From IMG/VR virus record IMGVR_UViG_3300020175_000009, positions 1 to 57,315 of that record: a stretch of 57,315 nucleotides of DNA. The stretch is one strand, 5' to 3'. Shown piece by piece: positions 1-57,315 of the stretch. Source of the stretch: a virus (Duplodnaviria; Caudoviricetes). Under the pieces are notes generated by a model that saw nothing but the letters and a program-made list of their open reading frames with translations, did no database searches and was not told where the DNA came from. The position numbers and the translations under genes are program-made. The first letter of the stretch is position 1. Each line of letters begins with the position of its first letter.

Positions 1-3000
1 GTAAATGACAGACCAGTATAAGTTTCACCAGCCGTATTATTAAACAAGCTACCATAGATTGGACCATCAAATGCTTGATCAAATACATCAAATTTCAGTG
101 TCATTTCCATAGCATGGCTTTCTTCGATATCCACCATTAGTTCTTCAGTTATGCTGTGTTTATCAAATACATTTCTTACCTTGGTATGGTAAGGCTTAAC
201 AGTATTCACATATCCTTGAATTTCGTTTATTCCATTTCGAATATATTTTCTCGCACGTTGCTCGATTTGAGACTCAATTTCCAATTGAATATACGTTGTT
301 TTGTACACCCAGTCAACCTGTTTTTGTGAACTAATTGTAAATTTAACCATATCAAAAAAGAACTTGTTGAAGTTATCTTGATGGTTTAGTATAAAGATAT
401 CATTGCGTAATGCCTCTACCATATAGTATGCAAAGATTTTTGTGTCTGCATCCCATAATTTACTATCCCATCCTGCAGAATCCCATGCTAGTAGATTATC
501 TTTATTGTAAATAAAGTCATTAAATTGTATAGTTGAGTTTTTCTTCATAGTAAGCAGCCACTCGCCGTCAATGTAGTTGTATATCTCACTACGATCTAAC
601 TGAAGCTCTTGATCAAATAATTTCAACTCAACAGTTTCATGGACATCAGTGTCAACTGTATCAAGTTGTTGCTTTGATAGGATTTTAATGCTTGGGTATC
701 TGTATTGCGGATGACTAGGATGTGTATAATCTGCCCAGTCCCACATTTCAGCTAAGTCATATACTTGGCCTACCATTTTCCAATCATTGATTTCAATATC
801 TTGGCGTGGGTTATCTATATTACTAACAAAATCTGACTGTGCTTCATAAACCTTGGATTCACTTATTACACGATCACCAGCAAGTCTTGTGCGCAAGCCA
901 TTGGAGTCAGGTGTTGCATCACTCCAATTTGGTGTATTGTTTTCATGTACTCCAATGTCACTGTACTTTCCTAATTTACCAATTGTGCGATTCCATTTTA
1001 GTGGAAGATCTTGCACCACGTTGATATTTTTTAGTTTTACGTTAGCACTTGACACTGCCTGTCTTCTGGCCTCAAGTGTATTCAAGAACCAACCTTGGCC
1101 GATTTCTCTGTTGTCGCCATAGCGGTTAAATTTGTGCAATGCTGTGTTGGGGAATTCGATACCAGTACCGCTCTGTAAGCCAGTTAAGTTGTCACGCAAA
1201 CCAATAAACCAATAGTCACTTATTAGATCTTTTTCTTCTTTAACTGCGTCCCAACTACTGTGTGCTGATGTAGTTTCTTTTAAATTTAACTGTAAAACAG
1301 TATTATCATTTGTATAATAATGAACATTGCTGACAATAATATCAGTAGCTGAAATAGCAGCTACCCAACTAATACCATTCGCTGTTGGATCAGAGACCAT
1401 GTTAGCTATTTGTAGTACTGATAGTTTTCTATTAGTATTTGGTAATGTCGTCTTGTTTTTAACCCAGAAATAATAAACTGTACTATAGCTTACTGTTGTT
1501 TTATTGTACTCTTCAACTTGTGAATAATAATATAAACTTTCCTGTAGGTTTTCGTCATAAACAGAATACACTTCGCCCTCTGCTGGCTGACCAAAAATAC
1601 TAATGTTACCTTGCTTGGCATTTTCCCATTCGTCTGGCGGAACAGAACTTTTTGTCCATTCATAAACATCAATGCTGCTGGTAGGCAATTGTTTGCCCCA
1701 GAAGTTTCTACGATAATTGTTGTCACTTTGATCATAATCATAATAAACAACTGTGCTCGTATCCCACCAAGTTTTACCCAAGGCGTCTTCTGCCCAGGCT
1801 GATGTTTCAGAAACATTATACAACGAGTCTGTGCTGTGTGTATAAGATGCAATGTCAACTGGTGATTTTTGATCTATTTCTATGTCCGCAATACCAGGTA
1901 TAATGCCTCTTATTGGATCATAAACTTCCAACTGCAATTGTGTTTGTTGCTGCACACCATCATAAATTACCACGTTTTCAATTACGTCATTTGCTGCACG
2001 AGTAAAGTTTTGTCTTCCTGGTACTATATTCCACTGAAGACTATTAGCATCCCAGGAATGAACGGTTGTTGATGTAACAACACCGCTCGATGATTCATCA
2101 GTAAATGCTAAATCCCCATGGTTCCAATTATGGGATGTGCTTGTTTGGGAAGCTATCCTTGCGTCATGGGTAGTAAACCGTGCTGAACGTAGTGTAAACA
2201 CTTGTGGTGCGCTGCCACATTCTTCGATAAATCTATCAATATAGAAACTCTTTGGCTCGCTAATGTCACCAACTCGTGTTACACGATGTATACCATCAAT
2301 GTTTGGAACAGTTGTTGTATTGACTAACATTACATAATCTCCAACACTAAGGTTGTGATCAATGTTTACTGTAACTCGGGCATCATTACCATCGCTTGAC
2401 ATTGTGCCGGCACAGATACTACATGTTGGATCATCGTCAGTAGTAAACATTCCATATTTTCCACTTATGTTTTGGTATATGCCAGTATTTTGTACCTGTA
2501 ATAAATTCCACCCAAAATACTTACTTTGTATGCCATTTGTTGCACTGGTTGCTGACACCATTTTACTGTCATCCAATACCCAAATGTTAAACAATGCACT
2601 ATCTTCAGCATCAGATTTGATCCAATCATCTGAATCAAATACATTAGGAATTTCCTCAATCGAAACAAAATAATCTCCTCCAGCAATACCTGCCTTTTGG
2701 TTAAATTCGTTTGTGGGACTCACTGGTCCCAAGTTAAGTGTTTGGTTGGTTGATGAAATCTGAATATAGCCGTTAACTAATATAACAGTTACTCCAGGAA
2801 TACCAACTTGTGTTATTTTATCAACGGCCTGTTGTGCCGTTGAAGTTACTTGATTAACTGATGAAGGGAACAAAGTATTAGCTGGTAGACCAAGCAAAGG
2901 TCCTGCTGTTCCACCGATATCTAAAGTACTAGCGCCTGTTGTGTTAGATGTTGGTAACTCGCTAACCACCACTGCGTTGTTTACATTACTTGCACTTACA

Positions 3001-6000
3001 TTTGTAACCTGTGCTAAATTAATAGCATTCACGATATAATCAGCATCCATAAGTACGTGCTGTGTTTCAAAAGTAGTCACCGCATTATATTGCATTGCTA
3101 CAAATCCAAGTTCGGCATTGGCAATAGATGCACCAATAGTAAAGCTAGCATTAATATCACCATTAGCTGATTTAACAATTGCAATTGCTGTGTCAGACAG
3201 TGCTAATGATGCTGTAATATCTGCAACGCCTACATCGTTTATAATACCCACGATGTCGTTACCCGTAAGTGCTGAGCCCGCTAGGTGCGTGGGTGTTTCT
3301 AGAGAAATAGTTACCCCGTCGATCACTAACTCTAGTCCAGTGTTATCTGCTATAGTGGTGCCAGTGGAGTGCGCATAAGGATCTCCACCATAAGGTGCGC
3401 TTGGATCCAATACTTCTACTTGTTGTGTTTTTGTTAGCTCTATAAGACTGTTATTAATTACAATATTACTTGAACTAAGAATACTTGGATCAATAGTAGT
3501 GCCGGTTGCCACAGCAGTGTTATATGAGATTGTAGTCTCATCGAACCACACACTCACGCCGTCAATTACGGCATTTGGATCATTGGGGTGAGTAGTAGTG
3601 TCTCTGTATTTAAATTCTGGATCAAATGCAGCGCCAGTAACTAATATCTCCTGATTAATTCGTGTATATCCAATAAAATCAACGTTACATTTCCACATAT
3701 GTCCATTATATCTAATATAATCTCCACGCTTGTAACTTGTTTGTCCGTTCCAAGTTGGAACAGTTGCATAGTCAGCATTGTTATCAAAAATTGTTTCTAA
3801 GTTATCAATTTCGGGAACAATATATGTTGTATCTCCGTGCAGTATTGGCCCAGCAGTTGGTAACTTTTGTTTTTCTAGGTTTTCTGCATATGTGTCTCTT
3901 GAAAACAGAACATCACTAGCATCACCATTTACATAGACTGTGTCTGTCGTTGCAAAATTAACAGTGTAAGGTTCACTTTGAATTTTTGCTTGTTTGAATT
4001 CAACTTCAACTGAATTTCTCTGTGTCATATCTCCAAGATATCCATTTTTGAACATCCATTCTTCATATGCATTAACAGTACTGGTGTATGTATTAACTAA
4101 GTTAACTCTGTTGAGTTTGTTTATGATTTGGTTAGTACCTTTTTCTCTAATAATTCCCTTGTAGAGTTTTGCCATAGTACTGTCTGATGGATTTAATGCG
4201 TTCACCCAATCTCTATCAAAATTACCATTCGTAATTTGCTGAGCTTTGGCCTGTCCACGATTGAATAATTCAATATCATCACGGTAAAAATAATCAATTT
4301 GATGTGCAGTTGTATCGAAGTTTGGTGTGATACTATCATCATGCACCAAATAACCAGGTGCGGTTCTTGAACCAACCCAGCCCTTTGTTCTTTCGCCACG
4401 TAGCCACATTTTATAGAATCTGGCATTAACAACATCGTCAAAGATTTTACGGTTAAACTGTGTTGTATTAGCTAGTAAAATTCCATGCTCGTAATCAACT
4501 TCAGCAAACCCAATGCTTCCTAAAATTTCGTTGTTCTTTAGGCTTATCTCTACTGAGTTATTTGATCTAGCTACGCTTAGTTGGCTAACATCAATCTTTT
4601 GTCCTTTGTTGTTTAGTACAGTATTAATATTTCCAATAACACTGTCAAACTCTGCAATGAACCCGTGCGTCACGTTATAAGTTACTGATGAGCCCAAGCC
4701 CACCGTGTATGTATCACCTTGCTGTGAACTAGCAGCCCATTGCGCAAACATAAGTGCCAGTGCGTCCTTGTCGTCTTGGAACACAATACCAGCCTGCTCA
4801 GCAAATTGCCTAACTCCACGGATAAAGTTATAAGTGTCTTGAATTTTGGCAAATACTGTACCAAATTCAGCAGTACTAGTTACAGTACTGAACTGTTTGT
4901 ATTTTCTAACCTGTATACCATTAACTACTTCTTGATTTACATATGGGTTTGCACCATTTACCACTGGTTCATTAAATTCAAATCTTTGCTTATTGCTGCT
5001 TACTGAGTTAACTTCAAAGCCGCCTGCTTTTCTTGTGATTTTAATAATGTTAGCAACATTAAGTTTAATTGGTGTTCCTTCAACCATAACAATTTCATAA
5101 TCACCATCATATAAGCGCACAGGACCATCAATACTACTGTCAGTTGACATCTCTATTAAGTTTTTAGAAGTAAATCCGCCTACTTTTTGCAATAGTTGTG
5201 TGTCTGTATTCTTATATTTTTGTTCCAAGTTTACAGTGTGTTGATTTCTTTGAATTGCATTGTACTGCGCTTGGTTAATACCCAGTGCATAATGTGGTAC
5301 TTCAGCTAATTCAATTTCCACTTCAGCAAAGCTGAAATTAGCTGGAACGTTACCTAAATTGACAAAATCAGATACTGCGGTTGTTGTGAATTTATTTCCT
5401 CGCTGAGTAACATTGACATGTGTAAGTTTGCCATTGCCATCTAAATTGATATCAGTTAATGCTGGCATTTCAGAATCACTACTCAATACCCTAAAGATAC
5501 TATCACTGCCGATTTCGTCAGTGGATGATTTAACTTTAGCCGCCACTAAACTTCTACCATATACTTCGCCGTGGTAATAAATGTCTTGGGCATTAAAGAG
5601 GTTTGATGTTGATTCCAGCACATCAGTATTAACATCTGGATCACTGGTACGGCGCATAATTCCTGGCTGGAAGAATCTTGTGAATCCCTCAGTTACATTT
5701 AATTTTAATACTGCACTAACAGTCATTGCCTGTGCAACGGCTGTATTTCTCCAGATAACTTCTACTGGTCCCCAATCACCAAACACAAACGGTTTGGCAG
5801 CATTTATATCACTTGGGGTTCCCAATACCAGATTTGGTTCTCTAAACTCACCAACAGAATCGACTGGAGCATTATTATCCCAATCCCAATAGTACATTGC
5901 ATACACAGTGTCTTGGACAACTGGCTGTCCTGGCTCGCTTATGATACCCTTTTTAAATGCATTAATCATTTCAGCACGTTGTGCAACATTATCCCATGAA

Positions 6001-9000
6001 TAATGATTGTCCCACCAACTTGGTTTAAGGGCGAAACCCAACATATTCCAAGGTGTCTTGTCAGGGCGGCGGCAGTTAAACAGCATCATATATATGCCTT
6101 GCCAATGCCCAGGTAGACGGTTTCCACTAAAGTGTTCACCTAATTCTATAGTGCTGTAATTCCATGTACGTGGATTACCTGCATCATAATATGTATCAAC
6201 ATTTAAACTTTCATATCCCTTGTCTGACATCCACATTGCAAAATACTTTTCAAGATAGTTGTCAATTTTTTGTAGTGTATACCAAGTGCTGCGGCTTTGT
6301 GTTGGATAAAAGCGATACGGTGTTTCATATCTTTCAAACCTTGTCAATCCATTATAAATTCTAATTTCAAGATCATAAATTGCTGCTGCTACTGGATCAA
6401 AGTTTTCATCCAGCATGTTTTCTAATTCACGTGAGCTGTCAGTAAAGTAATAGTTGCCATCATGTCCAACAATGCCATTGTTGTTAATGTGTGGCTGTAC
6501 TGGAAATGACAGTCCCAATTTAGCCATGCTTGGCGGAATATAACTATCATAATCCATACCATGCCAATAAACTGTAACATATGGAAGTAAATTTGTTTTT
6601 CCAATAGCTGTTATATTTAATGTTATTTCACTTCCATCTATTGTGTAATCAACACCTTCAATCAATATTCTTGTAATAAACTGTCCGTTATTGTCGCGAT
6701 TGTCTGTTAGGTAAACGTACACGTGGTCCTTCTGGTTCAAGTCTGTATTAAATGCAAACCTTGTAGTAAATGTTTGATTAGACCCAGTTAGATCTATTTT
6801 TTCCATTTTATCATCAAACGTAAATGCCATATTAGATTTACGATACAGATCTCCGCCGCGGCGTGTTGTTGTTATACTATCAATTGCTGCATTTGTCAAC
6901 TCACTTACTGAATTATATGCATTAACTTGATACAATCTTCTCACTTGATTAGCAAATCTAGACTTGAAACTATCCCAATCTCTGCCTTGTTCATACAGTG
7001 CTTCGTTAATGTCGATTCGTTTATCTGAGTATGTCATGTCATGCATGATACTGATATCATTATGCAGGAATATTTCGCCGCCGTTAGTTTTCACTGTGAG
7101 TCTTTTGTGTGAGTTATTTTTTCCGTGAGTTTGGCCTTCAAGCCCAACTGTATTTTGTAGCAAGCTCTGCCAGTGTGCAGTAGTTTCACCAATTGTGAAT
7201 TCTGAAATAATTTGGTTTTTTGCATTGTGAGTGTGTACTTCAGGAACACGTGCGTCTAATGAACTAGCTGATGAATCATTACTGACGTATTCTACATCAA
7301 CCAAGTAGCCAAACTCCAGTAGGTTTGTTGGTAACTCAATTGTGTCTTCAGTTACAGTATATTCTGATGCATTTACATACTGCCCATTTACATATACCTT
7401 GTGGTATAACGAGTCAGTACTATCCACTACACTAATAGTGCCTTTTGGTCGACTATCGTAACCATAGTGATAAAAATCTGCACTGTTGCTGTCAAATGTA
7501 ACACACATTGTTTCAGCAAAGCCGTCGTTGTTTTCGTCAATATACGAGACAATTGATGGATCAGTAATTTCATTGTCATCCTTGTCGTATAACTTAATGC
7601 CTGACGCCACATCATTTCCAACTAAGTCGTGGAATTTGTATGTTATATCTCTACCTACGATTAATTTAGGATCAGGTATTTTATAATCGTGATATACACC
7701 ATCAATATAAAGTTCTTCTATATTCATTCTATCAAGTGCATTTACAGTAACCAAAAATTCATTGTTTGTTCTCCAACTACTATATCCAATATCAAATGTT
7801 AACGGCAAGAATGGATTTTCAACAAGTGACTGTATTTCAGTTTTAGCGCCCAGTGGTTTGAACGAAGGAATATAATTATTTTTAGTTGTGCTTCTTTGGA
7901 TATAGCTATAGTAACCAGGAATTTCTCGGCGAGAGCCAATTGATTGATTTTGACTGTTTACTACAGTGTATGTATATCGCTGTGCTTGCAGTTCATTTGA
8001 AAATACAATTTCTGCTGATATTCCATTGTCTCTATATTCCACTGGAAATCCCAATTCAGGATCTGGTGTACCAGTTGCTTCTTTGTATGCAAATACTTTA
8101 CTTCCTGTAAAGTCAGTACCAGGGTATACATTTTGATCTTCTAAGCTAGCTCTAAACTGGCATCTTAGATCAAACAGTGGTGCTTGGTTTTGTGTTAGTT
8201 TTGGCTGTCCGACTTTCCATACCTCAGTATTCCAGTATAAATCTTGATTAACATATGTTGTGCGGTTGGCATCAGTTAGTGCATTCAATACCAATACAGT
8301 ATCAAAGTCGTTAACTGTTAATGGAATTAAGTTACCCACTGTATAAATTTTATTATCATTTGGAACAATAAATGTTTGTCCGGTAGATAAATTCTCAGAT
8401 TCAGATACCTCGTCTAACACAAAGTCAATCGGTCCCTTCCAGATATCAATATCTGAAGGCTGGTTGTCAATTGTGTGTGCGAATAATCTCAGTTGTGAAT
8501 CAAATTCAATAATAGGACGCTTTGCTTTTCTGTCTTGGCTTAATATATCAACACTCGATGTACCAGTGAGCTTACAAACTTCATCAAGTGTAGTAATATG
8601 TACCCAATGATTCAATCTACTCCAAGCAGTTGCTTTTGGATCTCGAGTATCCATTACGATATATTCTTTTAGTTCGCTAAGTTTATATTCAATATCATAA
8701 TTTTCTGTGTCCCAGCCTTGAAGGTGTTTTTCCACCAAGTATTTTTGTGTAGGTGTTAAATCTCCTGGAATAAATTGAACAACGTTTCCGTTTGCGTCTG
8801 TTTCTGCATCCACTAATGTAATTAAATCTACACGGTTACCAGAATCTGTAATGTCCGTTAAAAATACACGATAGACATCTAAATGCCAAGTGTTTTTAAA
8901 CCATTTCTTTTCATCAACACTGTATGTAATAACATCGCCAGTTTTAAGTTCAATTGGACCATTACCAAAATCATAAGCCCCATCGGCATTTACAGTGTAT

Positions 9001-10070
9001 GATGTCCATACGTTTGGAGGTGTACCATCATCGTCATCTGGTACTAGTGTATTATCCATCAATTCAGGCAAGCCAGTTGTAGGATTGAAGGTTCCAATCG
9101 TACTTACATTGCCGTAATCCCAAGTCTGGTCAAAGGTAATAATTTTGTTGTCTTGTACTGATTCAGACACTTGTTTATCAGCATTAAGGAATCTTATGTG
9201 TATACTACGGTTCGTATTAGATAATGGTGTTGCATTAAAGCTAATTATTTTTTCTCTACCAGTTTTAAATACCAAATTATCTCTGGAATATGTAGTGGTC
9301 CCAATATCATCCCAATAGTCTGCAATTACTTGACTATTAGGTGCTTTATCAGTCCAAACAATTCTTCCATTAGTGTCTTTATACAAACGTAATTTAATAC
9401 GATTACCAACACCTGTTACCAAGTATGTATTTCCATCAACTGCGCCATAACCAGAGTCAAACTTAATAAGCATGCCGTTTTGTAGTTCAAAAGAATAATT
9501 ATCATCACTAAAGTTATATAAAATATTTCCGTTAATTGTGTCAATAACATCTGGATTGACTGTGCCAGTGTTAACGCTTTCAATTACTGGCATGTTAGTA
9601 GTCCAATAATATTGGTTATAATTGATAAATTTATCAGTATCAATAGGAGGATTAAAAACATAACCCTGAGTGCTATATCCACCATTATAGTTGTAAGTAT
9701 CGAAGTCTAAATTAATTCTATTGGCGATATCCTCAATACTAATTAATGTGTCCAACTTTCCAGCATCGTCACGAGTAACAATTGCTGGCTCTAACTGTAG
9801 TACTGATCTCAGTGATTCGCTATTGTCAGGTAAAAATCCATCTAGTATTGTTCTATGTTTACCGCTTTTACTACCAATCCAATCAGCCATTACATCCAAA
9901 TCAGCTTTGGATATCATCTGATCAAAAGATGCGTCTAACCATTTCTGATTAACTGGTGTCTGAAAAACTTGTGGTAAATGTTCACTGCTCTTTATGTATT
10001 GAGTTTTATATTCTCCAGAACGCTTTTTTCTTTCGACTTTCTTTGGATTTTTTGATTCATAATCACTCAT
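1..10070 (-). CDS. Giant (>3350 aa) baseplate-associated virion structural protein; 3' end lies outside the window
   Basis: ATG at 10070 reads MSDYESKNPKKVERKKRSGEYKTQYIKSSEHLPQVFQTPVNQKWLDASFDQM. The same frame is open where I translated it at ~3700 (WNGQTSYKRGDYIRYNGHMWKC), ~200 (YVNTVKPYHTK) and at the window edge (FDVFDQAFDGPIYG). The ORF track lists no ORF in this frame, consistent with no stop inside the window. It sits immediately downstream of gp6. Confidence 0.88.
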   Translation of the reverse strand, partial: MSDYESKNPKKVERKKRSGEYKTQYIKSSEHLPQVFQTPVNQKWLDASFDQMISKADLDVMADWIGSKSGKHRTILDGFLPDNSESLRSVLQLEPAIVTRDDAGKLDTLISIEDIANRINLDFDTYNYNGGYSTQGYVFNPPIDTDKFINYNQYYWTTNMPVIESVNTGTVNPDVIDTINGNILYNFSDDNYSFELQNGMLIKFDSGYGAVDGNTYLVTGVGNRIKLRLYKDTNGRIVWTDKAPNSQVIADYWDDIGTTTYSRDNLVFKTGREKIISFNATPLSNTNRSIHIRFLNADKQVSESVQDNKIITFDQTWDYGNVSTIGTFNPTTGLPELMDNTLVPDDDDGTPPNVWTSYTVNADGAYDFGNGPIELKTGDVITYSVDEKKWFKNTWHLDVYRVFLTDITDSGNRVDLITLVDAETDANGNVVQFIPGDLTPTQKYLVEKHLQGWDTENYDIEYKLSELKEYIVMDTRDPKATAWSRLNHWVHITTLDEVCKLTGTSSVDILSQDRKAKRPIIEFDSQLRLFAHTIDNQPSDIDIWKGPIDFVLDEVSESENLSTGQTFIVPNDNKIYTVGNLIPLTVNDFDTVLVLNALTDANRTTYVNQDLYWNTEVWKVGQPKLTQNQAPLFDLRCQFRASLEDQNVYPGTDFTGSKVFAYKEATGTPDPELGFPVEYRDNGISAEIVFSNELQAQRYTYTVVNSQNQSIGSRREIPGYYSYIQRSTTKNNYIPSFKPLGAKTEIQSLVENPFLPLTFDIGYSSWRTNNEFLVTVNALDRMNIEELYIDGVYHDYKIPDPKLIVGRDITYKFHDLVGNDVASGIKLYDKDDNEITDPSIVSYIDENNDGFAETMCVTFDSNSADFYHYGYDSRPKGTISVVDSTDSLYHKVYVNGQYVNASEYTVTEDTIELPTNLLEFGYLVDVEYVSNDSSASSLDARVPEVHTHNAKNQIISEFTIGETTAHWQSLLQNTVGLEGQTHGKNNSHKRLTVKTNGGEIFLHNDISIMHDMTYSDKRIDINEALYEQGRDWDSFKSRFANQVRRLYQVNAYNSVSELTNAAIDSITTTRRGGDLYRKSNMAFTFDDKMEKIDLTGSNQTFTTRFAFNTDLNQKDHVYVYLTDNRDNNGQFITRILIEGVDYTIDGSEITLNITAIGKTNLLPYVTVYWHGMDYDSYIPPSMAKLGLSFPVQPHINNNGIVGHDGNYYFTDSSRELENMLDENFDPVAAAIYDLEIRIYNGLTRFERYETPYRFYPTQSRSTWYTLQKIDNYLEKYFAMWMSDKGYESLNVDTYYDAGNPRTWNYSTIELGEHFSGNRLPGHWQGIYMMLFNCRRPDKTPWNMLGFALKPSWWDNHYSWDNVAQRAEMINAFKKGIISEPGQPVVQDTVYAMYYWDWDNNAPVDSVGEFREPNLVLGTPSDINAAKPFVFGDWGPVEVIWRNTAVAQAMTVSAVLKLNVTEGFTRFFQPGIMRRTSDPDVNTDVLESTSNLFNAQDIYYHGEVYGRSLVAAKVKSSTDEIGSDSIFRVLSSDSEMPALTDINLDGNGKLTHVNVTQRGNKFTTTAVSDFVNLGNVPANFSFAEVEIELAEVPHYALGINQAQYNAIQRNQHTVNLEQKYKNTDTQLLQKVGGFTSKNLIEMSTDSSIDGPVRLYDGDYEIVMVEGTPIKLNVANIIKITRKAGGFEVNSVSSNKQRFEFNEPVVNGANPYVNQEVVNGIQVRKYKQFSTVTSTAEFGTVFAKIQDTYNFIRGVRQFAEQAGIVFQDDKDALALMFAQWAASSQQGDTYTVGLGSSVTYNVTHGFIAEFDSVIGNINTVLNNKGQKIDVSQLSVARSNNSVEISLKNNEILGSIGFAEVDYEHGILLANTTQFNRKIFDDVVNARFYKMWLRGERTKGWVGSRTAPGYLVHDDSITPNFDTTAHQIDYFYRDDIELFNRGQAKAQQITNGNFDRDWVNALNPSDSTMAKLYKGIIREKGTNQIINKLNRVNLVNTYTSTVNAYEEWMFKNGYLGDMTQRNSVEVEFKQAKIQSEPYTVNFATTDTVYVNGDASDVLFSRDTYAENLEKQKLPTAGPILHGDTTYIVPEIDNLETIFDNNADYATVPTWNGQTSYKRGDYIRYNGHMWKCNVDFIGYTRINQEILVTGAAFDPEFKYRDTTTHPNDPNAVIDGVSVWFDETTISYNTAVATGTTIDPSILSSSNIVINNSLIELTKTQQVEVLDPSAPYGGDPYAHSTGTTIADNTGLELVIDGVTISLETPTHLAGSALTGNDIVGIINDVGVADITASLALSDTAIAIVKSANGDINASFTIGASIANAELGFVAMQYNAVTTFETQHVLMDADYIVNAINLAQVTNVSASNVNNAVVVSELPTSNTTGASTLDIGGTAGPLLGLPANTLFPSSVNQVTSTAQQAVDKITQVGIPGVTVILVNGYIQISSTNQTLNLGPVSPTNEFNQKAGIAGGDYFVSIEEIPNVFDSDDWIKSDAEDSALFNIWVLDDSKMVSATSATNGIQSKYFGWNLLQVQNTGIYQNISGKYGMFTTDDDPTCSICAGTMSSDGNDARVTVNIDHNLSVGDYVMLVNTTTVPNIDGIHRVTRVGDISEPKSFYIDRFIEECGSAPQVFTLRSARFTTHDARIASQTSTSHNWNHGDLAFTDESSSGVVTSTTVHSWDANSLQWNIVPGRQNFTRAANDVIENVVIYDGVQQQTQLQLEVYDPIRGIIPGIADIEIDQKSPVDIASYTHSTDSLYNVSETSAWAEDALGKTWWDTSTVVYYDYDQSDNNYRRNFWGKQLPTSSIDVYEWTKSSVPPDEWENAKQGNISIFGQPAEGEVYSVYDENLQESLYYYSQVEEYNKTTVSYSTVYYFWVKNKTTLPNTNRKLSVLQIANMVSDPTANGISWVAAISATDIIVSNVHYYTNDNTVLQLNLKETTSAHSSWDAVKEEKDLISDYWFIGLRDNLTGLQSGTGIEFPNTALHKFNRYGDNREIGQGWFLNTLEARRQAVSSANVKLKNINVVQDLPLKWNRTIGKLGKYSDIGVHENNTPNWSDATPDSNGLRTRLAGDRVISESKVYEAQSDFVSNIDNPRQDIEINDWKMVGQVYDLAEMWDWADYTHPSHPQYRYPSIKILSKQQLDTVDTDVHETVELKLFDQELQLDRSEIYNYIDGEWLLTMKKNSTIQFNDFIYNKDNLLAWDSAGWDSKLWDADTKIFAYYMVEALRNDIFILNHQDNFNKFFFDMVKFTISSQKQVDWVYKTTYIQLEIESQIEQRARKYIRNGINEIQGYVNTVKPYHTKVRNVFDKHSITEELMVDIEESHAMEMTLKFDVFDQAFDGPIYGSLFNNTAGETYTGLSF

Positions 10071-10081
10071 GTTATGTGCCT

Positions 10082-13000
10082 TTACTGACTTCTAATATTA
10101 TCTGCTGTGATATTATCAATAATATCAATATTGTCTATACTTACATCGGGAATTAATAGTTCATCTCCCAACGGCGTAATTTGGAATAAATCACCAAACG
10201 AACCTTCTATGCCATATGGCACAATTACAAAACTACTTAGTGATCCCGACAAGTCTTTATGTACTTGTGCCGCGAGCTCCGTAAAGTAAAACGTTTCGCC
10301 AAAGTCCCAGTTTTCAATACTAAAGAAGTTTTCTATACTCTTAACTATCAAACTCTTTAATTCGTTGTCTGTAATTCTAGCGTTTTGTACTTTAATCGCT
10401 CTAAACTTTGCTTGTAATTCACTTGGTGCTTTGTTTCCAAACAACACTTTGTATTTAACTGGACGATAAATTATAGTATCGCTCATTGCTTTTTTTGTAT
10501 TAACTTCTTTAAACTGTTGATTTAGATCAGTGACTGTTGGAGGCAATGGTTCTTGGTTGGTTGTTCTTTTGTCAGATAACCAACTACGATATAAACTGTC
10601 ATATGATTGTGTTAATACAAACACATCAATAATGTTACTAAAACTTGGATCAATAATTTCATTTGTATCTGGAACGTGTGTCCATTCTAATCTTAATTCA
10701 GACAGCGTATCTGCGCCATCTGTTACATCAAAGAAACTATCAGGATTATTTGGACGATCATCTTGGTTTTTATCTTTCATAACAAGTAATACTTTGTTGT
10801 TGTTAAACACACCAGTCTCTTGTCCATTTTCTGCAAATTCATAACCATACACAAAGAAGCTGCCTAATGGAGCGCCTTGTTGAGAATTTATATCAATTTG
10901 ATCTCTAAACTTTTTATTGCTTTCACTCTGTAGCTTGTATTGGTTTCCAATATTGCCAAACTCAATTTGTGAACTTTCAATTGAATATCTAATTACACGA
11001 TTTGTAATAATATATCTATTAATGTTTGTTGTTGTATCATAATCTACTTTTATCATCCAACTAAGATCTAATTCCGGATCTTCATTTAAACTCCACTCAG
11101 TGTTGATATAATCGTAATTAATTGCAAAGTCACGTTTACTTAATAGTGCATCAATAAACAATTGTCTTTCAGAAATAGTAAACTTTCTAGTAAACGGAGG
11201 ATAAATTATTTCAATCTCTGCGCCATCAGGTACACGTGTGTCAAATACAACTGCCCCCAGTCCTCGATTATCTAATCCAGTTGGATTACCATTATTATTT
11301 TCTACACCCAAACCATCATTGTAAATTCTTGAAATTTTAGTCCAATAATCAGTTACAACTATTTCACCATCTATTACTTGCGTGTGTTTTAATTTAACTA
11401 ATGATCCAACTTTGGCATGCCGCATATAATTGTTGGTTGCATTTCCCAATCTTTGAATAACGCCGCCGTCGTCGCCAGCGTCGCCAGCGTCATTAACAAT
11501 GTTACCAGTGCTTATATCTGAGTTTATTTTTAATCTACTATCCCAGATAAATCTCCTATCATTTTCGTCACTTGCGCCATCATATTCATCAGCTTTTAAA
11601 TCTAAAAACACCAGTCTATTAGCATCATAATAATAATTGATTACTTCATCATCGTATAACAGCGGAGCTATCTGATTATCAAAAATAACCGATGCAACTG
11701 TACTATTACTAAATTGTGTTTTTGTTACTTCTTCCTTGTTGATTATTCCATCTGTTGCATACAATCTCAAACTAGTGTACGCTCCTGTTGGATCTGTAAT
11801 GTCAACATATCTACTGTGCCCACTGTGTGTGCGATTAATGCTTTTAATCTTTTTAATTGCTTCACTTTGACTTACTAGATAATTGTTATAATCATCTGCT
11901 GTAATCATTCTGTCTTGTGCGCTGTATGCTCGTGGTGCATTAACACGGATACTATCCAATGTTTCGCTCTCACTTGCTGTTAGTACACTATTTTTAAGTT
12001 GCAATTCAATTGCAATTGTGTATGTATTTCCGTCAATACCCTTGTACTTGACTGCAATCTTTTTGTTTCCAATATCATCAGGACGAAGAACATATGTTTG
12101 GTTGGCGCTTGGGCGATACCAAACACGAACAATACCACTAGGTTGGTTACCAAATGCATTGTCAGCAAACTGTACTGAAATTTGATTATCTTTGCGTGTC
12201 TTTACACTAAAGATGTCACGCACACCAGCTTCAATAGTGTTAAATGCAGTACTGCTACCAAACACACTATCAACTTTGGTCCACTCTTTGAGAGGATTGC
12301 CATTAGCATCAATTGTTTGTACCCAGACATCGCTGTTGTTTACATTGTTGACATTTATATCTAAAGACTGTTCACCGATACTTGAGTCAATTTGAAAGTC
12401 CTGAAATTGCAATGATCCTTGTTTAAAACCAACAAAGAAACCAGTGTTGTTGCTACTAATTCCTTTGCCGTCATTTTTATAAATTACGCTAAAAGCGCCA
12501 TTTGGATTAGGAGAATTTTCTTCAATTGACTTTTGTGTGCTGTTGTATGTTAATCCAATTGCATCGAATGTTGAATTGCTGCCTTGTACTTTGCCGTTGA
12601 ACTGAAAGTTTATTTGATCAATAATACTATTAATATTATAAAATTGTACTAGTGTATTGCTTATAGTAGCTTGTTTTCTAGGACTACCTATTTGGTTACT
12701 TGGAGCAAACGCTGCATTTAGTACTGTAATAAAATCATCCAAGTTGTCAACATTTGTTGAACTTTCATAGCGTATTTCTTGACCACCAAGGCTGGTGCCT
12801 TTGCTGCCAACAACTGGCTCGTTTGTTTTTACACTTACTACCTTTAGTTGACCAAATGCAGGAAGAGGGCGTTTTGGTTGGTAACCTAAAAATTCTGCGA
12901 GTTTAAATACACTTTCTTGACGTTGAGCCGTACTCAGGAAGTTGTTGCGGCTGTTAATGTCGTTACGATATGCTAAACTATGACCAAAGCGAGCAATTAA

Positions 13001-13198
13001 ATCTAGTATTGCTACAAACTCTGAACTTTCAATCCAGTCATTGTAATTTTCTGGGTAATTGTTACGAACATAATCAACCATTGATGTTCTAATCGTATCG
13101 TAATCATACGCTTGGAAATCAGCATTAATATATGAATCGTAAACTGCTGCATAGTCCTCTGCTGCAAACATTCTAGATTGTCTTGTTTTCTGTGCCAT
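10082..13198 (-). CDS. gp6: Baseplate wedge subunit, T4 gp6-like (1038 aa)
   Basis: N-terminal DYDTIRTSMVDY...FLSTAQRQESVFKLAEFLGYQPKR and internal ETLDSIRVNAPRAYSAQDRMITADDY match gp6/baseplate-J motifs; adjacent to gp25. Confidence 0.88.
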   Translation of the reverse strand: MAQKTRQSRMFAAEDYAAVYDSYINADFQAYDYDTIRTSMVDYVRNNYPENYNDWIESSEFVAILDLIARFGHSLAYRNDINSRNNFLSTAQRQESVFKLAEFLGYQPKRPLPAFGQLKVVSVKTNEPVVGSKGTSLGGQEIRYESSTNVDNLDDFITVLNAAFAPSNQIGSPRKQATISNTLVQFYNINSIIDQINFQFNGKVQGSNSTFDAIGLTYNSTQKSIEENSPNPNGAFSVIYKNDGKGISSNNTGFFVGFKQGSLQFQDFQIDSSIGEQSLDINVNNVNNSDVWVQTIDANGNPLKEWTKVDSVFGSSTAFNTIEAGVRDIFSVKTRKDNQISVQFADNAFGNQPSGIVRVWYRPSANQTYVLRPDDIGNKKIAVKYKGIDGNTYTIAIELQLKNSVLTASESETLDSIRVNAPRAYSAQDRMITADDYNNYLVSQSEAIKKIKSINRTHSGHSRYVDITDPTGAYTSLRLYATDGIINKEEVTKTQFSNSTVASVIFDNQIAPLLYDDEVINYYYDANRLVFLDLKADEYDGASDENDRRFIWDSRLKINSDISTGNIVNDAGDAGDDGGVIQRLGNATNNYMRHAKVGSLVKLKHTQVIDGEIVVTDYWTKISRIYNDGLGVENNNGNPTGLDNRGLGAVVFDTRVPDGAEIEIIYPPFTRKFTISERQLFIDALLSKRDFAINYDYINTEWSLNEDPELDLSWMIKVDYDTTTNINRYIITNRVIRYSIESSQIEFGNIGNQYKLQSESNKKFRDQIDINSQQGAPLGSFFVYGYEFAENGQETGVFNNNKVLLVMKDKNQDDRPNNPDSFFDVTDGADTLSELRLEWTHVPDTNEIIDPSFSNIIDVFVLTQSYDSLYRSWLSDKRTTNQEPLPPTVTDLNQQFKEVNTKKAMSDTIIYRPVKYKVLFGNKAPSELQAKFRAIKVQNARITDNELKSLIVKSIENFFSIENWDFGETFYFTELAAQVHKDLSGSLSSFVIVPYGIEGSFGDLFQITPLGDELLIPDVSIDNIDIIDNITADNIRSQ

Positions 13199-13200
13199 GT

Positions 13201-13584
13201 TTAAAACTCTTTATCTTCCTGAAATTCGTCATCGAATTTTAATATCAAATCAGTGGCAGTGGTTGTGGGCAAATACATTAACTTAATACTCACTGTTACT
13301 TCCCCAGCATCATGTACAACTGTTACATTTTTATCTATCAAATCAAACCGCGGATCAAACGTAACTACATCACTGACATCCTGTTCAATGAGGTAGAGTG
13401 TTTGATCATCAAGTGGTTGAAATACATATAACGGTAGATTGCTACCGAACTCAGGATTAGTCCATTTCTCACCTTTGCGGATATTGAAATGATTCTTTAA
13501 ATCCTGCTTTGCAAGCTCTAGATCTGTTAGATATCTAGCATCATATCGCTCGCCAACTGTTGTATAACCGATTATCTTCTTCAT
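13201..13584 (-). CDS. gp25: Baseplate wedge subunit gp25-like (sheath initiator)
   Basis: DLKNHFNIRKGEKWTNPEFGSNLPLYVFQP...DPR is the GPW/gp25 signature; 127 aa. Confidence 0.9.
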   Translation of the reverse strand: MKKIIGYTTVGERYDARYLTDLELAKQDLKNHFNIRKGEKWTNPEFGSNLPLYVFQPLDDQTLYLIEQDVSDVVTFDPRFDLIDKNVTVVHDAGEVTVSIKLMYLPTTTATDLILKFDDEFQEDKEF

Positions 13585-13589
13585 AATGA

Positions 13590-13597
13590 TATTTATC
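13590..13597 (-). promoter_or_regulatory. T4-type late promoter (GATAAATA)
   Basis: TATTTATC on the + strand, ending 5 nt upstream of the gp25 ATG. Confidence 0.65.
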
Positions 13598-13616
13598 TAA
13601 AAGAATCTAAGGTTTT

Positions 13617-14177
13617 TTAGGCTGGAAAGTCTGCCATGTTTTTATTAATGGACAGTAAATTTTCTGGCCATTGCAAGTATTGTTGCCAAATTTCATCAGG
13701 AATTGTTAAATTATAAGTTCTAGCTGCATTGTTGATTTCATGCCAACTAGGTCTATGTGGACTTTTGATAGGACGCTGTAACTTGTTGCTTTTTTTGACG
13801 TTGCATGGTCCACACGAAGTTACACTATTTTCCCAGATTAACTTGCCGCCTCGGCTTTTGGGAATTACATGATCGATTGTCAGATCTCCATGACTAAATT
13901 TATCACCACAGTACTGACATTGGTAATTATCTCTTACATATAAGTTACGTCGGGTAAATTTTGCTCTTTGGGGTTGTTTGTGATATCTTGTTAGGATGAT
14001 AACACTGGGCATTTGCATCTTAAAGTTAGCACTGCGTATTTCATGGCTGAGATATGTTTCTAAAACTCTCGCTTTATCGGAAAAAACAGCCTTTATTGCA
14101 CTCTGCCAGCTAATTGTACTTAGTGGAAGATACGTTAGTGGTTGTGCATCTGCGTTAAGTAATAGTACGCTAGGCAA
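13617..14177 (-). CDS. HNH endonuclease (McrA-like, CxxC...HxxP...N...CxxCN)
   Basis: RDNYQCQYCG...TIDHVIPKSRGG...WENSVTSCGPCNVKK; TTG start with AAGGA SD. Confidence 0.9.
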   Translation of the reverse strand: MPSVLLLNADAQPLTYLPLSTISWQSAIKAVFSDKARVLETYLSHEIRSANFKMQMPSVIILTRYHKQPQRAKFTRRNLYVRDNYQCQYCGDKFSHGDLTIDHVIPKSRGGKLIWENSVTSCGPCNVKKSNKLQRPIKSPHRPSWHEINNAARTYNLTIPDEIWQQYLQWPENLLSINKNMADFPA

Positions 14178-14195
14178 GTGTTATTCCTTTTTATT

Positions 14196-14924
14196 TTATG
14201 TATTTACCTTGACCACTTCTCGCTGTCTTGACAATGTCATTTTAGGTAAAAATCTTCCAGTTTTTTCATAGTATATATTTTCTGCCTGCTGTCTACTAAT
14301 ACTATCAGTAAAGTTATCAGGATAGTTTTTTCTTAATGCCTGCAGGCCTTGCTCTTTGATTAAACTTCTATCTTTATATGGACCATAGTCGCCCAGCATT
14401 ATAATTTTTGCTTCGCCCTGTCTTATCATCCTATTTGAGCCACTCATTGTTAGTGCAGTTGCAAAATATTCCCATTGTTTGTTTTTTATAAACAGAGACA
14501 AATCAAACTTTCGATCTTCAGTGCCAACTTTATCAAAACTACCAGTAGAAAAATAAAGACTTACTAATCCATCATACTGTGATTGTGTTAGAAAGTCAAG
14601 AGGAAAAAGCCGTTTAAACTTTCTTTCTGCATTTTTATAATTCTCAATCCAATAACTATAAGATTGCTTTTCAGTTAATCCCAATTTATTGTCCAAATCC
14701 TTTGATGTACCATATCCGATTTGTGAATACTTGGTTACAGGGTTGGTGTTTTTATACCCTCTCCAAGGAGTCTGACGTAAAGAAAAGTTTAATGAAAGTT
14801 CACTTGCTTCCAATTCATTTAATGGTAAAAGAACATTGACTGCGTCTGGATCTTTGACTGTAAACAAATCAAATTCAATAAGGTCCTTTTCGGTTACAAT
14901 ATTTGGTAAAACTATCCTAGCCAT
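14196..14924 (-). CDS. Baseplate-associated GH24 lysozyme-like protein, probably catalytically degenerate
   Basis: IGYG and LTQSQYDGLVSLYF resemble phage lysozyme motifs; directly downstream of gp5. No Glu at the expected catalytic position. Confidence 0.6.
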   Translation of the reverse strand: MARIVLPNIVTEKDLIEFDLFTVKDPDAVNVLLPLNELEASELSLNFSLRQTPWRGYKNTNPVTKYSQIGYGTSKDLDNKLGLTEKQSYSYWIENYKNAERKFKRLFPLDFLTQSQYDGLVSLYFSTGSFDKVGTEDRKFDLSLFIKNKQWEYFATALTMSGSNRMIRQGEAKIIMLGDYGPYKDRSLIKEQGLQALRKNYPDNFTDSISRQQAENIYYEKTGRFLPKMTLSRQREVVKVNT

Positions 14925-16123
14925 TATGACACCGTTCCCTTGCTTGTATTAAATGTTTCCTGAAGGCTTGTTTTGCCATCCCAGGGCTGATGCTCTGGTA
15001 CTCTTTCAACTGCACTCTCTGCAACTCCCTTGTTGGCTACTTGACTGTGCATTGTTACTTTACTTGCCGTCATAGCCTGTGGTCCATTCATGTCAATCAT
15101 GTTTGCAGTTTCAACATGATGCTTGCTTAATATGTTGGTACTTCGGGCTGCATTAATATTGATATTTGTCTCAGCATATTGATCGATACTACCAACGCTT
15201 GCTTCTACTTTGATTCCTTCAGCACCTGCACTCTTGATGTTTACGCCCTGATCAGCTTGCATATTAATGTTTCCTTTGGCGTGAAGATTATAACTACCTT
15301 CACAATGCATACTAATACTGGTTTCACTATAAACATCGATCATGCCTGCCCTATCTATTTCAACATATGCACTACCACTACTATTAGTTACAAATATCAT
15401 ATCATTACTGTCATCCAATAATATTTGTGCACCATTCTTACTGCGAAGACGAATATTAGCACTGCCGCCTTCTGCATCTCCGTCATCCAATGTCAATACA
15501 TGTCCGCCAGCGGTATTGATACCAAATACTTTACTTGGGGATTCTCTTCTTGCACTACTGGCACTGTGGCCTCTAACTAAATCACCAGCCAGGCCTTGTT
15601 GGCTTAATCTTGCTGACGTTTCCACATTCATAGGTTTGGTTGATTGGTCATTACTGTCATGAACGTTTTTTTCCACTGTTGGACCAAAACTAGTCGTACC
15701 ATCAGGATTATATGCTTCTGCACTAGCCTGTCCGCCCATCATGTGGTTTCTATCTTTGCCTATAAAGCTACCAACCAAAAAACCTTCTTCCCGTCCAGTT
15801 GTATACGCAACTAAAACTTCTGTTCCGATAGCTGGCGGCTGTGGCCACATTCCAAAACTTTTAGGAGCTCCTTTTTCATCTGCTGGATCATCAGAATTTT
15901 CACGTCCATTGCTTACTCCGCCAAACGGAGTTACCAACAATACAAGCCTACTAACTTCTTCACCACCAAATTGTGGTATTTTTACTTTTACTCTGCCAGT
16001 GTTAATACTATCTTCATTGTCTGTTACAACTGCGGTATACACCCCAGCCAGGGCATTGACACCGCCACTGCTTTGTTGTTTTGTTCTACCTGGTAAATTT
16101 TTATTGTCGTCTCTATATGCCAT
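14924..16123 (-). CDS. gp5: Baseplate central spike, gp5/VgrG-like (OB-fold plus beta-helix, no lysozyme domain)
   Basis: GVYTAVVTDNED...GRVKVKIP...FGMWPQPPAIGTEVLVAY OB-fold; TAGGHVLTLDD...IRLRSKNGAQILLDD followed by beta-helix repeats; C-terminal VPEHQPW. Confidence 0.82.
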   Translation of the reverse strand: MAYRDDNKNLPGRTKQQSSGGVNALAGVYTAVVTDNEDSINTGRVKVKIPQFGGEEVSRLVLLVTPFGGVSNGRENSDDPADEKGAPKSFGMWPQPPAIGTEVLVAYTTGREEGFLVGSFIGKDRNHMMGGQASAEAYNPDGTTSFGPTVEKNVHDSNDQSTKPMNVETSARLSQQGLAGDLVRGHSASSARRESPSKVFGINTAGGHVLTLDDGDAEGGSANIRLRSKNGAQILLDDSNDMIFVTNSSGSAYVEIDRAGMIDVYSETSISMHCEGSYNLHAKGNINMQADQGVNIKSAGAEGIKVEASVGSIDQYAETNININAARSTNILSKHHVETANMIDMNGPQAMTASKVTMHSQVANKGVAESAVERVPEHQPWDGKTSLQETFNTSKGTVS

Positions 16124-16125
16124 TT

Positions 16126-18552
16126 TTACTCACTCGTTAAATTTGCTAGGTGATTTTTCACCAAGGATGCAGTTGTCCTAGTATCTCTAAAACCTTTTAA
16201 TGTTTGTACAAATTGCCCTTGTTGAAATCTACTCTCAACGTCTGTAATTCTATAAACTCCACTACTGGCTAAATCCATGTCAGCCTTTCCACGGTATCCT
16301 GGTTCCATCATTGCTTCTTTTGGATGAAAGTTTGTAAATGCAATTAAACTATCAGCACGTGCATATTCCAATAATGTTTCTGTGGTGCCATATGAAATTG
16401 CACCTGGTGTACCCATCCAATAAGGGTCTCCTCTGATCTGGAATTCCACGTCTAAAAAATCTGCACTTCTGCCTGCGTACATTAAGTCTCTAACTGCATT
16501 AATTCCGTCAGTGTTGCCTGCGCTGTGATCATTTGCATTTTGTAAATTACCGCCTAGCAACTGAAAACTATAGCTTGGTATCTCAATTACAATATCATCC
16601 TGGTCAATTTTGACATCACTCAAGTAAGTTGCATTTGAAATTCTACTAGCTGTTGTATTTAAATCACTTACTTCTGCAAGGTTTGACTGTGTTGTACTGT
16701 TAACAATTGCTGATCCGTGAGAACCACTTGGCTCCTCGTAGCGAGTTGCAAACCCAGGATCTTGTGCAACTACGAACAGGTTATTGTATTCAAGTTGAAA
16801 GTCAATGAGTTCAGTTGTTTCTCCACTGTAGTTATATCTATACGCTTTTGCAATAGGAAGCTGTCCAAATCTTTCATTTTGATATGCTGAATTGGTTGCT
16901 TGTTCAATGGCTCTCTGTGGATTATCTGGCCTTGCAGTATATGTCCAAATAATTCCAATCTTAACAATGATTTCCTTTTCTCTCTCAAATGTAGTTGGAT
17001 CAACTCCATCACCGTGCGTAATCTCAACTTCTGTATTAATAAAAGGAGACTTGATACTATTTTCACTGTGGTATCTAGCATATGCGGCAAACCCGGGGCA
17101 GTTTCTAGTAAACAGCATAGTTACATAATTTGCAATATTTGTGTCACTGTTAATAGTAGCGTCGCGGTAGTTTGGGTCATCAGTATTTGCACTTAACATA
17201 CCAGCACTTGCTTGGTCAGCAGTGGTACCAAATGATTGTGCTGCTAAATTAAACGATTGCCCAGATGCGTCTGGCAAGCTAGCATTAGTAGCACTGGCAT
17301 CAAATTCTACTCTCCAAGTTTTTCTAACTGGTGGTGGACCAGTTACTTGATTTCTAGCATCTGCGCGGATTACTCGCTCATGCTCATTTAATTGCAAGCT
17401 GAGTTCTGTTGCAAATGATTGAATAGTATCTACTCCTTGCACATTAAGATCTATCGCAACCGTAGCATGTTGTGATGCTGACATTGGAGAGTTCATAGCA
17501 ATAATATTATATTTGCTGCCGCCACCATCAACAGTGGCATTAATTGTCTGAAATGTACAGGGATAAAACATACTTTGTCCAGGCCATTTGATTGACTTGT
17601 CAGTATATTCATCTTTTCCCAAAAACTCTAATTTGAGAACAAACAACGCATTTGGTATACCGCCGCTTGGGAAGAAACTTTTCTGAAATACTAGTAGTCT
17701 ATCAACAAATGTAAAGCCCATTGTTTCTATTAGATCAAATTGAAATGTTCCAAGTGCAGCGCTGTTGTCACCAGAGCTTTCAATAAGTCTGGTTAACATT
17801 AGCATATTTTCAATATTAAATGTAGAGTCAACTCCAGTTTCAGCTATAATTAATGCGTTACCTGCATTTAACACTGACGTATCATTGTTTAATGATTCCG
17901 GACTATTCCACACACTACTCTTTACTAGATACAATGTCCATTTATATGTTCCCAAGTTAACTGTACTTAACCAATTTTCTTGTACTTTAGATCCATCAAA
18001 GCCAGTAGCAACATTTCTATTAACTGGCTCTACACCATATTCAACTAAATCACCAGTTTCTGGATCAACTCCCACTGTGCCTGTTGTTTCAGATAATATT
18101 GGATCTTCTTCCTGTGTGCGAGGTGGTGGCGGAGTCTGATTATTAGCAAGTGCTACGCCGCCAGCAACTACATCTGGATTAAAGTAAGTAGAAGCTTCTG
18201 CACCGCCTTCTTCTCTAATCATCGCACTTACCATGCGTTCCGCTAACTGTGGATTATTTCTTAAATCAACTGGTTGATTTGGGTCTACTCCCATTGCACT
18301 TGCTACGTGACTGGCGTACGCATTTGTATTATTTTCTGACGGAGGTGCCCAGCGACTAATCATCTGATTTACAGTGGATAAGCGATGTCTGTCTTGATAT
18401 GTATAAAGTGTCTTTGTCATCGCACGTACACCGTGTTCTGGCGTAGCGAACGTTTCAAATCTAGAATCAGTACCAGGTGTGGCGCCAACCCATTGTGAGC
18501 TGCCCATTTCAATATTTCCTGGATTGTTATTTCTTACACTTCTAACTGTCAT
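16126..18552 (-). CDS. Baseplate hub (gp27-like) with N-terminal NNNPGN lysozyme-like domain
   Basis: N-terminal RNNNPGNI...FATPEHGVRAM...WAPPSENNT..Y (muramidase-like virion domain). C-terminal IRGDPYW...SGVYRITDVESRFQQGQFVQTL is typical of hub proteins. Located between gp53 and gp5. Confidence 0.7.
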   Translation of the reverse strand: MTVRSVRNNNPGNIEMGSSQWVGATPGTDSRFETFATPEHGVRAMTKTLYTYQDRHRLSTVNQMISRWAPPSENNTNAYASHVASAMGVDPNQPVDLRNNPQLAERMVSAMIREEGGAEASTYFNPDVVAGGVALANNQTPPPPRTQEEDPILSETTGTVGVDPETGDLVEYGVEPVNRNVATGFDGSKVQENWLSTVNLGTYKWTLYLVKSSVWNSPESLNNDTSVLNAGNALIIAETGVDSTFNIENMLMLTRLIESSGDNSAALGTFQFDLIETMGFTFVDRLLVFQKSFFPSGGIPNALFVLKLEFLGKDEYTDKSIKWPGQSMFYPCTFQTINATVDGGGSKYNIIAMNSPMSASQHATVAIDLNVQGVDTIQSFATELSLQLNEHERVIRADARNQVTGPPPVRKTWRVEFDASATNASLPDASGQSFNLAAQSFGTTADQASAGMLSANTDDPNYRDATINSDTNIANYVTMLFTRNCPGFAAYARYHSENSIKSPFINTEVEITHGDGVDPTTFEREKEIIVKIGIIWTYTARPDNPQRAIEQATNSAYQNERFGQLPIAKAYRYNYSGETTELIDFQLEYNNLFVVAQDPGFATRYEEPSGSHGSAIVNSTTQSNLAEVSDLNTTASRISNATYLSDVKIDQDDIVIEIPSYSFQLLGGNLQNANDHSAGNTDGINAVRDLMYAGRSADFLDVEFQIRGDPYWMGTPGAISYGTTETLLEYARADSLIAFTNFHPKEAMMEPGYRGKADMDLASSGVYRITDVESRFQQGQFVQTLKGFRDTRTTASLVKNHLANLTSE

Positions 18553-18837
18553 TTATGAAAACCTTGTAGGTACTAAAATAGTTAAACCTGACACAAAGTC
18601 AAGTATAGGGTCTTCCAAGTCATCCTGATTGAATTCTAAAAACACCCACCACAACTTTGAATTTCCATACAAGTCATGTGCCATTAAGTCTGGGCGTTGA
18701 TGATATTTAGGAGATATTTCCTTCTCAACTAGATTATATTCCTGTAAGTTAGTGACTGTAGATTCATAAATGTCGAGATATTTGCCTTCTACTTTCGGAG
18801 TATTTCTATATGCACTGTCTGAACGATACGATGCCAT
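18553..18837 (-). CDS. gp53: Baseplate wedge gp53-like (LysM-type)
   Basis: RPDLMAHDLYGNSKLWWVFLEFN...G.TILVP motif. Confidence 0.85.
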   Translation of the reverse strand: MASYRSDSAYRNTPKVEGKYLDIYESTVTNLQEYNLVEKEISPKYHQRPDLMAHDLYGNSKLWWVFLEFNQDDLEDPILDFVSGLTILVPTRFS

Positions 18838-19439
18838 TACATAAATCCTCCAGCTTTTCCTGATCTATAGGTATTGATATTAAATTCTTTTCTAACCTTG
18901 GTTGGTGGGTACTGTGGCGTAAAGCTCAAGCTCACCAGCAACTGGGTTGGTAATGTTTGTAGTTGCCCATCGGTCTCAATCGTAACATAATCTAAATCTT
19001 CCGGCAATGTGTAGTTAAAGCTACGCAAAATTACAGGAGTATTTTCCAGGTGCATACTGCCATAAGAACTTAGAAGTAATACAGGCGGAGGGGTTCCACT
19101 AGTACTGCGTGTTTGTTGTCCGTAATCTCCCTTGAGTACACTTTTGAAAAAATGCAAGCAGGCAGCAGTGTATTCAGCTTCGGTGTTAGACTGGGCAGTG
19201 AATGTTGCAGTTAAATCAATCTGTGGATTGGGAGTATTAACATAATAATTTGGCTGGTATACTGACCCTGCTATATCATATGATCCATAATTAGCACTGT
19301 GCGCCATGTTGATTGTTGGAGTGTAAGGGAAGTTAACGCCGTTGCCAGTTTTAGTTAGAGGAGCCAATATACCGGATAGCCAACTGGCATCCTTTGTCTT
19401 TAATGTTGTTCTTTGACTCCATCTTACTCCGCCGCTCAT
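18837..19439 (-). CDS. Tail tube initiator / baseplate-tube junction protein (gp48/gp54-like)
   Basis: FPYTPTI...GTPPPVLLLSSYG...PVILRSFNYTLPEDLDY tube-fold motifs; baseplate context. Confidence 0.65.
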   Translation of the reverse strand: MSGGVRWSQRTTLKTKDASWLSGILAPLTKTGNGVNFPYTPTINMAHSANYGSYDIAGSVYQPNYYVNTPNPQIDLTATFTAQSNTEAEYTAACLHFFKSVLKGDYGQQTRSTSGTPPPVLLLSSYGSMHLENTPVILRSFNYTLPEDLDYVTIETDGQLQTLPTQLLVSLSFTPQYPPTKVRKEFNINTYRSGKAGGFM

Positions 19440-20044
19440 GTTAACCTATCCTCGATAAAATTAAATATTTCCTGATCAAATTTACCAAAAAACTTTTGGA
19501 AAGCATCAGCTTTTTTATTTTGATCTATATCGCTAGCCATGTCTTTTCTAAAATCGCTTGCACTCATACCACCTTGCATAAGAGGTGCCACATAAGCATA
19601 GATTGTTCCGTCACTATGAGGTGTTAGTTGTGACATATCACTTGGCAGTTTTTGTATACTGCCTCCGCCTAGTCTTCCAGCATCTTTTTCACCATAAACC
19701 AATATAGTAGCAGTGCTGTTGTTGTCTCTTCCCACAGTGGTAGGCTCACTACGGTATGGATTGCTGTTGACAATCTTATCTGCAGGTATACCAAACATTT
19801 TTGACATAATACTTTTCTTTTCATCGAATGTAAACGGATCCTCACTAAAGTCCCCAGCACTGTGTGCTTTTTGTGCTTTCTGACTGAATGTAGTAGCAAT
19901 GAATACGTTATCCGAGCCAAATTTATTGACTAGATGTTTGTATACATCACGGTGTCCTTGGTGCATAGGCTGAAACCGTCCACCATAGAACACTACAGCA
20001 TTGTCTACATTTTCTGTTATTTTTAAAATTTCACTAATAATCAT
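19436..20044 (-). CDS. Class I (HxGH) nucleotidyltransferase, cytidylyltransferase/NMNAT-like
   Basis: VFYGGRFQPMHQGH and C-terminal MSASDFR motifs. Confidence 0.82.
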   Translation of the reverse strand: MIISEILKITENVDNAVVFYGGRFQPMHQGHRDVYKHLVNKFGSDNVFIATTFSQKAQKAHSAGDFSEDPFTFDEKKSIMSKMFGIPADKIVNSNPYRSEPTTVGRDNNSTATILVYGEKDAGRLGGGSIQKLPSDMSQLTPHSDGTIYAYVAPLMQGGMSASDFRKDMASDIDQNKKADAFQKFFGKFDQEIFNFIEDRLT

Positions 20045-20060
20045 GGCTTATCTCCACTAG

Positions 20061-20068
20061 TATTTAGT
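20061..20068 (-). promoter_or_regulatory. Late promoter (ACTAAATA) for the baseplate operon
   Basis: TATTTAGT on the + strand, 16 nt upstream of the 20044 start; GGAG SD lies in between. Confidence 0.55.
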
Positions 20069-20083
20069 ATAAAAAGAAACCGG

Positions 20084-20112
20084 TTGACAGTCAAGTATAA
20101 ACACGCTAGAAT
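20084..20112 (+). promoter_or_regulatory. Host sigma70-type promoter for gp55-47-46
   Basis: TTGACA - 17 nt - TAGAAT. Confidence 0.75.
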
Positions 20113-20135
20113 GTATGAAACTAAGGAGTGTTCTG

Positions 20136-21023
20136 ATGGCGGCAAAAAATCATTATCTATCAAACAAAGAATTGTTGAAAGAAATTCATAATTCTAAAAT
20201 GAGTTATAGTTATGTAAAAGACGACAAGTACTTTTACTTTGACTTAATTGTTGAAGGTGACATAGAAATTACAAAAGATCATATTGATGAAGCGAGGCAG
20301 AATCGTGCATCACGTATGCAGAAACAAGCACATGAAGCTGAAGTAAAGCGTTGGGAACGTGGAGAGCTTGATCGTAAAACTAAACCCAGAGCTGCTGACT
20401 TTGTAGTTAGTATGGAATCTATTGCTGACGAAGACTTGGTTATTCGTGTAATGACATTTGACCATGTTCCTCTTGAAAAACGCAAAAACAACCCAAAAAC
20501 AGTGGCTGACAATCACAGTCGTTGCAACTTCCCCCCATTTAAACACATTGCACTTGTTGATGGTAAATGGGATGAAGTAGTTCGCAGTCATTGGGAAGGC
20601 GGGATTGGTAATGGTCAATTTAGCGTAGATCACGGAAAAACCAATGAAAGGCTTGCTAAAATGTATATGATGCTGTGTCACCGTTATAGTATGCGTGGCA
20701 ACTGGCGTGGTTATACATATGTTGATGAAATGCGTGGGCAAGCATTGCTACAGTTAACACAGATTGGTTTACAATTTAATGAATTGAAGTCACAAAATCC
20801 ATTTGCTTATTATACTGCGGCTATCAACAATAGCTTTACTCGTGTACTAAATTTAGAAAAACGTAGCCAAAACATTCGAGACGATTTACTAGAACAAGGC
20901 GGCCTAAACCCCTCTAGCACTAGAACATTTACAGCAGAATGGCAAGCGCAACAGGATCGAATTGCTATTGAAGATGAAAAACTAAGAAATAAAACTGAAA
21001 CAACTGAGCAAGACGGAGAATAA
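20136..21023 (+). CDS. gp55: Late-transcription sigma factor, gp55-like
   Basis: HYLSNKELL...NWRGYTYVDEM...FNELKSQNPFAYYT; upstream of gp47/gp46 as in T4. Start moved from 20115 to 20136 because the AAGGAG SD is at 20123-28 and 20115 is too close to the -10 box. Confidence 0.85.
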   Translation: MAAKNHYLSNKELLKEIHNSKMSYSYVKDDKYFYFDLIVEGDIEITKDHIDEARQNRASRMQKQAHEAEVKRWERGELDRKTKPRAADFVVSMESIADEDLVIRVMTFDHVPLEKRKNNPKTVADNHSRCNFPPFKHIALVDGKWDEVVRSHWEGGIGNGQFSVDHGKTNERLAKMYMMLCHRYSMRGNWRGYTYVDEMRGQALLQLTQIGLQFNELKSQNPFAYYTAAINNSFTRVLNLEKRSQNIRDDLLEQGGLNPSSTRTFTAEWQAQQDRIAIEDEKLRNKTETTEQDGE

Positions 21024-21025
21024 AA

Positions 21026-22051
21026 TTGTTATTTGATGAAGCTGTTATCTTTACCGATATACATTTCGGTATGAAAAATAACTCACGAGTACACAATACT
21101 GATTGTGAAGAATTCATTATTTGGATGATTGAAGAAGCACACAAGAGAAACATTAAAAAATGTTTGTTTTTGGGTGACTGGCATCACAATCGAGCCAGCA
21201 TTAATGTCAGTACAATGAATTATACCACAAGTAACTTGCAACGCTTAAATGATGCGTTTGATGAAGTTATTATGATCACTGGCAACCACGACCTGTATTA
21301 TCGTGAAAAGCGTGAGATTCATAGTATTCCAATGGTTGACAAGTATCCCAATATTCATATGATTAATGACGGTACTGAAATTATTGATGACTGTGCTTTC
21401 GTTCCATGGCTAGTAGAGGACGAACACAAGAAACTAAAAGAACTAAACGTAAAGTATATCTTTGGTCACTTTGAGCTTCCGCACTTCTTTATGAATGCTA
21501 TGGTACAAATGCCTGATCACGGGCACGGCTTACGTCCAGATGATTTAAACAAAGCTGACAAGGTGTTCAGTGGACACTTTCACAAACGGCAAACACGTGG
21601 TAACATCATTTATCCTGGAAATTGCTTTCCACATAACTATGCTGATGCATGGGATGATGAACGTGGTATCACATTCCTCAAATGGGGCCATGAGCCAGAG
21701 TTTGTAAACTGGACAGATGCACCAAAATATCGTACAATTAACTTATCTAAATTGATTGACAATCCTGAAGAAATATTGTCTAATAAGACACACTGTCGTA
21801 TTACACTTGACGTTGGCATCACATATGAAGAAGCTAACTTTATCAAGGAGACTTTTGCAGAACAGTATAATCTCCGTGAGATTACATTGTTGCCCAGCAA
21901 AAAAGAAGAACACACACAAGACTGGAACACTGGTGCTGAAATTGAAATTGAAAACGTAGATCAAATTGTTCTCAATCAATTGAATGCTATCGACAGTAAT
22001 ACAATTAGAAACGATTTGCTTATTAGCATTTATAATGGATTACATAATTAA
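21026..22051 (+). CDS. gp47: Recombination endonuclease subunit (Mre11/SbcD-like)
   Basis: DIHFG, GDWHH, GNHD, GHFE and SGHFH metallophosphoesterase motifs. Confidence 0.95.
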   Translation: MLFDEAVIFTDIHFGMKNNSRVHNTDCEEFIIWMIEEAHKRNIKKCLFLGDWHHNRASINVSTMNYTTSNLQRLNDAFDEVIMITGNHDLYYREKREIHSIPMVDKYPNIHMINDGTEIIDDCAFVPWLVEDEHKKLKELNVKYIFGHFELPHFFMNAMVQMPDHGHGLRPDDLNKADKVFSGHFHKRQTRGNIIYPGNCFPHNYADAWDDERGITFLKWGHEPEFVNWTDAPKYRTINLSKLIDNPEEILSNKTHCRITLDVGITYEEANFIKETFAEQYNLREITLLPSKKEEHTQDWNTGAEIEIENVDQIVLNQLNAIDSNTIRNDLLISIYNGLHN

Positions 22052-23829
22052 TGTCATTGAATATCAAAAATATCACTGTTAAAAACTTTATGAGTGTAGG
22101 TAATGTTACTCAAGCTGTACAGTTTGACACTGCCGGACTAACACTTGTACTGGGCAATAATATTGACTTGGGTGGCGATGGTTCACGTAATGGAACTGGT
22201 AAAACAACAATTGTCAATGCACTTAGCTTTGCCCTTTTTGGTAATGCACTATATAATATTAAAAAAGATAACCTAGTCAATAAGACAAACAACAAGCAAA
22301 TGGTTGTTACTGTTGACTTTGAAAAAGATGGCACAAACTATCGTATTGAACGTGGACGCAAGCCTAACTTATTTAAGTTTCTAGTTAACGATATTAACAA
22401 TATGGAAGGTGCAACTGACGAAATGCAAGGCGAAGGTAAACTGAGCCAAGTTGCTATTGAAAAAGTTTTGGGCATGAGTCACACAATGTTCAAACACATT
22501 GTTGCACTTAATACATATACTGAACCGTTTCTCAGTATGCGAGCAAATGATCAACGTGAGTTGATTGAACAACTTTTGGGTATTACTCAATTGTCTGAAA
22601 AAGCTGATATTCTGAAAGATCTTGTCAAACAAAGCAAAGACAGAATACAAGAAGAAACATATCGTATTCGTGCTACTGAAGAAGCTAACGAAAGAATTGG
22701 CAAGAGTATTACTGATTTAGAACGTCGCCAACGTGTCTGGCAGCAGAAGAAACAATCAAATATCGATGAATATAAGAAAGACTTACTTGCACTAGAACAT
22801 ATCGACATTGAAGAAGAACTACAAGCACATGTTGCGTTTGCTGAATTTAATGAAAATAAGTCTAAAATTGAAACAGCGCAGAGATGGATTAATAGTCTCA
22901 ATTCTGACGATAAGAAACAAGAAAAAGTTATCGCCAAACTTAATGATGAAATCAAGTTACTTAAAGAACACACTTGCTATGCTTGCGGTCAAGAAATGCA
23001 CGATGATAAACAAGAAAGTATCCTCTCTGCAAAAGAAGAACAAAAGCAAGAAGCTACCATGCAATTGCTTGCTAATAATACACAACTACAAGAACATGAA
23101 GCTGTTGTTGCAGAGATTGGTGAACTTGGTTCTGCACCTCACATTGAGTACAACACAGTACAAGAAGCATTTGAGCATCAGAATAAAATCCAACAAACTA
23201 ACAATAACTTAGAAAACGCCCAAAGCGAAACTGATCCGTATGCTGATCAGATTGATGCTCTAAAGAACACCGGGTTACAAGAACTTGATTGGACTGAAGT
23301 AAATAGACTAACTGAGCTCAAGGAGCACCAAGACTTTCTTCTTAAATTGCTAACTAATAAGGATAGCTTTATTCGTAAAAAGATTATTGAACAAAACTTA
23401 CAATTCATGAACAACCGTTTGGAATACTATATTACTAAACTTGGATTACCGCACGAAGTGCAATTCCAAAGCGATCTAAATGTAAGCATTGTTCAACTTG
23501 GTCAAGACTTAGATTTTGATAACCTGTCACGTGGAGAACGTAACAGACTTATCCTAGGACTTAGTTGGGCATTCCGTGATGTGTTTGAAAGTATGAACCA
23601 TCCTATTAACTTAGTTTGTATTGACGAGCTAGTTGACAGTGGTATGGATACAATTGGCGTTGAGAGCGCACTGGGCGTTCTCAAGAAAATGGAACGAGAA
23701 AGATATAAAAATATTTTGCTGATCTCACACCGAGATGAGCTTGTAGGAAGGGTAAATAACGTATTGCAAGTTACTAAAGAAAACGGCTTTACTACTTTCA
23801 ATACTGAAGTAGAAATCGTTGATGCCTAA
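22051..23829 (+). CDS. gp46: Recombination ATPase subunit (Rad50/SbcC-like)
   Basis: Walker A NGTGKTT, CYAC zinc hook in coiled coil, LSRGE signature, IDELVD Walker B, ISH. Confidence 0.95.
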   Translation: MSLNIKNITVKNFMSVGNVTQAVQFDTAGLTLVLGNNIDLGGDGSRNGTGKTTIVNALSFALFGNALYNIKKDNLVNKTNNKQMVVTVDFEKDGTNYRIERGRKPNLFKFLVNDINNMEGATDEMQGEGKLSQVAIEKVLGMSHTMFKHIVALNTYTEPFLSMRANDQRELIEQLLGITQLSEKADILKDLVKQSKDRIQEETYRIRATEEANERIGKSITDLERRQRVWQQKKQSNIDEYKKDLLALEHIDIEEELQAHVAFAEFNENKSKIETAQRWINSLNSDDKKQEKVIAKLNDEIKLLKEHTCYACGQEMHDDKQESILSAKEEQKQEATMQLLANNTQLQEHEAVVAEIGELGSAPHIEYNTVQEAFEHQNKIQQTNNNLENAQSETDPYADQIDALKNTGLQELDWTEVNRLTELKEHQDFLLKLLTNKDSFIRKKIIEQNLQFMNNRLEYYITKLGLPHEVQFQSDLNVSIVQLGQDLDFDNLSRGERNRLILGLSWAFRDVFESMNHPINLVCIDELVDSGMDTIGVESALGVLKKMERERYKNILLISHRDELVGRVNNVLQVTKENGFTTFNTEVEIVDA

Positions 23830-23986
23830 CTCAAAATGGATATATGAGCGGGATAATGAAAAAGTTTATCGCCGCAAATATGGACAACGTGACCGACACC
23901 TTATGTTGGGAGAATCTCACGAAGACGTGGGGATAGATATATGGCAATTACTCAAAAGAGTTATTGACGATAATGAAGAAGTGTAG
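23822..23986 (+). CDS. Small hypothetical protein (54 aa), below the ORF-track cutoff
   Basis: MPNSKWIYERDNEKVYRRKYGQRDRHLMLG...NEEV*. The start overlaps the gp46 3' end and the ORF fills the gap to the next gene. Confidence 0.65.
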   Translation: MPNSKWIYERDNEKVYRRKYGQRDRHLMLGESHEDVGIDIWQLLKRVIDDNEEV

Positions 23987-24012
23987 TATCGTAAGATATT
24001 ATAGGAAACAAT

Positions 24013-24465
24013 TTGTTACCTTGGACGTATAGCGGAGAGACAGTTACTGAGTTGCCGGAAGATTGCGCTGGCTTTGTATACTTAATCACGAATACACAAT
24101 CAGGCAGAATGTATATTGGGAAGAAACTAGCTAAGTTTTCCAAAACAAAATACAAGATGCACACACAAAAAAATGGCAAAAAAGTTAGAAAAAAAATTAA
24201 ATCAAAAATAGACTCAGACTGGAAAACATATTATGGCTCATCAAACGCACTAACAACAGATATTGAAACTTTAGGCACCGAAAACTTCACAAGAGAAATA
24301 TTATTTTATTGTAACAGCAAAGCAGAATGCAGTTACATTGAGGCACGAGAACAATTTACCAGAAAAGTACTAGAATCAGACGATTATTATAACGGACACA
24401 TACAGGTCCGTGTACATGGCTCACATATACTAACAGAACAGCTACAAAAAAACAAAAACTGCTAG
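24013..24465 (+). CDS. GIY-YIG family nuclease-like protein (Seg-like catalytic domain only)
   Basis: GFVYLITN...GRMYIGKK, YYGSS, conserved E (YIEAREQ) and YYN; TTG start after AGGA. Confidence 0.8.
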   Translation: MLPWTYSGETVTELPEDCAGFVYLITNTQSGRMYIGKKLAKFSKTKYKMHTQKNGKKVRKKIKSKIDSDWKTYYGSSNALTTDIETLGTENFTREILFYCNSKAECSYIEAREQFTRKVLESDDYYNGHIQVRVHGSHILTEQLQKNKNC

Positions 24466-24499
24466 AGACCATCTCAAAACTCCCTTAAAAACTGATCAT

Positions 24500-24910
24500 A
24501 AGGTTGGCACGCCAGATATTATCGTGCTGCGAATCCGTTCCTGATAGAGACGGTAAGCAATGGGCTATTCAGTTGTCCGATTCAATACACTACCCGGTTT
24601 AATCGCCGGATGCCTAAAAGACCTTGCCTATGCGAGAGTGCTTTTGTATTGTCTAAAAGGTTGTAACACAGAGATGTGTGAATAAAAGATCAAGCTCTCC
24701 TGACACTTGGAACTTGATGGACTGTTTTTAGCTGTCATATTGGCAAAAAACACTATAGTCTGTGCTACCAAGGCAGCATGTAATAGAGGTACAGCGTAAC
24801 CGCCTCCCCAATAATTGGTTTGTTAATATGATGTGTGTAATAATGACGGGAAATAACCAATCATTGTTTATTCATTACTAGGCCAAAACCAGGCTTAGTG
24901 TGAATAAACT
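24500..24910 (+). ncRNA. Candidate large structured non-coding RNA
   Basis: No ORF >=60 aa; about ten consecutive stems visible, including a GAGA (GNRA) tetraloop hairpin at 24666-24679 and several G-U pairs that work on the + strand. Family not recognised. Confidence 0.55.
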
Positions 24911-24918
24911 TCAAGGAA

Positions 24919-25094
24919 ATGATATAATAAATGAACGATTATATAATATGTTCATTATTTTTATATCATAATAATTTTTTCGAACTTTAATAATAAAGTA
25001 ATATATCGATTAAAGCGATAGCTTTAAGAAGATATAATGCTCGTAGAGCATTTGATAAGATTCATAAATATTGACAGTACAATTTACATTGTCA
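24919..25094. repeat. AT-rich cluster of inverted repeats (possible origin / unwinding element)
   Basis: ATGATATAA/TTATATCAT (24919-24969), ACTTTA/TAAAGT, TTAAAGC-GATA-GCTTTAA (25010-27), AATGCTC-GTA-GAGCATT (25036-52), TGACA/TGTCA (25072-94). Confidence 0.6.
25063..25070 (+). promoter_or_regulatory. Possible late promoter (CATAAATA)
   Basis: Motif match 43 nt upstream of 25114; a TTGACA follows immediately. Confidence 0.45.
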
Positions 25095-25113
25095 CAATTC
25101 TGAGTAGAAATAT

Positions 25114-25554
25114 ATGAACTTCAAAATATTCCAAGATAAATTTGTCGAGTGGATTATTCAAGACGTCGAAGCAAAAAAGATCGATGGTTTTCCTGTTTGT
25201 CCATTTGCACGTAAGGCAAGACTAACCAACAAGATACAATTTTTAGATTGTAGAGATAACTTAAAATCACAATATGAGTTGTTTGATAAGGAAACTTATG
25301 AGATCGCCATTGCTTGGGTTGATGGTCAAGACATAACTGATGTACAGGTTGTTCTTGACGAGTTATCAAAAGAAAATCCGGATCTATTGTACTTTACTAG
25401 TACTCCAGAGTCCGGACATTTTGTACAGAACTTTACTAATTGTGTTTTTATTCAGTTAAGAGCTGATATTATACAGAAGCGTGGTTTCTTGCACACTACA
25501 ACTTACTATGACAGTTGGCCAAAAGATTATTATGAGAATATTACAAAACTATAG
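25114..25554 (+). CDS. Hypothetical protein with PxCPFA motif (DUF1415-like)
   Basis: FPVCPFARKARL near the N-terminus; 146 aa. Confidence 0.65.
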   Translation: MNFKIFQDKFVEWIIQDVEAKKIDGFPVCPFARKARLTNKIQFLDCRDNLKSQYELFDKETYEIAIAWVDGQDITDVQVVLDELSKENPDLLYFTSTPESGHFVQNFTNCVFIQLRADIIQKRGFLHTTTYYDSWPKDYYENITKL

Positions 25555-25767
25555 GAATTGCTTTCCTGATTTTGAGTTTTCGTAATGATTTATTTTTTCC
25601 ACAAGCATTCGCAAGCTATCAACAGGCATAGACATTATGTCCTGATAGTTTAAGTTTAATCCACTATACATCAATAGATCCATATAATTGCTTTCAGTTT
25701 CTTCAAGCTGTTTATTATATCTATTGACGATTTTTTCTATCTCTTTCGGTTGACTAGTGGCGATCAA
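25549..25767 (-). CDS. gp51-like / tail chaperone 'T' segment, probably expressed as a -1 frameshift extension of the upstream gene
   Basis: LLMYSGLNLNYQDIMSMPVD resembles gp51/gpT-type segments. Only a TTG start with no clear SD, overlapping the upstream stop in the -1 frame. Confidence 0.65.
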   Translation of the reverse strand: MIATSQPKEIEKIVNRYNKQLEETESNYMDLLMYSGLNLNYQDIMSMPVDSLRMLVEKINHYENSKSGKQFL

Positions 25768-25782
25768 CCTACGAAAAAATTT
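25748..25782 (-). promoter_or_regulatory. Programmed -1 ribosomal frameshift signal (slippery heptamer plus 3' hairpin)
   Basis: mRNA A AAU UUU (overlapping U UUU UUC), 6-nt spacer, then hairpin GGUUGAU-CGCCACUA-GUCAACC. Confidence 0.7.
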
Positions 25783-26600
25783 GAGATGTCCAAATCAACA
25801 TCAGCTTCCCAAGTGTGTTGGCAACTTTGGCATGTTGTTTTAAATGTAGTATCAATACCACTGTCGCTCAAACCTTCAATTACTTTTTTGATTGATTCAT
25901 AATCATCTTTTGTAATAGACTTTAACCACTCGCGGATCATGTCTTTGTCGTCAATAACTTCGTCATCCGGCATCCTAACTGACATAACACAGTTAGTAAT
26001 TAAGTTGACCGTCAAATCAGCTAGTTCAACAAATGTTTGACCAAATATTTTTGCTTGCTGTTCTTCACTGTTGTCTTTTGATTGAAGAACGCCCTGTATC
26101 ATTTTTTGTTGCTTAACTTGTTGAATTTGCATAAGTGTTCTTTCACTTAATGTGTAAGGCTTTAATCTTACAACAAAGTCATTTTGCAATTTCAATTTAT
26201 TTGATACTTCAGTTGGGGTATGCCTCGCCATCAGTCTGTTTGCATCAACACTCATTGCGTTCATCTCACTGCATTTTTCACATGCGATATCAATATCAAT
26301 CTCTTTGCCATAACTTGCTTGTCTAATTCCAATCATTATCATTAATAGATCGTTAACTGGAATTTGGTTAGGGTCAGCAATATCAGGACAGCAACTTTTA
26401 ATCAAACTCACAGTCGCCTCTCCATTAAACAGTGCATCTGGAGATTTAGTAATAATTTCATCTCTAGCAGTCATACTATAAATTGCTAGCTCTCCGTCTA
26501 CACTAAGCTTCGGCTTTGGATCATAATATTCTCCACCACTGGGCAATGTGATGTACATTGCTGGTTTTCTGTAGGCCTTTATTAAAGGGTTGTCATTCAT
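25764..26600 (-). CDS. gp26: Baseplate hub assembly / tail assembly chaperone, gp26-like
   Basis: YITLPSGG...MTARDE...IRQASYG, CEKC and CQSC zinc pairs, C-terminal NFF. Start placed at ATG 26600 after the GGAGA SD. Confidence 0.75.
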   Translation of the reverse strand: MNDNPLIKAYRKPAMYITLPSGGEYYDPKPKLSVDGELAIYSMTARDEIITKSPDALFNGEATVSLIKSCCPDIADPNQIPVNDLLMIMIGIRQASYGKEIDIDIACEKCSEMNAMSVDANRLMARHTPTEVSNKLKLQNDFVVRLKPYTLSERTLMQIQQVKQQKMIQGVLQSKDNSEEQQAKIFGQTFVELADLTVNLITNCVMSVRMPDDEVIDDKDMIREWLKSITKDDYESIKKVIEGLSDSGIDTTFKTTCQSCQHTWEADVDLDISNFFVG

Positions 26601-26611
26601 GGTTTTCTCCA

Positions 26612-26619
26612 AATAAATA
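26612..26619 (+). promoter_or_regulatory. Late promoter (AATAAATA) for the tape-measure-like genes
   Basis: Motif match upstream of 26669. Confidence 0.55.
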
Positions 26620-26642
26620 CATTATATAATGCATCCTATTTG

Positions 26643-26650
26643 TATTTATC
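26643..26650 (-). promoter_or_regulatory. Late promoter (GATAAATA) for the gp26-like gene
   Basis: TATTTATC on the + strand upstream of the 26600 start. Confidence 0.55.
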
Positions 26651-26668
26651 CTATAAAGTGAGTAGTTA

Positions 26669-29212
26669 ATGGACGAAGATCTAATTGCAATGATACACGC
26701 AGCTTACCCATGGGCCAGTGAGGCTACTATGGATAGTATTGCAAGTGTTAATCCTGCCGGTTATAATCAAGCGGTACAGGCAATGCGTAAACTTGGCGTA
26801 CAATTAGATCCATTGCAAACAGAACGAGCCGCAGATAAGCTGAAAAAAGAAACAAGTAAAACTCTAAAAGCACTACAACGCGGTGAGAAAGCTGTTTCAG
26901 AAACACTTAGAACATTTGATAGAGATTTGGATCCATTAAACTCTATTATTGATATGCAAAAAATTGCAGGCGGACTTGTAGACGGGTTAGCTGAATCAAC
27001 AGCTGAGTTAGCTGGAAATGTACCGATAGTTGGAAAAAGAGTTAGCATGATCGCCGGCGCTGTCAGGGTAGGTACTGCCGCTATATTAGGTGCTACAGCA
27101 TTCTTTGCTAAAGTTTTAACTGAACAAGAAAAAAGTATGCGAGCAATGATAGATTTGGGATTATTACCTGAAGATTTGCGCATTTATGACACTATAAGAC
27201 AACAAGCTGCATTTACTGGCATGAGTTTCAGTGAACTAACTGCACAATTTGCACAATATAAAGATGTCTTAGTTAATACAGGCGGCGGCTTTGCTAGAAA
27301 TGCCAGAGAAGTTTCTCAAGTTATCGCCAATGTACAGGCTAATAGTAATGTGCTTGGTGATATGGGTTATACTACTGAACAACTGAGTGCTAGATTTTTA
27401 GAAGAGGCTGATCTATTATATAAACTTGGTCAGATTGAATCAGTTAATACATCAACACAGCGCCGCATTAATGAAAATTTGCGCACTAGTTCAGAAATGG
27501 CAACAGTAATGGCCAGCTTAACTGGAGACTCACGTGAGGCAATGCTTAATGCAAGATCAGAAGCACTAAAAGATGTAAACTTCCGTTTAGCACTTCACCA
27601 AAATGAATCATATTTGATTGATAACTTTGGCGAAGGATCAGTCGACAGAATTACTGAAGCACAGGCCATTATTGGAACTGCATTTGAAAATGCAATACCT
27701 GGTATAGGTGCTTTAGTAGCAGACTTGTTACCTAACACTGTTAGAAATATACAATATGACAAAACATCTGTCAATGACGCAAGTGAAGAACTAAAAAATG
27801 TTTTAAAATTCTTACCAGGTGATGTGCAAAGACAGTTTTTTGATATTTTTGATAGAGCGGCAGTTGGTGACATAACAGATAACGAAATCGTAGCCGCAGT
27901 GGGTACTATTGCCGCAGGATTTTCCAATGCACCTACCACCTTCTCAAATTCAGCTGATGCTGTAAAATTTAGAGAAATGCAAGCAACAGCCAGTCTTGCA
28001 TTAGATAGTATTAAAAATGCAACTGTGGAATCTATACAAGCACAGCGTAAAATGGTGGGAAGTAATTCAGAATTAGCCGATGATTCGATCGATGCAATTG
28101 ATCAAGCAAGGATTGCATTTAGAACCACTGTTGATACTATCACGCCTGGGTTTCAAACAACATCAACTGCACTTGGTGCATTTGGTGGAACAGTTGATTC
28201 ATTAGGCCGAGTTATCTCATATGTATTTCCACAGATGGCAAGTTATGAGGAACAGCTTCGACGACAACAAGCGCGATATGAACAGGATGAAGAGGAAGAA
28301 AATAATCGTAATGAATTTTACTCAAATCCAAATGCATATCAATCATATATGCCAGGATACCAAAACCCAGGTAGTCCTGATACACAGGGACTTACACCTG
28401 AAATGTGGGATTACGCTAACCCAAATAGAGTAGCGCCTCCTCCTCCATCTGCTGATGAGCTGTTATATCAAGATTTACAAAGAAGACAAAATAATGGGAT
28501 GGAATTAACTGATAATGAATCTGCCACATTGTCTAGATTACAACAAGAAAGACAAGCCGGTCAAGTAGCGGCAGCAACCAATGTTGATCTTTCAGACGTA
28601 ACTACTAATTCAGCTATGAATCCATTGTTTAGTTTGGATGGAGCGAGTAGAATGACACAGGATACTGCTCCTGCACAAATGCAAGAAACACTGAGTGGTC
28701 CATATGCTGAGTTACAACGGATATTTGGCGCACCAGTTACAATTAATGATGCTATTGCCAAGTCGGGCACCACTAGAGAAACTAAAACCCCAGGTAGTCA
28801 GCACTTTCACGGAAGGGCATTAGATTTAAGTATACGGGGAATGAACGATGCTGAAAAAATGCGTCTTTTCAACAGTGCTATGGAAGCAGGATTTACAAGT
28901 TTTGGATTTGGTCAAAACATTATGCATGTTGATACTAGAGCTGGCGCATCTTCATGGACATACGGCGGACTAAGCACATTCGGCGGAGTATCAACTGATA
29001 TTTTGAAATCAAGAGTGGCTGGCGGATCATATACTCCAGTACAGCCTAGACCGCAAGCACCAGTAACTACAACAGCACCATCCAATGATGCAGAAATACA
29101 AGCAGAATTGGAACGAATTGAAAACGCAGCGGCTGCAGAAGCAGACGCAATAAGAAGAACCAGAGAAGCTCTAGAAAGCGATGGAGCTGCTAACGGTGGC
29201 GGAGGCAAATAA
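26669..29212 (+). CDS. Tape-measure-like protein 1 with C-terminal M15-type (LAS) peptidoglycan peptidase domain
   Basis: Long Ala/Gly-rich helical body; SQHFHGRALDL...IMHVDTR zinc-peptidase motif (HxxxxxxD...HxD). Confidence 0.68.
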   Translation: MDEDLIAMIHAAYPWASEATMDSIASVNPAGYNQAVQAMRKLGVQLDPLQTERAADKLKKETSKTLKALQRGEKAVSETLRTFDRDLDPLNSIIDMQKIAGGLVDGLAESTAELAGNVPIVGKRVSMIAGAVRVGTAAILGATAFFAKVLTEQEKSMRAMIDLGLLPEDLRIYDTIRQQAAFTGMSFSELTAQFAQYKDVLVNTGGGFARNAREVSQVIANVQANSNVLGDMGYTTEQLSARFLEEADLLYKLGQIESVNTSTQRRINENLRTSSEMATVMASLTGDSREAMLNARSEALKDVNFRLALHQNESYLIDNFGEGSVDRITEAQAIIGTAFENAIPGIGALVADLLPNTVRNIQYDKTSVNDASEELKNVLKFLPGDVQRQFFDIFDRAAVGDITDNEIVAAVGTIAAGFSNAPTTFSNSADAVKFREMQATASLALDSIKNATVESIQAQRKMVGSNSELADDSIDAIDQARIAFRTTVDTITPGFQTTSTALGAFGGTVDSLGRVISYVFPQMASYEEQLRRQQARYEQDEEEENNRNEFYSNPNAYQSYMPGYQNPGSPDTQGLTPEMWDYANPNRVAPPPPSADELLYQDLQRRQNNGMELTDNESATLSRLQQERQAGQVAAATNVDLSDVTTNSAMNPLFSLDGASRMTQDTAPAQMQETLSGPYAELQRIFGAPVTINDAIAKSGTTRETKTPGSQHFHGRALDLSIRGMNDAEKMRLFNSAMEAGFTSFGFGQNIMHVDTRAGASSWTYGGLSTFGGVSTDILKSRVAGGSYTPVQPRPQAPVTTTAPSNDAEIQAELERIENAAAAEADAIRRTREALESDGAANGGGGK

Positions 29213-31527
29213 TGGCAGAGAAAACATATAATATAAAATTACCCAATGGTGAGACTGTTGCAATACCAGCTTGGGCTACTGAATCGACATTGCGAGAAGT
29301 TAAACAAAAATTTGTAACTGTTTTAGGAAACGAAGAAAAGTTAATACAACTTCTAACTAAAGTCGACATCAGCGCAGATGATATTTCTGAATCAGTTGAA
29401 GAAGCTGCTGACGCAATGGGCGATGTTGCTGGATCAGTTGACTCTAAAACTGGCGCAGGTAGCAAAGTAGCTAAAAGTATATCCAGTGCATCTGGGGAGT
29501 TATTGTCAAGATTGGGAGACACTGACAAGCCACTTACATCAATGTTAGATATGGTTGGAGATATGACAGGTGCCATGGCAGATGGTGCAAGAAGTATGGC
29601 TAGCGGATCCAATAAACTTGGAAAAGTTGGAGAAATTTTTGGTGACTTTGTGCCAGGATTGGAAGCTGTTGGTGCCGCGGGCATGGCAGTGTTGGGATTT
29701 AATGCGGCTAAGATTGAACAGTTTGCAGAGGCACAGCAGAAAATGATTGATGCAGGCGCAATTGCGTTTGATGATGCAGGTACCTTTAATGAGTTATATA
29801 AACGAACAGCAGATGTGGGTATCAGCTATACTACATTTGTGGACACGATTGGAAATTTTGGATCTTCTATGATTGCACTAACTGGTGACATTAGTTCTGG
29901 TAGTGACAAGTTTTTATCCATGTTTACTGATATTGCTGATACAGCAGATCAGTTTGGAGATTTTGGTCTAAGTAACAATGAAATGATCACTGCCCTCGCT
30001 GAACAGGTTGAAATTATGCGTTTAACTGGTATTGTTAATCGAGACACACAAGATCAACAAACAGCAGTTAAAAATAGTTTTAATAACTTAATGCTGGAAC
30101 AAAGTGCATTTGCGTCACTAACTGGTATGAATCGTGCAGAGCTGTTGTCAGGTAGAAATGAAATATTATCACAAAGTAAAATGGCAGCTGCACTCAAGAG
30201 ATTAAATGAGCTTGGTTTGACTGGTCAAGTTGATATTAGTGAAGCACTAGCTACGCAATTTACTCTATTGAAACCGCATTTAGATGCAGCTGGTGTTGAA
30301 ACTGGAAGTGAACTACAGAGTGCAATTGCTGAGGAACTGTTTGTAACCAAAGATAATATTGGTGAATTTGATATTAGAAGAAGATTGCCAGCTGGTACTA
30401 TTACTTCAATCGAAAATACTATGCCTGGATTATTAGACAAAATTAATCAAGCATACCGAACTGGTGAAATTGAAAACCAAGCAAACTTCTTGGTAACAGA
30501 ATTTGTCAACATGAATACTGAAGTAGTTGCAGCAGCAACAAGTGTTGGTAGTTCAGCAATTACAGAAATACAAGCATTGCAAGCTGCAAGTGTACTGATG
30601 CAATCTAGTTTGTCTAATATTGCAACTATGACACAGGCAGAAATACAAGCAGAAATTGACAAAACAGCAGAAAATCTTGCAAATGCTGGCACAAGTACAG
30701 TGGCTATGAATACATTAGCTGTTGGTGTCAGAAACTTACAAGATGCATTTACTGTTGATTTAGATACAGCTAGTACTAAAGTTCTTGCACTTAGTGAAAC
30801 ATTTGCCGGCGCCGCACAAGACATTAATAAGTTTTTCGATCAATTGGGAGTAATGGACGTGGTTAGTGCTGAAAATATTGCTCAACGAATAGAAGCGGGA
30901 GAAAATATTACCGAAGACGAACAATTACAACTGTATTACTTTTTAGCAGATCAAAAGAACCAAGAGTTAGTTCAAGATGGCGGATTTTGGGCAGCACTTG
31001 GATATTTTAATAAAGGTGTAAACATGTTAGCAAAACCATTAGATCATATGATGCCACTAAGTGTAACTGGCGGAGACGAGAGCAATTGGTTTACTGGCGC
31101 CGCGGGAAATGAGGATTTGTTGAGAGAATTTCATGCACAGCGAGGCGGCGCACCAACTGGCAATAGGCGTGCAGGCGGCCAAGTGTCCGCTGGGCAAAAA
31201 TATTTAACTGGTGAGGCAGGACCAGAATATTTTGTACCTTCGCAAAATGGAACCATATTAAGTAATAACGCAATTGGTGGACAGGCATCAAGTGACGGGT
31301 TTAGTGTTAATGCAAATGTTAAACTAAATCAAAATATTATGTCTCCTCAAGTACAAGTTAATCAACAAGCAATGCAAAGCAACAATAGCGGAAGACTTGC
31401 AGAATTAAAAAGTATTCGACAGGCACGTGAAAGTAGTGTACAATACTTGCAAGAGTTAGAGTCTGTAGTAAAGCAGATGACAATGGCAAATCGACGACGT
31501 CGTAACCATCAGAGTGCAGATGTATAA
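29212..31527 (+). CDS. Tape-measure-like protein 2
   Basis: Helical body; C-terminal RAGGQVSAGQKYLTGEAGPEYFVP is the common tape-measure C-terminal motif. Confidence 0.68.
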   Translation: MAEKTYNIKLPNGETVAIPAWATESTLREVKQKFVTVLGNEEKLIQLLTKVDISADDISESVEEAADAMGDVAGSVDSKTGAGSKVAKSISSASGELLSRLGDTDKPLTSMLDMVGDMTGAMADGARSMASGSNKLGKVGEIFGDFVPGLEAVGAAGMAVLGFNAAKIEQFAEAQQKMIDAGAIAFDDAGTFNELYKRTADVGISYTTFVDTIGNFGSSMIALTGDISSGSDKFLSMFTDIADTADQFGDFGLSNNEMITALAEQVEIMRLTGIVNRDTQDQQTAVKNSFNNLMLEQSAFASLTGMNRAELLSGRNEILSQSKMAAALKRLNELGLTGQVDISEALATQFTLLKPHLDAAGVETGSELQSAIAEELFVTKDNIGEFDIRRRLPAGTITSIENTMPGLLDKINQAYRTGEIENQANFLVTEFVNMNTEVVAAATSVGSSAITEIQALQAASVLMQSSLSNIATMTQAEIQAEIDKTAENLANAGTSTVAMNTLAVGVRNLQDAFTVDLDTASTKVLALSETFAGAAQDINKFFDQLGVMDVVSAENIAQRIEAGENITEDEQLQLYYFLADQKNQELVQDGGFWAALGYFNKGVNMLAKPLDHMMPLSVTGGDESNWFTGAAGNEDLLREFHAQRGGAPTGNRRAGGQVSAGQKYLTGEAGPEYFVPSQNGTILSNNAIGGQASSDGFSVNANVKLNQNIMSPQVQVNQQAMQSNNSGRLAELKSIRQARESSVQYLQELESVVKQMTMANRRRRNHQSADV

Positions 31528-31530
31528 ATA
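31523..31530 (+). promoter_or_regulatory. Late promoter TATAAATA
   Basis: Exact T4 late consensus upstream of the portal gene. Confidence 0.8.
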
Positions 31531-31556
31531 CATATAGACAGAGGTATATTAATCAA

Positions 31557-33209
31557 ATGGCAGGTTGGAAGAAACATTTTACGAGGTACGACGGTGCAAC
31601 CGGTGGCTCAAAAACAGCAACATCACGTTGGCAAAGTTGGCTACCGGAAGTATATTCCGGACAACCAAATCGTGTTGAGCGTTATGTCCAGTATGATCAA
31701 ATGGATCAAGACAGTGAAATCAATGCTGCGCTGGATACTATTGCTGAATTTAGCACACAGACTGACTCAAATAATCAATTACCATTTAAGGTACATTTTA
31801 AAGATGAAGCGACTGAAAGTGAAGTAAATGCACTAGAGACTGCATTAAGTCAGTGGTGTAACATCAATGACTGGGAGCGTAGAGCATTTGGTATGTTCCG
31901 TTCAGCAATCAAATATGGTGATCAATTTTTTATTAGAGATGATGAAACTTATGTTCTAAACTGGGTTAATCCATCAGATGTTGTCAAGGCAGTGGTTAAC
32001 GAATCAACTGGTAAAGAAATTGATCAGTACATTGTAAAAAATATCCAACTTAATCTCGCAGACAAAGTTTTGGTTGATACTAGAAAAACAGATAATTCAA
32101 CAACAACACCGTTTATGCCAAACAGCAGAGGCGGCGGACAGCCGCAAGCATACCAAGGTATGGCAAACACACAAGAATTTGCGGTTGATGCAAAGCATAT
32201 GATCCATGTTAGCTTAACTGATGGCATGAATTTAGGATGGCCCTTCGGCAACAGTATACTTGACAGTGTTTTCAAAGTTTATAAACAAAAAGAATTGCTG
32301 GAAGATAGTATTATTATCTACCGCGTACAACGTGCGCCAGAACGTAGAGTATTTTATATTGATGTTGGTAACATGCCAGCACACAAAGCTATGGCTTTTG
32401 TTGAACGTACTAAAAATGAAGTACACCAAACTCGCATTCCAAACAAGTCCGGCGGTGGCACCAACGTAATGGATGCGGCATATAACCCATTATCAATCAT
32501 GGAAGATTATTTCTTCGCTCAAACAGCAGAGGGACGTGGTAGTAAAGTTGAAGTGTTACCAGGGGGTGACAATTTGGGTGAAATTGATGACTTGAAATAT
32601 TTCAACAATAAACTAATGCGTGGACTGAGAATTCCATCAAGTTATTTGCCCACAGGTGCAGATGATGGAACAATGACATATAATGATGGCCGAGTTGGCA
32701 CAGCATTAATTCAAGAATACAGGTTTGCAAAATATTGTGAACGTATTCAAAATATCCTACAACCATACTTGGATAAAGAATTTAAAATGTTCCTAAAGCA
32801 TCGTGGTATTGAAGTGCCTAGTAGCCTTTTTGATCTTAAATTTGTCGAATCACAGAGCTTCAGTCAATATCGTGATATTGAAATTGAATCACAACGAGCT
32901 CAATTATTTGGACAAGTTGAAGGTGTAGACTATATGAGTAGGCGCTTCATTATGAAGAAATACTTGGGATTAACTGAAGACGAACTAAGAGAAAATGAAC
33001 AAATGTGGAAAGAAGAGAATACTGAAAAAAGTGATTCAGGATTTGATGCGGCTAGTGAACTAGGTGGTTTAGGTGTTAGATCTGGAGACGTTGAAGGATT
33101 TGAACCCACTGATGTTGACGCTGAAGAAGCTGGTGGAGATGATATGTCAGACATGGATAGCCCAGTTGGAAGTGGAACAGAAACAGGAGACGAAGCAAAT
33201 GAGATTTAA
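31557..33209 (+). CDS. gp20: Portal protein
   Basis: LLEDSIIIYRVQRAPERRVFYIDVGNMP...EDYFF...GSKVEVLPGG.NLGEIDDLKYF. Confidence 0.97.
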   Translation: MAGWKKHFTRYDGATGGSKTATSRWQSWLPEVYSGQPNRVERYVQYDQMDQDSEINAALDTIAEFSTQTDSNNQLPFKVHFKDEATESEVNALETALSQWCNINDWERRAFGMFRSAIKYGDQFFIRDDETYVLNWVNPSDVVKAVVNESTGKEIDQYIVKNIQLNLADKVLVDTRKTDNSTTTPFMPNSRGGGQPQAYQGMANTQEFAVDAKHMIHVSLTDGMNLGWPFGNSILDSVFKVYKQKELLEDSIIIYRVQRAPERRVFYIDVGNMPAHKAMAFVERTKNEVHQTRIPNKSGGGTNVMDAAYNPLSIMEDYFFAQTAEGRGSKVEVLPGGDNLGEIDDLKYFNNKLMRGLRIPSSYLPTGADDGTMTYNDGRVGTALIQEYRFAKYCERIQNILQPYLDKEFKMFLKHRGIEVPSSLFDLKFVESQSFSQYRDIEIESQRAQLFGQVEGVDYMSRRFIMKKYLGLTEDELRENEQMWKEENTEKSDSGFDAASELGGLGVRSGDVEGFEPTDVDAEEAGGDDMSDMDSPVGSGTETGDEANEI

Positions 33210-33393
33210 TGAACTTGCACAAGATGCAACACAGGACAATTATGGTACTTGGGAGTTAGATGATACTCGCCGCCCCAAGCTAACACTTCGTCATTTAAAT
33301 AAAATGCGCAAAAAACGTGAAATGTCTAAAATGGAACATTCGGACATGGTCAATAGTTTTAAGGACATATATGCTAGACCGTCTGGTGAATAA
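33199..33393 (+). CDS. Small head-module protein (64 aa; position of T4 gp67/68)
   Basis: AGGAGA SD then MRFNEL...DDTRRPKLTLRHLNKMRK; overlaps the portal stop. The track's 33073 start is unlikely. Confidence 0.72.
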   Translation: MRFNELAQDATQDNYGTWELDDTRRPKLTLRHLNKMRKKREMSKMEHSDMVNSFKDIYARPSGE

Positions 33394-33476
33394 CTGCTTA
33401 TAAAACTATATTTTAAATTTTTTTAAACCAAAAGTGCGATTCTATTCGCATTATGTACTAGTCGCAACCAATGTGC

Positions 33477-33484
33477 CTTAAATA
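33477..33484 (+). promoter_or_regulatory. Late promoter variant (CTTAAATA)
   Basis: TAAATA core upstream of the head core operon. Confidence 0.5.
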
Positions 33485-33517
33485 CAATTGTTATAACCTA
33501 TCATGAAGGAGATTATT

Positions 33518-34360
33518 ATGAGTGCTCAAGATCGTTATACTAAAATTATTGAGAGCCTAGTGAATGGCGAAGAAGCAACAGCTTCTGAACTACTACACGA
33601 AGCTTTTGTAGAACGTGCTCGTGAGATCTGGTCAGATCTTGTAGAGCAAGACGATATCGTAGAAGACGATATCTCAGAAGAAGAACTAGAAGAAGCTATC
33701 GGCGACGAAGAAGCCGGTGACTTTATTGACGACATCGAAACTGATGAAGAAGAAATTGAAGCAGAAGAAGCGTTCGGCGAAGCTGACGAAGAAGAAGCTG
33801 AAATGGAACTTGCAACAGGCGACGACATGGACATGGAACCAGAAATGGGCGACATGGAAGGCGGCGATGATGGCGTTGAAGCAGAACTAGCAAACGTAGA
33901 AGATGCGCTTGCAGCTCTAAAAGCAGAATTTGCTAAAATCATGGGCGACGACGAAGCTGAAGGCGATGACATGGAACCAGAAATGGGTGACATGGACATG
34001 GACATGGATGACGAAGAAGAAGAGACTGAAGAGTCATTTGCTTTTGAATCAGACGAGTCAGATGAAGAGCTAGATGAAGAAGTTGAAGAAGCAGCTGACC
34101 TACAAAAGGTTGGTAAAGAAAATGCTATCCACCCAAAAGAAATGCCAGCAGGCGATGACGGTAAATCATCACCAACAGCAGGTAAAAATGACATGGGCGG
34201 CGAAACTATTAAAACTGGTGCAAAAGCATCAGCTGGTTCAGCAAAAGGCCTATCAGATGCAAAAGCAAAAGATATGGGCGTGACACATCCAGGCGACGGC
34301 GCAAAGCTATCACCTGAAACACGTGGCCACGGTGCTGAGAAAAAAGGTAGCGCCGAGTAA
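33518..34360 (+). CDS. Highly acidic prohead core protein
   Basis: Extremely D/E-rich, between portal and protease; AAGGAGA SD before ATG 33518. Confidence 0.7.
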   Translation: MSAQDRYTKIIESLVNGEEATASELLHEAFVERAREIWSDLVEQDDIVEDDISEEELEEAIGDEEAGDFIDDIETDEEEIEAEEAFGEADEEEAEMELATGDDMDMEPEMGDMEGGDDGVEAELANVEDALAALKAEFAKIMGDDEAEGDDMEPEMGDMDMDMDDEEEETEESFAFESDESDEELDEEVEEAADLQKVGKENAIHPKEMPAGDDGKSSPTAGKNDMGGETIKTGAKASAGSAKGLSDAKAKDMGVTHPGDGAKLSPETRGHGAEKKGSAE

Positions 34361-35004
34361 TGAATAACTTTACACTAAAAGAAAACTTATCATTTGATCA
34401 AGCTCAAATTGTAACCGAAGCCAAAGATGACGGCAAGGGCGGCAAGAGCTTGTATATGGAAGGTATCTTTGTGCAAGGTAATAAAGAAAACCAAAATAAA
34501 AGACGATACCCAGTTGATCAAATCGCAAATGCAGTTAATGCAATTCAAGAAAAGATCAGCAGTGGGTTTAGTGTATTAGGTGAAGCCGACCATCCAGATG
34601 ACTTACAAGTTAATTTGGATCGTGTAAGCCACATGATTGAAAAAATGTGGATGAACGGTGCAGACGGTTATGGTCGTCTAAAATTATTGCCAACTCCGAT
34701 GGGAAATATTTGTAAAACCCTACTGGAGAATGGCGTAAAACTTGGTGTATCAAGTCGCGGAAGTGGTAATGTTAATGACAGTGGAGTAGTTTCAGAATTT
34801 GAAATTCAAACTGTTGATATCGTTGCTAACCCAAGTGCTCCGGATGCTTATCCGGACCCACTTTATGAAGCGATTATGAATGGTAAACGTGGCAATATCC
34901 TTATGGACGTTGCAGGCGCTGCTACTCATGATGGTGCAGCTCAAAAGTATCTCCAGGAAGAGATGCTAAAATTTATTAATAACCTAGATATTAGGAGAAG
35001 ATAA
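34360..35004 (+). CDS. gp21: Prohead protease
   Basis: LGEADHP, GVSSRGSG, DIVANPSAPDAY. Confidence 0.96.
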   Translation: MNNFTLKENLSFDQAQIVTEAKDDGKGGKSLYMEGIFVQGNKENQNKRRYPVDQIANAVNAIQEKISSGFSVLGEADHPDDLQVNLDRVSHMIEKMWMNGADGYGRLKLLPTPMGNICKTLLENGVKLGVSSRGSGNVNDSGVVSEFEIQTVDIVANPSAPDAYPDPLYEAIMNGKRGNILMDVAGAATHDGAAQKYLQEEMLKFINNLDIRRR

Positions 35005-36098
35005 TGGCAAATGCAATTGAACAACTCCTAAGTTCAGAAGTACTTTCAGAAGAAGTGCGCTCAACACTAAGTGAGGCATTTGATGCTAAACTTAACGAAG
35101 CTCGTGAAGAAATCACAGTTGAACTACGTGAAGAGTTTGCACAGAGATATGAAACTGACAAAACACAGATGGTGGAAGCACTAGATGCAATGATGTCAGA
35201 TACAATCAAAAGTGAGTTAGTGGAATTTGCAGCAGACAAACGTGCAGCAGTTGAAGCGCAAGTAGAATACAAGCGCAAAATTGCTGAGCATGCAGCATTG
35301 CTTGACGGCTTTGTAATGGAAACTCTTAAAAAAGAGATTGCAGAACTACGTCAAGACCGCAAACTACAAGAAGGCAACTTCGAGAAGCTAGAGGACTTCG
35401 TGATGGAGCAACTAACTTCAGAACTTAATGAATTTCACCAAGACAAACAGGCTCTAATTGAAGAGAAAGTTCGTCTAGTGAAAGAAGGCAAGGAAATGAT
35501 TGCAACTACGAAAGAGAAGTTTATTTCTAAAGCAAGTGAAAAACTAGCAGGTATTGTTGAATCAACACTTACTAGTGAACTAAGTGTGCTTAAAGAAGAT
35601 ATTCAGTCAGCAAAAGAAAATATGTTTGGTCGTAAGATCTTTGAAACATTCGCTGCTGAGTTTATGAGCTCACATCTTTCAGAAGGAACAACAATTTCCA
35701 AGTTGAATGCAGAAATTACATCAATGAAATCAGCGTTAGCTGAATCAGAGAAAACAATTTCAGAAAAGGAAGCATTAATTGAAACGGCAACTAAAAGCGC
35801 AAAGCGCATTCAAGAGTCGAACACACGCAAGGAAACACTTGCAACTTTAATGTCACCTTTATCAAAAGACAAACGTGAACTAATGTCAAACTTACTAGAG
35901 TCAGTAGCAACTAACAAGTTACAAGCTGCCTTTAATAAGTATCTGCCAACAGTTTTAAACGAAAGCAGTGCAACAACAAAATCACGTACATTAACAGAAT
36001 CTCAGAAGACTGAGATCACAGGTAATAAGGCCAGCACACAGACATCTGAAAGCGAAGCCGAAATTATAAACCTTAAAAAACTAGCTGGTATCAAATAA
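35004..36098 (+). CDS. gp22: Prohead scaffolding protein
   Basis: Coiled-coil, E-rich, between gp21 and gp23; FGRKIFETFAAEF. Confidence 0.88.
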   Translation: MANAIEQLLSSEVLSEEVRSTLSEAFDAKLNEAREEITVELREEFAQRYETDKTQMVEALDAMMSDTIKSELVEFAADKRAAVEAQVEYKRKIAEHAALLDGFVMETLKKEIAELRQDRKLQEGNFEKLEDFVMEQLTSELNEFHQDKQALIEEKVRLVKEGKEMIATTKEKFISKASEKLAGIVESTLTSELSVLKEDIQSAKENMFGRKIFETFAAEFMSSHLSEGTTISKLNAEITSMKSALAESEKTISEKEALIETATKSAKRIQESNTRKETLATLMSPLSKDKRELMSNLLESVATNKLQAAFNKYLPTVLNESSATTKSRTLTESQKTEITGNKASTQTSESEAEIINLKKLAGIK

Positions 36099-36114
36099 TA
36101 AGGAGAATACCAAA

Positions 36115-37278
36115 ATGTCACAGAATTTATTCGAAAATTGGGACGTAACAAAAGGCGCCCTAACTGACGGTCTAACAGGCAATAAAAAGGTAGTAATGGA
36201 GTCAGTTCTTGAAAACACAAAGAGCTATCTTTCAGAATCTGCAGCCTCAGGCTCAACAATGGCTGGCAACATTGCCACAATGAACAAAGTTATCTTACCG
36301 GTAATCCGTCGCGTAATGCCAACGGTTATCGCTAACGAACTAGTTGGCGTACAGCCAATGACTGGCCCAGTAGGCCAAATCCACACACTACGTGTACGTT
36401 ACTCAGAAACAGCAGCTGGCGTTAACGCTGGTGACGAAGCTCTTTCACCATTTGCAATTGCAAAAGGTTACTCAGGTGACGCATCAACAGGTGGTCCATC
36501 TTCAACAGCTTCAATGGAAGCAGAAGCAGGCCGTCGTTTAAGTATCCAGGTACTAAAGCAAACTGTAGAAGCAAAAACACGCAAGCTATCAGCACGTTGG
36601 ACTTTTGAAGCAGCACAAGATGCTAACTCAATGCATGGTCTAGACGTAGAAGCTGAAATCATGCAAGCACTAGCACAAGAAATCACAGCAGAGATCGACC
36701 AAGAAGTTCTAGGTTCTCTACGTGTTCTAGCTGGTACAGCTACAGACACATACGACCAAGGTAACGTATCAGGTCAAGCAACATTCGTTGGTGACCAACA
36801 CGCAGCTCTAGCAGTTCTAATCAACCGCGCAGCTAACCTAATTGCAACACGCACACGTCGTGGCGCTGGTAACTACGTTGTTGTTTCACCAACAATGCTA
36901 ACAGTTCTACAATCAGCTACAACTTCAGCGTTTGCACGTACAACAGAAGGTCCTTTCGAGGCACCAACTAACACAAAATTCGTAGGTACACTAAACAACA
37001 CAATGCGTGTTTTTGTAGACCAGTATGCGAACGATTCAACTGATATCCTAGTTGGCTACAAAGGCGAAGGCGAAATGGACGCAGCTGCGTTCTATTGCCC
37101 ATACATCCCGCTAATGTCTTCAGGCACAGTACTAGACCCAGCAACATTCGAACCAACAGTGTCATTCATGACACGTTACGGTTACGTAGAGCTAAACAAC
37201 CAAGCTTCATCACTTGGTAACGCAGCTGACTACCTAGCTAAAATCGGTGTTAACTCTGGCGCACTATCATTCCAGTAA
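36115..37278 (+). CDS. gp23: Major capsid protein
   Basis: IRRVMPTVIANELVGVQPMTGP, KTRKLSARWTFEAAQD, FYCPYIPL, MTRYG. Confidence 0.97.
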   Translation: MSQNLFENWDVTKGALTDGLTGNKKVVMESVLENTKSYLSESAASGSTMAGNIATMNKVILPVIRRVMPTVIANELVGVQPMTGPVGQIHTLRVRYSETAAGVNAGDEALSPFAIAKGYSGDASTGGPSSTASMEAEAGRRLSIQVLKQTVEAKTRKLSARWTFEAAQDANSMHGLDVEAEIMQALAQEITAEIDQEVLGSLRVLAGTATDTYDQGNVSGQATFVGDQHAALAVLINRAANLIATRTRRGAGNYVVVSPTMLTVLQSATTSAFARTTEGPFEAPTNTKFVGTLNNTMRVFVDQYANDSTDILVGYKGEGEMDAAAFYCPYIPLMSSGTVLDPATFEPTVSFMTRYGYVELNNQASSLGNAADYLAKIGVNSGALSFQ

Positions 37279-37303
37279 GTTTTTACTAGAATATAAAATA
37301 ATT

Positions 37304-37333
37304 AAAACAGGCTCTTCGGAGCCTGTTTTTTTT
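37304..37333 (+). terminator. Rho-independent terminator after gp23
   Basis: AAAACAGGCTC-TTCG-GAGCCTGTTTT followed by a T run. Confidence 0.93.
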
Positions 37334-37359
37334 GTATTCATTATCAATGTATATAAAAG

Positions 37360-37367
37360 GATAAATA
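37360..37367 (+). promoter_or_regulatory. Late promoter (GATAAATA)
   Basis: Directly after the gp23 terminator, upstream of the next operon. Confidence 0.65.
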
Positions 37368-37410
37368 GAAGTACAGTAAGAAAAAAAACCTAGCATTGGA
37401 GGAAAAGATT

Positions 37411-38088
37411 ATGGCAACTATTGTAAAGCCAGACAACGAAGAATATAAAGTTGTAGGTAACATGACGGTTACTGGAAATCTTTCAGGCCTTGGGAATTTT
37501 AATTTAACCGAAACATTAAATATTTTATCAACAAGTAATATTGATCTTTCAGCACCAGTGAATGGTGACGGCGCATTAAATGTGTCCGGTGGCGCATATA
37601 TTGAAAATGATTTGTATATCGGTGGCACATTGGCAGTAAATGGCGATGTCATTACACTAGGAAATACCGCTGGATCAATTACATTTAATGGGGGCCTTAG
37701 TAGTAATGTTGTGCCCTCAATTGATTCTCAATACAATTTGGGATCAGATGAAAAAAAATGGAAAAATATTTATACAAGTAACATTTTACTATCTTCAGGT
37801 GATAATAATACGGTAACTGGAATTGTAGATACATCTACGTCAGTCTCTTATGTAGATATTACATCGCCGGCAGTAAACACATTGCCAGATCTTGACGTTG
37901 ATCAGTTCGGAAAAATTAAAATTATTGTAGCATCAAATTTGTCATCACCAGTTCAAATAACTCCAACTACTGCGTTGGGGTTCACTAGTTTTATATTGAC
38001 AAACACAGGAGACAGTGTTACGCTAATGTTTATTAATGCAGCCTTAGGATGGGCAATTGTTAATAATTTTAGGGCTAGTGTTATTTAA
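37411..38088 (+). CDS. Virion structural protein (fibre/decoration-like)
   Basis: GALNVSGGAYI...LYIGG and YNLGSDEKKWKNIY fibre motifs; GGAGG SD before ATG 37411. Confidence 0.65.
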   Translation: MATIVKPDNEEYKVVGNMTVTGNLSGLGNFNLTETLNILSTSNIDLSAPVNGDGALNVSGGAYIENDLYIGGTLAVNGDVITLGNTAGSITFNGGLSSNVVPSIDSQYNLGSDEKKWKNIYTSNILLSSGDNNTVTGIVDTSTSVSYVDITSPAVNTLPDLDVDQFGKIKIIVASNLSSPVQITPTTALGFTSFILTNTGDSVTLMFINAALGWAIVNNFRASVI

Positions 38089-38117
38089 TTTTTTCTGGGA
38101 TTATTGGAGGGAAAGTC

Positions 38118-39053
38118 GTGGCAATTAATTTAAACCACTCTAAAAACAAAATTGTATCGACTGAACAGGACTTAGTTCTAGACAGTGAAAATGCTAACAT
38201 TGCAGTTAGTGATAAACGCATTGTAAAGGTACAAGATCCAGTTGACGGTCAAGACGCAGTTAATAAAAGATATCTTGAAAATCAAGTTTTATCGGAAATA
38301 AGTAACAGTACATTTTTATTTACAAACCCCGCTCCAATGCCAGAAGAAGTTGGCGGATATGAGCCCGGATCTACATTTGACGATGCAACACTAGAACAAT
38401 TATTTCAAAACCTTCTTTATCCATATCAATACCCAGCTGTTACATCATTTTCTATTTCTGGACAAGGTACAACATTAGAGGTTGGGGATAGTGTTCCTGG
38501 AGGATTAACTACATTTGATTGGAATCTGTCAAATGATGTAAATGTCAACACGGACAGTATTTCAATTGAGGATTCAACATCCGAAACCGTATACGCTGTG
38601 GCACTTGCTAACGATAACACTGAATCAATTGATATTGGACCTGCTATTATCAAAACATCTGCCAGTTCTAACACCTGGAAATTAAGTGCCCAAAACACTC
38701 GTGGACAGTCAATATCAAGAACATTCAATGTATATTGGAAATGGAGAACATATTACGGAACTAGTGCAAATACATCTTTAACTGCGGACCAAGTTAAGTC
38801 ATTGCCGTCGAATTCATTGGATTCTAACTTTTCTGGAACTAAAACAGTACCTGCAAATGATTATAAATACTTCGCATACCCGACTAGTTTTGGTTTAAAA
38901 ATTAATTTTCAAGATGCAATTAATGGATTTGCGGTAGCAATGGAACCAGCATCAATATTAAGTATTACTAATGAGTTTGGTATTAGCACTGATTACTACG
39001 TTCACCGAACAACCAACCCAATTGTTGGTTCATTAACGGTGAAGATCGGATAA
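38118..39053 (+). CDS. Virion structural protein
   Basis: VQDPVDGQDAVNKRYL fibre motif, Ig-like beta-rich body, C-terminal YKYFAYP; GTG start with GGAGG SD. Confidence 0.65.
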   Translation: MAINLNHSKNKIVSTEQDLVLDSENANIAVSDKRIVKVQDPVDGQDAVNKRYLENQVLSEISNSTFLFTNPAPMPEEVGGYEPGSTFDDATLEQLFQNLLYPYQYPAVTSFSISGQGTTLEVGDSVPGGLTTFDWNLSNDVNVNTDSISIEDSTSETVYAVALANDNTESIDIGPAIIKTSASSNTWKLSAQNTRGQSISRTFNVYWKWRTYYGTSANTSLTADQVKSLPSNSLDSNFSGTKTVPANDYKYFAYPTSFGLKINFQDAINGFAVAMEPASILSITNEFGISTDYYVHRTTNPIVGSLTVKIG

Positions 39054-39065
39054 GGAAGATAAAAT

Positions 39066-39788
39066 ATGGCTCTAATAACAGGCGCAGTAAATGTAACAGG
39101 AACTATATCACCAACCGATACAGCGGATATATATGCAACACACAATAGCATATACGGCAAAGGCGGATATCGAGAAGTTGCTGACTTATTAGAGAGAAAT
39201 TCAATTACATTGGCACGTCGATCAGACGGTATGCTAGTGTATGTACAATCAGATAATAAATTATATAAATTAGAAAACGGAATCGAGAACTCAAATTGGA
39301 TTGAATTTAATTTAGATTCAGAATCAATTAATTACGACCCTTCAAATAGTACTCTTTCGTCCACTAATGTGCAGGATGCAATAGATGAAGTAGCAGAAAA
39401 CGCACACACATTCGCCACTAAACAAGTAACTCATAACGTTACTGGTGGTGCAACAGGCAGTGTTACAGTAGTTCAAGGCGATGATGTTAACATCGATGTA
39501 ACTGTTGAATATGCTGAAAACGATTTTGCAGTAGGACCAACACAAAAAACCGCAGCACAGCATTCTTTTGTTACTGGTAAATACAACGTAGCAAAAGCCA
39601 CTTCTATTATGGAAGTGGGAATTGGGACAGACGGAAATAACAAACAGAACGCTTTTGAAGTATCAGAATCAGGTATAGTTAGTGCACCGTCAGCAGTCAG
39701 TAGTGAGATTACCAATGATGGTGATTTAACCACAAAAAATTACATAGATTACCTAATCATTGATTGCGGTATATATGATGAAGAATAG
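39066..39788 (+). CDS. Virion structural protein (fibre-like)
   Basis: RRSDGMLVYV...YKL, NVQDAIDE, LTTKNYID and IDCGIY motifs seen in phage fibre proteins. Confidence 0.62.
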   Translation: MALITGAVNVTGTISPTDTADIYATHNSIYGKGGYREVADLLERNSITLARRSDGMLVYVQSDNKLYKLENGIENSNWIEFNLDSESINYDPSNSTLSSTNVQDAIDEVAENAHTFATKQVTHNVTGGATGSVTVVQGDDVNIDVTVEYAENDFAVGPTQKTAAQHSFVTGKYNVAKATSIMEVGIGTDGNNKQNAFEVSESGIVSAPSAVSSEITNDGDLTTKNYIDYLIIDCGIYDEE

Positions 39789-39810
39789 TATAAATTTATA
39801 GGAGAGCGAA

Positions 39811-41091
39811 ATGTCGCAAACAATTAAACTAAAACGCGGTTTAGAACAGAGCCGCCCAAGTATTACCCCATTAGCGGGCGAACTAATTTACACAACTGAC
39901 AATCTCGAAGTTTTCTTCGGTGATGGCAGTGCAGCAGGTGGTGCTGAAATTGGATATCTAAACACACGCACTGGTGGTACAGTGAATGGCAAAACAACTG
40001 TTAATTCAACATTAACAATTGCAACCGGCGATGAAAACACAAATGTATTTGAAGTATTAGATTCAGCAGGCGCAGGCCTCTTTGAAGTAACAGAAACTGG
40101 TAATGCAATTATTGGTGGAAAACTAACAGTAAATGGTACTGGACAATCAAGTTTTGCTGGTGATGTTTTAATTGGTGGATCACTATCAGTTAACGGCGAT
40201 GCAACTGTGGCAGTTGATATGCTTGCAGATACACTAACATTGACAGGTAACTTACAAGTAGACGGCAACTCCACACTGGGTAACGAAACAACAGACACCT
40301 TAACTGTTAATGGATTAACTGACTTTAATGGCGTAACAACAGTTAACTCAGCAGTAACATCTGCTGCCGGAGACGCCAATGTTAATGTATTCCAAGTTGT
40401 TGACTCGACAGGTGCAGGCTTATTTGAAGTAAGAGAAACTGGCGATGCGGTTATCGGCGGCGTACTTACTGTAAACGGTTCAGGTCAATCATCATTCACT
40501 GGTGACGTATTAGTTGGTGGATCACTAAGTGTTGCAGGTGATGCAACAGTAGCAGTAGACCTTTCGGCAGAAACACTAACACTAACAGGTGATCTAGATG
40601 TACGTGGCAACACAATACTAGGTAACGAACCAACTGACACAGTAACTATCAATGGTGTTACATCAATTAATGGTGACACAAACGTTATTGGTAACTTGAC
40701 AGTAACAGGCACAACTACAACAGTTAACTCAAACGAAGTTAACATTGGCGACGCAATCATCCTACTAAACAGTGATGAAACTGGTGCTCCATCACAAAAC
40801 GGTGGTATTGAAATTCAACGTGGCACATCCGACAATGTTGCTCTTTTCTGGAACGAAGCAGCTGATGCTTGGTACATTACAAAAGATGCTACTGACGAAA
40901 CTGGTCCAGATGCGACAAGTGTACGTATTTTGGATACTGATGATCTTGATGCATTAAATTCACAAATTGGTGAACGCACACTTAACAGCCTATCAGATGT
41001 TACAATTACTGACGTTGCAGTAGACCAGTTTGTGGTCTGGAGTGGCTCAGAATGGGTTAACACTGGTACTGTTGACGGCGGTACTTTCTAA
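39811..41091 (+). CDS. Fibre protein with Mtd-N/hyaluronidase-type N-terminal attachment domain and an internal duplication
   Basis: IKLKRG...LAGELIYTTD...FFGDG; two copies of GD.N.NVF.V.DS.GAGLFEV.ETG...; C-terminal VDGGTF. Confidence 0.7.
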   Translation: MSQTIKLKRGLEQSRPSITPLAGELIYTTDNLEVFFGDGSAAGGAEIGYLNTRTGGTVNGKTTVNSTLTIATGDENTNVFEVLDSAGAGLFEVTETGNAIIGGKLTVNGTGQSSFAGDVLIGGSLSVNGDATVAVDMLADTLTLTGNLQVDGNSTLGNETTDTLTVNGLTDFNGVTTVNSAVTSAAGDANVNVFQVVDSTGAGLFEVRETGDAVIGGVLTVNGSGQSSFTGDVLVGGSLSVAGDATVAVDLSAETLTLTGDLDVRGNTILGNEPTDTVTINGVTSINGDTNVIGNLTVTGTTTTVNSNEVNIGDAIILLNSDETGAPSQNGGIEIQRGTSDNVALFWNEAADAWYITKDATDETGPDATSVRILDTDDLDALNSQIGERTLNSLSDVTITDVAVDQFVVWSGSEWVNTGTVDGGTF

Positions 41092-41109
41092 AATAAAAAT
41101 AGTAAAAAA

Positions 41110-41135
41110 AGTCTGGGAATATATATTCCCAGACT
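41110..41135. repeat. Perfect 26-bp palindrome
   Basis: AGTCTGGGAATAT|ATATTCCCAGACT, preceded by an A run. Confidence 0.85.
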
Positions 41136-41189
41136 ATAAACTATCATAAATTATAATTAAGGACTCTGTACATACAGAGAAGTTAGACA

Positions 41190-41918
41190 ATGGCACAAAA
41201 TATTAGATTAAAACGAACCAACATTTCTGGTAGAACAGGCGAAGATGCAGGATTGCTGTCTGGAGAATTAGCAATGAACACACAGGACGGGCGCCTGTGG
41301 GGGAAAGGTTCAGAACTTTTTGAAATTATTACTGAAACAAAAGTGTTCAGTCCAGCTACTTTAACCAACAAAGTAGTCACTGAAGCCGAACTTGCAGCAT
41401 TAATTAGTAACTATCAACTTAATAATGTTGTAACTCAAGATCAAAATACTCTTCCATCCGCACAGACATTTACTGGTGACGGATCCACAGTAAGCTATAC
41501 ACTATCAAATCAGCCAGCATCTGGAGAAGCAATTGATGTATATGTAAATGATGTATTACAGCGACCAGGAGATGTATATACGTTAACTGGCTCAGAGATT
41601 ACGTTTTCGACAGTGCCAGAAACAAATGACGACATATATGTAAAATATCGTTATCCGTTTGCTACTGTTATTGATAATCCAGAAAATAGTATTGAGAACA
41701 GGCATTTGAATTTGAGCTACACAAGCTCACAGCATAACAACGATGGAAATCAAACTTCATACACTATTGAACCCAATCACACTGTACATGATGTTCTAGT
41801 AATCGTCAATGGACTAATCCAACCACCAGATAATTATACAATTTCTGAAACAACATTGACATTAAATTCAGCCCCAATGGTTGGATCAATAATAGACTTC
41901 AGATATTTGCCTGTTTAG
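41190..41918 (+). CDS. Virion structural protein with two beta-sandwich 'GDG...V.VN..Q.P..YT' modules
   Basis: N-terminal IRLKR...GELAMNTQDGRLW; two repeats of the module. Confidence 0.68.
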   Translation: MAQNIRLKRTNISGRTGEDAGLLSGELAMNTQDGRLWGKGSELFEIITETKVFSPATLTNKVVTEAELAALISNYQLNNVVTQDQNTLPSAQTFTGDGSTVSYTLSNQPASGEAIDVYVNDVLQRPGDVYTLTGSEITFSTVPETNDDIYVKYRYPFATVIDNPENSIENRHLNLSYTSSQHNNDGNQTSYTIEPNHTVHDVLVIVNGLIQPPDNYTISETTLTLNSAPMVGSIIDFRYLPV

Positions 41919-41951
41919 ATAATGTAATCAGTTTATCCTAGTACAATCTAC

Positions 41952-41959
41952 TATAAATA
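41952..41959 (+). promoter_or_regulatory. Late promoter TATAAATA
   Basis: Exact T4 late consensus. Confidence 0.8.
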
Positions 41960-42047
41960 GTTGTGTTAAGAATGTATTAAATACATTCTGACATTTTTGA
42001 TATTAAGATAATATCATTTCAAATATATTTGATTGGAGAAATCTAAA

Positions 42048-45000
42048 ATGGCTTTTAGACAAATTAAAGCACCTGCTCTTGGTACCGGTTCGGTTATCGA
42101 AGGCAAACTGGCTCCGTCAGCAGTTTCAGGCCAAGCTGCTGCGGTATCAGTGTCATCACTAGATACTTTTCTATTTCATAGTGCATCAAACGACGCACTA
42201 TTTAAAGTAACAGCATCAGATCTTATTGGTTCTTATACAACTGATGATCTACAAGAAGGAACTAAAAAATTCTTCAGTGCTGCCCTAGCACAAGCCGCAG
42301 TAGCGCAAGACATTGTAGATGCGGTTGCCGCAGAAGCAACAATTGCTCGTGCAGCTGAATTAGTACTAACTAATGACCTAGCGGCAGAAGTAACACGTGC
42401 AACAACAGCAGAAGGTGTAAACGCAACAGCGATTGCAACTGAAACAACACGTGCAACAGCAGAAGAAGCACGTATCGACACAGCTTTTCAAGCAGCCGAT
42501 ACTGCATTACAAGCACAAATCGACAACATTATTTCAAATGTTGATCCAGCAGCACTGGATTCATTAACTGAAATCGTTGCTGAATTCCAAAACCAAGATA
42601 GTGTGTTATCATCAGCTATCACAGCAAACGCTAATGCTATTTCAGCAGAAGTAACACGTGCAACAACAGCAGAAGGTGTAAACGCAACAGCGATTGCAGA
42701 CGAAACTGTTCGTGCAACAGCAGCAGAAGCAACACTAACAGCAGATCTAACATCAGAAGCAGCTACACGTTTAGCTGACGACAATGCACTAGATGCTCGT
42801 GTAACTGTTAATGAAGGTGACATTGCAACACTACAATCTGATCTTACAGCTGAAATTGCAGCAACAGATGCTGAAGTTAATACACTAACTAGTGATTTAG
42901 CGGCAGAAGTAACACGTGCAACTGGTTCTGAAGCAGCAAACGCTCAAGCAATTGCTGACGAAGCAACTGCTCGTGCAACAGCAGACACAGCACTAGATAC
43001 TGCATACAAAGCAGCTGACGTAGCAACATTAACATCAGCACAAAACTTTGCAACAGCAGCAGATACGGCATTACAAACTGCAATGGAAACATATGCAGAT
43101 ACAGCAGAAGCAGACGCAATTGCAGACGCAGTAGCACAAGCTGAAGCAAAAGACGTTGCTCGTGCAGTAACTTCAGATGCAGCAGACGCAGCACTAGACG
43201 CTCGTGCAACAGTACTAGAAACTGAAATGGACGATGCGGAACTTCGCCTGTCCAATATTGAAGCAACATCAGGTGGCGCATCGCCATTAGATACAGTTGC
43301 TCAAACATTAGCAGGTGGTATTAACGAACTACATACTGACACAAACGCAGTAGAAGCTCGTGTAACAACAGCAGAAGCAGACATTGCAACTAATGCATCA
43401 GACATTGCTAACATTATCAGCAATACTGATCCAGCAGCATTAGACTCGCTAACTGAAATCGTTACAGCATTTGAAACAGCTGATAACGCATTTACAGCAA
43501 CTCTAAATGCAAACGCAACAGACCGTGCAGCAATCCGCAGTGAATTTGCGGCAGCAGATCTAGCAATCCAAACTGCATTAAATTCTGAAATTGCTTTAAC
43601 TGACGGTGAAATTGCAGCACTACAAGCGGCAGACACTAACGAAGTTACTAACCGTGTAGCAGGCGATGCAGCAACACTAGCATCAGCGCAAGCATATGCA
43701 GATACAGCAGAAGCAGACGCAATTGCAACAGCAGCAGCAGACGCAACAACTAAAGCAGATGCAGCACAAGCAGCGGCAGAAGGTTTTGCAACAGCAGCAG
43801 ATACAGTACTAGAAACAGCACTGAAATCATACGCTGATACAGCAGAAGCAGACGCAATTGCAACAGCAGGAACATACACAGATCAAGAAGTTCTTGCAGA
43901 AAAAACTCGTGCAGAAGCAGCAGAATCAGCTATTCAACTTCAAGTAACAGCCAATGCTGGTGAAATTGCAGACAACGCAACTGACATTGCAACTAACGTA
44001 GCAGCAATTTCACAAGAGTCAACAGATCGTGCGGCAGCAGATACTACTCTAACTGCTAACCTAGCAACTGAAGTATCACGTGCAACAGCAGCAGAACTAG
44101 TTCTAACTAATGATCTAGCGGCAGAAGTAACACGTGCAACAGCAGCTGAAACTGCAAACGCAACAGCAATTTCTAATGAAGTAACTCGCTCAACTACTAT
44201 TGATGCAACACATACAGCAAACATTGCAACTAACGTTCAAAATATTGCGACAAATGCAGCAGCAATTACAGCAGAGCAAGGACGTGCAGAAGCAGCAGAA
44301 GCGGCACTTGATACTCGTGTATCAGCACAAGAATCACAAGTTGCTTCTATCCTAAGTAATACAGATGCAGATGCACTAGATTCATTAACTGAAATCGTTG
44401 CAGCGTTCCAAACTGCAGATGGTGATATCAACAATGCAATTACTAACTTGTCAACAACAGCAGCAACAGATCGTGCAGCAATCCGCACAGAATTTGCTCT
44501 AGCAGACTCAGCATTGGACTCACGTCTAACTACTGAAGAAGGCAACGTAGACGCATTAGAAGCAATTGTGGGTTCAGCAACACTAACGACAACATCACAG
44601 ACTGTAACAGCAGCAATTAATGAACTAAATGCAGCAACATCAGCAACAACAGGCGGTCTACAAGACGAAGTTGATGCAATTGAAGCAGCTTTGGGATTAG
44701 CGGCTGATGGTACATTTGTAGCACACAGTGGCTCAAACTATATTGATGCGGCAACAACAGGCAAAGGAGCTCGTGAACTATTAGACGCAGCTATTAAAGC
44801 TGAAGAAGTTCGTGCAACAGCAGCAGAGGGTGTACTAACAACCAACGTTGCAACAAATTTGGCAACAATTGATCGTCATGGGCTTGACATTGCTACCAAT
44901 TCAGCAAATATTGCAACTAATGTTACAGCTATTGCTACTAATGCAGCAGATATTGTTTCAGAAGCTTCAACAGCTCGTGCAGCTGAATTAGTACTAACTA

Positions 45001-46841
45001 ATGATTTAGCAGCAGAAGTAACACGTGCAACAGCGGCAGAAGGCGTAAATGCAACAGCAATTTCAGCAGAAACTGCTCGTGCAACAGCGGCAGAAGGCGT
45101 AAATGCAGCAGCATCAGCGGCTAACCTAGTTGAAATTACAGCAACTCAAGCAGGCGCAGGCCTAGCATTAGATGGTACATATGTTGCTCCAACAACATCT
45201 AACTACCATAATGGTGCAGCAAGCCTAGCATCAGCAGATATGCTATTAGACGCAGCTATTAAAGCTGAAGAAGTTCGTGCAACAGCAGCAGAGGGTGTGC
45301 TAACAGCAGACCTAACAGCAGAAGTAACACGTGCAACAGCAGCAGAGGGTGCAAATGCAACAGCAATTGCAGACGAAACTACTCGTGCAACAGCAGCAGA
45401 AGGTGTAAACGCAACTGCAATCGCAGGCGTAGCAACAGATCTAGCAACTGAAGTAGCTCGTGCAGAAGCAGCTGAATTAGTACTAACTAATGATTTAGCA
45501 GCAGAAGCAGCTAGAATCGACAACATTATTTCAAACACTGACCCAGCGGCGCTGGATTCACTAACTGAAATCGTTGCTCAATTCCAAGCAGACGACGGTG
45601 ATCTACTAGCAGCTATCACATCAAACGACGGTGAAATTGCAGCAAATGCAGCAGCAATTATAGCTGAAGAAACTCGTGCATTAGCGGCAGAAGGTGCGTT
45701 ATCGACAGCACTAGCAGCCGAAGTAGCGGCAAATGATGCAGATCATTCAGCAGCAACTTCAGACCGTGCAGCAATCCGCAGTGAATTTGCGGCAGCAGAT
45801 ACTACACTACAAAACAACATTGATACAAAACTAGCACTTGCTGGTGGTACAATGTCAGGTGACATTGCAATGTCAGGTAGTATGGTAAGCGGTCTAGGTA
45901 CAGCAACACTACCAGGTGACGCAGTATCAAAGGCAGTACTAGATGCAGCACTAGCATCATCAGATATTGGTACTTCAACTACTAATGATCTAGCCGAAGG
46001 CACTGGCCCAGACGCCAACCTTTACTTCACAGATGCACGTGCAAGATCAGCTATTAGTGTAGTTGATACAGCAGGCGCAGGTCTTGTATCATACGACTCA
46101 GCAACTGGTGTTATCAGTGTAGACACAAATGAATCAGTACTAGATCTAACAGATGTAGCTGACTCAGATTACACAGGTAAAGCAAAATATGTGCTAGCTG
46201 TTAACGATGCAGCAGACGGTATGGAACTACGTGATCCACTATCAATCTTCACATCAACAGGTCGTCAGACAATTGATGGTGACGGTGTAGCGACACAATA
46301 TTCACTAACAATTGATGCGACACAATCGCAAGCAATGGTATTTGTGGGTGGTGTTATCCAGGATCCAGCAACACACTATACTATCAATGATAGTGCATCA
46401 ACAATTACATTTACAGCAGCAATCCCAGTGGGTACGCAGGCAGTAGTAATTGCACCAGCAGCTGGTGTTGAGCCAGTATTAATTGATGGTCAAGTTACAA
46501 AAGAGAAACTATCATCAGACATTAAAGCATTCACACAAGGCCTAAGCGTAACAGCTGGCAATGGTGGATCAGTTGTAGATAGTTTTGATGGTACAAAGTA
46601 CCGTTCAGCAAAATACGTTATCCAAGTTGGTGACGGCGCTGGTAACTTTGAAACACGTGAAGCACTAGTAGTACATGATGGTACAACAGCTTATATCACA
46701 GAGTATGCACTTGTTTACACAGGTTCAAACTTAATTGGTGACGCTTCAGTTAACATGAACGGCACAAACGTTGAACTAACATATTCAACATCAACTGGTA
46801 CAGCTGATGTTAAAGTTATCTCAACATACATTGATGTATAA
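42048..46841 (+). CDS. Very long Ala/Thr-rich coiled-coil fibre protein (~1600 aa)
   Basis: Repeats AAEVTRATAAEG and four copies of N.DP/AxALDSLTEIV; C-terminal DSF...YRSAKY.IQ...HDG...EY domain; GGAGA SD before ATG 42048. Confidence 0.82.
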   Translation: MAFRQIKAPALGTGSVIEGKLAPSAVSGQAAAVSVSSLDTFLFHSASNDALFKVTASDLIGSYTTDDLQEGTKKFFSAALAQAAVAQDIVDAVAAEATIARAAELVLTNDLAAEVTRATTAEGVNATAIATETTRATAEEARIDTAFQAADTALQAQIDNIISNVDPAALDSLTEIVAEFQNQDSVLSSAITANANAISAEVTRATTAEGVNATAIADETVRATAAEATLTADLTSEAATRLADDNALDARVTVNEGDIATLQSDLTAEIAATDAEVNTLTSDLAAEVTRATGSEAANAQAIADEATARATADTALDTAYKAADVATLTSAQNFATAADTALQTAMETYADTAEADAIADAVAQAEAKDVARAVTSDAADAALDARATVLETEMDDAELRLSNIEATSGGASPLDTVAQTLAGGINELHTDTNAVEARVTTAEADIATNASDIANIISNTDPAALDSLTEIVTAFETADNAFTATLNANATDRAAIRSEFAAADLAIQTALNSEIALTDGEIAALQAADTNEVTNRVAGDAATLASAQAYADTAEADAIATAAADATTKADAAQAAAEGFATAADTVLETALKSYADTAEADAIATAGTYTDQEVLAEKTRAEAAESAIQLQVTANAGEIADNATDIATNVAAISQESTDRAAADTTLTANLATEVSRATAAELVLTNDLAAEVTRATAAETANATAISNEVTRSTTIDATHTANIATNVQNIATNAAAITAEQGRAEAAEAALDTRVSAQESQVASILSNTDADALDSLTEIVAAFQTADGDINNAITNLSTTAATDRAAIRTEFALADSALDSRLTTEEGNVDALEAIVGSATLTTTSQTVTAAINELNAATSATTGGLQDEVDAIEAALGLAADGTFVAHSGSNYIDAATTGKGARELLDAAIKAEEVRATAAEGVLTTNVATNLATIDRHGLDIATNSANIATNVTAIATNAADIVSEASTARAAELVLTNDLAAEVTRATAAEGVNATAISAETARATAAEGVNAAASAANLVEITATQAGAGLALDGTYVAPTTSNYHNGAASLASADMLLDAAIKAEEVRATAAEGVLTADLTAEVTRATAAEGANATAIADETTRATAAEGVNATAIAGVATDLATEVARAEAAELVLTNDLAAEAARIDNIISNTDPAALDSLTEIVAQFQADDGDLLAAITSNDGEIAANAAAIIAEETRALAAEGALSTALAAEVAANDADHSAATSDRAAIRSEFAAADTTLQNNIDTKLALAGGTMSGDIAMSGSMVSGLGTATLPGDAVSKAVLDAALASSDIGTSTTNDLAEGTGPDANLYFTDARARSAISVVDTAGAGLVSYDSATGVISVDTNESVLDLTDVADSDYTGKAKYVLAVNDAADGMELRDPLSIFTSTGRQTIDGDGVATQYSLTIDATQSQAMVFVGGVIQDPATHYTINDSASTITFTAAIPVGTQAVVIAPAAGVEPVLIDGQVTKEKLSSDIKAFTQGLSVTAGNGGSVVDSFDGTKYRSAKYVIQVGDGAGNFETREALVVHDGTTAYITEYALVYTGSNLIGDASVNMNGTNVELTYSTSTGTADVKVISTYIDV

Positions 46842-46864
46842 GCCTTATTAAATTATAGAGGGGG

Positions 46865-46897
46865 GGGCGCAGAACATTTAGGGTTGCGCCCTTTTTC
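46865..46897 (+). terminator. Rho-independent terminator
   Basis: GGGCGCAG...TTGCGCCC followed by TTTTT; 5' arm is part of a G8 run. Confidence 0.7.
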
Positions 46898-46964
46898 TAT
46901 GGCTAGTAAACAACTATTATAATAAATATTTAGTTTTAAAAGTAGTTAATCTTATCATCATCAA

Positions 46965-46972
46965 GATAAATA
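46965..46972 (+). promoter_or_regulatory. Late promoter (GATAAATA)
   Basis: Upstream of 47023; a second match AATAAATA is at 46921-28. Confidence 0.62.
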
Positions 46973-47022
46973 CTAACGCTACCCGAAGTAGCAACTTTTT
47001 CGCGAAAAAAGGAGTCATATAA

Positions 47023-50000
47023 ATGGCACAAAAACAATTTATTATTGACGGTGGTTTTACGACAAACGCCGGGTCATCACTAACTGGTAACCTGGACATG
47101 ACAGGTCACATCATCCCATCAGTGGATTCAGATGGTACTACTGGTTATGACCTAGGTTCACCATCCATGAAATGGCGTGACCTTTACCTATCACAAGGTT
47201 CACTTTACATCGATGGCCAAAAGGTTATCGAATCAAACAGCGGCACGATCGTTGTACAAGCTGACCCAGGTCAGTCACTAACTACAAAAGTTTCAGGTGC
47301 CGGTGTAATGACACTGGAATCAGAAACAACAGTTACAGTAGCAGCAACGTTACAGATGGCATCTGGTAAGAGAATTACTGACCAAGGTGGAAACGCAGTC
47401 GTATTTGGCGACAAAGTTGACCTAGACAACAATCAACTAATTAATGTTGGCTCACCAACAGCTGACGGACACGCAGTAACAAAACTATATGTTGACCAAC
47501 TAGTTGGCGCAATTTCAACAGCTGCAATCACTGAAGGTGATACAGAAATTGAAATCGCTGACCTTGGTACAGGTACAGTTGGTATTACAGTTGATGGTAT
47601 ACAGCGTTTAGCTCTTAGCAGTACAGCAGCAGCATTCACTGTTCCAGTAACAGTTAATGGCGTTGAACTAGCAGACCTAAACGAATTATCAACAGCACAA
47701 TCAGCAGCAGAAACAACAGCAGCAGCATATACAGATGCACGTGAAACATTTATCACAACTGCATACACAGCATACTCAGATGTACAAAAATCACGTATCG
47801 ATGCTATCCTATCAGCATCAACAGCAGATACAGATACATTTGCAGAAGTAGTAGCACTTGTTAACTCAGTAGATGCAACAAATGACTCAGTACTGGCAGG
47901 CGAAATTGCTAACCGTACATCAGCAGACACAGCACTAAGTGGTCGTTTAGATACTGTTGAAGGTACAGGCACTGGTTCAGTAGCAAAAGCACAAGCGGAT
48001 GCAATTGCATCAGCAGAAGCAAAAGACGTAGTACGTGCAACAGCAGCGGCATTAGACGCAACTACTAAAGCAGACCAAGCACTAGTAGACGCTAAAACAT
48101 ACGCAGATACAGCAGAAGCAGATGCAATTGCATCAGCAGAAGCAAAAGATGTAGTACGTGCAGCAGCAGCAAGCGCAGACGCAACAGCAAAAGCAGACGC
48201 AGCAGAAGCAGATGCAATTGCATCAGCAGAAGCAAAAGACGTAGTACGTGCAGCAGCAGCAAGCGCAGACGCAACTACTAAAGCAGACCAAGCACTAGTA
48301 GACGCTAAAACATACGCAGATACAGCAGAAGCAGATGCAATTGCATCAGCAGAAGCAAAAGATGTAGTACGTGCAGCGGCAGCAAGCGCAGACGCAACTA
48401 CTAAAGCAGACGCAGCAGAAGCAGATGCAATTGCATCAGCAGAAGCAAAAGACGTAGTACGTGCAACAGCAGCAAATGCATATGCAGATCAAGCAGAAGC
48501 GGATGCTAAAGCGTATACAGACACACGTGAAACAGCAATCACAACTGCATACCAAGCAGCAGACTCGTCACTATCGTCAGCAATCAATACTGAAAAATCA
48601 CGTATTGATGCAATTATGTCAGCTTCAACAACAGATGCAGATACGTTCGCAGAAGTAGTATCTCTTGTTAACTCAGTAGATGCAACAAATGACTCAGTAC
48701 TAGCCGGTGAAATTGCTAACCGTGCATCAGCAGATACAACATTACAAACAAATATCGACAATGAAGCATCAACACGTGCATCAGCAGATACAACATTACA
48801 AACAAATATCGACAATGAAGCATCAACACGTGCAACAGCAGATACAGCACTTGCTGGTCGTTTAGATACTGTTGAAGGTACTGGTACTGGTTCAGTAGCA
48901 AAAGCAGAAGCAGATGCAATCGCATCAGCAGAAGCAAAAGACGTAGTACGTGCAACAGCAGCAAATGCATATGCAGACCAAGCAGAAGCAGATGCAATTG
49001 CATCAGCAGAAGCAAAAGATGTAGTACGTGCAGCAGCAGCAAGCGCAGACGCAACTACTAAAGCAGACGCAGCAGAAGCAGATGCAATTGCATCAGCAGA
49101 AGCAAAAGACGTAGTACGTGCAACAGCAGCAAATGCATATGCAGACCAAGCAGAAGCAGATGCAATCGCATCAGCAGAAGCAAAAGACGTAGTACGTGCA
49201 GCAGCAGCAAGCGCAGACGCAACTACTAAAGCAGACGCAGCAGAAGCAGATGCAATTGCATCAGCAGAAGCAAAAGATGTAGTACGTGCAGCAGCAGCAA
49301 GCGCAGACGCAACTACTAAAGCAGACCAAGCACTAGTAGACGCTAAAACATATGCAGATACAGCAGAAGCAGATGCAATTGCATCAGCAAATGCTTACAC
49401 AGATGGTCGTGAAACAGCTATCACAACTGCTTATGAATCATATTCAGATGTACAAAAAGCACGTGTCGATGCTATCCTATCAGCATCAAGTGCAGACAAA
49501 GATACATTTGCAGAAATCGTTACATTTATCAACTCAGTTGATACAACAAACGACACAGCACTGGGTACTGAAATCACAACACGTGCCGCAGCAGACACAG
49601 CACTAAGTGGTCGCTTAGATACTATTGAAGGCTCAGGTACTGGATCAGTAGCAAAAGCACAAGCAGATGCACAATCATATGCAGACACAGCAGAAGCAGA
49701 TGCAATCGCATCAGCGGAAGCAAAAGACGTAGTAAGAGCGGCAGCAGCGGCATTAGACGCAACTACTAAAGCAGACCAAGCAGAAGCAGATGCAATCGCA
49801 TCAGCAGAAGCTAAAGATGTAGTACGTGCAACAGCAGCGGCATTAGACGCAACTACTAAAGCAGACCAAGCAGAAGCAGATGCGATTTCGTCAGCAGAAG
49901 CTAAAGATGTAGTACGTGCAACAGCAGCAAATGCATATGCAGACCAAGCAGAAGCAGATGCAATCGCATCAGCAGAAGCTAAAGATGTAGTACGTGCAAC

Positions 50001-51912
50001 AGCAGCAAACGCATATGCAGACCAAGCAGAAGCAGATGCGAAAACATATGCAGATGGTATTGTGTCAACAGAAGCATCATCAAGAGCAAGTGCTGATACA
50101 GCATTAGATGGTCGTTTAGACACTCTTGAAGGCGCAGATACGGTAATAGGCTCAGTAGCAAAAGCAGAAAAAGATGCGAAGGCGTATACAGATACACGTG
50201 AAACAGCAATCACAACTGCATACGAAGCAGCAGATAGCACACTTCAAACAAACATCAATACTGAAAAATCACGTATCGATGCGATTATGTCAGCATCAAC
50301 ATCAGATGCCGATACGTTTGCAGAAATCGTTTCACTAGTAAACTCTGTAGATACGACAAATGATTCAGCACTAGGTACTGAAATTGCTAATCGTACATCA
50401 GCAGATAGTACACTGCAAACAAATATCAACAATGAAGCATCGACACGTGCATCAGCAGATACCGCACTGGGCAATCGTTTAAATACAATCGAAGGCACAG
50501 GTACTGGATCAGTAGCAAAAGCACAAGCAGATGCACAATCATATGCAGATACAGCAGAAGCAGATGCAATCGCATCAGCAGAAGCTAAAGATGTAGTACG
50601 TGCGACAGCGGCGGCGGCGGACGCAACAGCTAAAGCAAATGCAGCAGAAGCAGATGCAATTGCGTCAGCAGAAGCAAAAGACGTAGTACGTGCAACAGCA
50701 GCGGCATTAGACGCAACTACTAAAGCAGACCAAGCACTAGTAGATGCGAAAGCATATGCTGATACAGCAGAAGTAGATGCGAAAGCATATACAGATACAC
50801 GTGAAACAGCTATCACAACTGCTTACCAGTCATATGCTGATACAGCAGAATCAGATGCGATTTCGTCAGCAGAAGCAAAAGACGTAGTACGTGCAACAGC
50901 AGCAAATGCATATGCAGACCAAGCAGAAGCAGATGCAATCGCATCAGCAGAAGCAAAAGACGTAGTACGTGCAGCAACAGCAAACGCATACGCAGACCAA
51001 GCAGAAGCAGATGCAAAAGCATATACAGATACACGTGAAACAGCTATCACAACTGCTTATCAGTCATATTCAGATGTACAAAAAGGTCGCGTTGACGCTA
51101 TCTTATCTGCATCAAGTGCAGACAAAGATACATTTGCAGAAATCGTTACATTTATCAACTCAGTTGATACAACAAACGACACAGCACTAGGTACTGAAAT
51201 TACTACACGTGCCGCAGCAGATACAGCACTAAGTGGTCGTTTAGATACTGTTGAAGGCTCAGGTACAGGTTCTGTAGCTAAAGCAGAAGCAGATGCAATT
51301 GCATCAGCAGAAGCTAAAGATGTAGTACGTGCGGCAGCAGCAAATGCATATGCAGATACAGCAGAAGCAGACGCAATTGCATCAGCAGAAGCTAAAGATG
51401 TAGTACGTGCGGCAGCAGCAAATGCATATGCAGACCAAGCAGAAGCAGACGCAATTGCATCAGCAGAAGCTAAAGATGTAGTACGTGCATCAGCGGCAGC
51501 AGCAGATGCAACAGCTAAAGCAAACGCAGCACAATCAGCAGCAGAAGCAACAGCTTCAGCAGACGCAACAGCTAAAGCAAATGCAGCACTATCAACAGCA
51601 CAAGCATACGCAGACCAAGCAGAAGTAGATGCTAAAGGATACGCAGATACTGGAATTAGTAACCTTGAATCAAGTTTAACACACTTCCACAGTTCAGTAG
51701 TAGATGTAACTTCTGCAGTTTCAACTTCAAATTCTACAGCTTCAGTTAGCTATACATTTAGTGAGCTATCTAACGCTAGGCATTATGTAGTATTGTTAAA
51801 CAGACAAGTACTAAGACCATCAGAATATTCTGTTAGTGGCACAACACTAACTATTCAAACTGGTGTCTTGGCAACAGACGATGAATTAGAAGTAACAGGT
51901 TTTAGTTCATAA
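47023..51912 (+). CDS. Very long Ala-rich repeat fibre protein (1629 aa)
   Basis: YDLGSPSMKWRDLYLS head motif, many AEADAIASAEAKDVVRA repeats, C-terminal beta-sandwich module; AAGGAG SD. Confidence 0.85.
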   Translation: MAQKQFIIDGGFTTNAGSSLTGNLDMTGHIIPSVDSDGTTGYDLGSPSMKWRDLYLSQGSLYIDGQKVIESNSGTIVVQADPGQSLTTKVSGAGVMTLESETTVTVAATLQMASGKRITDQGGNAVVFGDKVDLDNNQLINVGSPTADGHAVTKLYVDQLVGAISTAAITEGDTEIEIADLGTGTVGITVDGIQRLALSSTAAAFTVPVTVNGVELADLNELSTAQSAAETTAAAYTDARETFITTAYTAYSDVQKSRIDAILSASTADTDTFAEVVALVNSVDATNDSVLAGEIANRTSADTALSGRLDTVEGTGTGSVAKAQADAIASAEAKDVVRATAAALDATTKADQALVDAKTYADTAEADAIASAEAKDVVRAAAASADATAKADAAEADAIASAEAKDVVRAAAASADATTKADQALVDAKTYADTAEADAIASAEAKDVVRAAAASADATTKADAAEADAIASAEAKDVVRATAANAYADQAEADAKAYTDTRETAITTAYQAADSSLSSAINTEKSRIDAIMSASTTDADTFAEVVSLVNSVDATNDSVLAGEIANRASADTTLQTNIDNEASTRASADTTLQTNIDNEASTRATADTALAGRLDTVEGTGTGSVAKAEADAIASAEAKDVVRATAANAYADQAEADAIASAEAKDVVRAAAASADATTKADAAEADAIASAEAKDVVRATAANAYADQAEADAIASAEAKDVVRAAAASADATTKADAAEADAIASAEAKDVVRAAAASADATTKADQALVDAKTYADTAEADAIASANAYTDGRETAITTAYESYSDVQKARVDAILSASSADKDTFAEIVTFINSVDTTNDTALGTEITTRAAADTALSGRLDTIEGSGTGSVAKAQADAQSYADTAEADAIASAEAKDVVRAAAAALDATTKADQAEADAIASAEAKDVVRATAAALDATTKADQAEADAISSAEAKDVVRATAANAYADQAEADAIASAEAKDVVRATAANAYADQAEADAKTYADGIVSTEASSRASADTALDGRLDTLEGADTVIGSVAKAEKDAKAYTDTRETAITTAYEAADSTLQTNINTEKSRIDAIMSASTSDADTFAEIVSLVNSVDTTNDSALGTEIANRTSADSTLQTNINNEASTRASADTALGNRLNTIEGTGTGSVAKAQADAQSYADTAEADAIASAEAKDVVRATAAAADATAKANAAEADAIASAEAKDVVRATAAALDATTKADQALVDAKAYADTAEVDAKAYTDTRETAITTAYQSYADTAESDAISSAEAKDVVRATAANAYADQAEADAIASAEAKDVVRAATANAYADQAEADAKAYTDTRETAITTAYQSYSDVQKGRVDAILSASSADKDTFAEIVTFINSVDTTNDTALGTEITTRAAADTALSGRLDTVEGSGTGSVAKAEADAIASAEAKDVVRAAAANAYADTAEADAIASAEAKDVVRAAAANAYADQAEADAIASAEAKDVVRASAAAADATAKANAAQSAAEATASADATAKANAALSTAQAYADQAEVDAKGYADTGISNLESSLTHFHSSVVDVTSAVSTSNSTASVSYTFSELSNARHYVVLLNRQVLRPSEYSVSGTTLTIQTGVLATDDELEVTGFSS
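47980..51630 (+). repeat. Intragenic tandem/hierarchical DNA repeats
   Basis: Many near-identical copies of gcagaagcagatgcaat(t/c)gcatcagcagaagc(a/t)aaaga(c/t)gtagtacgtgc. Confidence 0.9.
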
Positions 51913-51924
51913 TAACCATTGGCC

Positions 51925-51995
51925 AACAGTGAGGGGTTAGAGACAGCCCCTCACTTAGTTCGCAAGAACAGTGAGGAATACAGAGTATACCTTTC
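51925..51995 (+). promoter_or_regulatory. Intergenic RNA element with mutually exclusive hairpins
   Basis: AACAGTGAGG occurs at 51925 and 51967, and both copies can pair with CCTCACT (51949-55); GTTC-GCAA-GAAC GNRA hairpin lies between. Confidence 0.5.
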
Positions 51996-52027
51996 GTGCT
52001 AATAAAACTCAACAAAGGGAGAGTAAA

Positions 52028-53851
52028 ATGTCTTCAAGAAAAGTTAAAATTAATGGTGTGATGAGTAAATTCACATTCAACAAAAGTAAAAAATACAAAT
52101 ACAACAAACAGGGTAACCTAGAAGAAGCAACAGTGATTAACGATGATGATATCATCATGTCAGGTTCAAAGTCAAGTCTACGTCGTATGGCTGACATTGA
52201 GCGTAACATCTCTATTCTAGCAACAAAGCTAACAACTACAGACGGTGAAGCACTTGACGCAGACGATACGAGCTATGGAAACACAGTTAACAGCAACACA
52301 CGTTTCAAGAAAGCTGTACGATTCTCAAGCGATGTTAGCATTGACTCAAGCGATACTCTAGATGTTAACGGTACACTAAGAGTTGACGGTGCCCTATCAC
52401 TAGGTTCATCAGCAGCAAGCACAATTGATTCACGTATTGATACAAAAATTAATTCATTGGTAGCAGGTGCTCCAGCGGCACTAAACACACTTAATGAACT
52501 AGCAGCAGCAATTGGTGATAACGCATCATATGCAGCATCAGTCACAACTGCACTGGGAAACAAAGTTTCAATTGGTTCAAGTGAGTATGTAAAAGGTGCA
52601 ACAGTATCAAACGATACAATTACATTTACACGTGGTAACAACACAACGTTCTCAGTTACAACATCTGATGCTAACAGCAACACATATGTAACAGGTGCAG
52701 CATTCAGCACAACAAACGGTGTTCTAACACTGACACGTAACAGTGGTTCAGTAGCGGTTGATCTAGATGGTCGTTATCAAACAGCAGGTTCTTATGCAAC
52801 TACTAATTCAGCACAAGTACTACGTGCAACAGATGCAATTACAGTTTCAGATGATACAATCACAATCCACAAAGGTGACGGTACATCAGAATCAGTAACA
52901 ACATCAGATGCTAACTCAAACACATACCTAACAGGTGCAGCATTCAGCACAACAAACGGTGTTCTAACACTGACACGTAACAGTGGTTCAGTGACAGTTG
53001 ACCTAGATGGTCGTTATCAAACAGCAGGTTCTTATGCAACTACTAATTCAGCACAAGTAATGAGAGCAACAGATGCGCTAACAGTATCAAACGACACAAT
53101 CACAATTCATAAGGGTGACGGTACATCAGAGTCAGTATCAATTTCAGATGCTAACACAAACACATGGCGTGCAGTTGTTAATGGTCTAACATCAACAGCT
53201 ACAGACCAGTCACTATCAGCAGCACAAGGTAAAGTTCTTAAAGACCTTGTAGATACTAAAGCAACACCAGCTGATATCACAACAGCAATCAACAATCTAG
53301 TTGACGGTGCTCCAGCAGCTCTAAACACACTTAATGAACTAGCGGCAGCTATTGGTGATAATGCAAGTTACGCATCATCAATTACAACTTCACTAAGCGG
53401 CAAAGCATCAACTGGTACAACAATGACAGCAGGTGCCGGTCTAACAGGCGGCGGTAACCTAGGTGCTAACCGTACATTCAACGTTGGTGGCGGTAACGGT
53501 ATCACAGTGTCAGCAGATGGCGTTGCAATGAGCGGTTCATTCACTGGTGACTTCACAGCATCTGGTGATATCACAGCTTATTCAGATGATAGCCTAAAAA
53601 CTAACGTTCAAGTAATTGATGGTGCGCTAGGTCGTGTTGAAGCGATCCGTGGTGTAACATTCGAGCGTATCGAAGATGGCTCAGTTTCAACTGGTGTTAT
53701 CGCTCAAGAACTTGAAGCAGTTCTACCAGAAGCAGTTAAGACAGACGCAAATGGTGTTCGTCACGTTGCTTATGGTAACATTACTGGTCTACTAATTGAA
53801 GCTGTTAAAGAACTATCAGCTCAAGTAGCAGAATTAAAAGCATCTAAGTAA
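52028..53851 (+). CDS. Tail fibre with C-terminal peptidase S74 intramolecular chaperone
   Basis: GAPAALNTLNELAAAIG twice, an 80-aa duplication, and C-terminal YSDDSLK...GVIAQELEAVLPEAV...LIEAVKEL; SD before ATG 52028. Confidence 0.87.
   Translation: MSSRKVKINGVMSKFTFNKSKKYKYNKQGNLEEATVINDDDIIMSGSKSSLRRMADIERNISILATKLTTTDGEALDADDTSYGNTVNSNTRFKKAVRFSSDVSIDSSDTLDVNGTLRVDGALSLGSSAASTIDSRIDTKINSLVAGAPAALNTLNELAAAIGDNASYAASVTTALGNKVSIGSSEYVKGATVSNDTITFTRGNNTTFSVTTSDANSNTYVTGAAFSTTNGVLTLTRNSGSVAVDLDGRYQTAGSYATTNSAQVLRATDAITVSDDTITIHKGDGTSESVTTSDANSNTYLTGAAFSTTNGVLTLTRNSGSVTVDLDGRYQTAGSYATTNSAQVMRATDALTVSNDTITIHKGDGTSESVSISDANTNTWRAVVNGLTSTATDQSLSAAQGKVLKDLVDTKATPADITTAINNLVDGAPAALNTLNELAAAIGDNASYASSITTSLSGKASTGTTMTAGAGLTGGGNLGANRTFNVGGGNGITVSADGVAMSGSFTGDFTASGDITAYSDDSLKTNVQVIDGALGRVEAIRGVTFERIEDGSVSTGVIAQELEAVLPEAVKTDANGVRHVAYGNITGLLIEAVKELSAQVAELKASK
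52681..53160 (+). repeat. 240-bp tandem duplication within the fibre gene
   Basis: Lines starting at 52681 and 52921 are nearly identical. Confidence 0.85.
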
Positions 53852-53873
53852 TTTAAAATTACTTAATATTATT

Positions 53874-53901
53874 GGAGCAGTGGAAACACTGCTCCTTTTT
53901 T
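53874..53901 (+). terminator. Rho-independent terminator
   Basis: GGAGCAGTG-GAAA-CACTGCTCC-TTTTTT. Confidence 0.93.
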
Positions 53902-53904
53902 ATG

Positions 53905-53912
53905 AATAAATA
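53905..53912 (+). promoter_or_regulatory. Late promoter (AATAAATA)
   Basis: Immediately after the terminator, 5 nt before ATG 53918. Confidence 0.6.
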
Positions 53913-53917
53913 AAACT

Positions 53918-54364
53918 ATGAAACACATAGATCACTCTGAAATTTTATCTTTTGAAAGAACGTACGATATTAGATTCGACAAGTTGCAATGGTTGGATAT
54001 CCCATATGATGAATTGTATGTTACACAAAATCAATGGGACACATTTAACGTTCAGCATGTTCTGGATATTTTAGAAAACTTTCACCCAGCATTACTGAGA
54101 GCTAGTAGTGTAGCTAAAATTAATGGAAAGTACTATTTGTGGGAGGGACAGCACAGTGCAACCGCCTCTTACATAAGTGGTATGGATAAAATACATTGTG
54201 GAGTATATACGTGTGATAGTATGTATTTTAAAGATATACCGTCGGTTGAACAATTTGCACCAGGTCAAATTGCTGATCTAATTAAAATGTTTATGGACGA
54301 CACCGGGGCTAATACAGTTGATGAAGTATTAAAATTTGTAGGAAATTTAGATTATGAGGCATAA
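53918..54364 (+). CDS. ParB/Srx-like (DGQHR-related) domain protein
   Basis: SVAKINGKYYLWEGQHSA resembles the ParB-N/DGQHR motif, with R replaced by S. Confidence 0.55.
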   Translation: MKHIDHSEILSFERTYDIRFDKLQWLDIPYDELYVTQNQWDTFNVQHVLDILENFHPALLRASSVAKINGKYYLWEGQHSATASYISGMDKIHCGVYTCDSMYFKDIPSVEQFAPGQIADLIKMFMDDTGANTVDEVLKFVGNLDYEA

Positions 54365-55070
54365 TACAGATTGGAACAAAAATATAACATTACCAAGTAA
54401 GAAGTTTCTTCAGGGAAGATGGGAATGTAATATGTCAAACAGTGAATATCATTTCGATGAAACCACACAGGATCGACCAGGTGATTGGTTTAAAATTTTA
54501 GGAAATGTCGGAGACATGTTCAATCAAGAAGTACAAGACATTACTAATGCGGCAGATCGATTTATTAAATATGAAGAAAATATAGAAGATTTGGCATTTA
54601 CTACGCCTAACTATGATAAATCAACAGGAACAATAAAGAGTATAACATCTAAGGCATTTACTGATCCATCCACGCCATTTTATGAACTGAAAAAACTACA
54701 AAAAATGTTTGCCATTGAGGACCACTCGGTAGAAGGTATTGCTCATACAACGAGGCTTGTGATACAACCGCCAGGGGGGATGTATAAAATGCACATTGAC
54801 GATGAATTATGGAAAATATATCCCCAAGATCCGAGCCGTGTAGTAAGATTGACTATTATGTTACAGGATTGGAAACCAGGACAGTTTTTTATGTATGGAA
54901 ATTTAATATATGATAATTGGAAAGCAGGTGATGTTCATATTTTTGATTGGCCAAACACCCCACACGCCACTGCAAACGCATCATCATTTCATAGACTAAC
55001 TATGCAACTCACTGGGCTAAAAAATGAAAAAACTGAACAGATTATAAAAAATGGATTGCCCAATGGATGA
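54354..55070 (+). CDS. 2-oxoglutarate/Fe(II) dioxygenase (Asp/Asn beta-hydroxylase-like)
   Basis: QPPGG...MHID, PHATAN and distal R (HxD...H...R) in a cupin-type fold. Confidence 0.78.
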   Translation: MRHNTDWNKNITLPSKKFLQGRWECNMSNSEYHFDETTQDRPGDWFKILGNVGDMFNQEVQDITNAADRFIKYEENIEDLAFTTPNYDKSTGTIKSITSKAFTDPSTPFYELKKLQKMFAIEDHSVEGIAHTTRLVIQPPGGMYKMHIDDELWKIYPQDPSRVVRLTIMLQDWKPGQFFMYGNLIYDNWKAGDVHIFDWPNTPHATANASSFHRLTMQLTGLKNEKTEQIIKNGLPNG

Positions 55071-55317
55071 CTTAAAAATAATATCTGGTGCCCTGAGCAA
55101 ACTCATAGAATTGCAGGGTGTAACTGATGGAGAAAATTCTGGTATACGGGCAGAAGATTTGAATAAAATGTTCATCCATAATAATGAAAAAACAGTTTTG
55201 TCAGAAAATGATAGATTGGTATTGGCAATTTTAGTTGAAGCAGTAAAGCATTTAGATGATAAAATGGAAAATATCAAGTCCATTATGGAATCAATATTAA
55301 ATAACCAGAATGAATAA
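55051..55317 (+). CDS. Stand-alone, degenerate S74 chaperone-like protein
   Basis: IISGALSKLIELQGVT / SGIRAEDL / ILVEAVKHL align with the S74 domain of 52028..53851. The start may be ATG 55063. Confidence 0.6.
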   Translation: MDCPMDDLKIISGALSKLIELQGVTDGENSGIRAEDLNKMFIHNNEKTVLSENDRLVLAILVEAVKHLDDKMENIKSIMESILNNQNE

Positions 55318-55320
55318 ATA
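55313..55320 (+). promoter_or_regulatory. Late promoter (AATAAATA)
   Basis: Upstream of 55349; AGGAGA SD in between. Confidence 0.6.
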
Positions 55321-55348
55321 CATATATATTAAGTCCGATTAGGAGAAA

Positions 55349-55861
55349 ATGATGGCATTTAGAACAATACAAACCACCAACTTGCAAAGCACACAAACCA
55401 GCTTTAGTGACCCAGTAGTAGTGGTGGGGAAAGACAATACAACAGCTACTGATATTGGATTTTTGGGGAAGACAGGCACTGATATATACAGTGGTTTGGT
55501 TAGAGACGTGGAAACTCAAAAATATTATTTGATAGAAAACTATACAAGCACAGAATCCAATAATGATATTAGCCCAGTTCTTAGTGATAAGTCAACATTG
55601 GTATTGGAAAGAATAGAAGCATCTAGTTTTGTAGGAAATTTACAAGGTAACATTATTAATTCACAAGGACAACCTGTAATTGATAATTCAGGCGCTTTAT
55701 ATCCCACTGTTTTTAGATCTCCAAGGGGAATAGAATCAGAAAGGCCGTCACCAGCATCAGAAGGTATGATTTTCTTTAACACACAGACAAAGATGTTTGA
55801 AGGATACGACGGCACCGCTTGGATACAGTTTGTACCTTCTACTTATCAAGAAACTCCATAA
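55349..55861 (+). CDS. Short fibre/structural protein
   Basis: DIGFLG...YSGLVRD and C-terminal PRG...RP...EGMIFFNT...FEGYDGTAW module typical of T4-like virion fibres. Confidence 0.7.
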   Translation: MMAFRTIQTTNLQSTQTSFSDPVVVVGKDNTTATDIGFLGKTGTDIYSGLVRDVETQKYYLIENYTSTESNNDISPVLSDKSTLVLERIEASSFVGNLQGNIINSQGQPVIDNSGALYPTVFRSPRGIESERPSPASEGMIFFNTQTKMFEGYDGTAWIQFVPSTYQETP

Positions 55862-55865
55862 TAAG

Positions 55866-55873
55866 CATAAATA
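55866..55873 (+). promoter_or_regulatory. Late promoter (CATAAATA)
   Basis: Upstream of the 55899 start. Confidence 0.6.
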
Positions 55874-55898
55874 CAATATATAGATATGGAGAAATAAA

Positions 55899-57315
55899 GT
55901 GGCTTTTAAAGACTTATCACAACTAAAAGAGAACATTCTAACATCATCGGCATTGTCTGGTGATATAGAATTAAGATCCCCGGCCGGAATTAGTTTATAT
56001 CCTGACTCAGATAACTCAGGTGATGACAAAATAGTTTGGTTGAGAGATGGTGCGAGATTAGTTTTTGAAGGACCAATTGCTGACCCAAGAGAAATAAAAA
56101 TACAGGCACCTGAACCTACTGGTGTTACTGAAGATAGTGTATTAACTTTGCCCAGTATTACTGGTACATTTGCGTTACTTTCAGACGTTATAGATTCTGA
56201 AAGTGCATTGACAGCCTATATTGACGCAAGAGATGCAGCCACGTTAATTTCCGCTAACACTTACACTGATGATCGTGAAACAGCAATCACAATTGCATAT
56301 CAAACATACACTGATACAGCAGAAGCAGATGCAATCGCAACATCAAACTCATACACAGACGCCGCAGTATCATCAGGAACTGGAAGTTTAACAACTGATG
56401 ATATTCCTGAAGCATCTAACTTATATTATACTGATCTTAGAGTACAAACATACTTAACAGATAATAATTATACTACTGAGGCTTATGTGGACCAAGCAGA
56501 AGCAGATGCAATAACAGCATCAAATGCATACACAGACATACGTGAAACTGCAATTACATCTGCATATCAAACATATACAGATACAGCAGAATTAGATGCA
56601 GTAGCAACATCAAACTCATACACTGATGGTCGTGAAACTGTAATTACATCGGCATATCAAGCATACGCAGATACAGCAGAAGCAGATGCAAACACATACA
56701 CAGACACACGTGAAACTGTAATTACATCTGCATATCAAGCATACACTGATACAGCAGAAGCAGATGCAAACACATACACTGATACAAGAGAAACAGCAAT
56801 TACATCTGCGTATCAAACATACACTGATACAGCAGAAGCAGATGCAAACACATACACAGACACACGTGAAACTGCAATTACATCTGCATATCAAGCATAC
56901 GCAGATACAGCAGAAGCAGATGCAATTTCAACATCAACAACGTTCGCATTATCAGCTGCAAACGCAGCAAAAGCAGATGCAAACACATACACTGATACAA
57001 GAGAAACAGCAATTACATCTGCGTATCAAACATACACTGATACAGCAGAAGCAGATGCAATAGCAACAGCCTCGGCTGACGCAACATCAAAAGCAAATAC
57101 AGCAGAAACATCAGCCAATGCATATACAGATACACGTGAAACAGCAATCACAATTGCATATCAAACATACACTGATACAGCAGAGTCTGATGCAATAGCA
57201 ACAGCCTCGGCTGACGCAACATCAAAAGCAAATACAGCAGAAACATCAGCCAATGCATATACAGATACACGTGAAACAGCAATCACAATTGCATATCAAA
57301 CATACACTGATACAG
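55899..57315 (+). CDS. Third Ala/Thr-rich repeat fibre protein, truncated by the window end
   Basis: GGAGA SD, GTG start MAFKDLSQLKENILTSS..., LTTDDIPEASNLYYT motif, then YTDTRETAITSAYQTYTDTAEADA repeats in frame to the edge. Absent from the ORF track because there is no stop. Confidence 0.85.
   Translation, partial: MAFKDLSQLKENILTSSALSGDIELRSPAGISLYPDSDNSGDDKIVWLRDGARLVFEGPIADPREIKIQAPEPTGVTEDSVLTLPSITGTFALLSDVIDSESALTAYIDARDAATLISANTYTDDRETAITIAYQTYTDTAEADAIATSNSYTDAAVSSGTGSLTTDDIPEASNLYYTDLRVQTYLTDNNYTTEAYVDQAEADAITASNAYTDIRETAITSAYQTYTDTAELDAVATSNSYTDGRETVITSAYQAYADTAEADANTYTDTRETVITSAYQAYTDTAEADANTYTDTRETAITSAYQTYTDTAEADANTYTDTRETAITSAYQAYADTAEADAISTSTTFALSAANAAKADANTYTDTRETAITSAYQTYTDTAEADAIATASADATSKANTAETSANAYTDTRETAITIAYQTYTDTAESDAIATASADATSKANTAETSANAYTDTRETAITIAYQTYTDT
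56260..57315 (+). repeat. Intragenic tandem repeats (78-nt and 135-nt periods)
   Basis: 26-aa units around 56600-56900; a near-identical 135-nt unit at 57061 and 57196. Confidence 0.85.

Follow-up and report, generated by a model that had tools for sequence, protein, structure and literature searches.

The window analysed here, the whole stretch of 57,315 nucleotides, comes from a T4-superfamily phage, which is probably a jumbo phage. At the locus under study a gene resembling gp46 is followed on the same strand by a small nuclease gene and then by ~650 nt which the earlier note had described as free of reading frames; this was borne out, since no ORF longer than 47 aa is present in 24466-25113. 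The genes of the locus and the DNA that precedes the downstream neighbours are as follows:

22051..23829, + strand: gp46-like Rad50/SbcC recombination nuclease subunit (Pfam AAA_23 match)
23819..23986, + strand: 55-aa ORF of unassigned function, in the spacer between the gp46 and nuclease genes
24013..24465, + strand: single-domain GIY-YIG nuclease, 150 aa, TTG start (Pfam SegE_GIY-YIG, phrog_447)
24918..25113, no strand assigned: AT-rich spacer (GC 0.22-0.30) with promoter-like sites and small inverted repeats, recognised by composition
25114..25554, + strand: 146-aa ORF, the downstream neighbour (weak phrog_28122 match only)
25764..26612, - strand: gp26-like baseplate hub protein (Pfam T4_baseplate, 1.4e-22, and synteny)

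The related loci keep a conserved gene order: gp46, small nuclease, the RNA described below and, on the opposite strand, the gp26 baseplate genes. The gp46 gene, whose product shares 49% identity with jumbo-phage proteins annotated as exonuclease or recombination endonuclease subunits, is the conserved left neighbour and lies upstream in nearly all related loci; the gp26-like gene is the conserved right neighbour. The spacer from gp46 to the nuclease gene ranges from 0 to ~1.2 kb among relatives, and the 55-aa ORF that occupies it here had no match in Pfam or PHROG. The 146-aa ORF is confined to a marine subgroup (L082-L086 and L110, for example); the loci of Polynucleobacter-1 type, introduced below, are without it and have minus-strand genes directly after the RNA. 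Note that, this gene order being common to all these phages, adjacency alone cannot separate a functional link between nuclease and RNA from inherited synteny.

By profile, motif residues and modelled alpha/beta fold, the 150-aa protein is a member of the GIY-YIG superfamily, of the Seg type. It matches Pfam SegE_GIY-YIG (PF19835) over residues 4-130 (E 1.5e-33, 116 bits against a cut-off of 25) and phrog_447 (3e-38), and the motif residues Y23, Y34, G36, R94, E110 and N127 are invariant in 26 homologues; which of these is catalytic is assigned as for the family in general. The best structural match of the AlphaFold model (pLDDT 85.4) was the I-TevI catalytic domain (Z 8.0, rmsd 2.8, 82 residues aligned), followed by PD-T4-3 (Z 7.0), the UvrC N-terminal domain (Z 5.6) and T4 EndoII (Z 4.9). 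Foldseek against the PDB gave no match at E up to 0.001 and placed the I-TevI domain at rank 8, which the wider aligner resolved. The earlier note had called the protein a bare catalytic domain with a K/R-rich insert. The model agrees, the insert being modelled as a long beta-hairpin (residues 41-67), and no second or C-terminal DNA-binding domain was found in the model or its structural matches. In cyanophages, the homologues of this nuclease form a conserved gene cluster (annotated 'T4-GC 213').

A conserved RNA after the nuclease gene

The + strand of the interval carries a structured RNA of ~430 nt (~24483-24917), composed of an exchangeable ~190-nt 5' domain and a deeply conserved 240-nt pseudoknotted core, in which loops and junctions are near-invariant. 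It starts ~20-30 nt past the nuclease gene and on the same strand. Its parts are listed here, all on the + strand:

24483..24685, +: 5' domain (RNAalifold on 5 sequences)
24506-28, 24535-53 and 24561-79, +: hairpins of the 5' domain
24583-89/24645-51, +: helix closing the three-way junction of the 5' domain, which holds hairpins 24594-609 and 24617-44
24661-85, +: GAGA-loop hairpin of the 5' domain
24677..24917, +: conserved core (covariance model R1)
24689-94/24713-18, +: core helix Ha
24719-29/24746-61, +: core helix Hb, formed in 29/36 relatives
24735-41/24825-31, +: core pseudoknot, Hb loop X with X'
24775-78/24821-24, +: core helix Hd
24786-89/24803-06, +: core helix He, with the near-invariant loop TACAGCGTAACCG
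24808-12/24814-18, +: core helix Hf
24845-52, +: core segment GACGGGAA
24878-84/24892-98, +: core helix Hg, extended to 24866-24909

On the + strand, 24466-24930 folds at -123.3 kcal/mol with a z-score of -2.93, and none of 100 shuffles was as stable; on the - strand the z-score is -1.63, and 4 of 100 shuffles were as stable. The structured non-coding RNA that had been proposed downstream of the GIY-YIG gene proved real by covariation in relatives, on the + strand. Covariation among homologous loci was one of the checks that the earlier note had suggested, and it is present: in alignment A3 (57 distinct rows) 93.4% of the cells pair, against 39-48% in slid controls, double changes occur in 31 of the 36 core pairs and 0/500 shuffles reach the observed values, all counts that were taken on a model-fitted alignment and are thus biased toward the structure of the model. 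The G-U pairs had also been taken to point to the + strand. One pair is U-G throughout (57/57 rows) and another is G-U or U-G in 25/57, which places the RNA on that strand. The core of the window (24677-24917) gives a single match to model R1, over model positions 1-233, with 148 bits and an E of 1.1e-33, scores which include the contribution of the window to the seed alignment; independent divergent members score 26-66 bits. The match covers the full-length core, with Ha, the X/X' pseudoknot pairing, Hd, He, Hf and Hg all present.

Several stems had been drawn from the single sequence. In the 5' domain, GCACG/CGTGC (24507-27) shows compensatory changes in relatives, CAATACA/TGTATTG (24583-651) has 3 double changes, the two stems enclosed by it, CCGG/CCGG and CTTGC/GCGAG, have 2 and 1, respectively, and the ACACA-GAGA-TGTGT hairpin has 1; CCGT/ACGG (24535-53), grouped with the supported stems, is invariant in all five sequences compared. 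Compensatory changes were likewise seen in the core for ATCAAG/CTTGAT (24689-718), GAGG/CCTC (24786-806) and the 3' hairpin 24866-24909, and the stem given as GACTG..TAGTC corresponds to GGACT/AGTCT, a closing helix in 29/36 relatives with a different sequence in each. Two stems had to be redrawn, having no support in the family: instead of forming GTGCT/AGCAT (24762-79), AGCA 24775-78 pairs with TGTT 24821-24, and instead of forming ATTGGTT/AACCAAT (24814-61), ATTGG closes the hairpin CCAAT/ATTGG at 24808-18. The pseudoknot was absent from the earlier note. In it, the loop TCATATT (24735-41) pairs with AATATGA (24825-31), and all 8 pairs covary.

The RNA family had not been recognised from the sequence, and the window indeed has no direct match in Rfam, either at the gathering score or, on 1.5 kb and 231 nt, with the threshold relaxed to E 10, where only noise (lncRNA and snoRNA fragments) appeared. 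Rfam 15 has no entry for the 240-nt core, the tRNA/tmRNA scan of the window found none and a blastn search of 50,697 phage records with the 648-nt spacer gave no match. In the published literature we found no account of this RNA or of any GIY-YIG-associated RNA, only the 2010 catalogue paper on Polynucleobacter-1. The core is a previously undescribed conserved pseudoknotted RNA.

A pseudoknotted conserved core surrounded by variable peripheral domains, present in several copies in some genomes and linked to two families of endonuclease which introns use too, could suggest a mobile ribozyme, that is, a diverged self-splicing or self-cleaving RNA of group I intron type with the nuclease as its mobility gene. 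We consider this extremely unlikely. No match to Intron_gpI or to a ribozyme family was obtained at E up to 10 in the window and at E up to 5 or 1 in 28 relatives, the helix order is, in our own reading of the structure, unlike the P3-P9 topology, and the canonical copy occupies one fixed site. Moreover, no gene is split: gp46 keeps its own conserved C-terminus, and the ORFs flanking the extra copies are complete and mutually unrelated. A group I intron as such was rejected on the missing Rfam signal, the misfit in helix order and the lack of an interrupted gene.

RNAalifold on the five sequences gave 52 pairs for the 5' domain, 8 of them with compensatory double changes. Among the relatives examined, the 5' domain of the window is common only to L082, L010, L014, L317 and L318, and a further search brought up no more than 3 viral and 4 metagenome loci, of which two were new, too few for judging the variability of the loops. 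Other relatives have different 5' domains, most often Rfam Polynucleobacter-1 (RF01718), which in 28 of the 48 loci scanned (8/18, 2/10 and 18/20) is placed after the nuclease stop codon and before the core. Thus, this motif is the front part of a larger RNA, and the 5' domain in most freshwater relatives is Polynucleobacter-1. In the catalogue entries for the motif, it has 16 representatives and is tabled as a possible cis-regulator (Weinberg et al. 2010, PMC2864571). We disfavour that label because the downstream genes converge on the RNA; a riboswitch or 5'-UTR was rejected, the downstream gene varying by locus or converging on the RNA. The 5' domain of the window itself is below the gathering score of RF01718 (37 bits), and no match to that model appeared at E up to 10 on 1.5 kb or 231 nt. 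It has the same position, between the upstream ORF and the core, and, with layouts compared by eye rather than by profile, its three hairpins followed by a three-way junction with a CACUAYCC...GGAYG-like signature resemble the arrangement of the motif. The Rfam model differs in covering 141 nt without the 240-nt core, which is the conserved part. In the marine lineage of the window, the 5' domain is a different or strongly diverged domain of what appears to be the same architecture.

Distribution of the RNA and its nuclease neighbours

Of 88 viral loci retrieved with a 19-nt motif, 79 contain the core, as do 67 of the 80 retrieved with the GIY-YIG protein; in total there are 118 distinct core sequences. 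Among the matches listed in a motif scan of bacterial and archaeal genomes, at least 120, there was one full-length model match (L306, 62.6 bits) and two partial ones (L310 and L250); the rest are, by our own estimate, about as many as expected by chance. The RNA is common in T4-like and jumbo phages of aquatic habitats, all uncultured, and has a defined place in their genomes. Of 15 large viral records searched with model R1, 12 have one copy, one has two, another (of 317 kb) has four and the remaining one has none. The additional copies come after an ORF resembling a dCMP deaminase, a PNP_UDP_1 ORF or ORFs without assigned function, and no nuclease was found near the 4 extra genomic copies. 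RTGAAH-like repeats accompany the RNA copies of one genome and did not generalise to others.

What lies upstream of the RNA was counted in 46 loci, which were motif-derived, distinct, provided with at least 900 nt of upstream sequence and not fetched via the nuclease. A small nuclease gene is directly upstream, on the same strand and nearly abutting the RNA, in 43 of them. The slot is held by a GIY-YIG gene in 33 loci, by PDDEXK_15 (Pfam 2.2e-25) in 10 and by neither in 3.

The earlier note had proposed a nuclease-RNA module in which, by analogy with IscB and its omega RNA, the RNA supplies the specificity. As in IscB/TnpB systems, the RNA would bind the upstream nuclease and direct or regulate it, with the 5' domain or its loops as specificity element. 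The neighbourhood just described speaks for such a ribonucleoprotein, as does a GIY-YIG protein that has a basic beta-hairpin and no DNA-binding domain. In addition, the nuclease gene and 5' domain are common to the window and L010 as one block, and of the 17 differences that separate the window from the 99%-identical L082 in 23900-26500, 11 lie in a 43-nt span, in loops belonging to two hairpins of the 5' domain, a cluster that could mark a specificity determinant. However, the co-occurrence of nuclease and RNA is not obligate in either direction. An unrelated PD-(D/E)xK nuclease takes the same slot in 10/46 loci, so that two unrelated folds share one position; the RNA is present without a nuclease in 3/46 loci and in the 4 extra copies; and GIY-YIG homologues occur without it, both in a 164-kb record that is 100% complete, where the nuclease is present and the core absent, and in the cultured phages Melnitz, P-SSM2 and phiM12 (36-51% identity), beside whose homologues no RNA was found. 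L002 has a nuclease of the window type with a different 5' domain. Nor was there a guide-like variable end, for which the earlier note had advised looking: neither end of the RNA is hypervariable, both being conserved within lineages, the variation is in two internal hairpin loops and only two loop alleles exist among 6 sequences. A ribonucleoprotein with this nuclease is accordingly very unlikely, although a functional link restricted to the canonical locus might still exist.

In a bolder arrangement, the core would be the constant RNA subunit of a modular system working with either nuclease, whichever one the shared transcript encodes, the 5' domain or its fast-changing loops at 24506-24548 setting the target and the nuclease-free copies serving as decoys or spare specificity modules. 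We find this arrangement very doubtful too; if true, aquatic T4-like phages would have in it a weapon for homing or competition that depends on RNA.

The nuclease genes do not follow the phages that carry them. In phages ~90% identical in the gp46 C-terminus, the identity of the GIY-YIG genes is only 51-57%; a single gp46 cluster (12 loci) includes 4 GIY-YIG lineages, and PDDEXK_15 also occurs within one backbone cluster. The window and L010 are 80-88% identical over the nuclease gene and 5' domain and only ~51-60% in the core and downstream; the window and L002 have the nuclease gene in common and not the 5' domain. Judging from these alignments, the nuclease gene, 5' domain and core recombine independently, and this independent assortment also weighs against the proposed module. 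The mosaic identity profiles show a nuclease distribution that is swapped and out of step with the flanking genes, as in homing endonucleases; a nuclease-free allele of the canonical locus was not found in the 46-locus set. The nuclease gene is a replaceable cassette, filled by one of several GIY-YIG lineages or by a PD-(D/E)xK enzyme, and we propose that it would behave like a free-standing homing endonuclease, with the gp46 3' end and the RNA core as highly conserved flanks that could act as homology arms in its copying or exchange.

Transcription and the DNA after the RNA

One contig from an RNA library (23625-24946) runs from the end of gp46 through the nuclease gene and the RNA, ending 37 nt past the 3' hairpin, and a 3' tail of the RNA up to ~24946 is possible. 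Two RNA-library runs gave 10-kb contigs over everything, which may be carried-over DNA, and one run from another study covers only 24594-24788. Note that these metatranscriptome contigs speak to coverage and not to strand, ends or abundance, and that the runs were chosen along with this stretch. The promoter-like sites in the spacer (24919-47 and 25071-98) do not outnumber those of shuffled sequence. No U-tract follows the 3' hairpin, and the only terminator-like site is an unrelated one inside the RNA.

The RNA could be a cis-acting 3'-UTR element which ends, stabilises or processes the rightward gp47-gp46-nuclease transcript and insulates it from the converging late genes, with no function in trans. 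In support of this, it always comes shortly after a co-oriented ORF, in Polynucleobacter-1-type loci it is the last element before the converging minus-strand genes, and the contig mentioned above ends just past its 3' hairpin. We hold this to be unlikely: besides the missing U-tract, the marine loci have a co-oriented gene after the RNA, and ~430 nt with a pseudoknot and loops that are near-invariant across very distant phages go far beyond what a stabiliser or terminator needs.

The DNA that follows raises another possibility, akin to the initiator with primer RNA that the earlier note had named as its alternative. The 75 nt after the RNA are AT-rich in 48/48 loci, with a median GC of 0.24 against 0.36 for the loci, the RNA occurs in 1-4 copies per genome, and it lies beside recombination/replication genes, near gp26; in T4, oriF is located in uvsY, next to genes 25 and 26. 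The RNA might therefore be an origin-of-replication transcript, which hybridises in cis to the AT-rich DNA after it and primes the leading strand, several copies meaning several origins. This is quite unlikely in our view. AT-rich DNA is the rule in most phage intergenic regions, these phages included, and the 160 nt after the RNA have only lineage-specific words and no motif common to all lineages. We know of no need for an elaborate conserved fold in the T4 R-loop origins, and the invariant loops and pseudoknot suggest recognition of a molecule rather than formation of a hybrid. The turn in cumulative GC skew, at ~19-20 kb, coincides with a flip in gene orientation and not with the RNA; the skew was itself rejected as an origin marker, since it tracks gene orientation.

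Proposed role and comparison with known systems

The reading we prefer, with about as much belief as doubt, is that of an autonomous structured RNA which is co-transcribed with the adjoining homing-endonuclease-like cassette. It would be made as a 3' extension of whichever small gene lies upstream; we infer this because the gap to the stop codon is of 10-30 nt and one metatranscriptome contig spans both. The RNA would not be a guide for the nuclease but would act on its own as a folded RNA, most likely a scaffold or decoy with its invariant single-stranded loops as the points of binding, or else a ribozyme; these terms would describe a class of mechanism.

These findings redefine Polynucleobacter-1, since the 141-nt motif known since 2010 is the front third of a much larger RNA, and they assign this RNA to a defined genomic site in T4-like and jumbo phages of aquatic habitats, all uncultured. 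The set of over 100 distinct sequences, strongly covarying, suffices for structure determination and for finding partners. The nuclease cassette, 5' domain and core, as separate units, offer a clear case from nature of modules being exchanged around a nuclease of homing type. A GIY-YIG enzyme with a guide RNA is an attractive idea that is unsupported here, and the clustered loop changes are the one observation that might still bear on it.

The closest parallel for the cassette is found in the free-standing GIY-YIG homing endonucleases of T4 (SegA-G), of which SegB lies inside the tRNA gene cluster. As there, a Seg-type gene is located between conserved genes, here beside a conserved RNA gene, its alleles are swapped among otherwise near-identical phages, and elsewhere an unrelated endonuclease family occupies the same site. 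The protein differs from the Seg enzymes in having only 150 aa and no C-terminal DNA-binding domain, and in being present in most relatives rather than in a few; no empty site was found, and its homing role is predicted.

The IscB/TnpB-omega RNA (OMEGA) systems likewise have a small nuclease gene adjoining a long structured RNA on the same strand, and their nuclease is described as the homing enzyme of its own element (PMC10690162). Here, by contrast, the nuclease fold is GIY-YIG or PD-(D/E)xK and not RuvC or HNH, no guide segment was found, transposon ends are absent, and RNA and nuclease each occur alone.

ColE1 RNA II and the T4 oriF/oriG R-loops prime leading-strand synthesis via a persistent hybrid. 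Like the ColE1 preprimer and these R-loops, our RNA is a structured transcript that would run into AT-rich DNA near replication/recombination genes; it differs in its conserved loops and pseudoknot, which priming leaves unexplained.

Finally, as a long, highly structured phage-associated RNA with many conserved unpaired nucleotides, it resembles GOLLD, ROOL and OLE (10.1101/2024.12.08.627333). It is smaller than those RNAs (~430 nt) and has no Rfam match to their families, and it differs from them in having a fixed place in T4-like genomes.

A folded RNA downstream of the nuclease gene

The window, a viral record of 57,315 bases (16% complete by CheckV), carries several T4-type genes around the RNA. 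Its nearest gp46 relatives are found in jumbo phages of Sinorhizobium, Pseudomonas and Agrobacterium (45-49% identity), and marine and estuary sequencing runs contain DNA near-identical to it.

Genes around the RNA
21026-22051: Mre11-like phosphoesterase (T4-type gene)
22051-23829: gp46/Rad50-like protein (T4-type gene)
24013-24465 (+): GIY-YIG nuclease gene
~24483-24917 (+): RNA under study
25114-25554: 146-aa ORF 3' of the RNA, with a conserved DGFPVCPFARKARL-type motif and without known family; marine subgroup only
25764-26612 (-): gp26-like baseplate protein (T4-type gene)

Gene order hardly varies among related loci: gp46 is followed by a spacer of variable length (0-1.2 kb), a small nuclease gene and the RNA, in some cases by the 146-aa ORF, and then by minus-strand genes, gp26 among them. 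Note that this layout is reversed in one locus, L003: gp26 comes first, the RNA core then precedes the GIY-YIG gene and is encoded on the other strand, and a minus-strand gp46 follows.

The earlier note had described a GIY-YIG gene followed by an ORF-free stretch encoding a structured, plus-strand non-coding RNA, and our results support both points. The ORF at 24013-24465 covers the whole Pfam SegE_GIY-YIG profile (E 1.5e-33), no ORF longer than 47 aa was found between 24466 and 25113, and the plus strand of 24466-24930 folds better than 100 of 100 shuffles (z -2.93, versus -1.63 for the minus strand). GC content reaches 0.41-0.45 in 24400-24800, compared with ~0.35 in the surrounding DNA, and then drops to 0.22. 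As in the earlier reading, the RNA was not recognised: the spacer region of the window had no match to any Rfam family, tRNA or tmRNA.

Relatives were sought by blastn of the spacer against loci fetched with two neighbouring proteins. The spacer was present in L082, a 99% relative, and at 75% over 438 nt directly 3' of the GIY-YIG gene in L010 and L014; its 3' half was matched in L083 and L002. Compensatory changes were observed in this alignment (CCGG/CCGG versus CCTC/GAGG; CAATACA/TGTATTG versus CAACAGT/ACTGTTG). A degenerate 19-nt motif, drawn from the hairpin with the strongest conservation, fetched 104 viral loci. R1, the covariance model of the core, covers the 3' part of the RNA (233 positions, 36 pairs); it matched at full length in 79 of the 88 motif loci scanned and also matched 67 of the 80 loci that the GIY-YIG protein had retrieved, 8 of the other 13 having less than 350 nt downstream of the gene. 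In 57 distinct sequences from the GIY-YIG loci, mostly distant from the seed (26-66 bits), 93.4% of the pairing cells can pair, versus 39-48% with slid partners, and 31 of the 36 pairs have changes on both sides; 0 of 500 shuffles reached these values, in an alignment that was fitted to R1 and so favours its structure. An independent MAFFT/RNAalifold run gave compensatory changes in 17 of 24 pairs. The covariation that the earlier note proposed to look for among homologous loci is present, and the RNA is real and widespread. The motif matches listed for bacterial and archaeal genomes were essentially at chance level; on the listed bacterial ones, R1 matched L306 at full length and L310 and L250 partially; these contigs, catalogued as bacterial genomes or MAGs, probably come from phages and were binned with bacterial sequence.

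Elements of the core (24677-24917)
Ha: ATCAAG/CTTGAT, inner TCC/GGA
Hb: GGACT+GTTTTT / AAAAAC+AGTCT
Three-way junction: closed by AGCA/TGTT (Hd), enclosing He and Hf
He: GAGG/CCTC, with a near-invariant 13-nt loop
Hf: CCAAT/ATTGG
GACGGGAA: conserved element
24866-24909: long 3' hairpin

The Hb apical loop TCATATT (24735-41) pairs with AATATGA (24825-31), forming a pseudoknot with 8 covarying pairs. The Hb helix forms in 29 of 36 relatives, with a different sequence in each. Most of the stems first drawn from the window were kept; however, the family does not retain GTGCT/AGCAT and ATTGGTT/AACCAAT, which compete with Hd and Hf.

The nuclease gene and its slot

The description of the protein as a bare catalytic domain with a K/R-rich insert agrees with the predicted model (pLDDT 85.4), which contains the GIY-YIG domain and nothing else, the insert being a long beta-hairpin. 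Structural matches were the I-TevI catalytic domain (Z 8.0), the UvrC N-terminal domain (Z 5.6) and T4 EndoII (Z 4.9), and the motif residues are retained in 26 of 26 aligned homologues. Note that GenBank commonly labels members of this small family (phrog_447) 'NAD synthetase' (P-SSM2 PSSM2_218 and phiM12 gp201, our L312 and L313, for example), apparently a mis-annotation that has been propagated.

Loci retrieved by the RNA motif are unbiased as to the nuclease. They comprise 61 distinct cores, 46 with at least 900 nt upstream, where we found a GIY-YIG gene in 33, a PDDEXK_15 nuclease in 10 (Pfam 2.2e-25) and neither in 3. The PDDEXK_15 nuclease (171-183 aa; PHROG label 'RusA-like Holliday junction resolvase') replaces GIY-YIG between gp46 and the RNA in L110 (717-1259, +), L112, L130, L136, L137, L139, L152 and others. 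Neither need be selfish: both enzymes could serve the phage as its structure-specific or resolving nuclease. Cultured-phage GIY-YIG homologues (Melnitz, cyanophages, phiM12; 36-51% identity) lie in other contexts, with genes directly 3' and not the RNA.

Across 15 large viral records, R1 matched once in each of 12, twice in one and four times in another (317 kb); the remaining record, which is rated 100% complete and has a GIY-YIG gene, gave no match. Extra copies are located 3' of a dCMP-deaminase-like ORF, a PNP_UDP_1 ORF or ORFs of unknown function, with no nuclease found within 2 kb upstream; in three more distinct loci (L097, L109, L155), the surroundings of the RNA are unrelated.

Four diverged core copies in the jumbo-phage record G002 (viral, 317,722 bases)
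12223-12460 (-)
120348-120594 (+)
251836-252115 (+)
314979-315216 (-)

The copies at 120348 and 314979 have a nearly identical AT-rich downstream flank of ~100 nt. In another locus, L321, a tRNA nucleotidyltransferase gene (CCA-adding or poly(A) polymerase family) is apparently split into ORFs 42 nt apart (3804-4148 and 4191-5240, +), ~500 nt downstream of one extra copy.

The ribonucleoprotein proposed in the earlier note is not borne out: PDDEXK_15 occupies the same slot, some RNA copies lack a nuclease and some GIY-YIG genes lack the RNA, leaving a nuclease-RNA particle highly unlikely. That the RNA is a mobile ribozyme is extremely improbable.

Identity of the RNA core follows that of gp46 more closely (Spearman 0.71) than the nuclease does (0.52). 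Loci with a gp46 C-terminus ~90% identical have GIY-YIG genes only 51-57% identical, and four GIY-YIG lineages occur within a single backbone cluster of 12 loci. The window is 80-88% identical to L010 over the nuclease gene and 5' domain and ~51-60% in the core and beyond, with the reverse pattern against L083; L002 combines the window's nuclease type with an L083-type 5' domain, which is also present 3' of PDDEXK_15 in L110. These mosaic identities place breakpoints at the edges of the nuclease gene, 5' domain and core, three units that, judged from sequence comparison, assort independently. With moderate confidence, we favour an autonomous conserved folded RNA, upstream of which the nuclease would be an exchangeable, homing-type cassette flanked by two conserved sequences.

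Transcription and downstream DNA

The window stretch was found in four RNA-library runs. Over 22800-26400, two give 10-kb contigs, which might be DNA. In another, one contig (23625-24946) joins the gp46 end, nuclease gene and RNA, ending 37 nt past the 3' hairpin, and the following one begins at 25097; a run from another study covers 24594-24788 only. This fits co-transcription and an RNA end near 24946, though contigs cannot prove either. That the RNA is a purely cis-acting 3'-UTR element is unlikely. An origin transcript would be in keeping with the AT-rich DNA found 3' of the RNA in 48 of 48 loci; however, the GC skew shows no turn at the RNA, and we consider this explanation quite unlikely.

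Just past the RNA, L132, L113, L126 and relatives have a near-consensus sigma-70-like promoter (TTGACA, 16 nt, TACAAT) that faces right, towards the converging minus-strand genes; a weaker site occurs in the window at 24919-24947. An inverted repeat, AATGAAC...GTTCATT, surrounds TATAAT at 24940-24965 and is a candidate operator or phage-specific promoter. Similar ATGAAC/GTGAAT words recur past some G002 copies.

The 5' domain and Polynucleobacter-1

~24483-24685 (+): 5' domain, with three hairpins, a three-way junction and a GAGA-loop hairpin

Among its 52 predicted pairs, 8 have compensatory changes, in five sequences only. The window and L082 differ at 17 positions in 23900-26500. Of these, 11 lie within the 43 nt of 24506-24548, where each affects a loop or an unpaired base of one of two 5'-domain hairpins; a third sequence, L318, carries the same loop type as L082. 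This clustering is the main point that an autonomous RNA leaves unexplained. In some lineages (L131, L092, L084), the interval from the nuclease stop codon to the start of the RNA contains A-rich direct repeats, with CTAAAACTTAAAC-like units in L131 and two 12-nt words, two copies each, in L084.

Neither this RNA nor any other RNA associated with GIY-YIG proteins was found in the literature, bioRxiv preprint supplements being outside the search. Polynucleobacter-1 (RF01718) is described in a 2010 catalogue (PMC2864571) by 16 representatives, from Burkholderiales and fresh water or estuary samples, with its function marked '?'; no other publication naming it was found. Its original Rfam seed includes one match in a Polynucleobacter chromosome.

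In 28 of the 48 loci scanned (8/18, 2/10 and 18/20), Polynucleobacter-1 occupies the interval from the nuclease stop codon to the core, starting 10-30 nt past the former and ending ~10-15 nt before the latter, which makes the motif the front part of a larger RNA. In the window itself, the 5' domain did not match the Polynucleobacter-1 model; its layout may be the same. The RNA is a large phage RNA with a core that is absent from Rfam 15, and it absorbs the catalogued motif Polynucleobacter-1.
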